The notes beneath the pieces are model-generated. The model saw only the letters and a list, made by a program, of their open reading frames with translations, was not told the DNA's origin and did no database searches. From assembly GCA_009914755.4 (NCBI GenBank), contig CP068257.2:25760001-25824000 (forward strand): a DNA stretch of 64,000 bases, in the 5' to 3' direction. Numbering within the stretch: the first letter of the stretch is position 1; every line of letters starts with the position of its first letter. A program made the translations under genes and the position numbers. Below are positions 1-64,000 of this stretch, piece by piece. This stretch comes from the human T2T-CHM13v2.0 reference genome, Homo sapiens.

Positions 1-19
1 CTTGTAGATTAAAAACACA

Positions 20-150
20 ACATGTACATACGTGAATATATAAAACATACGCAAACCCACAAACATATACACACATGCAGTCACAGATATACAAACGTAC
101 ATGTATACACATAAATACATACACACACACATACATGTACACACACAGAG
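20..150. repeat. CA/TA-rich low-complexity tract (ACAT/CA-type)
   Basis: Direct reading: runs of acacacac / acatacat / tacatgtac motifs. Confidence 0.6.
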
Positions 151-716
151 ATTCAGAAACACATTTGAGAAGTCTGCCAGGCCTTCTGAAATGTATAAAG
201 ACTCCTGTGGGAGAATATTTTGGGCTCTCTGGCAAGGGTAGACCAGAGTTTGTTTTTAGTATGGATCAGAGTCTGCCCAGAAAGTACTCCATATTGCTGG
301 CCCTGGTAACCCTTACCAACTTCCCTGCACCTCATTTTGACCTTGCCTGTAACTGAAAAACAAAAGCTGCTGCTTTTGTTACTCTTCTTTAAACTGAAAT
401 TTAAGGGAAACATGGCCCCGTTTCTTCCTGATCATTACATCTCACACTTTCATTCTTGTTCCTCTGTCCTGGGTAGCAAGTATTTTTTTAAGTAGAAACT
501 TCCTTCAAATGATTGGATATGCAGATGACTTTTCCGATCCTCAGCTGAGGTGGCCTAAACATAGATGTGTTCATTTGTCCTGTGTTATTTTATTACTTCT
601 GCAAATTATATAAGTTGGGCAACATCTCCAAAATACTTAAGTATAACAAAACTAGAGCTAAGGTTTAGACTTAGCATTTCAGTAATTTTTTTTAATTGAA
701 TGAAGACACTGATTTT

Positions 717-943
717 GTTTTATTTTCTTCTATTTTTATTATGTTTTAAACTTTTACTTTAGGTTCAGGGGTATGTGTGCAGGTTTGTTATATTGGTAAA
801 TTCATGTCACAGGTGTTTCTTGCATAGATTATTTTGTCACCTCAGTACTAAACCGAGTACCTACTAGTTACTTTTTCTGCTCCTCTCCCTCCTCCCAATC
901 TCCACCATCAGGTAGGGCCCGGTGTCTGTTGTTCCCCTTTGTA
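717..943 (-). mobile_element. Ancient L1 3-prime-end fragment (L1PB/L1MA-like), 5-prime truncated, with 14-bp TSD
   Basis: Matches the reverse complement of an old L1 3-prime UTR (aggttcaggggtatgtgtgcaggtttgttatat...cctcctcccaatctccacc...ggcccggtgtctgttgttcccct). T-rich degenerate tail at the low-coordinate side. TSD aagacactgatttt at 703-716 and 943-956. Confidence 0.6.
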
Positions 944-3344
944 AGACACTGATTTTAATGGCTATCAAACCATTAAGACTGTTGATATTAGAAAATTTTG
1001 TGAGGTTATTGAAAATAATTATATAAGTTGGGCAACAACTTATTGACTTTGTTCTGTACCATATAGGCAAGAAGAATTCTACAAGTGAAATTGTGGTTAC
1101 AACTTTTAAACTATCTTAGATTAATTCTTGTGGTATGCAGAATCCTAAGATGGCCTCCAAAAATTCTGCCCCCTGTGTATATACCTTTTCTATCCCCTTC
1201 CTTAATTACAGAGGAAAGCTACACATATGATAGCTGTCACTGCCATGATTGTTATATAACAAAAGAGAAGCAGATTTGCACATACAATTATGGTTCCAAA
1301 TCAGTTGGACTGAAGTAATCAAGGGGAGAATATTTAGCAGGCCTAATGAGACAAACCCTTTCAAAGTGGATCTGGATGTCAGAGACTGTCTCTCCTGCTG
1401 GTTTTGGAGTAGCAGGCCACCAAGAGTTAGGTAATCACACAGAAGTTAAATTTGCCAATGACTTTATGGCCTTCTAAACCTTAGATGAGACATCAGCCCC
1501 AGCCGACACCTTAATTTCAGCTTTGTGAGACCCTAAGCAGAAGACTCAATTAGGCCATTCCCAGGTTCCTAATCCACGGAAATAGTTAGACAATCTATGT
1601 ATGTTCTTTTAAACTGCCAAATTCAAGATAATTTGTTATACAGCAAATGAAAACTAATACAACTCTCCTACTGAGTTTGCAAATACAGCAAAGCATAACC
1701 ATTTAACAGTTAAATAATACTAAAGTAAATCATTCTAAAATTAATGATTTATACTTCTTGTATTAATAATTTTAATAATCAATATTAATTGGTTATTAAA
1801 TATTATTACATATATAATAAGTAATATCAGTTCAATTCTTGCCGTATACCTAGTAAGACATGTCAAAACATTCTTTTTCAGTGTGACAGATTGATTGCTA
1901 AAGTTTTCCCATTTTTCTACTCTCTTGGTATCCATGCCCCAGGCAATTTAACTTTGTGTCTTTCATCAAGAGGTAGAATCTATTTGCTGTACTGGCGATG
2001 TGACTTGCTTTGGCCCGTAGAATATGTTGGAAACGATGGTGTGCCAGTTTCAAGCCTAGGTCTTAGGGAAGCCTGCATGTCTCTGGTCTCTTGGGACTCT
2101 ACCAAGACCTAAGAAAAACCTTAGGCTAGCTTGCTGTAGTATGAGACATGTGGACAAATCCTAATGGTTCCAACTATCCCAGACAGTCTGTGTTTAGCTA
2201 ACTCTTCGCCTGATCACAGATGCTTGAGCAATCTCAGTTGGGAGCAGCTAAGCCTCACTAGCTCAGCAGACCTATTCAGTGAACCCATAGGTAAGTAAGA
2301 AACAAAAAAATGTTAGTTGTTTTAAGCTATTATGTTTTGGTGCAGTTTGTTGCTCAACAATATATTGGTTATAGTTAATACATACAATAAATAATGTTTA
2401 TAATAAAAGCAAATACCATGATTGAATTTTATTTTGAATCTTTTTCATTTTTACAAAAGATAAAATAATAATTATACAGTATTTCCTGATACATTATAAT
2501 TACTGTATAATATGTATAACTTTATCATATTTACTGTGAAATAATAAATTCAAAATATCAATTTCAATATATGTTTTACACACTCATTTTGTAGATGCTT
2601 TATGTGATTTATAAATGCAAATATAAAACTTCTGTCCTCACTAACTGCTAGCCACAGAGTCAATGACAGGGATATTAAAAGTTATAAAGGCTTATCAACA
2701 ATATGATGCTTGGATGTGCGTCATTATAGTGTACTTCCGTATTTTTCAAGTTGTTCAGCCAGAGCGTGGAGATCTTCAGTAAGAAAACTCATTGTTCTTT
2801 GAAGACAACTTATTTTATCCTTGGATTGCTCTGAGCATTAAAAATGTTTTTCGTTATTTGGGCCAAACATTGTTGTCCTCTAATTTGTATGCACTGATCC
2901 TAGTTCTATCTGCTAGGGGGCTTAGGGCTCACGTAGGGCAGATTTAATTCCTGTTGCACCCAGGTTATGGTACTTTGTTATGGCAGCCATTAGGAAACTC
3001 ATACACCAACTAACCCCATAATACCACTAATTTTGACTAAATATTCTAATGTAGCAAATACTTTGTTACCCAGAGCCATGCCTTCTATAGGCACTCGACT
3101 ACAGGTATCTACAAATGATATTTTGGATAAATGTTTGCCACTGCATGCCGTGAACTACTAGTCCCCCTTTACCAATGGAAACAAGGTCATTATGCCTTTA
3201 ATATGCTCAAAACAGAGAATCATAGCCAGAATATTCAGAACTAATTAAGGAGAGAACTTATCCTTAAGATTCTATTTCTCTAGGACCACTCTGGTACACA
3301 ATTCTGTTTAAATCAAGTAAGAGAAAGGAAGAGAGAGGGAGAAA

Positions 3345-3436
3345 TGTGTGTGTGTATATATTACATATATATACACACGTACATATATATGCATATACAT
3401 ACACACACACATACATACTTATACATAAATATATAA
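3345..3436. repeat. Compound (TG)n/(TA)n/(CA)n microsatellite
   Basis: Direct reading. Confidence 0.6.
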
Positions 3437-3752
3437 TAGATTCTTTCAAATATATACATATATAATGTTATTACCAGAATTTGGTCTTGCACCTTTGGGG
3501 AAGTGGGTTACGCAGCCTCTATAAAGCTGTCATCTTGCAACTGATACTGGAGTTGAAGTCTACAGAGCCGAAAGTGAGGAAGGGAACATGCACGTAAGTT
3601 GGTGAAGTCAAGCGCAAGCTAGAACTCACAAGCACTAATTAGAACCTCATGAGGACAGACTGAAATTCACATTAGTTGTTTCTGCCTCTGACTCTAGTGA
3701 CAAGTATATTCTGAAGAAGCTGGGCCTTTTTGTTGTGGAGATAAAGACAAAG

Positions 3753-3778
3753 ACACACACACACACACACACACACAC
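3753..3778. repeat. (AC)13 microsatellite
   Basis: Perfect AC dinucleotide run. Confidence 0.9.
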
Positions 3779-4250
3779 GTCTGGCCTAAAAGTCAAAGAA
3801 GTGAAGGAAGACCTAGGGGAAGATAGAAGCTGCAGACAGCCATGGCTTCAAGTCAGTGAGATGAGTTAGCAGATCAGCAAAAGTCTCTATGAGCTGCGAC
3901 ATGTCTTCTCCTTTTCTTCCTTACTCCAAATAACCCTACAATCTTCATTTGTCCTGAAATTTCTATTTAATTCCACACTAAGTAGAAACACACAGGAAAG
4001 GAAATTCTGGAATATGCAGTTCAAGTTCAGTCTAGCCAAGTTAACACATTACAAAGTCATCACAAGCATCAGGCTTTTTATGACCTAGCCTGGGGTGTCA
4101 CAGTATAAACTTAGGGTGTTTGACTGACCTAGTCTATTGTCAATTCCACCTGTCTGTTCTTCACAGTCCCACCGGGAATAAAAAACCTCACATTTCATAA
4201 GGATAATTGTCAAATAATTTGTGGTCATATTTTAAGAGGTACACAGTAGA

Positions 4251-4290
4251 TGTGTGTGTATGTGTGTTTGTGTGTGCATGTGTATGTGAG
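4251..4290. repeat. Imperfect (TG)n microsatellite
   Basis: Direct reading. Confidence 0.7.
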
Positions 4291-6424
4291 AGAGGGAAAT
4301 CGACTGGCATAGAAAATATGGTAAAATGTTGAAAATTGGGGAATCTGGGTGCAGGAAGTAAGAAATATTATTTTTACTGCTTTTGCAGCTTTTTCATCAT
4401 TTTAAATTCTTGAAAAGAACAACATGAGAGAATGGAGGTAGCAACCTAAGGAGAAGTAGATGTTTACTCACATGTATAAAGTTCATTATTTTTCATTATC
4501 ATGTTTTAACAAATTATTTGAAGAGTTAATGAGAAAAAAACGAAGCATGTCTCTACTCTTTGTGTGTCAGATAGCTTCCCCACCTAAATGTCACTGGCTT
4601 GACAGTGCAAAAGAGAGTTGTACGGAACACGCATTTAATTTGAACCAGTAGATTAGCTTAGACGTTTAAATTATCTAGTTACTATAATAATTTACTATTT
4701 TTCTTCTAAACAGAAAAATATCAACTTTATATAGCCATATTTTCTAAACTTGAGGGTACATGAAAGGAATTTCTGCTAACCAGATGTTTTCTTCTTTGCA
4801 TGTAAAGTGGGTCAGTTAAAATTTTGTTATCCAGCATTTCATGTTTTCCAAATAGGCTTGTTTCAGTGATTTGATGAAAATTTGCTAATTTGCCAAGATA
4901 CATCTTTTTCTGAGTGCCAAAAGTTTTAATCTTTTTCTGATTGATTCTTGCTGTCACTCCTTCAGTTTCAGCATGAATGTCAGGGCCCCCTGAACTGCTT
5001 GCAGTCCTGCTCCACTTTCTCAGATAGTTTAGAATTACAGCTTCAGTCTAGGATTGAATGTGGTCATTTCAATCATTTTCCGTTCCCCGAAGAGACTATA
5101 ATTCTCTTATAAAATGCTTATTAGGGAAGACATTGGGAATTCAGAACAATTTTATTTTCTGCTTATCTTCCAAGGGCCATGAGATCAGGATCCAGATGTT
5201 CTGACTCAGCCAAAGGCAGGACTGTTCCCTGGCAAAGGAAAAGTGAGATTATGCATGCAGGAAGCAAAGAGGACTGGGAATGCATATGCCTAAGTGATAG
5301 ATATACCAGCATAGCCACTTCTAATATATTTACTGAGACAGAGAACATAAAGGCTTGTTAGAAGACTGAAGTGTCCTTTGACTGTAACCATTGTAAATGC
5401 AGTTGAAAAATAAAAGATTACATAACAAATTGAAACAAGTATAACAGGGTTATTGAGAAAATAGGTTATCTTGTTTCATACAGTTGGGAAGGTTCAAGTT
5501 AGAGTAGTAGCAGGGAAAGATTTTAAAAGCATCATTACACTTGCTATTAAACAGGAATCATCCTTGCTCTCCCTTCTTTGCTCATTTTTGTACTCCCCAA
5601 GCATCCTCTTCCTGTTTCTACGATTTTTTTTTCTGTCTTCCAACCAAATAAAATGCTATCTGAAAACAGCCGTTTTAAATCTATTTTTACTTCTTTTTCT
5701 TTGTTTCTCCACAGTTGCATTTGCTTACACTGAGAACATATTCCAAGAAGCAAAATAAATTCAGTTTGTGTTTTAATTTTTGAACAACAAATACAAACTA
5801 CTATTAAAGCATTTGTCATCTTTTCTAGTTAAGTTCCTTCATGTCTCCTTCTTTGCCCATTCCAGCTCTCTATATACACGGTTCATCACATCATTCAGGC
5901 TTATACCCAAATGCCATTTCAGAAAGCATAACCTGTGCTACATGTTACCTGAAGCACGCTTCAATTTCAACTAACATGCTTCACTGAAATTTCAAAATAA
6001 TGCTAAATATGATGTCATTTTAATGGCTTATAAGAAAAAGACTTTTGCACATGCATATGCAAAAGTCCATAAAGCAATATCTACGAGAAGTTTCCATCTT
6101 TAAATGAGACAGAGTGAAAAACAAAACAAGCAACTTTTGTCAGTAACCCTCAGCTTACTTGGAGACTTGCCAATTACTATAAGAATGCTGAGTTTTGTAT
6201 TCCTAATTAGTGTGGAGCGTATTGTGCCTTGCTGTCAATTTCCACACAACGAATGGCTTACTGATTCTGACGCTTCCTTCAGCTGAGGGATTACTACTCA
6301 TGAAGCTGACAAAGCTGTGAAAGATGGTGTTAGGCAAGTAAAGCTCAGCGGGCTTTTATGTTGAAAATTTTCTTGGAAGAATGCTAACTTCTATCAAAAA
6401 GTCCATGCCAGGCAGGATAGCTCT

Positions 6425-6830
6425 AGTGATTATATACATATACATATATATATACACACACACACATTTATGTACACATACGCACACACATATATGTATA
6501 TACATATGTGCATTTTATGTACATATATTTGCTATATAATACAGGTGATATATATAACACATTATATATATTATATAAAATATGTATATATAAATAATAT
6601 ATATTATACATAATATTATACATCTCACCTATATTATATAGCAAATATATGTGATATATATATCTGATATATATGTATGTGATATATACATGCATATGAT
6701 ATATATGTATATCTTGTATACATATGTACATTTAATATATAATACAGTTAATATATACTTTATATATAATACCAGTGAAATAGTCAGTATATTGTATATT
6801 CTATATGTAATACCAGTGATATTATTAACC
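6425..6830. repeat. About 400 bp AT-rich low-complexity block ((TA)n/(TACA)n-like)
   Basis: Direct reading. Spurious ORFs 6468..6731 and 6651..6848 translate to Y/I-rich nonsense. Confidence 0.8.
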
Positions 6831-8248
6831 AGTCCTGGACGCAGTTAAATAGAGTAGGCTTGCAAACAATTTGCATGTCAGACTGAAATTAAACTTAAAC
6901 CTCTGCCCCTTAACAAGCCATACTATTTCAAACTTTAAAAAGACTGTAAGGATCATCTAGTCTACTTGTCATCAGCTAGGGAACTCATCTCTTTTATGAT
7001 GTTTTCAGTAGGTACCCAACCCATTTCTGCTTGTTGCAGTCTTTGCACTGTACGCTTAGGAGTCAGATACACTTGGCTTTACATGTTCACTGCAATTCTT
7101 AGCTCTGAGATCTGGGGAAACCTTCTGGGTCTGTTTTCCTCATTTAAATGAGGGTAATATTAGGCATTTCATGTGGTTCTGGGGATTCTGCAAGGTAATA
7201 TATTTAACATTCCCATTATAGAGACCAGAACAATATTTGTTTAATAAATACGTTTCTTTATCCATTCCTTCCAGTTCTGGGAAGGTCATTAACTTCCCAA
7301 TCAGTTTGTTCCACTGTTGAGCTGGAAGAGTTGTTAGAAAGTTCTTTCTTGTACTATAATCTGCCTTTCTGTTATTCTCATCTGTACTTTTCAGTTGTGG
7401 CTTTGAGCTTCCCAGAAGTAGTTTCTGTCTATTCCCATAAGTTAGTAGGTATTGTTTGAAGATGGTAGAATCACCCTATTTTTATCCAGAGTATATATTC
7501 TCAGTTACTTTTACTAATTTTCAATTGATATGGTTTCTGTACAGTTTAACTGTACAGTCTGTTAAAGCAAACTAAATATCACCTGAGAAGGACTCTGTAC
7601 TTCTATATTTGAGTCGTTGTGGATGAACCATAACCTAGTTTAAGAGTCAGAGAAGATTAAAAACCTACCTTAGGAATATGTGCCTGTAACAATAGCTAAG
7701 TCCTGGCTAATCCCAGCCACCATACTTCAATTATTCACACATTGCTGAGTGTTTATTCTGTGTTCAGATAAGGCAAATGCCGAGCTGTAACCAGTCCAGG
7801 CATTCTGTAACTCACTTCCAATTTCTGTACATAATTTTTCTATTTTTGTCTATAAATCTTCTTCCACCACATGACTGTGGCTGTGCTGGAGTCTCTGTGA
7901 ATCTGCTGCGATTTGGGGGCTGCTTAATTTGTGAATCATTCATTGCTCACTTAAACTCCCTTAAATTTAATTTGTCTGAAGTTTTTCTTTTATCAAGTCC
8001 TATCGTACTGGACAAAATTAAGTAGCTGAATGACCCAATCTCTTCTTCCTCAAACTATCCATATTCATCACTCGGAATTTCTGAACACTATATTTAAATT
8101 CATTATGATTTAACTATTTTTTAAATTACATTCAATTTCTAATCACATAAAACCTAGCGATTTTCATGGGAGAACCCACTGGAATTGTATTTTACGACTT
8201 CCTTGTCATTGTCACACAAACCCAAGCATGAGTCCTAAATCTAGCTCT

Positions 8249-8796
8249 ATATTAGTCAGGGTTCTCTAGAGGGACAGGACTAATAAGATAGATGTATATA
8301 TGAAGGAGAGTTTACTAAGGAGTATTGACTTACACGATCACAAGGTGAACTCTCACAATAGGCCATCTGCAAGCTGATGAGAAGGAAGCCAGCCTGTGTC
8401 CCAAAACCTCAAAAGTAGGGAAGCTGGTAGTGCAGCCTTCAGTCTGTGGTCAAAGGGCCAAGAGCCCTGGGCAAACCACTGGTGTAAGCCCAAGAGTCCA
8501 AAAGCTGAAGAACTTGGTGTCCAGTGTTTGAGGAGAGGAAACATCCAGCACAGGAGAAAGATGAAGGCTGGAAGACTTAGCCAGTCTAGTCCTTCCACCT
8601 TCCTCTATCTGCTTTATCCTAGCCACGCTGGCAGCTGATTAGATGGTGCCCACCCAGACTGAGGGTTTGTCTGCCTCTCCCAGTCCACTGACTCAAATGT
8701 TAATCTCCTTTGGCAACACCGTCACAGACACACCTGGAACAATACTTTGCATCCTTCAATCCAATCAAATTGACACTCAGTAATAACCATCACAAG
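8249..8796 (+). mobile_element. LTR-like interspersed repeat, copy a (TG...CA termini, about 550 bp; family not assigned)
   Basis: Starts tattagtcagggttctc, ends ...caaattgacactcagtaataaccatcacaag. Homologous to the copies at 28121, 41337, 44563, 52516 and probably 50090. Confidence 0.6.
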
Positions 8797-9226
8797 TCCA
8801 CTCGTTGTCGACTTGAACCCATATACACCTCCTGAAATCAAACATAATCTTCAAATAAAGACAATAATACGGTCATAATTATGCCTAACATAATACAGCT
8901 ATCCTTTGTACAACCAAAACGCATCGATCTCCAACCTAGATGCTATGACATAAAGTTAACAACACTTAAATTCTCATATGAAGTCAATAAATCTTATGTC
9001 ACACGACAAAGAAAAAAGAAAGGAAATAAAACGAAGATATGTTAGTACAAGTGTATACATGCACAAACATGTTCTTAACAAAATAAGAAGGAAATACTCA
9101 TTACAATTATAGTCTTCTTTTCTACAATTGGTCATGTGGTCATAGCTGGTATTGATGACTACATTCTTCTACTACTCATTCTATATTCTGTTTGCCTTCA
9201 GCAAGCACCTCAGCAGTCATGGATTT

Positions 9227-10310
9227 TTACCTGGTGAAGTGACCCCAAACCTTCATTTCTAAAGAGTCTGGGCCATTTGTAGTCCTTCCCAGACTGGGCT
9301 GTTGTAGTTTCCCATTGACCTTAATCACACGGCTTGGTAATACTAAGAGATGCCCTAAGGGCTCGTGTATTCCACCCATACTCTTCCTTATCTCCATTGT
9401 GGAGTAGTAGACTTGCACAGCAGCCTGGACCTGTTGCAGAGCCTTCTCCTGTTCTGGACCCCACTCAAAGCTGGCAGCCTTTTGGGTCACTCGATAAATG
9501 GGCCAGAGTAATACACCCAAATGAGGAATGTGTTGCCTCCAAAATCCAAGTAGGCCCACTGGGCATTGTGCCTGTTTCTTGGTTGTAGGAGGGGCCAAAG
9601 GTAGCAAGTTATCCTTCACCTTAGAAGGCATATCTCAACAGGCCCCACACCACTGGACCCCTAGAAATTTTACTGAGGTAGAAGGTCCCTGAATTTTAGT
9701 CAGATTTATTTCCCATCCCCTGGCATTCAAATGTCTCACCCATAAGTACAGTGTGTTTTGCTACTTATCATTCACTGGATCCAATCAGCATAACGTCATC
9801 AATGCAATGGACCAGTGTGATATCTTGTGGAAGGGAAAAGCAATCAAGATCTCTGCAAACAAGATTATGGCACAAAGCTGGAGGGTTGATATACCCCTGA
9901 AGTAGGACAGTGACAGTTTATTGCTGGCTTTGCCAGCTGAAGGCAAATTACTTCCGGTGGGCCTTCTGGGCAGGAATGGAGAAAAAGGCATTTGCCAAAT
10001 CAATGGCTACATACCAGGTACCAGAAGATGTGTTAATTTGCTCAAGCAATGAAACCACATCTGGTACAGCAGCTGCAACTGGAGTCGCATTTGGTTAAAC
10101 TTATGATAATCCACTGTCATTCTCCAAGATCCATTTGTCTTCTGCACAGGCCAAATAGAAGATTTGAACAGGGAGTGGAATCACCTCTCCCGTGTCTTTC
10201 AAGTCCTTGAGGGTGGCACTAATCTCTGGCTTCCCTCCAGGGATGTGATATTGTTTTTGATTCACTCTTTTTTCTTTGTCATGTAACATAAGATTTATTG
10301 ACTTCATATG
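9227..10310 (-). mobile_element. ERV internal fragment: pol (RT + connection region), class I / gammaretrovirus-like, degenerate
   Basis: Minus-strand translation around 9950-10090 gives ...[37 protein letters not shown] (cf. MLV RT WYTVLDLKDAFFCLRL). Around 9780-9800 it gives ...[15 protein letters not shown] (the RT YXDD box). ORF 9227..9631(-) has LGFWRQHIPHLGVLLWPIYRVTQKAASFEWGPEQEKALQQVQAAVQ (cf. MLV [48 protein letters not shown]). Confidence 0.75.
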
Positions 10311-10593
10311 GCTGCTGTTGGTTTCCCATGTAATTAAAATGCCCTCTGGGTCAATAGAATCAAATATTTAAACCAATTAATGAAATAAATAATTATACAC
10401 ATCTATCACTGTATACAGTAAAATAAATATTATTTGCATTGTTCTTTAGTCAGTGAACAACGACCTCCTCTTTTCTTGAGTTGATATGAAAGTTGCAAGG
10501 TCGACAGTTAACTCATTAAAGAAAAAAAATCATAGAGATTAAGATAAGGGATAATTACATAGTTTTATGTGTATTTACCTGAAATGTTGTTAA

Positions 10594-10914
<321 letters not shown>

Positions 10915-11605
10915 ACTCTTCTACTCTTACATTAAGTCTACCTAGGTCTGCAGAAGGTATCAGTTACGATGCATTTTTAGTTATGATAATAAGTATAATA
11001 TTAAAGGTGGAGTTTACATTTAAACTCAATACATATGCTAAATTATAAACTAATGGTAATTGTTTGAAAATTGAAACATTTAATCTCTAATACATTTATG
11101 TAATTAAGTATGAATAATAACTATGGAGTGGAGAGTGGTATGTATCTCTTAAAATAGAATTTTAATAATGATAGCATTGCTGGAAGTCCAATTTCTTCTT
11201 AAAAATTAGGCTTGTTCTAAGCAAGATTTGTCATTCTTTATAAATAGTATACAGGAGCTCAAGTGTAATACTTCTTAAACTTTGAAATGAAGATTAATAT
11301 ATGTTTGATAAAAAAAAACTTTGACTGCTTTAAACTTTTTCAAATTAAAATATCCTAGATGATTTATACTCCTGGAAACTGAAAGCTAGACAGACAATCA
11401 AAGATATATTTGTCTACCTGATCTAAAAATAGCCAACACCTTTTAAAATATAACAGAAGCTATTGTCAACAAGACCTAATTGCCTCATTCGTTTCCTTAT
11501 TGACTTGATTCCCTGATGTTGTGTTACTCACTAGAAAGTTTAGTGCTATTCTATTCTCTGTTCCAATTTCATCTGAAAGGGAAGCATATTGGACAAATGT
11601 ATGCC

Positions 11606-11905
11606 TTTTTTTTTTAATTTTTTGAGATGGAGTCTCGCTCTGCCACCCAGGCTAGAGTGCAGTGGCGCAATCTCAGCTCACTACAACCCCCGCCTTCCAG
11701 GGTTCAAGCAATTCTCCTGCCTCAGCCTCCTGAGTAGCTGGGATTACAGGCCATGCGCCACCACTCCCAGCTACTTTTTGTATTTTTAGTAGAGACAAGG
11801 TTTCACCATGTTGGTCAGGCTGGTCTTGAACTCTTTACCTCGTGATCCACCCGCCTTGTCCTCCCGAAGTGCTGGGATTACAAACGTGAGCCACTGTGTC
11901 CGGCC
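11606..11905 (-). mobile_element. Alu (AluS-like), minus orientation
   Basis: Poly-T at 11606, then the reverse complement of the Alu body; contains ggtcttgaactc (AluS-type middle region). Confidence 0.9.
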
Positions 11906-14900
11906 ACCCATTCTGTTTAACTGGCCTTCTTATGGCTAAAGTGTTCATCCTCCTAGATTGGATGCTGTTAATTCCACAGAGTCCATTTGAGATAATGTGA
12001 TCCTGACACTGACATTAAAATTTTGCATGCCATTAGTCACAGTGATTGTTCTGGAGGACATGGTATCCAATACAATGCAATGAGACTCAATTGCGAGTTT
12101 TTAGAGAACAACTGGGAAAAGAGAGTTGTCCTTTCTGCTAAGGGATGCTGTAAATATAAGGTATATTTCTGGGTCATTTTGCAAGGACATTATCACCAGA
12201 ACTTGGAAGCCTGTAGGAAAAGAGAGAAAACAGAAAGGGTATCCAATGTAGAGTCAAGACATAGATAAAATTGAAGCTTGAAAGTTTTGGTTGACTCTCC
12301 CTCGGTACCAGCTATCTGGATAAATTCTACATTTTGCTTTTTGTTTTTGTTTCTTTTCTTAAGGTGGTTTGAGTTGAATTTTCTATTACATGTGACAATA
12401 AAAGGCTCAACATACATGTAACTCAACTTAGAAAACTTGGAATGACTTGTCCCAGTGATACTTCCTGGAAAATATGGCAATACTGTTCCAAGTCCAATTT
12501 ATGCCAAAGCCTGGGACCTCTAAATATGACCACAGTTCACAGTCATGCAGTGACAGTTCTCTCTACTATGTATTTATTTACATTATGGACTGGTCCTTAC
12601 ACAGTCTTTTCTTTTAAGTGTCAACTTATTGTACTGCTACCTATTTCTCTCAAGTTCTCTTAACATTTGTTTTGTATATTTAAGTGCTCCATGAATGGGT
12701 GCACATATATTTACAATTGTTATATGCTCTTGAGATGAGCTGACCCCTTTATCATTATATAATGACTTTCTTTGTCTCTTGTGACAGTTTCCACTAAAAG
12801 TCTATTTTGTTTCAAATAAGCATAGCAATTAGTGCTCCCTTTTAGTTAGCATGTGAATGGAATATTTTTCCTTTCCTTCGCTTTCAGCTTATGTACACCC
12901 TTAAAGATACAGTGAGTCTCTTGTATGGTACATATAGTTAGATACTGTCTTTTCATTCATTTTAGTCACTCGGTATCTTCTGGTTAGAAAATATAATCCA
13001 TTTACATTTAAATCAGTTATTTATTTCACTTACTATTGCCACTTTTTAAATTGTTTTCTGATTGCTTTTTAGTTTCTTTTCTTCTTTCCTCCTCTCTTGC
13101 TCTCCTTGTAATTTGAATTTTTTTTGTTGTTGTTTGCAGTGGTATGCTTTGATTCTTCTCTCTTTATCTTTCGCGTACCTACTACACATAATTTTTTCTT
13201 TGTGGTTACCTTGTTGCTTATGTAAAACTTTTTTTAGTTATAACAGTTTACTTTAAGCCAATAATAACTTTGGCTACATCTAAAAACTCTATATTTACCT
13301 TCTCTCACCACATTTTTTGTTATTAATATCACAATTTACATCTTTTTTATACTATGTATCCATTAACAAATTAGCATAAAGTTATTTTAATACTTTTGTC
13401 TTTTAACTTTTCTACTACAGTTAAAAGTGATTTTTACACCATCCTTGACACACTAGAATATTTTGAATTGGACTATATTCTTATCTTCACAGTGGGCTTT
13501 GTATTTTTACATATTCTCAAGTTGTTGGCTAACATCCTTTTATTTTAATTCGAGTAACTGCTTTTGTCATTTATTGTCAGGTAGTTGTGGTTGTAATGAA
13601 ATCCCTCAGATTTTGTTTTGCTGAGAAGATCTTTTATCTCTCCATTCCTAAAGGTCATATTTGCAGAGTATGGTGGACGGATTGGCAGATTTTCTTTTTC
13701 TTTCAGTACTTTGAATAGATAATCTCACTCTCTCCTGGTTTCCAAAGTTTCTGCTGGAAAATTTGCTTATAGTCCTTATGAGGGGTTCCTTTACATGTGA
13801 AGAGTCACTTTTTCTTTCTCTGAGGAGTCAAAAATACAGTATGCTTTTACGACACTGTATTTTCGACTTTTGATAATTTGATTATAGTATATCTGGTGAA
13901 GATCTCTTTATATTCTACCTAACTGAGGTTCTTCAGGCTTCATGTATCTGGATGTTCATTTTCCTCTCCAGATTTGTGAAATTTTCTGTCATTGTTACTT
14001 TAAATAAATTTTCAGTCATTTTCTTTTTCTCTGTTACTTCTAGAATCTTCGTAATATATATATATTGTTTGCTTGATGTTCAGCTGTAACTTCTGTTGTC
14101 TTTCTTCACTATTTTTCATTCTTTTATCTTTCTGTGCTGCTGAATGGCAAATCTCAAATGACCTGTTGAGCTCCCTGATTTTTTCTTCTGTTTGATCAAG
14201 TACAAATGCTTCTCAAATTACAGTAGTTTGACTTACAATTTTTTGACTTTACAATGGTGTAACACCATCACAATTTTGTTATACTTTAAATTTTGAACTT
14301 TGATCTTTTTCCAGGCTAGCAGTAAGCGGTACATGAGATGTTCGGCACTTTATTATAAAATAGGCTTTGTGTTAGATGAGTTTCCCCAGCATGGGCTAAT
14401 TTAAGTGTTCTGAACATAGTTAATATGGGCTAGACTAAACTGTGATTTTTGGTAGGCTAGGTGCATTAAATGCATCTTTTACTTACAATATTTTCAACTT
14501 ACGAGTATACTGAATGTAACATTGTAAGTTGAGGAACATTTGGATGCTCTTGAAGCTTTCTAAGGGTTTTTTCTGTTCAGTTATTATGTTCTTCAGTCCC
14601 AGAATTCCTGTTTTGTTCTTTTTTTATAGTTTCTATTTTTTTGTTAAACTTCTAACTTTGTTCATGTATTTTTTTTAATGATTTTATTTGGTTGTTTTCT
14701 TCTGTAGTTCACTGAGCTTCTTTAAGAGGATTATTTTGAATTATTTGTCAGGCAGTTCATACATCTCTATTTTTTAGGGCTAGTTACTAGTTCTTTTATT
14801 TTTTTCTCTTTTAGTTATGTCAGATTTCCCTGATTATTTGACTTTTTTTTTTGTCTTGCATTATGATCTATGTATTTGAAGAAGTAAGCACCTCTTCCAG

Positions 14901-15211
<311 letters not shown>

Positions 15212-15389
15212 TCATCTCTTCTAGTCTTTACAGACAGGCTTCAGCAAAGAGAGTCCTTCACCAAGCAGCCCATGTAGAGATTCTGAGCAGGATGTTTCTG
15301 GGATATCTGTGTACACTTGCCGCTGGAGTCCTTGAAACAGCTGGCCTGGTACCTCAATAAGCAGATGAGTAGCCCTGGCTTTGGGTCCA

Positions 15390-15760
15390 CTAGGTGCAGC
15401 CTGATGCCTGGGTCTGCAGGAGTAGGCAGACATGGAATTTGGGTTTGCGTAGATGGGCCTAGTGCCTCAGTGCACAGGGGTAAGCCTGAAGCTTGGGTCT
15501 ACAGGTATAAGCCTGGATCCTGGGTACATGGGGTCTAGTGTGTTGCTGGGGTCCACTGGGGTGGACCTAGTAACTGTGTTCATGGTTACAGGACTGGAGT
15601 CTAAGTCCATTGGGATGGGCCCAGAGCCCGAGTCTATGAAGGCAGGTATGGGGCCAACATCTACAGGGGCTGGCCTGAATCCTGAGGCTGCAGGAGCTAG
15701 CCTGGCACTGGGGTGGGTCTGAAAGCTGGCCCTGAAGGGGCATGGTGGCGAAGACCACAG
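15390..15760. repeat. Degenerate minisatellite-like tandem repeat (about 25-35 bp units beginning tggg..), probably part of the old L1 5-prime UTR
   Basis: Repeated units tgggtctacaggtataagcctggatcc / tgggtacatggggtctagtgtgttgc / tggggccaacatctacaggggctggcctgaatcc and so on. The overlapping ORFs 15453..15722 and 15467..15769 are repeat artefacts. Confidence 0.6.
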
Positions 15761-18586
15761 TAAAGTCATGTGTTAACTTCACTCTTCTTCCGCTCTGTGG
15801 AGGATATCACTGTTGGCACTGTGCTGTGCGAAACAGGCTTGGGGGAGAGGAGATGTGAGTAATGTGAAACTGTCCTTACTCCCATCTTCAATCCATCTTT
15901 CTTTATTTCTGTACTTTACCCAGGTGTTGTAATCTGTCATATGGATTCCTTAGCTCTTGGCAAAGTATTTTCATGCATGGATGGTTGTTTAAATTGATGT
16001 TTCTGTGAGGAGTGCTGGAAACTTCCTTTTCATTATCTTGCCGATGTTACTCCTTCAACATTATTTTTAACCACAGAAAGAACAGAAGCTAAAATATTAA
16101 TATTTCATTTACTATAGTGTATACATAGAAGATTATTATGTATTTGTTCTTATCAGAATTTGTTTACTTTTTAATGTGCTAAGGGATTATCAATGGGGGA
16201 ACAATTACTTTTACTAGGTTAGAGATTTATTTGTCATCAAATTAGTTGCCAAGATTTATGGTAATTTAAAATATGTCATAATTTTAAGGGGATAAATAGC
16301 ATGACCATATGCAGTAGTTTGGGGTTTGTTAGTAGGATGATGAAGCATTTGATGTAACTGGAAATAGATAGTTAAACATGAACTATAATAATGAAAACAT
16401 AATTTGCATGGGAGGTGCAAAAACCTGATGGCTACTACAAAAATCTAGCATAATGTTCTTACGTACTGACTGTGGAGCCCAGAGCCCCCTGGGCAACAGA
16501 TGTTGACTGTTTCATGATAAGAAAACATGCTATAAAGTATAAAATAAAGTGCTTGGCAATGAGATGGCTTATATTTGTATTTAACTGTGGTCCTAAGATA
16601 TTGTGAATGGTTGTTTTCCTAAACCTGGGATATTGTGATTATATTTCAAAATGTGTGGAGCTGATTTTAAGTATTATGAAATTTTTGCACTTAATAGTAA
16701 AATTAACAGCCACTAAAATTACTTTTCAAATGGAATTTGATAAAGAAACTTATTTACCCTTTTCTGTTTTCTCAACCTATATTAATGTTAAATGATAGAG
16801 CTCCTAGTTCTCTAGAATTACTCAATAGATCATGGTTATATTTGTAGTTTGCTTTGGGTGGGATTTTAGATTAGACTTTACTTGAAGTAGCAGTATGCCT
16901 TCTTTTAAGAAGCCATTAAACTTCATTCACTTTCTATATAAATATTTATAATTCAATGATTATTTGTTATTTTGGTTAATGTTGAAGGATAGTAATGGTA
17001 TTGGCATATTTCCCACTGAAACTAATACTATATATTTAAGTACTCGTCAAAGTAAAAGGCCTTCTTTTAATAACTGAGTGCATCTATTCATTTATTTTAT
17101 AATAATAGATTTCAAAAAGGGCCAGAAGTCCCAGCTCTATTTTACCAAGGATAGCCAAATGGATTTACCAATGGATATCCAAATTGGTTAAGTGGCTTGT
17201 CCAAGTTCAGCAAACATGCTGAAGTTCACTGCTTTTTAAGCTTCCCTAAAATGACCCAGCCCTCATAAATGCTTATAAAGCTTTAATCCAAAACATCTTT
17301 GGCATGTCTTCTAAGAAAGAGCTTTGAAAAAAATGTAAGTGTGCTGCAATAATGATGTACTCAGCTTTTTCTTTTCCCAGAAGTTTTAGTATATGACGGA
17401 AATGAGTTCTAATATCAGAATTATATTTTTATTTGAAAAGCTTTAGTTTGATTATTTGTATTTTACATAGTAAGCTATAATAATTCTCATGACTCACATG
17501 TATAAATATATAACATTCAAAATTGTCAAAGGCGGTAGTGAATGGGTCATTTAAGAAGTACAATAACATATGTATTCTATGAAAGACAAAACACTTATGG
17601 ATGAAATGAACAACAAAATCAAAGTTAAGTATCAAAAGAGAAAAGGAGTTAGAGAAATATTTTAATAGAAGTACCTTTTCAGTTTAATATTTCAAATGTA
17701 ATTTTAAAATAAAAAACTACAAAAATGTATATTTCAGAAAGTATATGGTAGTTTTCAAATCTTTTAAAAAGAAGCAATTGACAAACTGTGGGCCAGGTAA
17801 AACCTGGGTGTAAAAGGAAAGTTAGTTTGCTGCCCATAAGGAGATTAATAACTTTGTGGGGTAAAAGAGACATTGAGCAGCAGTGTATTAGAGTTCATAT
17901 TACAGAGGAACTGGAGATTTTGTAAGGTGTCCCATTTTTCTCTGTCACGGATAAGAATATTTTGATAATAGTGAAATTCTGATCACATCACAAGATGTAT
18001 TTCTGGTGTTGAAACAAGACAATTAACTGGCTTTGGAAAAGACTTGGATAGTTTTCAAACTACCCACGTATAATAACAGGAAAACTGCATAGACAAAGAA
18101 GTCGATGGGGAGAAAAAATAAACACAGTGTAAGCTTAGCACCAGAGATTGCAGGTCATGAGGATCTGTGTAGTGAGCCACACAGTAAAATAAATACAATC
18201 TAAACAAATAAAGCATAGTACATTCATTTAAATACTTTAAAATATTTAAAATAAATAAATGAAGCATAGTGTATTTGTTGGTTAGTGAGAAAAAGTAGCA
18301 GGAAAGGTGACTCTGAATAATATAGATATTAAGTTATGAAGTGTGAGGCCATCTCTAATATGTTAATAACATGAACACATACTAATCCATCATTGCCATG
18401 TTGAATGAACTTTCCAAAGGGTTCATTCCTTTACCTTTCTGTAGAGAGGTGGCTGTCAGTTTCCACTTTCTGAAGTTTTCAAATGTTCTTTCTCTCTTTC
18501 TCTTTCCCTCTTTCGATACAAAAGGAAGTATTGGAAGAAATGTCCTCAAAAATGTTTTGAGTTCACAGCAACTTTATCAAACACAA

Positions 18587-18612
18587 AAATAAATAAATAA
18601 ATAAATAAATAA
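18587..18612. repeat. (AAAT)6 microsatellite
   Basis: Direct reading. Confidence 0.9.
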
Positions 18613-19022
18613 CTGGAAATATTGTTATGAGGTCAATTTTCCATTTATCAAAATTTCCTTTCTTGACAAACACAATTCACTGGTCATTTTAAGTTTTAAG
18701 GAAAGTGCTGTATTTAATGGCTCATGCATATTTTCATTGCTTGAAGTAGTCCATAGTTTATTGATTGCATATTCTTTCTCTTCAGCAAAATGGCAGTACA
18801 TTGATGAAGAACATGGGATCCCGTGGGTTAACACCACACTAGATGTAACCTAACACTCTTAGATGCTCGATGTGTAGGCCAGAGCCTCCTAGTCTATAAT
18901 GTGAGTAGGACATATACTATACAGCATGAGATAAAGTTTAAACAAGTTAGTGTTCAACTGTAGGATCTCAGAGCAATCTAAAGCACTGAGGTTGCCTAGG
19001 GACAAACATTTTCATGAATTCT

Positions 19023-19843
<821 letters not shown>

Positions 19844-19866
19844 TTATTTTTATTTTTTATGTTTAA

Positions 19867-20210
<344 letters not shown>

Positions 20211-20781
20211 GAATTGTATATATTTATGCTGTACAACATGTACAATATATATCCAACATATATCTTGGGTATATATCTAGACACCATGGAATGGCAGAAT
20301 CAGGCTAATTATCATATTCCATTTCCTCACACACTTACCATTTTTGTGGTGACAGCACTTAAAATCTACCCTTTTGGCACATAGTACATTGCTGTTAAGT
20401 ATGATCACTGAGTCCTGAACTTATTGCTCCTAACTGAAATTTTAAAATTGATTTCTTTCTTATCTTCCTGTCTTTACTTGGAAGCCAACTATTGTTTTTC
20501 TTGGCTTTTAAATGATGGGTGGCATGCTAATCTGAGGTCCGTTTTGCAAGTTCTTGAGAACAGATTACCCAAGGAAACAACAACCATATTCCCTAGTGTC
20601 TTATGATGTAACCAGTGGAATGGTACCCATGGGAGGAGAGGGAAGAGGTAAAAACTTGGTTGTGGACCTCAGCTCATGCAATTTTGCTCTGTCGTGGGGA
20701 CCCTCTACTGTTCGGCTTTCCAGTGTTACTGTGTGTATTCTTTTATATGCTGAGGAAGTTGTAGGAAAGTAAGGAAAATAA

Positions 20782-21084
<303 letters not shown>

Positions 21085-23700
21085 TGTTCGTTTTTTACAT
21101 CAGCATATCTGTTACTCCCCACTAAGGATGAGGAACTTCGCACTGGAGCAAGATGATTAGGAGAAAAATGAATCTGCTTTGCCACCTAGTTTGGGGGGAA
21201 TTGATGGAGCACACACTTCTGAGGGACACATGATCTCTTTCTCAGCAGTAACTTGCTAATGCTGTACCAGCTTTCAGCTTGTCTGGAAATGGCAAGAGTG
21301 TTTTATGAGTGTCTTATGGACACAATGAATCAGCTTTACCTCAAAATAAAAGTTAAAAAAAAATACATTCTGGCTTACCCCATGATACAATGCTAAGTGC
21401 ATTCATAGGCACACACACGGAGTCTTTCTGTCTAAAAAACAGCACTGTGTTTACATCCTGCCACCTATCTCAGAGGGACTGACTAAGACTTGGAAAACTC
21501 TGATGATATCCTTTAATCTTTTCCTTAATATGGGAATATAGTGTTTAATCTTTGTACCTTTTTATATAAGTTTTCATCTGAAATGGTTTTTTTTCAAATG
21601 TATTTCTCTTAGGTTGGGTGCATGGTGGCACAATATCATGCCTTATTATTTAACGTTCACATCTCCCTCCCAATAATTTAAACCATCCAAATATTTGTTG
21701 ATAATTTTCGTATTCCCATTTCATGTTTGCACAGCCAAATAACACATGTAAAATTCCTTTAATCTCTCCATACAAAATAAATCCTCCACTGCTTTAATTA
21801 TTCCTAGTAGTGCTTTCTGAACTTTTACCAGCCTTGCTTGGCAGAATTATGGTGAGAAAGTTGAATCCAGGCTGTCAGTAGCAAAGTGTTTGCCATGCTA
21901 TTATCCTTGGCAACTGCAGGCCTCCTCCAGGCTACAAAACAGCTCAGTGCCTACCTCCTTTTCCCTGCTTTCTACTGGCCTACAAATTCCAGCTGTGGTC
22001 AGCTGGTGAGCTCTGAGCTACAGGGACGGCGTGGCGCATGTTTTGGGCTTGACTCAGGGATCATGTAATGTTGGGACAGTGAACTTTCCGATGGGAGCCA
22101 ATAACACCCATGATTGTTTTCACCTCCTGACCAGAATGTCTCAACTTAATTCAATCATCTGAACATCAATGAGGGTGACTGGAAAAAATTTTTTATCACA
22201 GCACTAAAATAAAAGCAATTCCAAGATGTTTTCTTTTCCATTGCACATTTTCAGAGCTTTGATTTTCCTGGTAAAATGCTCTTTGCATGTGCCATGTTCC
22301 CAGATTAGGAGAAGATGATACCCAAGGGAGAAGAGGTAAAAATGCACATAAATAATTTTACACCATGACACCGTGGTTAAGGCTTTCAAGGATGCTTTTA
22401 ATGATGCTATGTGCCATGGTTTTAAAAGTCACTATCAAGTTATTTATTTGTATATATTTTGTTTCCTCTTAAAAACTCTTTAAATAAATAAAAGAGGAGA
22501 AATTGTACAAATTTCTTCTTTTACTGTGTACCTACTCTTGCTTTGTGTTTATGAGTGAAGAGAGATGGGGAACATACAGAATATTAAGTGGTATATTTAA
22601 GATACTTGTTCATTTTAAGATTTAGGCTTGCAATTTAGGTGTGCCTAATTTGTCTGCTTTGGGAGCTCAAAGGTCAAGTTGCCACCGCAATTAAGCATCA
22701 ATATTCCTTAATTTGAAGTGTTAAAAAATATGTGTGTGTGAGCGTGTGCATATCTGTGTTCAACTGTCTGCCTTTATTAGTTTTCTAGTCCTGCTGTACA
22801 TAACACATCACTATAGACTTACCACCTTAAATACATAGGTCCAAAGTCTGACACTGATTTCATTACTGGCAACAGGTTCTTTGATATGAGGCAAAAAGAG
22901 TTTTCCCAGACAAGTCTTCACTGGAGCTTGTGCCAGGGCATAAGGGAGACAGCAAGAGAGAAAGAGAGAGAATTCCCTAATTCCACTAGAAGAGCTGTAG
23001 GGCTTTTTTGTTAGGCAAAGCATGGAAATTGACATGCAAGTTGGGCTGGACAAAGCACATAAAGGGTAGAGCACAGGCTAGCATTATCTGGTTGCAATGG
23101 TTGAGTAATGAACCATCTGGTGGTCTGGCCAGTGGCAACAAGGCTGCATTCCTTCCTGAGGTGGGACACTCTGCAACCTTGGTTATCTCCTAAGGCCAGT
23201 TCCTGGAATTCTTTAAGTAAAGACATGTTTAAATGGTGATGTAAGTGAGGTAATGGTGTGAGTTCTGTGATCAGTGAGAATGCATAAAAGACTCCGCTAG
23301 GTGACTTGAAACTGAGCTTCGTCTCCAATCTGCCTCGGTTTCTCTGGATTAAAATTGAGGTATCAGAAGAGTGGGGCTTCTTACCAGAGACAGTGGGAAA
23401 GGATGAAGCTATTGACAGAATTCAGTTTCTTGTGGTTGTAGGCATGAGGTTCCCATCTCCTTGTACTCTGTCAGCTGGGAACTGGTTGTATTTCCTAGAA
23501 TTCTCTTTCCAGTCCTTGTTTGTGGCCACCTCCTATCTAGAACCAGCAGAGGCATGTGGAAGTTGAATGGTTCTCATATTTGGAAGCTGTGTGACTTCCC
23601 CTTCTGCCTTCCTCTTTCACCACATCTCTCTGACACCAGGCAGGGAAAATTCCCTGCTTTGAAGGGCTCATGTGATCAGATTGTGTCTCTCCAGATAATT

Positions 23701-23721
23701 AAAAAAAAAAAAAAAAAAAAA
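23701..23721 (+). repeat. Poly(A)21 tract (tail of a 36-bp retro-insert, see findings)
   Basis: 21 consecutive A. Flanked by near-identical 17-19 bp direct repeats at 23646-23664 and 23717-23735. Confidence 0.7.
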
Positions 23722-23824
23722 TCCCTACTTTGAAGTCTGTAACCTAAAAATTACCCTATATTAAAGCCTGTGTCCTAACATTTTATCTGCAATCATTTTT
23801 TTGTTATTGTTGTTGTTCGTTGGT

Positions 23825-23978
23825 TTCTTTCTTTCCTCTTCCTTCCTTCCTTTCTTCCTTCCTTCCTTCTTTCTTCCTTCCTCCTTCCTTCCTTCCTCCT
23901 TCCTTCCTTCCCCCTCCCTCCCTTTCTTTCTTTCTTTCTTTCTTTCTTCCTTTCTTCTTTTCTTTTCTTTTTTTTTTT
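23825..23978. repeat. Pure polypyrimidine tract ((TTCC)n/(CTTT)n-like), about 154 bp
   Basis: No purines on the + strand across about 154 bp. ORFs 23801..23992 and 23820..24071 are artefacts (FLPS-rich). Confidence 0.9.
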
Positions 23979-25504
23979 GCCATGTACTATAAGCAGCTAT
24001 TTACAGGTTCTAGGGATTTGGTCATGGATTTTTCTGTGTGTGTGGCAGAAAGGGGGCACTATTTAGCCTAAGACTTTCCAGCATCCTCTTTCTCTCTCTC
24101 ACCCTCTTTCTCTGCAACATGGCCTCAAGAGCAAGAAAAAAGATAAGATGCCGAGTCAGAAAAACCTGACTTCAAAATTCTTTCCCCTACCAGCAGCTCA
24201 CTAATTACCCAGCTGGTAATTTGATAACAGGAATTTTCTTCATCCTTTCAAAGATTTGTTTCATTTCTTGTTGTCGTATTTACTTCATCAGGTAATTGTA
24301 AAATTGATGATATAGTCAGATGTCTGCATCTAGTGCTATGCCTGGCATACGGCATGGGAGGGTGCACTTTTAATCCAATTTTATTTCAGAGGAACCATTG
24401 TACATCCTGTTTCTTATCAAAAGTTGCTTCATGGCAGTTACCCCAGGTCACTGAGACCAAGCCAGGGCTGTCATTCTCAGAGGGGGAGATGGAAGGGAGT
24501 GATACAGGGGAGGGCCTAGCAGGCAAAGGAAGTTGGAAACTGTCCTCTGTAAGCCCAGCACGTGGGAAGCAGCTGGGTGCATTAATTTCACCTTTGTCAT
24601 CCCTGGCATTGAAAAACCACAACCAGCTTACACGGAAAGGATTCTCAAATGGAACTTTCTCAAATTTATGGTGAAAAACACTAGGAAACTGCTTTGAATT
24701 GAAGCATGGCGCTGATGGTTATCCAGTTCATCCTCTCTGCTAAAGCCATTTGACTCTCATGTGCTTAATAAGAGATCCTTGGAAACATTAAGTGCTATCC
24801 AAGAAGCAAAAATAAAGCAGAACAACCAAAACAAAATGAAAACAAAAAATAAGAGCAATAACCTGCATGGTAATAGGAGAAAATTTTATTTTTTATCTAT
24901 TTTCTTCAAATCTTGCTTATAGGTAAAAGAGAAAATTATTTGAGTAAATATAATGCATTCCCTAAAGAAACAAAAAAGATACTCAGAGGTCCTCTGAAAC
25001 CCAGCTCCCCATCTTCTTATTAGACTATGACTGAACATTTGCCCAATTGGACATATCACACCCTCTGGCTAGAATGTGGTATTTACATTGTTATAAATAA
25101 ATTGACATGTGTGTATAGCTCTGGTGGGGGGACCGTGGACAATAGAGCACATACTGTTCCTGAGTTCATCTCATGTTCCCTCAGTCAGTTTCAGTCAGAG
25201 ATGAATGTTCATTTAATCAGGAAATTTTATCTTGTCTTTAAAAGCCTTGGCAACTGTAAATGAGGGGAGATCTAAGATTAGTAATGTACTCTGACAAACT
25301 CTTCTTTTTAAAAATTATGTCAGATTTTCCAGAGCAGGATTTCAGTTTTCTTCTACAAAGTTTATTCTTAGCTTATACAAAATAGGCTTACTCTAAAACC
25401 CTAATCATGAAGTAGTACATTCAGATAATAGGGAAATTAAAATATATCAAAATGAAACAGCAGAAAGTAAACATGCCATCCTTATTTTATGTCACTGGAA
25501 AAAA

Positions 25505-25526
25505 GTGTGTGTGTGTGTGTGTGTGT
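25505..25526. repeat. (GT)11 microsatellite
   Basis: Direct reading. Confidence 0.9.
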
Positions 25527-26010
25527 TTAGCACTAGCATGTGGCATTACAGGACATTTAGGTTACCATTTAAAATTTCTCTAACAAATTATGGTAATAAC
25601 CATTTATTGAATCTAACAAAATGACTTCTTTTGAAACATGGTAGCCTGAGCTTAATTGTCTGTCATCATCTCTATCTAAACCCCTATAAAAAATTTCTGT
25701 CTCACAACTTTTTTTTTGTGAAATGCTTAAGTTCAATTATTTTTAATTTTGTTTGCTTTTTAATAAATATATTGAAGGTTAATTTTATTTTAATAACTAC
25801 CTTAGTCATATCACATACATTTTGAAAGGCAACGTATTCATTTCTAAATAATCTTTCCGTGATAATACTTATTTTTCAACTGCAAGTTTATTGGAAGAGT
25901 GTTATTTAAAAAGATTGTAGGGGTTGTAACTATCTGTTTACCCCTTCATTCATCGAGCTATCCATCAATGCAAGCATCAGTCTTCCAAATCAGTACTATT
26001 TATCTCTATC

Positions 26011-26284
26011 ATTTCTTGTGTATATTTTGTTGTTAATTCTATTTTGACTCTATTGTACTCAGAGAATATATATTTGTGCTACATGTAGCACAAAAAACAA
26101 TGAGTTGAACAACACAGTTTAGAAATGCTAAAGCAGAAATAAAGGTTTTTCAAGTTGTATCTCACAAATCTATAATAATAATGGAAGAAAATCCATAGCC
26201 CTTTTAGTATCAATAGTTGAACTTTATATTCTCTGAGTACAATAGAGTCAAAATAGAATTAACAACAAAATATACACAAGAAAT
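26011..26284. repeat. Perfect 60-bp inverted repeat (arms 26011-26070 and 26225-26284) with a 154-bp spacer. The spacer begins with a perfect 22-bp palindrome (26073-26094).
   Basis: Reverse complement of atttcttgtgtatattttgttgttaattctattttgactctattgtactcagagaatata equals tatattctctgagtacaatagagtcaaaatagaattaacaacaaaatatacacaagaaat, 60/60 identical. tttgtgctacatgtagcacaaa is self-complementary. Confidence 0.9.
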
Positions 26285-26540
26285 ATATATTCCCCCTAGC
26301 CTCAACTCCTCAGGCTCTGATAACCACGGTTTTGCTCTCTACTGCTGTGACACCAGCTTTTTTAGATTCCACAAATGCGTAAGATCATGTGGTACTTTTC
26401 TTTCTGTGCCTGGCTTATTTCACTTAATGTCATACAGGTTCATCTATGTTAATGCAAAAGACAAGATTTCATTCCATTTTATGGCTGAGTAGTATTCTTT
26501 GTGAATCTATATCTATACCACATTTTGAATGGAACTTGTA
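26225..26540 (-). mobile_element. Old L1 (L1PB/L1MA-like) 3-prime-UTR fragment
   Basis: Reverse complement of 26285-26370 reads ggaatctaaaaaagctggtgtcacagcagtagagagcaaaaccgtggttatcagagcctgaggag... (cf. old L1 3-prime end ggaatctaaaaaagtcgaactcatagaagcagagagtagaatggtggttaccagaggctgggg). Further in: ...ggcttatttcacttaatgtcatacaggttcatctatgtt...ttatggctgagtagtattc. Confidence 0.55.
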
Positions 26541-27059
26541 GTTTCTTTTAACTATTGATTAAAAAGTTAGAATTAAATGCGAAAAGTAAACGTATATATG
26601 ATGTATACATGTATGTATGATGTTTGTATATATGTATACATATATATAATAATGTGAGTGCCATTTTAAAAGATTGTCTCTAAATATTGGGTCGTGTTAC
26701 AAAGTAAACCTCAAGGAATTAGAAGTAAACATTTAAGACAGGCCGCACAATTAAATTTTGTATCTTTATTTTAGTGACTAAATATCTTGCTTCACAGCTT
26801 TCCAGCCTTAGTAAATGGGTGGTTGATTCAAGCTAAATTCAACATATTTAAATTTAAATTTCTTATCACAGAGCCATCTTTGTTTATCCTATTTTCTCCC
26901 ACTCACTATTTTGTGCTTTGTAATTACTTACTACAGGAAACTGCACCTAATATGTATGGTACTTTATACAACTGAGTACTTTCTACCAAATCCCGTGAAT
27001 GAAGCCAGGTTCTATTTATCTTCAATTACATAACTTAGGAAATATGAGGGATATTTTAT

Positions 27060-27165
27060 ATCTTCTACCAATTTATATTATTCCATCCATTCCTTCATTC
27101 AGCAAATACCCATTGAGTGCCTATGATTTGTCAGTGTTATGTTTCTGTGTCTTAATTTTCTTCAA
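27060..27165 (-). mobile_element. MIR/L2 3-prime-tail-like fragment
   Basis: cattccttcattcagcaaatacccattgagtgcctatgatttgtcag resembles the reverse complement of the MIR/L2 tail (...cattcattcaacaaatatttattgagcacctactatgtgccagg). Confidence 0.35.
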
Positions 27166-27184
27166 AATATTTTGGTTCATGCAG

Positions 27185-27345
27185 AGTCGGAGCCTCACCA
27201 GACACCAAACCTGCCAGCATCTTGATCTTGGACTTCTCAGCCTCTAGAACTGTGAATAATAAATTTCTACTATTTATAAATCACTCTGTTTTTGGTGATT
27301 TATTATAGCTACATATGGTTAATACAGATGGACTAAGATATTCAT
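27185..27345 (+). mobile_element. MLT1-type (MaLR) LTR, 3-prime half
   Basis: gagcctcaccagacaccaaacctgccagcatcttgatcttggacttctcagcctctagaactgtgaataataaatttctactatttataaatcactctgtttttggtgatttattatagc... matches the typical MLT1 3-prime end. Confidence 0.55.
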
Positions 27346-28039
27346 GTTTACCCTGCTTCAGATAGAGAATTTTGGTGAATAGATTGTAAACTGAAGGAAG
27401 ACTTTAGAGTCAAAAACGGAACCAGCGTGGGTCAATACTGTGAGTTGAGTTGATTTGGGCTTGAATACAAACCACCCTTCCAAAGGTGAGGTCAGGTGCA
27501 CTCTCAGAGCCCCTCAGTTGAATATCATCCTGTGGCCCAACTCCAGAAGGAGACCTTTAATCCTCCCCAAGAAATCTGGGACAAGGGAAAAAAACAAAAA
27601 GGAAAAATCCATATTTTCAAACTTTTTACAAGTGACCTCTGATTTCCCCTTACTTTTCACATTCATTCATTTTTCTAGGTAGATCTAACAAATTACTTGT
27701 CAAAAATAAATCAGCAGTCAATAGTGCTAATTTAATGGCTGCATATTTACAGTCAACGTATGAGTTGAGATTTCCCTTATCATTCAGTTTATGGTCCTAA
27801 AAGTCTTTTTAAAGATATGCCACATAGTAAAATTGAAGATTGTTCTCTTTAGGGATGCAAATATGTAGAAAAGGTAAACAGAGTTCCCTTTTCAGTGAAA
27901 ACTAGCCAGAAATAAAGCAAGTACTAATAATATACAAGAGCAGATTAACTCAAAGGTAGGTTTGTACCAGTCAGTTAAGTAGAAGTCATATTATCTGACT
28001 TTATCATTCTTCCCTCTAAGGATGTGGCGACAAATATAT

Positions 28040-28120
28040 ATATATATTAGCTTGTTTAACACACATATATATATACACATATGTGTGTGTGTATATATAT
28101 ATTTAGTGTGTGTGATGGGT
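28040..28120. repeat. Compound (TA)n/(TG)n microsatellite
   Basis: Direct reading. Confidence 0.8.
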
Positions 28121-28740
28121 AATCGTATGTGTCAATTTGACTGAATTAATGGATGCCCGTATCACTGGTAAAATATTATTTCTGGGTGTGTTTGTGAGGA
28201 TATTCCCAGAAGAGATTAGCATTTGAATAGGTAGACTGAGTTAAAAAGATCTTCCCTCACTAATGTGGCTGTGGAGGGTGGGGTAGAGGGGGGCAGGGCA
28301 TCATCTAATCCATCCAGGGTCCACCAGAATAGAACAAAAAGGCAGAGAAGATGGATGTCCCAGCTCTCTCCTTGAGAGGATGAGATTATCATTGAAAATC
28401 TCTTCTTGAGCTGGGACATCCATCTTCTCCTGCTCTTGAACAGCTGAGTTCCTCCTTGTTCTCAAGCCTTTGGACACTAGGCCTTATGCTAACAGCATTC
28501 CTAGTATTCGTGACTTCAGTCTTGGACTGGGAATTATGCCATCAGTTCCCCTGGTTCTCAGGCCTTTGAACTCTGACTGAATTACTTCACCAGCTTTCCT
28601 GGTTCTCCAACTTGCAGATGGTAGATCGTGGAACTTCTTGACCTCCATAATCATGTGAGCCAATTCCCATAATAAATCTCCTCTATATATCTATATATAT
28701 CCTATTGGTTCTGTTTCTCTGGAGAATCCTGACTAATAAA
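28121..28740 (-). mobile_element. LTR-like interspersed repeat, copy e (full length, minus orientation)
   Basis: Begins tgtgatgggtaatcgtatgtgtcaatttgactg. Ends ...ctctatatatctatatatatcctattggttctgtttctctggagaatcctgactaataaa, which is the reverse complement of the tgtattagtcagggttctccagagaaacagaaccaatagg start of copies a-d. Confidence 0.65.
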
Positions 28741-30246
28741 GTATGCACACCAGCTTGCTCCATATTTATTCCCTTTGCACAGTTCATGCTGAACAGAGCT
28801 TCTTTAACTCTAATGTGGAAGAATTTCAAAGTGCTTAATGATTTACAAAAAATGCATTGTGCTGACATTACAGTGGCCAAAATTTTTCCCAGTTCTCATA
28901 GACTCAAGGCCAAGAAAATCTCACTGGTGTGATTAGAAATGAAAGGAAATTCTTAGAATCACTAAATAGTTGAAAAAGTATAGACCTGCTGGATTGTCGT
29001 TGCCCCTGTGAGTCACATTTCTATAATTAGGTCAGCATGCAGTTCTAAAAAAAATGGAGACAACTCAAATAAAATAAAATAAAGGCTTGAAGGAAGTTGG
29101 CTTGTGCAGAACACCAACTCACATGATTTTAATGTTCACACTATAAAGTAAATCAATGTTTGCACAAGCTGTAGGAAAAATTGTTAAATAACCACTCTAA
29201 AGAAGGCAATCTAGACATACAATTATGTGTGCCATTATTGAAGGGGTTAACCAGGGACCCAATCTGGGGGCCTTGAAGAGAAGTGAAAAATAGAATTCTC
29301 CAAGAATCAAACACACAGAATGGAAACATACAGTTCCCATTTGTATTAATTATGACTTTTTTGGTTGCAAGCAACAGATTCTTCTTATAGCTTGTTTAAC
29401 TACCGTAGGGGATATGGTATAATAACACAAGGTTGCCACACATGGATAGGGATGAATCTGGGCTCCTGAAGAGATTTGAATCAGTGGCTAAGGTTAAAAG
29501 TTAAAATGTAAAATAGACATATATGAGTGCATCTATGAAGTAGTGAGATTAGACAGATGAATTTATGAGTTTTCGATTTGTTAGATTGAAAACATAAATT
29601 TGGGTATCTGTAAAGCCATAAAACTGTACAGGATTAACTCAGGAGAGTATTTAGATGGAGAATAAAAATGATTAAGTTCTGTGTGCTGAGGTCCTCCATC
29701 ATTTTGGGCTCAGAAAAAGGAGGATAATCTCACAAAGGAGATGAAGAGAGAGAAGTAGGTGAGATAGGAGAAAGGCTGAGAGGCTGAGATTTCCTGAAAA
29801 TCTAATGCAAAAAGTTTTCAAGAAGAAGGAAGTGATAAACGCTAACAACTACTGTATTGAAGTGGAGTGAATTGGGACTAAGAGTTTTGGGGTTAACAAG
29901 ATAGAAGTTTGTGAAAATTTCGACAATCACATTTTCAGTGGCATAAGGGACGTAAAAGCCTGGCTGGGGGCTTTAAATAAAATGGAAGTGGTGGCAGTCA
30001 AATATTGATTTCTTTTTGAGGATTTTTGCTACAAGAATGGGAGTTAGGTAATAGACAGAGAGAAATGTGGAACCAAGGGAATGTTTGTTTTTGGTTTTGG
30101 TTGTTGTTGCTCTTGCTTTGTGTATTATTTCTATTTTTAATAGAGGAGAGAGTAATGAGTATCTGTATGCTGTTAGAAGTGATCCAAGATAAAGAAAAAC
30201 CTAATTATGGAAGAGATAGAAGAGTCATTGCAAGAGTAAAGTTCTT

Positions 30247-30553
30247 GGCTGGGCGTGGTGGCTCACGCCTGTAATCCCAGCACTTTGGGAGGCTGAGGCG
30301 GGCGGATCACGAGGTCAGGAGATCGAGACCATCCTGGCTAACACGGTGAAACCCCGTCTCTACTAAAAATACAAAAAAAAAAAAAAAAATTAGCTGGGTG
30401 TGGTGGTGGGCGCCTATAGTCCCAGCTACTCAGGAGGCTGAGGCAGGAGAATGGCATGAACCCAGGAGGCAGAGCTTGCAGCGAGCTGAGATAGCGCCAC
30501 TGCCCTCCAGCCTGGGCGAGAGAGCAAGACTCCATCTCAAAAAAAAAAAAAAA
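30247..30553 (+). mobile_element. AluY-like element, plus orientation, A16 tail, perfect 14-15 bp TSD
   Basis: ggctgggcgtggtggctcacgcctgtaatcccagcactttgggaggctgaggcgggcggatcacgaggtcaggagatcgagaccatcctggctaacacggtgaaaccc... then an A run at 30539-30554. TSD aagagtaaagttctt at 30232-30246 and agagtaaagttctt at 30554-30567. Confidence 0.92.
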
Positions 30554-30851
30554 GAGTAAAGTTCTTAAGCTGATGAAAAGGTAAAGAATAAAAGGAAACA
30601 AGTGAGGAGGGAAAATGGGTCTGAGGAACAGGGAAGTACTTCTTTTTATTATTATTATATTTTAAGTTCTAGGGTACATGTACACAACATGCAGGTTTGT
30701 TACACATGTATACATGTGCCATGTTGATGTGCTGCACCCATTAACTCGTCATTTACATTAAGTATTTCTCCTAATGCTATCCCTACCCACTCCCCCCACC
30801 CCACGACAGGTGTGTGATGTTCCCTGCCCTGTGTCCAAGTGTTCCCATTGT

Positions 30852-34740
<3,889 letters not shown>

Positions 34741-34800
34741 GATGTTAGCTGGTTATTTTGCTTATTAGTTGATGCAGTTTCTTCCTAGCATCAATGGTCT

Positions 34801-35832
34801 TTACAATTTGGCATGTTTTTGCAGTGGCTGGTACCAGTTTTTCCTTTCCATGTTTAGTGCTTCCTTCAGGATCTCTTGTAAGGCAGGCCTGGTGGTGACA
34901 AAATCTCTCAGCATTTGCTTGTCTGTAAAGGATTTTATTCCTCCTTCACTTATGAAGCTTATTTTGGCTGAATATGAAATTCTGGGTTGAAAATTCTTTT
35001 CTTTAAGAATGTTGAATATTGGCTCCCACTCTCTTCTGGCTTGTAGAGTTTGTGCTGAAAGATCCACTGTTAGTCTGATGGGCTTCCCTTTGTGAGTAAC
35101 CCGACCTTTCTCTCTGGCTGCCCTTAACATTTTTTCCTTCATTTCAACCTTGGTGAATCTGACAACTATATGTCTTGGGGTTGCTCTTCTTGAGGAGTAT
35201 CTCTGTGGCGTTCTCTATATTTCCTCAATTTGAATGTTAGCCTGCCTTGCTAGGTTAGGGAAGTTCTCCTGGGATAATACCCTGAAGAGTGTTTTCCAAC
35301 TTGGTTCCATTTTCCCCATCACTTTCAGGTACACCAATCAATCATAGGTTTGGTCTTTTCACAAAGTCCCACATTTCTTGGAGGCTTTGTTCGTTTCTTT
35401 TTACTCTTTTTTCTCTAAACTTCTCTTCCTGCTTCATTTCATTCATTTGATCTTCAATCACTGATATCCTTTCTTCCACTTGATCGAATTACATACACTA
35501 CCTGAAGCTTGTGTATGCATCAGGTAGTTCTTGTGCCATGGTTTTCAGCTTCATCAGGTCATTTAAATTATTCTCTGCACTGTTTATTCTAGTTAGACAT
35601 TCGTCTAATCTTTTTTCAAGGTTTTAACTTCCTTGAGATGGGTTTGAACATCCTCCTTTAGCTTGGAGAAGTTTGTTATTACCGATCTTCTGAAACCTAC
35701 TTCTGTCGGTTCGTCAAAGTCATTCTCTGTCCAGCTTTGTTCCATTGCTGGTGAGGAGCTGAGATCCTTTGAAGGAGAAGTGGTCCTCTGGTTTTTAGAA
35801 TTTTCAGCTTTTCTGTTCTGGTTTCTCCCCAT
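34801..35832 (-). pseudogene. L1 ORF1 remnant (N- and C-terminal pieces intact, middle disrupted)
   Basis: 35605..35832(-) and 34801..35142(-) match the L1 ORF1p N- and C-termini. Confidence 0.85.
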
Positions 35833-36109
35833 CTTTGTGGTTTTATCTACCTTTGGTCTTTGATGATGGTGACCTACAGATGGGGTTTTGGTGTGGATGT
35901 CCTTTTTGTTGATGTTGATGCTATTCCTTTCAGAACAGGGAAGTGCTTTTAAAGAAGAAAAAGAAGAGAGACAATGAATATAGGAACAGAAATATAATCA
36001 AAGTTGGCAGAGAAATAGAGGCTGTTCTACGAGAAAACAATGATGCAAAGAAAGAGAAAAGGAGAGATAAGAAATGGAGAGAGAGATGTTTTTAATAAAG
36101 GACACTTCA

Positions 36110-36985
36110 TTTTCCTTTGCAAACCTGCTCTACTCACTCTTTCCTATCTCAGTGAAAAGCTCTATTATTCACTGAGGTATGAAGCCATAAAATTATAGTC
36201 AACCTTTCCTGACTCTACACATCCAATCCATCAGCATGTCCTTTTTGAATTACCTTCAAGATACCTTAAATTTCCACAATTACCACCATTTCTCAGCTAT
36301 CTCTGTAGTCCCAGCAACCAACCTCTTTAACCTGATTACTGCAACAATTCTTCAAAAACCTTACATGGAGTAACTCTTAGCCCTTTACAACTCCATTGTC
36401 TACATAATACGTGAAACAATGTTTTACAAAAGCAATTCAGATTCTATCATTCTAATGTTCAAAACTTGGAGAGGCTTACAGTCATCCTTTGAATAAATCC
36501 CAAACTCCTTAGCATGGTGTCAAGGCCTAGCATTAACTGGCATTTTCCTACCTCTTTGAACTAACTTCTTACCTTGCTCCTCTGATCAGTGCTTTTCTGT
36601 GATGCTCTAACACACAATTTCTGCCTCAGGACCTTTACAATTGCTGTTCTGTCTATCTAAGATGCTCTTCACCTGGCTGTCTGCATTATTACGTCCTTTA
36701 TGTCATCCACGTCTTAATTTAAATGTCATCTCTTATAGAGGCTTATCTGACCCAGCTTTCCACAGGATTCTTCTTTCCCTAGACTGTGCTATCTTAACAC
36801 CCTCATTTATTGCCTTCATAGTCCTCATCACATTTAATCCTTGAGTGTTTAAATCCTCATTTCCTCTATCCTCCATAGCTGCATAAATTCAATGAGGTCT
36901 GAGACTCCTCCTTTACAAAGACTTCCCAATTTAATACAAAGTAGATACTTAGACGTGTTGGTTGAAAGATGGATGGATGAAAGGA
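36110..36985 (+). mobile_element. LINE-2 (L2) 3-prime fragment, plus orientation, diverged
   Basis: acatccaatccatcagcatgtcct..., then ...ctgcctcaggacctttacaattgctgttc..., then ...ttaaatgtcatctcttatagaggcttatctgaccc..., ending ...ttggttgaaagatggatggatgaaagg (cf. L2 ...ccatccaatccatcagcaagtcctgtcg..., ctgcctcagggcctttgcacttgctgttccc, caaatgtcaccttctcagtgaggccttccctgaccacc, tail gttgaatgaatgaatgaa). Confidence 0.65.
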
Positions 36986-39256
36986 GAAAGGAAGAAAGAA
37001 GAAAAAAAATGAACATTTTCAAGGGTGGATTTGAATTTTGAAAGCCAAAACTCATTTGGAATTTCTAATGTAAATGTACTTCATAATCATGCTGAATAGC
37101 TGAAAAATCAAGGTGAAATATGACACTGACTTTCTTGAGACTAATATCATATTTGAAGAAATTTTAAAAATTATTATAAATTGAAATATATTTTAGAAAT
37201 AACTTTATATACATAAGTGTTTTTAGAAAACGACATATATAGGTGTAAAAGGTAATAAAATTAAAATACTTTGACTCATGTTACTCTTGTTCTTAAATTC
37301 CTTCAATGACAGTACAACCAGCAAATGCTTGAAACTCTCTAATATAAAGTTGTTTATTGTGCATTTTTAGCTTATCTCTCCTGCTTTATCTCTAGTTACA
37401 CATTCCTTGTATTTTGTGATCTGACCATGGATAATTAGCCCCCTTCTGACTGCTATTCCCTTCTCATCAATCCATGGATGGTTTATCTAGCCCATTTTTA
37501 TCTCAAAACTCAATTCATATATCACTTCTGCCTGTAACTTTTACCAACTGGACACCCTTCCAGTCTAGATATGAGACTTTGCACTTGGCTCCCAAGGCAT
37601 GGTGCATAGAACACCCTCAGCCTGTAGCCTTCTCCTCTCCTCTTTCTCAGTTCGTCTTTCTTCAGGATACAGATGCTGATATGGTTGTTCAGACTTCAGG
37701 ACATGTGGGTGGAGTCTATTCAGACAAGTTTGTACTCCCCTCCCAAGAAAAAGCTACCTCTTTTTTTCCTACATTTTCAAGCTTCATACTGCATTTTTTT
37801 CAGAATTGCCAATAGTAGCCTTATGGTTGTGAATGTGGAGAAAAGAAGCATTGCTACATTTGGGGGCTTATGTCATGTACTGCGATGTGATTTCTAGAAT
37901 ACTTTTACATGGGGTATTCTTTAAAGACTCAGTTAACACGCTCATTTGCTATTTTTTCTGTGCATGTGCTTCAAGTATCCAGAGAAGAAAAGGGAAAGCA
38001 TAATTGTCAGAGATGTTTAGATGTTTAGAGTTAGAACTGATTTACTACATTGTATCAATATTCCCTTGAGGGTCACCATTTTCCTTACATTATTGGTCAA
38101 TGTAATTCCAAGGTCTACAACTGAACTAAGTTCTACTGGGAACTCAATATAGTTTGGTTGAATGAAAGACTGGTTCAATGAATACATGAAAATGTTCTAT
38201 GTATTCTATATGAAGATGTTTTAAAATTGTGCTGTTTTTTGTTGTTTATTTACTTGTTTGGTTAATTTGTTTAATGACTTCATTACCTTCTCTTTAGCCG
38301 GAATCTGTCCAAGAGAATTTCCTTTTAGGCTTTAAAGCTGAATGTATTGGAAGCATTTGAAACTACTTATAAGTCTAATAATGACCAACAGAATTGCCTG
38401 TTATTTATTTTCTTCAAAAATTTTAAATGTGATATTTAAACATATTAAAAGTAGTTAAACTGTTTCCTAGTTACATGTTTTTTGCTTAGTTAGGAAGGTT
38501 TTATGCTTTTGTTAACCTTCAAAAGCAAAGGAACAACTGTGTTGTCTGGTTTAGGTGAGATAAATTCCAGCTTTCTGCTCCTTAATTTTGTCATTTGTAC
38601 AATAAACAAATGATATAACCTATTTCATACAGTGATTTCGAGGATTAAATAATATTATTAAATCACATAATATTTAGTGTTATTTGCTAACGTTCTTACC
38701 ATAGTTCCCTAAATATACTAAAACTTAAAGTTTGTCATTGCCCAATCATAAACTGGCCAATTAGCAGCTTGATGATAAAACAGAAGTAGATGTTTTTAAT
38801 TAAAATTAGACTATAAATATAGACTTTAAAATTTTTATTATGAGTTAAAATAAATTCAATAAATGAATTGGGAATGAAATACATATAGGCAAAGATTTAA
38901 TTCTAACTGAAATCTGAACATTTGCCCTATTGATATGCACAGGAGACAGGGAAATACTGTGTAGAAGAGAGCTGTTCCCTGGAAAAGGCCCTACCCTCCA
39001 GCCTGAAGACCCAAGTCCCTAAATGAGGACAGGCATTTCTGTTTTCATGCCCCAAAAGTTGCCTTTTGGCCTGCCATACCCCCTACCCTGCACCCATATA
39101 ATCCCTGAAACCCAGGCAAGCCAGCAGATCAGCAGATGGACGGACAGCAGAATGATGTGGCAGAGAAAGAGAGAAGAGGAGGAACATTTGAATGCCAAGA
39201 GGAGTTCGACTGGGGGTGGTTGGAGAGGAATCCAGCTGCTGGGTGACCCTCTTCCA

Positions 39257-39398
39257 GGGGAAGACCACCTTTTCACTCCATCCCCCACCTTCCATCTCCC
39301 CATCTATCCCATCAAAAGCCACCTCCAGGTGAAGACCACCTTCTCACTTGATCCCCACCTTCCAGCTCCCCCTCCATCCTACTGAAAGCCACCTCCAT
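39257..39398. repeat. About 71-bp tandem duplication (2 copies, about 80% identity)
   Basis: gggaagaccaccttttcactccatcccccaccttccatctccccatctatcccatcaaaagccacctccag followed by gtgaagaccaccttctcacttgatccccaccttccagctccccctccatcctactgaaagccacctccat. Confidence 0.75.
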
Positions 39399-41336
39399 CA
39401 CTCAAAATCTCACATTTATCCTTCAAGCCCGAGTGTGACCTGATTTTTTCTGGGATAATGCACAAAAGCTCAGGATACAGAAAGCTTTCACAGTGGCCCT
39501 CTGCCCTTTTGTAAGGGCAGAGGGTCCATTGAGTTGATTAATACTCAAGCTGTCTGTGGGTGGCAAAGCTGAAAGAGCTTTGGGGTTGTAGGCACCCACT
39601 CGTAGACATTACCTTGGGGCTAGACCCCAAAGCACTCACCCCCAGCCTCTGCCTGTCTCCATGATCCCCCTCCCACCAAGGATTTAAGCAGTAGGTGACT
39701 AAACATGCCAGCCACACCCCTGTCCTTAAAGGGGGAATGCTCCCATTTCACTATCTTCTGAAATGCAAATGTAACACGCAGCTCCTTCAGCTCCCAATCT
39801 TTCTCCTATATCTTTTATTCTACACAACCCTAAGAAAGACATTTTAATGTTTAAGGGAGGAACTCAACAAAGGAATCTATAATTTATTTAAAATAAATGC
39901 ATTTTTACACGTAAGACTTAAAAACCCCATGTCTGTGTCATATATACCACTTTAAAGTGACATATTGTACTTGAGTTTATTTATAGAGAACATTTGTATG
40001 AAATGAGAGTAATGATAATTATTGCCTATCTTAGACTGCTTCTTCTGATAGCAATAGCCTCTTATGAGTGGAAGTCAACAGATGAATTTACAAAGCCCAC
40101 AAAATCTTACAAAACCATCTTTCCTTTACCTAATCTAAATCTGACAGAGGTTTTAGTCTAAATGTCATTTTTATAGAGCATAGCTATGTATTACCCTACC
40201 TTCAACCCTTTCATTTTATTTTTAACTTTATTTTTATTGTTTTCTAACTTTATTGAGATGTAATTCATAATTTTTTAATATACTCACAGTATATAATGTG
40301 ATGATTTGATATATGAAAAATTGTAAAATGATTGCTACAATCAAGTTAATCACCACTTCCATCACTTCACTTAGTTACTATTTGTGTGTTTATGTATGTG
40401 TTTGTATGCGTGTGTGGTAAGGACACTTAAGATCTATTCTCTTAGCAAATTTTTATAAAGTGACTTTTTGCAGGTGTACCTCTCCTCTCATTCCATTCTG
40501 CTATGTAACCCTTCCACATCCCATGTTGTGTTTAGTTGGTTGGAGAAGCTTCCTTAAGTATATCCTAGACTTGTCAAATTTTATGGTCATTTTTCTTCAA
40601 ATTTTATATTTGGATTTTGATTGCCAACTGGTCTCCATAAGCATGATTAACATTTAGAAGGGTTTTTGGATTCTTAATCAACTAGGATTCTAAAGTTGAC
40701 CAGCTTTTATTACAGCCTATAAAGCAATCGTGATCCAAGCTTAGAATCTTAGGTGTAAAATAAATATAAAATATGTAACTATTGGGCTTTTCTTTATCTA
40801 ATCATATTACACAACAAAATAGCAGCTTCTAATACTTAATGTAAAACATTTCAGAACTTCCACTCTGCTAATCTCAAGAAATATATTTATTTCTCTCATC
40901 CTCAAAAAGTCTGAGGACTCTAGGGATGCTTATTTATTTCAAATAATTAGTACTAGTGACTATTGTATTATAGACAAGAGATTGGAATGTCTGAAAAGCC
41001 CATTCAAGAACCTTATTCTTATTTGACTTCTGTGACTTACATAGAGTTCCTGCTGAAACCCCCAAATATAGCAGTTCTGTGTTATACTTGTTTTGTCTCC
41101 ACTGTTTGTTGTGGACCTATATATTCATCCCGGATGCATTCTTTTCTGCTTGTTTGTTTAGTCTTAGGATAATGATCTTGATACATAGCCCAAGATAGCT
41201 TAAAAGCAAGTCTTGATTTCAAGCAACAGCATGGACAAAGGTTGGGGTGGGGGTAGAGAACCTTTAAATAATACGGTATTAAAGTTGCACACGTCAATTC
41301 TTCTGACATCCAAATGCCCATAACTTAGTTGCAAGG

Positions 41337-41856
41337 TGTATTAGGGTTCTTAAGAGAGACAGGACTAATAGATCAGATGTATAAATGAAGGGGAATTTAT
41401 TAAGGAGTACTGACTCACAGGATCACCACGTGAAGTCCTACAATAGACAGTCTGCAAGATGAGGAGCAAGCCAGTCTGAGTCCCAAAACTTCAAAAGTAG
41501 GAAAACCGACAGTGCAGTCTTCGTTCTGTGGCAGAAGGCCTGAGTGCTCCTGGAAAATCTCTGGTGTAGGACCAAGCATCCAAAGGCTTTAGAACTTGGA
41601 GTCCAATGTTCAAAGGCAGGAAGCATCCAGCTGTGAGATGGCCAGAAGACTCACCCAGTCTGCTCTTTCCATTCCTGCTTTTATGCTGAAGGCCGATTAG
41701 ATGGTGCCCACCCAGATTGAGGGTGGGTCTGCCTCTCCCTTGTCCACTGACTCAAATGTTAATCTCCTTTGCCAACACCCTCACAGACACACCCAGGAAC
41801 AACGTTTTGCATCCTTCAATCCAATCAAGTTGACACTCAATATTTACCATCACAAG
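41337..41856 (+). mobile_element. LTR-like interspersed repeat, copy b
   Basis: Starts tgtattagggttcttaagagagacaggactaata, ends ...caagttgacactcaatatttaccatcacaag. Confidence 0.6.
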
Positions 41857-42354
41857 TTTGGAACTCAGAAAATTTCAGCCTTTATTTTGTGTGGCCAAGG
41901 GCTATCCTAAGAATAATTTATTAGCATTAAGGTAACCAGGAGAAGGGCTATTGGGGTATAACTATTGCTGCCATTGTCCACTTCTCTGGATACCCCACAA
42001 ATTCATTATATCAGTCTTCCAATTATAAAATATGCACCCCAACCTCCACGAGCAACCACTCATAAGTTCTATGCAACTGCTTAATAAGAGTGCCCAGCAT
42101 TTTACAATGATATTGAGTGGAATCATAGCCAGTACCCAGAAACCTAAAATACAAACTATTTCTAAGCCCTTTCTTCTAATACAAAGCCAATACCCAAAGG
42201 GGGAGTAATCCCAAGATAGCTGAACTTAACCTCTTGTTTAGAAAAGGGTAGAGTCCAGATATAGAAGGCTCACTGAAGCCATAATAACTATCAAATGCAG
42301 CTGGGCAGGAACTGAGACAACTCCACCGGGCAGCAGAGTAAGCCACTGGTCTCA

Positions 42355-42820
42355 TTAAGATTTTGTTCTGTTATGAGCGGAATTGTGACCCCCAAGAAAA
42401 GACATTTTGAAGTTCTACATCCCAGTACATCAGAATGTGACCTTATTTGGAAGTGTAGTGATTGAAGATTTAATAAGTTAAGACAAGGTCACACTAGAGT
42501 AGAGTAGGCCCATAATCCAATACAACTGGTGCCCTCAGAAGAGGAAAGAAACACAGACAAGGAACACAGGGAGAATGCGACGTGGAGATGGAGGATCAGA
42601 GTGATGTATCCACAGTCAAAGGAAAACCAAAGATTGCCAGCCCAGTAAACCATCAGCGGCTAGAAAGGGGCAAGAGAGGATTTTCCTACAGGTTTCAGAG
42701 AGAGCATGGCCCTGCTGACACCTTGATTTTAGACTTCTAGACTCCAGGACTGTGGGACAATACCTTTCCGTAATTTTGAGCCACCCAGTTTTTGATACTT
42801 TGTTACAGCAGTGGGAGTTT
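42355..42820 (+). mobile_element. MLT-type (ERVL/MaLR; MLT1/MLT2-like) solitary LTR
   Basis: ...attgtgacccccaagaaaagacattttgaagttctacatcccagtacatcagaatgtgaccttatttggaagtgtagtgattgaagatttaataagttaagacaaggtcacactagagtagagtaggcccataatccaatacaactggtgccct... through ...cttctagactccaggactgtgggacaatacctttccgtaattttgagccacccagtttttgatactttgttacagcagtg. Confidence 0.65.
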
Positions 42821-42895
42821 CCTTTGTATTCTTCCCTCTCCATGGCCACATCTGAAGTGACCTCTGGAAAGTATGCACTTGGAAGGGAAGCCCAA

Positions 42896-43210
42896 TTTTT
42901 TTTTTTTTTTTTTTTTTTTGGAGACAGAGTCTCAATCTGTTGCCCAGCCTGGAGTGCCGTGGCGCAATCTCGGCTCACTACAAGCTCCGCCTCCCGGGTT
43001 CACACCATTCTCCTGCCTCAACCTCCTGAGTAGCTGGGACTACAGGTGCCCACCACCACACCCAGCTAATTTTTTTTTTTTTTTGTACTTTTAGTAGAGA
43101 CAGGGTTTCACCGTGTTAGCCAGGATGGTCTCGATCTCCTGACCTCGTGATCCGCTCGCCTCGGCCTCCCAAAGTGCTGGGATTACTGGGGTGAGCCACT
43201 GCGCCTGGCC
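42896..43210 (-). mobile_element. Alu (AluY/Sc-like), minus orientation, 16-bp TSD
   Basis: Poly-T 42896-42919, then the reverse complement of the Alu body, through gcgcctggcc. TSD gggaagcccaattttt at 42885-42900 and 43212-43227. Confidence 0.92.
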
Positions 43211-43739
43211 TGGGAAGCCCAATTTTTATAGCATGCTTCCTCATGGATCAAAGGCAGGGCGTCAAGAGCTATCTTGGATGTTGTATTACTACCGATTGTG
43301 GCCACTACAGCAGTGGTTTGAATGACAGGCAGGGAGGATGCAGATTTTGCAGGCTCTTGATCCCTGTTATGACACAGAAAAACTATTTCATAAAATCAAT
43401 AAACAACAATTGGATAATAAAATTTTTAATAAAATGATTGTTGACAAGTGTTTACTGAAACAATAGAATTAAGAGCAATACTAATTAAGTATTGAAAATG
43501 TCAATGCATTTTGGATGTTTTTGGCCATTTTCCACATCGTTCTATGAGAAAGATAAATACGGGCTCAATTAGCCTACAGGCAGACGTAACAAAAACCATG
43601 ATTCTGATAAGGAAGGCATTCCCTGCATGCAACCTGAAATACAAACTGACTGGGAGGCCAGTTATTTGCAGGCTGGCAAATTTAAAATCCAACAATTTCT
43701 GTATTTCAAACTAAAACAAGTAAAATAGAAACAAGAGGT

Positions 43740-44562
43740 TTAGCCAAAGATAACTCTAGCCTCACATTTTCTCAGTGTATCTCTGCTTTTGCTACACTGT
43801 TTCAGTGGACTCACTCACTTTACTCCTTTGTTGAGACACCTCCTCTAAAAATTGATGTGATTCCTTGCATCTTGCTTACAATTATTATTTTCACTTGCAA
43901 TTATGTCCTATGTTTCCTCAATCAACAGTTTTCCCTTCTTTACTGGATGATCCTATTAGCAAACATGCTTCCATAGCTTCTATCTTCTTTTAAAGCATAG
44001 ATTCAATTTTAAAAATCAAACAAACCCACATATCTACCATGATCTCATATTTATCGCTACCTACCATCCCATTTATATCTTCTTCTTTATATCATAACTC
44101 TCAATGATAACTAAGTAATTTATATGTATACTCTCTTCTTCCCATCTATACTTTTTGACCTTATTTCAGTCAGGTTTTGGCATCCACCACTGTCTTTAAA
44201 CTATTCTTTTCATGGTCATGAATGATATCAAAGTTTCCAAATTCAATGGCCAATTCTCAGTCCTCCTTTTACTTTTCCAAGTCAGTATATTTTGACAGTT
44301 AATCGTCCTCCAGAAGTAATTGCCAAGTACTATTTCTTTCAAAGCCTTTACATTGATAAATTCGACATGTATTTTCCCAGTTTGTTTTTCCCATGACTGT
44401 AAAAGCCAATGCCTCTGATATAATTCCACTTTGATACTTAATAATCAAAACAATCTTGGCCATTCTAAAATATAATTCTTAATTCTTTGCACACCACAAG
44501 ATAGAAGAAATGAAAACAAAAACAAATGAGCAAATAAAATTCTCTTCTTTTCCCAAGAGTTT
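43740..44562 (+). mobile_element. L2 fragment, upstream part, interrupted by LTR-like copy d
   Basis: Contiguity argument: 45620-46340 is recognisably L2, and this segment is the sequence the copy d insertion split away from it. Confidence 0.4.
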
Positions 44563-44605
44563 TGTATTAGTCAGGGTTCTCCAGGAAACAGAAACAATAG
44601 GGATG

Positions 44606-44695
44606 GGTAGGTAGGTAGGTAGGTAGGTAGGTAGGTAGGTAGGTAGATGGATACATAGGTAGACACATAGATAGATACATAGATATCTTGTAGGA
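44606..44695. repeat. (GGTA)10 followed by a degenerate (GATA)/(CATA) tetranucleotide repeat
   Basis: Direct reading. ORFs 44479..44811 and 44571..44801 are artefacts. Confidence 0.9.
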
Positions 44696-44992
44696 AAATC
44701 TGGGTTCTTGTCACACAACCAGGAAAGATTAGGCTTGCAGACACTTTGAAGGGTAAGGGGGATGGAATTTCTTGGGCGAAAAGGAGAAAGGAAAACAACA
44801 CGGGAAAGCAAGAGAGGGGTTCCTGTTAACAGGCCCTCATCTCATAGATTGAATCCCAGTTTCCCATACAGGAAGAGGAGGGGCCAGGCTCCTCCCCACT
44901 GCAGACGGCATGAACTTCCGGTGGCTCCACCTTGTTCTCCCAGTGCACAGACTGTACAGAGGTTCTCCGGGCACCCCTTTATACTTGGCTGT

Positions 44993-45035
<43 letters not shown>

Positions 45036-45090
45036 GATAGATAGATAGATAGATAGACAGACAGATAGATAGAGGGATAGATGGATGGTA
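44993..45090. repeat. (GATA)n compound tetranucleotide short tandem repeat (STR), about 20 units with GATG/GACA interruptions
   Basis: Direct reading. ORFs 44837..45169 and 44842..45117 are artefacts (SIYL-rich). Confidence 0.9.
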
Positions 45091-45619
45091 GAGTACTATT
45101 ATAAGGAATTGGCTCATGTGATTCTGGAGATCGAGAAGTCTTAAAAACTGCAGTGAGCAAGCTCGACATCCAGCAGAACTAACGGCCTAGTTCCAGTCTG
45201 AGTCCAAAGGCTTGAAAACCAGGAGAGTTGATGGTGTGGTTCTAGTCTGAATCTAAAGACCTGAGAACCAAGAGAGACGATGGTGTAAGTGCCCGTCAGA
45301 GAGCTGGAAGGCTCAAGACATGAGAAGACTCAATTCTTTAGTTTTAGTCTGGAGGCAGAAAAATATCAATGTCCCAGATCAAGTAGGCGGGCAAACAGAC
45401 ATCTCTTACTCAGCATTTTTGTTCTATTCAGGTCTTCAATTGACTGGATGAGGCCCATCCACCATAGGGAGAATAGTCTGCTTTACCCACTCAAATGTTT
45501 CTGCTGATTCAAATGTTAATCTTTCTAGAAAAACTCTCACAGACACATTCAGAATAATGTTTGACCAACTGTCTGGGCATGCCATGGTCCAGTCAAATTG
45601 ACACCTAAAATTATCACAG

Positions 45620-46340
45620 TATCATGTCACAGAAAATGGCACCATTAAGCTCCCAGTTGTTCAGATCAAAACATCTGAAGTTAAGCTTGACTCCCTTTTT
45701 TGTACTCCTTACATGCAATCCAGTAGAAATCCTGGGATCTCTATATTCAAAACAGCTCCATTATCCAACTACTTCTATCATCTCCACTGTTATTATTTTA
45801 GTCCAAACTAAGACCATCTCTCATCTTGGCTGCTGAAATAGCTTTCTAACTCAACTTTCTGCTTCAATTCTTGTCCCTCTAGAATTTATTCACACTGTAT
45901 GTAACAAAATTCTTCTAAAATACAAATCAGATCATTTCACTTCCAGGAATGTAATCTTTCATTGGCCTTCCTTAATATTAGAAAGAAAATTCCAAATATG
46001 TATGTTGATTTACAAGGCTCGCTGTGCTCTAACCCCTGGCTACCCTCTGATCACATTTCCATTTACCAGCCCCTCTGCTGACTATACTCTAGCTGGAGTC
46101 CTGTCTCCTTCTTAAACAGACTTTTCCCTGAGGTAATTTTCACTGAGACATTCAAATGGCAAGATGCTTTCATTCATTCAGATTTCTACTCAAATGTAAC
46201 CACCTCAACGTGATCTTTTATGACCATCTACCCAACTTCCATCACCATCACTCCCTCCCTGGCTTTATATTTATTCAGAGCACTTAATAATGCTTGACTG
46301 TTTATCACACATTTATCAGTTATTATCAAGGTCAACTGCC
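45620..46340 (+). mobile_element. L2 fragment, downstream continuation after copy d
   Basis: ...ccagtagaaatcctgggatctctatattcaaaacagctccattatccaactacttctatcatctccactgttattattttagtccaaactaagaccatctctcatcttggctgctgaaatagctttctaactcaac...aaatcagatcatttcacttcc... then ...cagatttctactcaaatgtaaccacctcaacgtgatc... (cf. L2 ...caagtcctgtcgattctacctccaaaatat...ctccactgccaccaccctagtccaagccaccatcatctctcgcctggactactgcaatagcctcctaactgg...caaatcagatcatgtcactcc...). Confidence 0.6.
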
Positions 46341-46382
46341 AAAATCTAAGCACAAAAACAAAATCTGTCACTGTTATCAATG

Positions 46383-46383
<1 letters not shown>

Positions 46384-46418
<35 letters not shown>
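46384..46418. repeat. (TG)17 microsatellite
   Basis: Direct reading. Confidence 0.9.
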
Positions 46419-46420
<2 letters not shown>

Positions 46421-49400
46421 TTTAACTCAATGCTTTATTTTCCTTCCCTTTATCTGGTCTATATTGAAACGACTCCAGTTATCTTCATAAGTTTCAATAC
46501 CTGTAAACCACAAAGTAAAGTCCATCTATATCCCAGATGACTCCTTAAAGCTTAGACAATACTGCAAATGCATACATGGAAACATTTAAGATATGCATGC
46601 AAAGAAATATGGAGATAACACAGCTCCATCTGAATTGAGTCCAGCCATCAACAAATATCTTGCCAACCATTCTCAAGAATTTAGAAAGATATTTGTCTTA
46701 AAGTAATGGTCTTATAATGACCATTTGAGTAATTTTTTTCAAAGCAGAGAGTTGCTGCAAGATAAATGTCACCAACAGTAGAAACACAATATTAGTAACT
46801 TTCAAGTGATAGCTCTTTCAGTGAAATAATAACTTTAAAGCACCGTTCTCCCCCTCACAGTTGGAAAATCCAACTCTTCTCAGCTCACAATACATCTGAC
46901 AGCCCCAGTTTCTCCTAAATCCCATCCCATAAATCTCAATGATAACATCAGCCTGGGTGCCTTAGCCTGAGTCCAGCTTCAGACTCTGAGTAACTTGGAA
47001 ACATTATGGGAGTAGACACATGTCTACTTCATTCCCCACTGTATACCCAGCCCCTAGAACAATGCCTGAATGCAGTCAGGGCTCAGAAATCACAAAGACT
47101 TCTTACCTTACTCATTCTTCTCAGCGGCTCTGGAGATATCTTACCTCTTCTTCCAACCAGAACTTCTTTGGTGAGCAATAACCCACTAACCCAGAAGCTT
47201 GAGGGTAAAACAGAGCTAATACTGCTGGAAATCAAGTCCAGAACTTTGATAGCAGTGGCTTTATTAGTGTAAGTGCCATAACATGCTACTCTATGTGTGT
47301 GAGTGGGCAAGAGACAAGCAATGAGGAGGCTGCATATCTTGTGCCTTGGGGTTGTGCCTATTAATTTCTGAGGTTCACCTTGTTATCCTAATCTTAAAAG
47401 GATATGGCATTTCAAATTTGAGCAAAGACCCAAGGATAAGAGCTCACAACCTTTTGCCATTAGGAATAATGACGTGGAAAGGATGAACAATATAAACCAA
47501 TATGTTTGAAACATGTCCTCCTGTTTTTTATTATAAACTATTTTAAATGCTGACAAATTCATTTTTTATACAGCTATAGCATCTTAATGTTAGCTAATTT
47601 TACTATTTAGTAAATCTTCCATTCATTCCATCTCCTAGCCTCCAGTCACCCTTCATCCTGGGAGTGAAGGTCAGAGAATAGCAAGGAGGAACAACTAATT
47701 TAGAGGAAACCCTTAGACATTTCCTATGTAACCATTCAATTAGCAAAGAAACGCCAGCTTTAACGTCATCATTTGTGCCTTGACCCAGTGACTGCCCATT
47801 AAACAGAGGAAGGGCAAAGCCTATCAGTAGCTTAGCAACCAGCACATTTTCCTTCCCACTTAAGGTGAGCCTCTATTCAGCAGCAATTCCGGCCCAATTG
47901 ACGTTCATCTGGCTGAGTAGTTTCCTTCCCCTACTGAAATAGGAAGATCCTACAATTATGTGCTTCCCCACGGTCGAGATGTCAGGGATTAGACTCATAA
48001 AAGGCAAATCTTAGCCAATTGGATGAATATCAAGAATAGAGTACAATTCCCAAATTAGAGAGTCTATAAAATACCGTCTATTTACCACCTTTTTTTACCC
48101 TCCGTGATCTTATAGCCTATTTGCCTCTTTTTCTAGATTGCCTTACTTAATTCTCTGGCGGGAATGAGGCAGATAGATAAAAGAAAAGCAATTGATATGC
48201 ATGAATTTAATCTCACAAACGGAGTATTTTGTTTATCAAAGCAGAAAAGATACCCTTAGGGATAACTTTATTCACAATACCATGAGTAAAGTAAATTTCA
48301 AGACAACATTTGAGGGTAAATAAACTATTCTAAAAGGTCTGTCAAGAACCATTATCCTTGAAAATGTTAGCAATAAATAACATAGGTTTCAAGGAAGTTC
48401 TACAATAGGGTAAAGCAAATATGTTAAACTAATTTTCATTTTGGTAAAGAAATAATATTTTGAGAAATATTAATGTAACTTGGGTTTGAAAAATGCTGTA
48501 TCAAATGTGAGATTTTTTTAATCTCATGGACAGTAAAATGCTATTCTCTGAAACAGATGAAAATATGCTTTTTTATTAAATAATATATTTCAAACGTAAC
48601 ATATTTATTATGAAATTGTGCTATGATCTTAAATATATTCTAAATTTAGGTAAATTAAAAATTATTCTAGTAATTGGACAAACTATTTCTGTCGAATTGT
48701 GATTTGTGTGCATGCAAATGGAGATAAATTTGACTAAACTCCATAATGTAACATTGTCAATTTTTTCTAAAACGTGTAACCTCTTCAGGTTCTGAGTCTA
48801 GGAACTAGGCAATTGCCTCTTTGCTTACAAATAAAATATTTGGGATATGTAAACAGTGGTTAACTGTCACTTGTGAATTATTATTGTTCAAATGGTAGGC
48901 TCTTAGGAGTAACTTCAAAATTATTTTAACAATATATTTTTCATCAAAAATATGTCTTTAATGTTGATGTTTCATTCTTTATTACTACAGAAATGGTACC
49001 TTAGTTTATTAAAGTTTTTCTACCACATGAAGCATACACAGTATTTAGTATATGGTCAGATGGTTTAACCTCAATTTCTGGTTGTTTTCTGTTAAGAACT
49101 GAAAGAATAGGAGTAAACCATGTGAAACAGGAAAAGAGGTCAAAGTTGGTCATAACTTTAAACAGCTGGGGCTCAATCGTTGGCCACCTTAAAGTTGCAT
49201 GAGGGAGGGAAAACATGGGCTTTCCTTCACTGGCTTTAATCCTCCCGTGGTCAAGGGTATCCCCAAGAGATGTTAGCTTTTCTACATTACGAGGTTTTTT
49301 TTAAGCCTCACCTGTACCAGGCAGATCCCTTTCAGAAAAGCCTGAGAAAAATGCTAAGAGATTCTTGGCAGAGCTGAAGCAAGATGCTGTCAGGTTCAGC

Positions 49401-50089
49401 TCTGTGAAGCTGATTGTACAGCTGGAGTAGAGGTGAGCTGAGAGGACTTCACAGTAAATATAAGAGGTGTCCTATGGGGTGCATCTTTGCTCAGATATCC
49501 CCCTAACGAGCTCCATTAAGTCAAATTCATGAGAGAAACTTCAAGGATGCGGACCAGTTGTAATCTGTTCTAAAGCCTTCACACTGAAGAATTAGTGAAG
49601 TAAGTTCCAGTCTCCTGTACAGCCACTGGTACTGATCATTGTTTTCATTGCCTCTTCTCTCCACTTTTCCTTCTATATCTCCCTCACCTTTGAACAGCAC
49701 TGTGGGATGCATAGGTTGTTTGCTTAGTCAGATAATATCAGTCTTCATCCTCAAAGGATCTAAGGTCTTAGTTGCTTTATATTCGCAAAGCTGTGGTTGC
49801 TGCAATTGTATTCTTACAACTAGTGCTGAGAATACAAGCACCATGAAATGAATGCCCTACTTAATGCCTCATGTTCAGAAAGTAGACCTTCTTACCCTCC
49901 TTAGTAGCAGCAACCTCAGCTCCTATATTCAAGCTGAATTACCCCTCAACAGTATAATAACTCTTCGTTTTGTCTGCTCATTTGCTACAAAAGCACAAAG
50001 TAACTACGTTTTACTTTCTGGTTGAGTGGTTCCTCTTCTGTACGAAACAGGTGCTCCTAAGCAGGACAAATTGTTCTTTTTATACTTAC

Positions 50090-50525
50090 CAGTGTTGCCA
50101 GGCTATGGTCCTCTGTTATTCAATCAAAGACTAATCTAGGTGTTTCTGGGAAGGTATTTTATAGAGATGATTAAAATACATAATTAGCTGACTATAACTG
50201 AGGGAGTTTCCCTAGATCATCTGAGTAGGCCTGATTTAATAGTTGAAAGGTCTTCAGAGCAGAGCTGAAGTATCTCTGGAGAATAAGAGATTCTGCATGA
50301 CGACAGCAGCTTCAGACTGTGCCCAAAACTTGTAGCCTGCCTTTCCTGATGGCCTGCCCTACACATTTTGGACTTTCGGACTTGCCTGACTGTATCTTAT
50401 AATCACACAACATGCAGGCCAATTCCTTGAAAAAAAAAAAAAAATCCCTCCTTAACCCCTGTAGGTACTGCTTCTCCTACTAGATCTGTTTCTTTGATTG
50501 AATCATCCCGACCCAGTAGGTTCTG
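50090..50525 (-). mobile_element. Probable diverged copy f of the same LTR-like family (minus orientation)
   Basis: ...ggactttcggacttgcctgactgtatcttataatcacacaacatgcaggccaattccttgaaaaaaaaaaaaaaatccctcc...ctgtaggtactgcttctcctactagatctgtttctttgattgaatcatcccgac parallels the copy e end ...cttgacctccataatcatgtgagccaattcccataataaatctcc...cctattggttctgtttctctggagaatcctgac. Confidence 0.4.
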
Positions 50526-51235
50526 TCTCTTTCTGTCTCTAAGTTACCTATTGCCTGGCACATTGTTTTAAAGTAACAAGCTTGGGCAAATTAGTGATTT
50601 GTCACAATTTGTACTTACAGCTCTTTTATATGCCCTCTAAACACTATCAACTTTAATTTCTTTTTATACCACATCTTTTGTTCTATAACAAATTTCCATA
50701 AATTCTTGCTGAGATATTAGTTGGACATGTAACAGACAACAGATAGGATGTTAACTAAAAGAATGTCAATGTCACCAAGAAACTGAACAAGAGCCAAGTT
50801 TCTAAGGAATGCAAACAACATGGGCAGATGACAAGTGACGGGTCTAATATTTTTATATTAGCCATTATTTTTGCACAGACTCAATAAAGAATTAATTAAA
50901 TACCCCTTTGGAACCAGGGCCATTTCAGTGAGTTACAGCACTTGAAACTAAAATTGAACATTTTAAAATGAACATGTCCCATGAGGTAAACATTCTCTAC
51001 TGAAATATGGTCAGCTACTATGAAAACCTAATGATTTATCTTTTGAGACCCATAATTAAATAATAAGTCTCAAACCAATAGTATTGAGATAAACAAATAT
51101 TTATAAATTCTGGGTCATTGAATGATAGAAGACATAGTATCTTAAATTTAGCTGACTGATTTAACGTGATCAAGCCATTTGTAAGTGGATACCAATATTA
51201 ATGAATATCTTTTATTAAACCCTAATACTACTTTT

Positions 51236-51350
51236 GTTTATTTAATATATATATTTCTTAAGTATATGTAGCTGTTTATTTTATATATATATTTATTAAG
51301 TATATGTAGCTATACATTTAATATATATACATATACTTTAATATATATAA
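51236..51350. repeat. AT-rich tandem duplication (about 38-bp unit, 2-3 copies)
   Basis: aatatatatatttcttaagtatatgtagctgtttatttt followed by atatatatatttattaagtatatgtagctatacattta. Confidence 0.7.
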
Positions 51351-52515
51351 TTTAGAAATCATATCTTTATATCTATACCTATATCTCCCATGAAGTTGAA
51401 TTAATCTCAGAAAACTGAGGCAACATCTGTATTTGTCAGTATGAATTCCTGTATGCTACAGTAACAAACAGTTCCCCGTATATCAGGCAGAAGTTAGTAT
51501 TTTGCTCATGCCACATACCCCATGCGCATTAGCAGCTGCCTCTGCTCACACAGGGCACACATTAGCAGCTCCAGTCTGCTTGATGGAGGCTCTACCACCT
51601 CAATCACAAGGTTTCATGGTTGTGTGCTGCCTCATAGCTCATCATCTTGTAACTATACCATCTTCAACATGTGGCCTTGATGTAAGCTCAGTAAGCTAAG
51701 AGAGAAAATGGAGAATTGTGTATAAACTTTTTATTACTTCACCTCCAGTGTGGATCATACTACTCTTGCTTACATTTCATTAGCTAGGAATAATTATGTG
51801 AACCCAACCAAGGTGACTGGAAAACACACAGAACAGTAAGTAACCAGAGTGCTTGTTGAGTACCCTTTCTTCATTACAGTCCTCTCTTACAGTCTGCAAT
51901 GTACTTCCTTTTCTCTCATCTTCTTACATAAAGACTCACTCAACTTCTCCCAAAGAGGTACACCCAAAAGTCTCATGCACTCTTTATTTTCTACTCAAAA
52001 GATCTCCAGAGATGTGTGGCATATTAATTAATAAATAAAAATATGTAGTCAAAGAGGCAAAATAACTTATTATATTATTTTGATGTCTGTCAGAAGGTAG
52101 AAAATATAATAACAGCTATTAGAATCCAAGATATGTTACAAATACATGAAAGTATTTATAGATTTATACAGGTTACAATGAGTAATTTCCAAGTCTGACA
52201 ATTGTGTTAATTCCAAGATTTGAAGTATCATTCTTTAAAAAGTTATGGTTAATGAAGAGTGAAATACATCAATAATTCTGGGACATAGGAACAAAATATT
52301 AACATAGGAAGAGAGAAAAGAAACAATTTGGTATAAATAAGCAGTCACTCTAAGTTTCTTAGGACTTACTATTTGATGACTAGGGGCTAAGATGATATGT
52401 ACACTTATTTACTTAATTTAATTTTCCTTTCTTCCACCACTTGTTGACCTATTATAAATATAGAATTCCTAGCACATTAAGGTACTATGTGATATTTTTG
52501 TGTTTTTTCTTTGTC

Positions 52516-53085
52516 TGTATTAGTCACAATTCTCCAGAGAGATCGAACATAGGATATATATAAATAGATATATGAAAGGAGATTTATTAGGGAGAAATTG
52601 AATCACACAATTACAGAGACTGAGAATTTACTCATATAATTATGGAAGCTAAGAAATTCCATAATAGGCAGTCTGCAAGCTGTAGTACCAGGGAAGCCGT
52701 TAGTATGGCTTAGTCCAAGATGGAAGGCTTGAGAACTCTTAGTTTGAAAGCAATGGCCCAAGAGCCCCGGGGACCACTGGTGCCAGGCCTGGGGTCCAAA
52801 AGTCAGAGAACTTGAAGTTCTGATTTCTAAAGGCAGAAGAGTGTTCAGGCTCTGGAGAGAAATAATTTCTCCTTCCCCTGCATTTTTTGTTTTTTAACAT
52901 CCATGCCCCTTACCAATTGGATGGTGCCACCTACATTGAGGGTGAATCTTCCCCATTAAGTCCACAAACTCAAATGCAAATCCCCTCTAGAAACACCCTC
53001 ACAGACACAACCAGAAATAATTATTTACCAGTCATTTGGGATCCCTCAACACAGTCAAGTTGACACCTACAATTAATCATCACAG
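52516..53085 (+). mobile_element. LTR-like interspersed repeat, copy c
   Basis: Starts tgtattagtcacaattctccagagagatcgaacatagg, ends ...cagtcaagttgacacctacaattaatcatcacag. Confidence 0.6.
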
Positions 53086-54430
53086 TATCTCAACAGTTGA
53101 AATGGAATAGAAGGCTAAGTTAACAATTGTTTCCTATACACTTTGCTTGACAAAATACATGAGCTGTTCAACAGTCATCTTTGCCTTTGGGGTTCCTTTA
53201 CAATAGAAGATGGAGGAAGAATAGCAGGATACGTAGTGAGTAATATTTAAATTAGTGAAATAAATACAATTAATATTGAATCATCTTGCTATTCTCGTAG
53301 ACCCCAATTGGAAACAGTGCAATGTAATAAAAAGTGCACATAACTCAGCTGCTTTAATTTCTACTTTAGAATGAAAAAGCATTAATCTGTCAACAAACAG
53401 AAATCATCAACTCAAACTATTGAAGATAATGCAAATGCAAGACACATTAATATTTTCAAAGTATTAAAAACCAGTGAATAAAAGAAAGTATATATAAAAA
53501 TTGTATGCATTTCTCAATCAAAATTAAACATATTTGTTGATTATCATCATGAATAAATATGAGGGCTACAAACAAATTTACTGTGTGGAAGTACCTTTGA
53601 AACATCATTTAAGTAGAATTAAAATTTGCTAAATACTAAATTTGAATGTATTATTTTGTCTGGAAGTTACATGGAAATTCCTTAGCATACTTATCATTTC
53701 TATCTCTTATAAAAGTAAATTTACTTAATATAGTCTGTGCTCCCATTGTAGACATCAGTCTCTTATTAGGTATATGGGACTAAAGTTTAGACCATGTCCT
53801 GTGGGACCCAGTTAACTCTCTCCAATCCCAGCTCATGTTATTATCCTTCTTACACATGATGTGACAAATGAATGCCAGTGGCTACAAGGGCAGGTGAATA
53901 AAACTAACATTCCAAGATAGAATTAAGCCTCAGGTTGAAATTCTCTATGAAGTAAATGCTGTTTATTTGGTTTCTGTCCCCTGTGGCACCAAAATTTTAA
54001 ATTTAGCCATTTGGTAGAACTAGGGTAGTTTCTATATGATGTTAACTTCAGAAAGTTAACTTGAGCAGGACTAAATGTTTCTTAACTTGGAAATTTATGG
54101 CCATGGTTAAACATCTGAGAAAGATTGATTCCCCCATTTGATTAAAATAAAAAACAAGTAAACAAAAATTTCTAGATAAATACATGTATGCATGTATACA
54201 CATATACCCACATATTACACATATATCTATATACATAGATATAGACATACAAATATAAAGACTAAATAAATTTCTTACACTGTGTTAGATCATCTTATCA
54301 TAAAGCCATAGAGTGTGGGGAAGAAAACAGTCTACATGTCTATGTATTTGGCTGGTGGAGATCCTCTTTTGCAGGTTTCATTTATTCCTGTTCAATAAAA
54401 TCTTGTCTGTAGTGTATGCTGGGATTACAT

Positions 54431-54722
54431 TTTTTCCCTCCCTCCCTCCCTTGCTTGCTTCCTCTCTCCATCCTTCCCTCTCCTCTTTCCTTCCTTCTTT
54501 CTCTCCCTTCTTTCTTTTTTCTTCCTCCTTCCCTCCTTTCTTCCTTCCCTCCCATTTTCTTATCTCCTTTTTCCTTTTCTTCCCTTTTTCCTTTCCTTTC
54601 CTTTTTTCTTTCCTTCCTCTCCTGTCTTCCCTTCCTTTCCTTCCCTCCTTCCTTCCTCCCTTTCTTCCTTCTTCCTTCCCTCTCCCCCACCTTTCTTCCT
54701 TCTCTCTGTCTTTCTTTCTTCA
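54431..54722. repeat. Pyrimidine-rich ((TTCC)n/(CTTT)n-like) tract, about 290 bp, over 90% C+T on the + strand
   Basis: Direct reading. ORFs 54313..54744 (143 aa), 54416..54730 and 54382..54690 are artefacts (SLPF-rich on one strand, KERG-rich on the other). Confidence 0.9.
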
Positions 54723-54905
54723 GACCCTGATCACTGAGATATAATCACTGCGTATGTATTTTTTCACAGAGTGGACCTTAAGTACCCATGTCTCACCAAC
54801 CTGAGCCCACAAGTTCTACCAAATCTGAAATAAGACAAATTTCTGCTCTTACTACTGCAGGCACTCTGAATTTTTCTTCTGCTCTGAATGGAGCTTTATG
54901 CTTGA

Positions 54906-55235
<330 letters not shown>

Positions 55236-58200
55236 AGGATATCTTATTAGTACAGCCACCCTACCTTCTCATATAAAGCATCATTAACTCAGGCCCTTGT
55301 TAGTTTCCTTCATATTACTTCTCAATTAATATTTATTTATTTGCTTCTGTGGTTATTGCCTATTTCATCCATTTGAATTTAACTTTCAAGCGGGCAGGGA
55401 TCTTTTCTGTTTTTGTACCATTTTTCCCAGCACCTAACACTGTGTGGCACACAATGGGAGTTCAATAAATCATCTGTTAATGAAGTGATTATTATAATTA
55501 TTGATGTAACTTTATGCAGGGCTTCTTGGTGAGCTGACCCACTTAGTGAGATGGCCTCGTTCATAAGTCATGCCTGATATTCTGTGGGATGATTGTAAGT
55601 TGTAAATCACAGGAGAGTTTTCAGCGGGGCAGGGTTTTTGGAACACGGTATTAGTTACTGGTGGCCTCCAGTAGAGGTGGGTGTAACCCTAGGAAACAAC
55701 CATTACTCAAAGGCAGTTTTCTGAAATCAAAATGCATTGGATACCATTCTCAGCACTCACAATGGTGGGACCAGCAAAGGGGATCTGGGAAGCGCAGCAA
55801 CAATTCTTATCACCATCCATTCAGCTGAATCAATAATGTGATTCTAAGAGCAATATTCTTTAACATATGTTCCTTAATCCAATATCTTCAGGGTACTTTT
55901 GAGTATGAGAACTTATGAAAGCTTTAACTAAACCAGATTGATAGGCATAACATAAAAAGAAATTAGTTTCTGACCTCTAATAGTAAAATTGAGCTTAGTT
56001 TTATTTCATTTGATAATAATTTCACAACCCATTTGGAGGAAAGATTCCTGTTCGTTAGTTAATAAATTAACTCTGAAGGCCTGAAAGTGTACCCAAGAAT
56101 GCTCAGATATTCTTCAGAAGTGATTTTTCTGTTGGAAACTTAGAATAGGATACTTGGAACACTCTAGTTTGGCTAATGGCAAGGGACCCACTTCTTTGAT
56201 GAAGTCATTCAGATCTGGATAGTGTCACCATGAAAAAAAATGATTCCTCCAATTTTTTACTATAAGGAAACCTATCCATTGGACATAATGTTCTCTTCTT
56301 TTGAAGGAACATAATTAAAATAGTGGAAAAGAAACTGCCACTTCAGAGTTGTTTAAAAATGATTTAACACTTTAATTTCTGTGTAAAATGTCTATGCTTA
56401 AAAAAAAAAAAATAAGGCCAGGGTAAGTGATGCAACTCTGTTGCTTTGGAGTCGGTGAGATGAGAGATTTGCCTTTCATCTATTTGGGAGCAAAAGATGA
56501 GCTGCCAAAATTAAACAATTTTTAATTTGTACTAAATATAAGAAAAGTCTATATTAACACATGTTAAATATAAGAAAAGTAACTTTTATTTCTCTTTTGG
56601 TAGACAAATTTTTATCAAGCACATCTACTGTTTTGATTAAATGTATCTGAAAACTCTCAAGTTATAGGTGCCACAGGAGAAAAAAATGACAAAATAATAT
56701 TGTTGCAAATACATTATGTAATTTTAGAAGATCAGAATCCTATACCTTCAGAAGTAGGAAGTAAATGTCAAGCAGCATAGTCATTCTACTAACCTCCTGG
56801 TATAGTACTTCCTATTGGTGGGTTAAACTTTCTTCTAGAGTAGCAAATTGTTATGCCTTTTGTTCTGAAGACCTCTTTATACTCCTGAAGAATGTAAAAC
56901 ACAAAAAATACACCAGCAACACATTCCAATATCAGCCCTAGTGATGATATCATCACATGTTGTCACCTCTGAGAAGTCCAGCATACACTTGAAAGAGGAT
57001 GAAAATAAAAAGACAAATAATGCCTTAGTATTACTCAGAAAATAAGTTATGTTCCCACAGACCCATTGAAAGAGCTACAGGTATTCTAGTGCCATATTCA
57101 TTTTATAAAGAAAATCTAAGGGATTGACTAGAAGATGGGAATTGACAGTTGTTCAATATTACATTCTTTTGCACTCAGTATAACAATATTGTAATTATTA
57201 CAGAAGAAGCTGAGGTGCATTAGTTGGCAAATAATCTAAACATAATTTAACACATTGTTATATTAAATGTATTCATTTGCCTAATCCCAATCCTCATATA
57301 TTATATATTTTTCTTGCTTAATTATTTCTTAATATGTTTATAGTAAAGCAAACAATTTAATCAAAGTCCACTTACTTAAATTAAAAAAAAATCTATTACG
57401 CTCTTTGAATACCTAATTTATATTTTTAATATGAAATGTGGATTCTGAGCAATCTGTTTAAATACATACTATTTAAAGCCCTAAATTAAAACATACATAC
57501 TACATTGAGTACATATCTGCTTGTACTATCAGGATAACTTTCTGTAAGGTGCGACTTTTCAAATGTTTACTGTACTAATCATACAATTAAATGGTTGCAA
57601 TTTAGTAGTTCTTGTAAAGAATTTGCATTCTAAATAATAATCTAATGACTCATATATGTGTTTCTAGCCTTAAAGACTCCTTTTTACAAGACAAATTGGA
57701 AAAAGACAATAAATTTCCTATCAAGATTTGTATCTCCAGATGGTCTAGATAATTACAGAAAAATTCAGAGACATTTTGAAATGTCTTTTTCTTAAGGAGA
57801 AGAGACAGATTTAATTTAGGACTAGGACTGAAAGTCTGAATTCAGACAATACTCATCCTTAGCCAGTATGTTACTCAGCAAATCCAGGTGATATGAAAGA
57901 AAGGGAAATTCATTTGGCAGAGAGTTCAAAGGATATTTATTTAAGCCACACCAAAAAAAAAAAAAAAAAGTAATAAATAGTTTCTAATGAAACTTGTCAT
58001 GAAAAGAAAGTTCCAACAAAAGTGTGAACAAATATATTCCTTTAAGTCCTAGTCACAGATTGTTACAGTTTAAATCTGAGTCACAACCAGGTATAGAAGA
58101 TGATAATTTGGAGGTCCAACAATTACCTACTTTTAAGGTTTTGGGGATTTTTTTTTTTTTTAGATAAAACCAATATCTATTTTAGAAATTATCTAAAAGA

Positions 58201-60970
58201 CTCTAAGGCTTTGATACATCTTTCCTGAGTATATCACTTTGAGTTTATAGAATATTTAATGTAGCTGAATCTTTAATGAAATGCGACACAATTATTTTGA
58301 AAAAAATTTGACACGTATTACTCCCGTATTAAATATGTAATGGACGTCAGTTAAGATCTAGCTAGAATCATATTGTTTTTAGAATTTACAAATCTCCTTG
58401 TCATACCTTTTCATTGAGACTCACATTTTCACTGAAATGTAGGTATTAAGGCCATCGACCCTATTTTAGGTTTTAGGAGACTCAGGCTAAGGAAAAAAGA
58501 GTGACTTTCTGTGGGTCCTAGAGAGATAGGACTCAGGTCTTCTGAGTCTTAATATAATATTTTTCCATCACACCATAGCTTTGTCTAGATTGAGTGACCA
58601 ACATACCGTTCTTTCTAGTTTCCTTATCCCCTTAGGAAATAAGAGATTAAACCTTGTTTAACTTCATTAGTAGCCTTATCAAAACCTATAACCTAAGAAG
58701 TCAAAAAAAGACTATCTCACCATCTCTCCCCTGAATATCTCTTGTTTCTTCACTAGTGAGTAAAATACATTGTTTCAGCAAATCGTTTTGCCATAACTAG
58801 ACACCAAAATTTAAAACTGAAAAAAGAAAACGTGATAGAAAAGTAAGATGGCATATCTTCACATTACAAGAAAATAAGTAAATAAAAATAAATCTGCCAG
58901 AGTGACTCCTTGATAATGGATAATAGGAGAAACAGTTTCAGCCAGGAGACTACGCCCTTCCGTTATGCCATACTTTCCTGGCTGAATTAAGAGTATCTCT
59001 CATCCCCCAGTGAGAACCTGTCTGAGCTAGCTTAAGATTTTTATCATTCAAGAAAATTCCATTTGGAAGTGAGACTCTCTAGATAACTTGGAGACACCCA
59101 TAATAAATTATCGTACGTGCAGATAACCTTCCAAGATAGTATTTAGTGCTCAGACAGACTGCTTTTATCAGTTTAAGCTATATGAAATTGCCATTGTTTT
59201 GGGGTCAAACCAGTTCGATAATTTCATATGGTGCATCTCAGACTTCACTTGTATAAGAAAGCAAGATACTTTCATTAAGAGTATGAGCTTTAGAGTCTAA
59301 AGATCTTTATTTATATGGAAGCACTTGCTCATACTAATCAGGGAAGGTTAATTAACTCTCAAATGGACATGATTATAATTGAGGTAGGGCCTATAGAGTT
59401 GCTATGAGGATTAACTGAAACTACAAATACAGAGTCTAGCACAGTATGGTATCAGATTGCTATTCAATAAATAATGGATATTATAGGGCTAATATTGTTG
59501 CTGAGGTCCTGTATTCTAACTGTGAACCCTATCTAGCTGTTGCACCCAGAAAGACTTGCTATTTACTTCTGATAAACTTGGACTGCACCTCATTTTTTAG
59601 CATATTACTGTCATGGTTAGCCATACAGTCTCTTTCATAAATGGTTTTCTGAGGTCATCTATATGAGTGAACCCAGTTAGTGCTAATAATAGAATTTGGC
59701 CATGAAGCCTGTACCTGTTAATGCCAAGAAATCTCTGTGATTTGGAGGATAGAGCATCTTTAGCACTTGGATATATTTACACACAAGTTTTTGAGTCATT
59801 CAGAGATTTCACTTTTAATTCATATGTGGAGAATGTTTTAGTATTTATAATAAAATCAGGTACAAAATATAATATGTATTACTTCCAATATTTCACTGCT
59901 ATTTACTCTTGGCTCCAGGCAATCAAGAATCTTTAATTTGTTACTCTGTTTTCTCAGATATTCTTTTTAAACTATTCCTTTGAACTCATAAGGAGCTATT
60001 ACTTCTCTCAGCCATTAGCCTTTTCACACTTTTGCTCTTTCTGACCACTGTGTGCCAGAGATTGCAAATTCTTTGAGGTCAGGCTTTGTATTGTTTACCT
60101 TTGCATGTGACTAGCACATACACTTGCACATTACAAGAACCCCAACAATATATTATAAGTAGAACCAATTGGAAAATTCAAATGATAAGCAGATAATTGC
60201 AAAAATGTGTTTGCAAAATTATAGTTGGAAATTGGAACACTTGAAAATTTTTTTTTAATTTTTTTTTTTATTTTAATAGTGAGCCACATATTGGAGATGA
60301 TTTAAGGCTTGCAGACCGACCATGACTGCCAATTGACCCACACTGTAGCTGAAATAATACTACCAGAAAAAAATTCTACCACTGAGTCCCAATGACACTT
60401 CAATCCCCCTATTTGATGTTAGACTCGCTTGCCTCTAAGGCATGATCTTTTTGATGTGTGGGGATATAGAGTGTTGCTTGGGTTGCTGAGAATAAAGTTT
60501 GCAATGGCCAAGGAGACCTGGTTATACCAAGGGAAGATTTCTGCAAAAGGAAAATTCTTCAAGTTTCGATGTCCACGTTTGCATTTATAAGGGGCTGAAC
60601 AAGATGGTAGCCACTAGCTACATAAGCTACATAAGGGTATGTACATTAAAATTTCAATTAATTAAAAAGCCATTTCCTCAGCCATACTAAACATATTTCC
60701 AGTACTTAATAGTCCCATGAAGATGACACCTACAAAATTGGATAGCAGATATTTTCATCTCAGAATGTCTTATTGGACAGCACTAGTCCAAACAATTGAT
60801 GGAGAAGATCATTTGGGTGTAGAGAGGCAGGTTGTAATTTATAACTCATTATCAGGGAGGGTGAGTATAGGGCTGTCACGATATCAGAAATGCCTTGGCA
60901 ATTCTCAGCTGTTTGATGCATTAACACACTTCTTCCACCTGGAAATGGAATTCCAGCTCTTTCTACTGAG

Positions 60971-60992
60971 ACACACACACACACACACACAC
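60971..60992. repeat. (AC)11 microsatellite
   Basis: Direct reading. Confidence 0.9.
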
Positions 60993-62224
60993 TTTTTTTT
61001 AACAAGCAAACACAGATCTTTTTTTCTAAATTGAATGATTATCATTAAAATAATTATTCCTCGTGTATTTTTTCTTTACATTCTCTCTGTAATATCTTGC
61101 TGATCAGATTATAGAATTTCCATTACATAAAAAGTATTTTTGTCGTTTTATCAATCAACCAACCAAAAAACGAAACTAAAACAAAATTACAAAACAAAAT
61201 TCAGACCTTTAGGTTAAGGTTTTATTTTAAAAGTCTGTCCAATCTAGGAAATATTGCATAACTAACTTATTATTGTCTTGGCTTCTCAAGATGCAAGTAC
61301 AAATTTTGACTTTAAGCAAATTCCCTCTGCTGTTATTAGCATGATCACTATGAATAAAAATATATCACAATTTAAAATACCAAAATATGAAAAATAGAAA
61401 GTTTGCCATCAAAAACAAAGATCCAATATTGATTTTATTTTTTCAGGGAAAATATTTCTGGAGGTTTAAGTCTTTACTACTGACACATTTGAAAATCAAG
61501 ACAATGGAAAACCCCTACCCTTTTATTGAGCTCATATTTTTCATCTGTATATGGAACTTTTCAAGTAAGAAGATATTGTGTCCTATGAGTGACCTTAGTG
61601 TTCGGGTAAATTACTTTCTTTCTATGAAGAGTCTAAAACATGCATATAAATAGGAATGTGCATAAGCTTGCAAAGATATTACTGGCGTTCTGCATTTTCC
61701 ATAAAAAGTTATGTATGCCTGAGGCTAAATGCCTAGCTGTATTTCATCCTAAGGTTAATAGAACTTCATGAAATATTTAGACTTTCATAATATGGCTTTT
61801 ACATAATTTTTCAAGACAGTCAGAACTTTTTGACCATTTAAATGTTTTTACCTAAAACAGAGCAATCACCTGGCGTTTGGTTTACAACATGAATTCTTTG
61901 TCCAGACCTCTCTTTGGAGTGGCTGCTTCGGTCTTGTTCCTGGTTGATTAGACATAGATCTCTCTGATCTGACCTCAGATAACATCTATGCTTAGAACTC
62001 TCGTCTCTCAAATGTTGTGCTTTGATCATCAATCATCTTTGAAAATATTAATATAGCAATGCCCAACTCAACTCAGCTGACAATTCAGTCGTCCGGGACA
62101 CAACAAAAACAAATCAACACATAACTGGACCAAAAGCTGAGTACCCAGTTTGTTTTTGATGGTGGTAGTGGTGATGCTTAAATACACGTGTGTGTATATG
62201 TCTGTGTATATTTTATCACATGCA

Positions 62225-62246
62225 TACACACACACACACACACACA
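62225..62246. repeat. (CA)11 microsatellite
   Basis: Direct reading. Confidence 0.9.
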
Positions 62247-62804
62247 TGGATTTAACTGGATATCACATATCTTAAAAATTCAGTTAGTTCTAGCATTTCT
62301 CCCATCTAAGCCAACTAAATAAGATTTTTGTAACTATTACCACTTACTGCTAGAAAATTTCCTTTAGTTTAAATTATCTAGACATTAAAAAGAGGGAGGA
62401 AATATTTTATTTTACTACAAAATAATTCTCCAGCCTTCAAGTAGTATTAAAGCAAAAACATATTATAATATTGAATTTCTAAGGGATGCTATGAATTTTT
62501 TGGTCTTATCTAAACCCATCACAAATCCCTTTTTAAACAATGGTCAACATTTGAATGAACTGGGCCATTGCAGAAACTCAGCATCTTACGAAGCATTTCC
62601 TTCCTTCTTTTTCTCTTCTCTTCTTCCCTTCTTTTCTCTTTCATAGATTAAATAATTAGAATTTAGGACCTATTACCTTTTTTTTTTCATTAAGAATCGA
62701 TCTCAGAGCTACACCTATTTGTTAATTCTAAATCATTGTTTTCTGGAGCTAAACAGATCTAGTGACTTTTCATGTAACTATTCTTAAAATATACATATGT
62801 ATAA

Positions 62805-62925
62805 TATACACATATATAATTATACTTCTATAGGTATATTTCTATTATATTACATTTACATATGTATGAATATACTTTTATATATACACATAAACACACA
62901 CACACACAAACATACGTATTTTTTT
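62805..62925. repeat. TA/CA-rich low-complexity tract
   Basis: Direct reading. Confidence 0.7.
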
Positions 62926-64000
62926 CCTCTCCTCTAAATATCACTCCCCACCCCAGATGATTAATTCAAAAAATAATCAATACCAATCTGACATTGTACC
63001 ATGTGCCACCAGAGACAATGAGTTCCCTGTGTTTGAATAGTAAACAATATTGAACAAACATTAAATTCTGAACAATGTTGGACCCTAGGAGGCTCAAGCT
63101 TCACATTAGGGTTTTAAGTAGATTATCATCATATTTCATTTAAATCCTAACTTTCCATAATTGTGAAATAATCAAGTTAGAGAATTTTTCCACTTCCCCA
63201 ATAACTAGAGATACATTTACAAAATTACTCTCAGTTATCAAAGCATTTACTTAACAGGCTATTTCCAAGGGATACATGAAATAATCTATGCAAAGCATGT
63301 AACACATTTCTTGATATATAGTAAGTGCTATAATTTTTATCAATTACTCTTGTGTTATTATACATAAACTAAACTCTAAGCAGTAGAGCTCTATTACACT
63401 TTCCAATTTATTTTTGTATCTGAAATACATGTTAACGTGATTTCTGGCTATTGTGTTTTTTCTTGACTGGTTAAAATGGGAAATGAATAGAAATGCTGTC
63501 ATCTCACAGTAGTGAGAAAATCATCCCAATTTTAATGATATACAGCAGATGAATCACCTACTTAATGGCATGATCAAACAGACCTGGAAATACCAGTCAC
63601 TCCCATTGCAGCCCACAGATTTATCTGTTTATGGATGGAAATAATGCAAACATTCTTCTTGAAACCACTCTATTACCACAAAATATCATTATTGACTAGA
63701 CAGTGTAATCCTTCTCAATATGTGTGCCTTGGCTTGTATAGTAGAGAAAATAATATAAAATTTAATAAGTAGTAATATTAAATCAAAGGAGCAGAAACAG
63801 AAATTCATTTCATGGTTTTATCTGGTTAATATTAAGCACTGGCATGGTCTTTATAAAATTAGGCTATTTCTTTAATTTATATCCTTTAGTTATAATTTTA
63901 AAAGATGTAAACCATTAATTTACATTTTAGAAACATTCTATTTGACACTGTATATTAACTTGCATTCATGTGAATAACATTAAATTGGATATGAAATAGC

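What the first reader, a model, noticed from the sequence alone, without database searches (positions are those of the whole stretch)
26011..26284. Perfect 60-bp inverted repeat with a 154-bp spacer, built from the tail of an old diverged L1
The arms 26011-26070 and 26225-26284 are exact reverse complements, 60 of 60 bases. The right arm is contiguous with a minus-strand L1PB/L1MA-like 3-prime UTR fragment (26285-26540), and that fragment is substantially diverged from consensus. A perfectly identical inverted copy of its last 60 bp therefore must be much younger than the L1 itself. The alternative is that the two arms are being homogenised by arm-to-arm gene conversion, as happens in genomic palindromes. 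The spacer starts with a separate perfect 22-bp palindrome (26073-26094, tttgtgctacatgtagcacaaa, centred on CATG). Such a structure can extrude a cruciform or hairpin. It is a candidate site for replication-fork template switching, deletion-prone instability or structural polymorphism. It could also be an assembly artefact.
Basis: seen in the sequence. Interest (0 to 1): 0.6.

Follow-up and report, generated by a model that had tools for sequence, protein, structure and literature searches.

The report
Young inverted duplication beside split L1
A perfect 60-base inverted repeat really is there in this primate DNA, but it is not made from L1 sequence; it looks like an ordinary, fairly recent copying error (a polymerase briefly copying the wrong strand) at the edge of a 5.8-kb stretch that splits an old L1, with no sign of a function.

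Summary
Positions 26011-26070 and 26225-26284 are exact reverse complements (60/60), with a 154-bp spacer. Positions 26073-26094 form a perfect 22-bp palindrome. None of this is chance.

The arms are not the tail of the L1. Homology to about 120 L1 3' ends stops at 26288-26293. The same L1 resumes seamlessly 5.8 kb to the left, at 20478. So one old L1 (about 25% from a crude consensus) is split by a non-L1 block, 20479-26288. The right arm is the last 60 bp of that block, 4 bp (ATAT) from the junction.

The repeat and the small palindrome form one structure. It is a 73-bp-arm palindrome centred on CA|TG (26083/26084), and its right arm is interrupted by 130 bp.

I found no target-site duplication, no other copies, no Rfam family and no protein.

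Best reading: a mutational scar from short-range template switching or fold-back synthesis. It is far younger than the L1, roughly under 20-50 My. It has no function, and the long spacer suggests low fragility.

Orthology, polymorphism and assembly error could not be tested here. Interest is low.

The parts
26011..26070 (+). Left arm A (60 bp, no CpG, about 27% GC) of the perfect inverted repeat
   Evidence: exact reverse complement of 26225-26284; inverted-repeat pair I1.
26071..26072 (.). TA dinucleotide between arm A and the small palindrome. It is part of the self-complementary 10-mer AATATATATT (26065-26074).
   Evidence: The same 10-mer recurs at 26282-26291 (family D2).
26073..26094 (.). 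Perfect 22-bp palindrome (P + rcP) centred on CA|TG at 26083/26084. This is the centre of symmetry of the whole structure.
   Evidence: it is its own reverse complement; longest palindrome in the window, and arms of 11 or more appear in only 5 of 100 simulated windows.
26095..26224 (.). 130-bp unique segment that interrupts the right half of the 73-bp-arm palindrome, taking the place of the expected TA
   Evidence: for the anatomy; no similarity to anything else in the window or in the 121 fetched loci.
26225..26284 (-). Right arm (reverse complement of A). It is the last 60 bp of the non-L1 block.
   Evidence: for identity to A. L1 homology begins only at 26288-26293.
26285..26288 (.). ATAT junction bases between the right arm and the L1 fragment
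   Evidence: L1 copies align up to GGGGGAAT, which ends at 26289 on the minus strand.
26289..26526 (-). L1 piece A: the end of ORF2 and the first ~80 bp of the 3' UTR. It is old, with p about 0.25 from a crude consensus.
20479..26288 (.). 5.8-kb non-L1 block that splits the L1. It contains one old Alu (20787-21084) and simple repeats, and its nature is unidentified. The left boundary is uncertain by about +/-25 bp.
   Evidence: the L1 pieces are contiguous in L1 coordinates; no LTRs, terminal inverted repeats (TIRs) or Pfam hits, and no similarity to the window or the loci apart from the Alu.
19850..20478 (-). L1 piece B: the rest of the same L1's 3' UTR through to its A-rich end, interrupted by an Alu at 19920-20209

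Best explanation
The structure is a mutational scar, not a functional element. It is a local inverted duplication made when a DNA polymerase, during replication or break repair, briefly switched template or folded back and copied the opposite strand of nearby sequence, then returned. Known names for this are short-range template switching under the 'four-point' model, and snap-back synthesis.

The product is best described as a palindrome with 73-bp arms: A (60 bp) + TA + P (11 bp), mirrored about CA|TG at 26083/26084. Its right arm is broken 11 bp from the centre by 130 bp of unique sequence. That pattern means either two inverted segments separated by a forward segment in one complex event, or two closely spaced events. 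Both junctions are TA-rich, and the self-complementary 10-mer AATATATATT sits at each. This would give the microhomology needed for switching.

The last copying event is recent compared with everything around it. It is younger than, or about as young as, the youngest Alu in the window, and vastly younger than the L1.

Shown: the anatomy, that the arms are not L1, the split L1, the lack of transposon hallmarks, and the relative youth.

Inferred: the mechanism, which arm is the copy, and the absence of function.

I lean slightly towards the right arm being the copy, because it sits at the block/L1 junction as templated junction insertions do. This is not established.
For: - The arms are perfect (60/60), and both ends show abrupt loss of all similarity, with no diverged remnant of a longer old repeat.
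- The 22-bp perfect palindrome starts 2 bp from the arm's inner end and is colinear with the arms. Chance adjacency is roughly 1e-5, given 5/100 occurrences per 64 kb (anatomy).
- TA-rich self-complementary microhomology sits at both junctions (family D2).
- The arms, spacer and flank have no L1 homology. The L1 continues at 20478.
- There is no target-site duplication: the flanks are TCTCTATC and ATATATTC.
- The arm 30-mer has no other copy in the window or in the metagenome collection.
- The region has no similar sequence in the 246 kb of mammalian contigs fetched.
- No Rfam family matches, and no protein homologue was found for the overlapping ORF.
- Internal clock: P(0 differences at 71 paired positions) is 0.09 at the non-CpG divergence of the youngest Alu (1.7%), 0.013 at 3%, and below 1e-14 at L1-like divergence.
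- Published events are comparable in size. PMC5453318 describes template switches that create new inverted repeats and hairpins in one step. bioRxiv 10.1101/2021.11.26.470150 reports inverted fragments up to 90 bp in complex sequence, 318 bp overall, and a double event of 62 + 32 bp separated by a 16-bp forward fragment.
Against: - No ancestral or orthologous allele could be examined, so the insertion has not been polarised. The mechanism is inferred from one sequence.
- At 60 bp, the copy is at the long end of reported short-range template switches. A 130-154-bp forward gap is larger than in the published double event.
- No clean microhomology sits exactly at the outer junction (26010/26011).
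- The simple model does not explain why the right arm ends 4 bp from the block/L1 junction.
Confidence: 0.6

Rival explanations
1. The inverted repeat was made in the same event that joined the 5.8-kb block to the L1. In this history, a break in the L1 was repaired by copying or capturing foreign DNA. The free end folded back and copied its own last ~73 bases before being joined to the other L1 end. The mechanisms would be MMBIR, synthesis-dependent end joining or polymerase-theta-type snap-back. The right arm would then be a templated junction insertion, and the block insertion would be as young as the repeat.
For: - The right arm ends 4 bp from the block/L1 junction, and the L1 halves abut without loss in L1 coordinates.
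- The block has no transposon hallmarks: no LTR, TIR or target-site duplication (TSD), and no protein hits.
- Inverted templated insertions at repair junctions formed by fold-back are documented (abstracts of PMC11724301, PMC5728401 and PMC4912351, listed).
Against: - Such junction insertions are usually 5-34 bp (abstract of PMC11724301). This one is 60 bp plus 11 bp with a 130-bp detour.
- The block contains an old Alu (8.5% non-CpG divergence). If that Alu inserted in place, the block is far older than a perfect repeat allows. It could, however, have travelled with the block.
- No source copy of the block could be searched for.
Confidence: 0.2
2. This is an old inverted repeat whose arms are kept, or were recently made, identical by arm-to-arm correction. 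The mechanism would be quasipalindrome template switching or gene conversion, not a recent de novo duplication.
For: - Classic template switching converts near-perfect inverted repeats into perfect ones (PMC5453318) and homogenises arms (abstract of PMC8604942).
- It would reconcile an old block/L1 junction with perfect arms.
Against: - No diverged inverted similarity remains beyond the perfect arms: 0 of 12 matches outward and random-level matches inward. A correction tract would have had to cover exactly the whole old arms.
- From general knowledge, not tested here: mammalian homologous gene conversion is inefficient below about 200 bp of homology.
- The 154-nt loop makes hairpin formation on replicating DNA less likely (PMC7999016).
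Confidence: 0.1
3. It is a miniature DNA transposon of 274 bp with 60-bp terminal inverted repeats.
For: The formal architecture fits: two inverted termini around a short unique core.
Against: - There is no target-site duplication of any usual length. The flanks are TCTCTATC and ATATATTC, with no TA or TTAA.
- The left flank is not L1, so this is not a simple insertion into the L1.
- No other copy was found in the window, in 246 kb of mammalian contigs or in the metagenome scan.
- No transposase is present.
- From general knowledge: primate DNA transposons have been inactive for tens of millions of years, which fits badly with perfect arms.
Confidence: 0.03
4. It is an assembly or cloning artefact: a chimeric fold-back read or polymerase snap-back in vitro that was incorporated into the consensus.
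For: No independent copy of the locus could be retrieved. In-vitro template switching can produce inverted copies.
Against: - The structure has a long unique spacer, and normal sequence resumes on both sides.
- The split-L1 context around it is coherent.
- The region has no match to plasmid or vector sequences.
- In PMC5453318, every inspected template-switch candidate was confirmed as reliable assembly.
Confidence: 0.05

Closest known systems
Short-range template-switch mutations (four-point model; Loytynoja & Goldman 2017, PMC5453318; Loytynoja 2022, bioRxiv 10.1101/2021.11.26.470150)
   Same: Both involve a perfect inverted copy of nearby sequence with sharp boundaries, and both create a hairpin-forming repeat in one step. 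The size is within the reported range, and adjacent double events separated by a forward fragment have been described.
   Different: At 60 bp (73 bp counting the colinear palindrome half), the copy is far above the typical length of 10 bp or less. The forward fragment is 130 bp, against 16 bp in the published double event. The ancestral state is unknown here.
Snap-back / fold-back templated inverted insertions at double-strand-break repair junctions (SD-MMEJ, polymerase theta-mediated end joining; PMC5728401, PMC4912351, PMC11724301)
   Same: An inverted copy of flanking sequence sits within 4 bp of a junction between unrelated sequences (block and L1), with TA-rich microhomology.
   Different: Reported insertions are mostly 5-34 bp. 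Here the copy is 60 bp, made from a template 154 bp away. There is no direct evidence that the junction and the repeat arose together.
Palindromic AT-rich repeats (PATRRs) and other fragile palindromes
   Same: The sequence is AT-rich, the arms are perfectly complementary, and the predicted hairpin is strong (-74.8 kcal/mol).
   Different: In my recollection, PATRRs are near-spacerless palindromes several hundred bp long. This structure has 60-bp arms and a 154-bp spacer. The review PMC7999016 indicates that such a spacer strongly reduces hairpin formation and breakage in eukaryotes.
MITE-like non-autonomous DNA transposons (for example MADE1)
   Same: Both have two inverted termini around a short core.
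   Different: This structure has no target-site duplication, no family of copies and no known terminal motif. Perfect arms are also implausible for ancient primate elements.

Membership tests
Short-range template-switch / fold-back inverted duplication | Inverted copy of nearby sequence with (near-)perfect identity and abrupt boundaries | tested here: met
   60/60 identity, with 0 of 12 matches just outside the arms.
Short-range template-switch / fold-back inverted duplication | Source and copy lie within a few hundred bp, and the copy length is within the reported range | tested here: met
   The spacer is 154 bp. The literature reports inverted fragments up to 90 bp in complex sequence and 318 bp overall.
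Short-range template-switch / fold-back inverted duplication | An ancestral or alternative allele lacks the inverted copy | not testable with these tools
   No primate genomes are available. The exact-ORF look-ups, the protein search and the arm 30-mer scan found no independent copy of the locus.
   homology to 121 L1 3' ends stops at 26288-26293, although 88 of them extend at least 300 bp further; the L1's real continuation is at 20478.
TIR DNA transposon / MITE | Target-site duplication flanking the terminal inverted repeats | tested here: not met
   the flanks are TCTCTATC and ATATATTC, with no TA, TTAA, TWA or 8-bp duplication.
TIR DNA transposon / MITE | Multiple dispersed copies | tested here: inconclusive
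   No copies were found in the window, in 246 kb of mammalian contigs or in the metagenome collection. That collection covers only a small, unknown fraction of a primate genome.
Fragile AT-rich palindrome (PATRR-like) | Long near-perfect palindrome with no spacer or a very short one | tested here: not met
   The arms are 60 bp and the spacer 154 bp. Only the inner 22-bp palindrome has no spacer.
Structured RNA gene (miRNA or other Rfam family) | Match to a curated covariance model | tested here: not met
   nothing in 26011-26284 comes near a gathering score. The best hit is MIR530 at 18.8 bits against a threshold of 85.
Large genomic palindromes kept identical by gene conversion | Kilobase-scale arms, and diverged orthologues whose arms are identical within each species | not testable with these tools
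   The arms here are 60 bp, far below that class. No between-species comparison is available.

The most novel reading that the evidence does not exclude
The inverted repeat may be the fold-back end of a single, young, lineage-specific complex germline rearrangement. In this reading, a break in an old L1 was repaired by copying about 5.8 kb of ectopic DNA. The synthesis ended in a snap-back (A-TA-P mirrored, with a 130-nt detour) before returning to the exact point of departure in the L1. That would be a fully resolved natural example of a kilobase-scale templated insertion with an inverted terminal signature. It might still be polymorphic.
Probability: 0.15. Interest if true: 0.4.

Novelty: new member of a known kind. 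Interest (0 to 1): 0.2.

Why it matters
The finding matters little on its own. It is one more example of how template switching creates perfect hairpin-forming repeats in neutral primate DNA. It is unusually long and cleanly structured, and it sits at a junction that splits an L1.

If primate alignments showed that the repeat and the 5.8-kb block arose together, the locus would be a neat natural record of a multi-step replication or repair error. If it were polymorphic, it would be a useful test locus for variant callers, which handle such clusters badly according to PMC5453318. There is no evidence that it has any function or medical relevance.

Tried and rejected
- **Independent copies or orthologues of the locus.**
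  - Four exact-ORF look-ups found nothing.
  - A protein homology search with the 91-aa ORF spanning the arm/L1 junction found no candidates.
  - An arm 30-mer scan of the metagenome collection gave 0 hits.
  - Age and polymorphism therefore could not be tested directly.
- **L1 reference sequences.** Scans with an L1 25-mer returned one 341-bp contig from bacterial genome contigs and nothing from viral contigs. The metagenome scan gave 120 usable loci.
- **L1 origin of the arms.** Rejected.
- **Transposon reading.** Rejected for the 274-bp unit, which has no target-site duplication. Also rejected for the 5.8-kb block, which has no LTRs, no terminal inverted repeats (local alignment score 12 against a shuffle mean of 12.4) and no Pfam hits.
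- **RNA gene.** Rejected. The weak mir-297/mir-466 hits at 26586-26649 fall on a TG/TA-rich simple repeat outside the structure.
- **Vector or plasmid contamination.** No match.
- **Microhomology models.** I tried models in which the palindromic 10-mer AATATATATT directly primes the switch between 26065-26074 and 26282-26291. Traced by hand, the predicted products (a tandem A-A, or a spacer in forward orientation next to the L1) do not match the sequence, so that specific path is rejected.
- **Small matches judged to be chance.** These were an 8-bp direct repeat AGTTGAAC near both ends of the 130-bp segment, and a 9-mer inverted match (CAACTATTG) between the block's left end and the spacer.

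Full report
**Observation.**
The window is primate DNA. It contains eight Alu copies, has 37% GC and a CpG observed/expected ratio of 0.20. Positions 26011-26070 are the exact reverse complement of 26225-26284, 60 of 60. The spacer is 154 bp. Identity ends abruptly: none of the next 12 outward positions pair, and the inward positions pair at the random level.

Positions 26073-26094 (TTTGTGCTACATGTAGCACAAA) form a perfect palindrome. It is the longest in the window. Palindromes with arms of 11 or more occurred anywhere in only 5 of 100 simulated 64-kb sequences.

A window-wide scan finds no other long, high-identity inverted repeat within 3 kb. A 30-mer from the arm has zero chance expectation. 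As single-stranded DNA the region folds at -74.8 kcal/mol, against -21.5 +/- 3.5 for shuffles (z = -15.4).

**The arms are not L1.**
I fetched 120 mammalian contigs carrying the conserved end of L1 ORF2 (246 kb in all with L001). I compared them with the minus strand of 25300-26560. Up to 122 alignments cover 26400-26440. Coverage falls to zero between 26300 and 26281, and most alignments that reach the 3' UTR end at 26288-26293. Nothing matches the arms, the spacer or the left flank, although 88 of the 121 L1 copies continue at least 300 bp beyond that point.

The fragment is old. It differs at about 25% of sites from a crude 92-copy consensus.

The rest of this L1 is 5.8 kb to the left. On the minus strand, an L1 3' UTR starts at about 20478 and runs to an A-rich end near 19850, interrupted by an Alu. 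Against the best reference (L099), piece A ends at reference position 136 and piece B begins at 135. The joined pieces align straight across the junction. So one old L1 is split by a block, 20479-26288. The right arm is the last 60 bp of that block, separated from the L1 by ATAT.

**What the block is not.**
The block has no LTR-like direct repeats and no terminal inverted repeats. Its ten longest open frames give no Pfam hits. Apart from one old Alu, it resembles nothing else in the window or in the 246 kb of fetched mammalian DNA, which is largely L1. Its nature stays unidentified without a repeat library.

**A better description of the structure.**
The reverse complement of 26011-26083 (A + TA + TTTGTGCTACA) is TGTAGCACAAA + TA + rcA. 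The window has TGTAGCACAAA at 26084-26094 and rcA at 26225-26284. The 60-bp repeat and the 22-bp palindrome are therefore one object. It is a palindrome with 73-bp arms centred on CA|TG (26083/26084), and 130 unique bases (26095-26224) interrupt the right arm 11 bp from the centre, in place of the TA.

The self-complementary 10-mer AATATATATT lies at the left arm's inner end (26065-26074) and at the right arm's outer end (26282-26291) (family D2).

**Alternatives tested.**
- *Transposon.* The flanks are TCTCTATC and ATATATTC, so there is no target-site duplication. No other copies were found. The left flank is not L1.
- *RNA gene.* No Rfam family comes near threshold.
- *Protein.* The ORF spanning the junction has no homologue.
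- *Vector.* No plasmid match.

**Age.**
The arms contain no CpG. The window's Alus show non-CpG divergence from an AluY consensus of 1.7% to 10.5%. The table gives the chance of zero differences at 71 paired positions.

| Per-copy divergence | P(0 differences at 71 pairs) |
|---|---|
| 1.7% (youngest Alu) | 0.09 |
| 3% | 0.013 |
| 20-25% (L1-like) | below 1e-14 |

With textbook neutral rates of 0.5-1.2e-9 per site per year (my knowledge), the 95% upper bound is about 18-50 My and the median about 5-12 My. The last copying event between the arms is therefore recent and far younger than the L1.

**Mechanism.**
The pattern matches short-range template switching. The signs are a perfect inverted copy of nearby sequence, sharp boundaries, a second colinear inverted segment, TA-rich junctions and no mobile-element hallmarks.
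- PMC5453318 describes the four-point model, including one-step creation of hairpins and new inverted repeats.
- bioRxiv 10.1101/2021.11.26.470150 reports inverted fragments up to 90 bp in complex sequence and 318 bp overall. It also reports a double event of 62 + 32 bp separated by a 16-bp forward fragment.

Fold-back (snap-back) synthesis at a broken end gives the same product (abstracts listed).

I cannot tell replication from repair, nor which arm is the copy. The right arm's position 4 bp from the block/L1 junction favours it being a templated junction insertion. That in turn raises the possibility that the repeat and the junction were formed together. The old Alu inside the block (8.5% non-CpG divergence) argues against a young block, unless the Alu travelled with it.

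Recent re-homogenisation of an older repeat is possible. It is disfavoured because no diverged inverted similarity remains outside the perfect arms.

**Consequences.**
No function is indicated. The review PMC7999016 states that longer arms, higher identity and shorter spacers raise fragility. In eukaryotic cells, inverted Alus stalled forks with a 12-bp spacer but not with a 52-bp spacer. The eukaryotic Okazaki initiation zone is only 100-200 nt. With 60-bp arms and a 154-bp spacer, this structure is expected to be fairly stable.

**Limits.**
No orthologous or allelic sequence could be obtained. Lineage specificity, polymorphism, polarity and assembly correctness all remain untested.

**Verdict.**
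This is a real, non-random but ordinary mutational scar of a known kind. It is mis-attributed to L1. Interest is low.

Noticed in passing
window 19116-19843 (minus strand): A processed pseudogene of ribosomal protein L10 (uL16) lies immediately beyond the L1's A-rich end. Two adjacent reading frames both hit Pfam Ribosomal_L16 (E = 4.7e-14 and 4.1e-09), so there is a frameshift. The region has 53% GC and a CpG observed/expected ratio of about 0.6.
   Followed up: partly
window 19850-20478 and 26289-26526 (minus strand): These two L1 fragments, 5.8 kb apart, are halves of one old L1. They are contiguous in L1 coordinates and split by an unidentified non-L1 block.
   Followed up: yes
window 8975-9032 and 10253-10310: A second inverted repeat: 58 nt, 86% complementary, 1220 bp apart. 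The arms flank an open frame (9230-9634, minus strand) that reads like a retroviral pol fragment by eye but has no Pfam hit. It might be the termini of an old mobile element.
   Followed up: no
window 30852-35997 (minus strand): A much younger L1 with long open stretches. A 378-aa ORF2 piece hits RVT_1, and a 137-aa ORF1 piece hits Transposase_22 and Tnp_22_dsRBD at E = 1e-40. An Alu is inserted at 30247-30538, next to its 3' end.
   Followed up: partly
window 6521-6652: An imperfect palindrome without spacer, 132 bp long (66-nt arms, 77% complementary), lies in TA/CA-rich simple sequence. It is probably microsatellite-derived.
   Followed up: no
window 26586-26649: A TG/TA-rich simple repeat gives weak sub-threshold Rfam hits to mir-297, mir-466 and mir-3149 (best 33 bits against a gathering score of 90). 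This is a low-complexity artefact, not a miRNA.
   Followed up: partly
window 20481-20507: A small hairpin-forming inverted repeat (AAGCCAA ... TTGGCTT, 7-bp stem, 12-nt loop) sits within the first 30 bp of the block's left end, next to the other block/L1 junction. It is weak and could be chance.
   Followed up: no
L065, L048, L109, L092 (and L118): These metagenome contigs carry the same truncated L1 locus with near-identical flanks. They look like host (primate) contamination, with the same genomic site sampled in different datasets.
   Followed up: no
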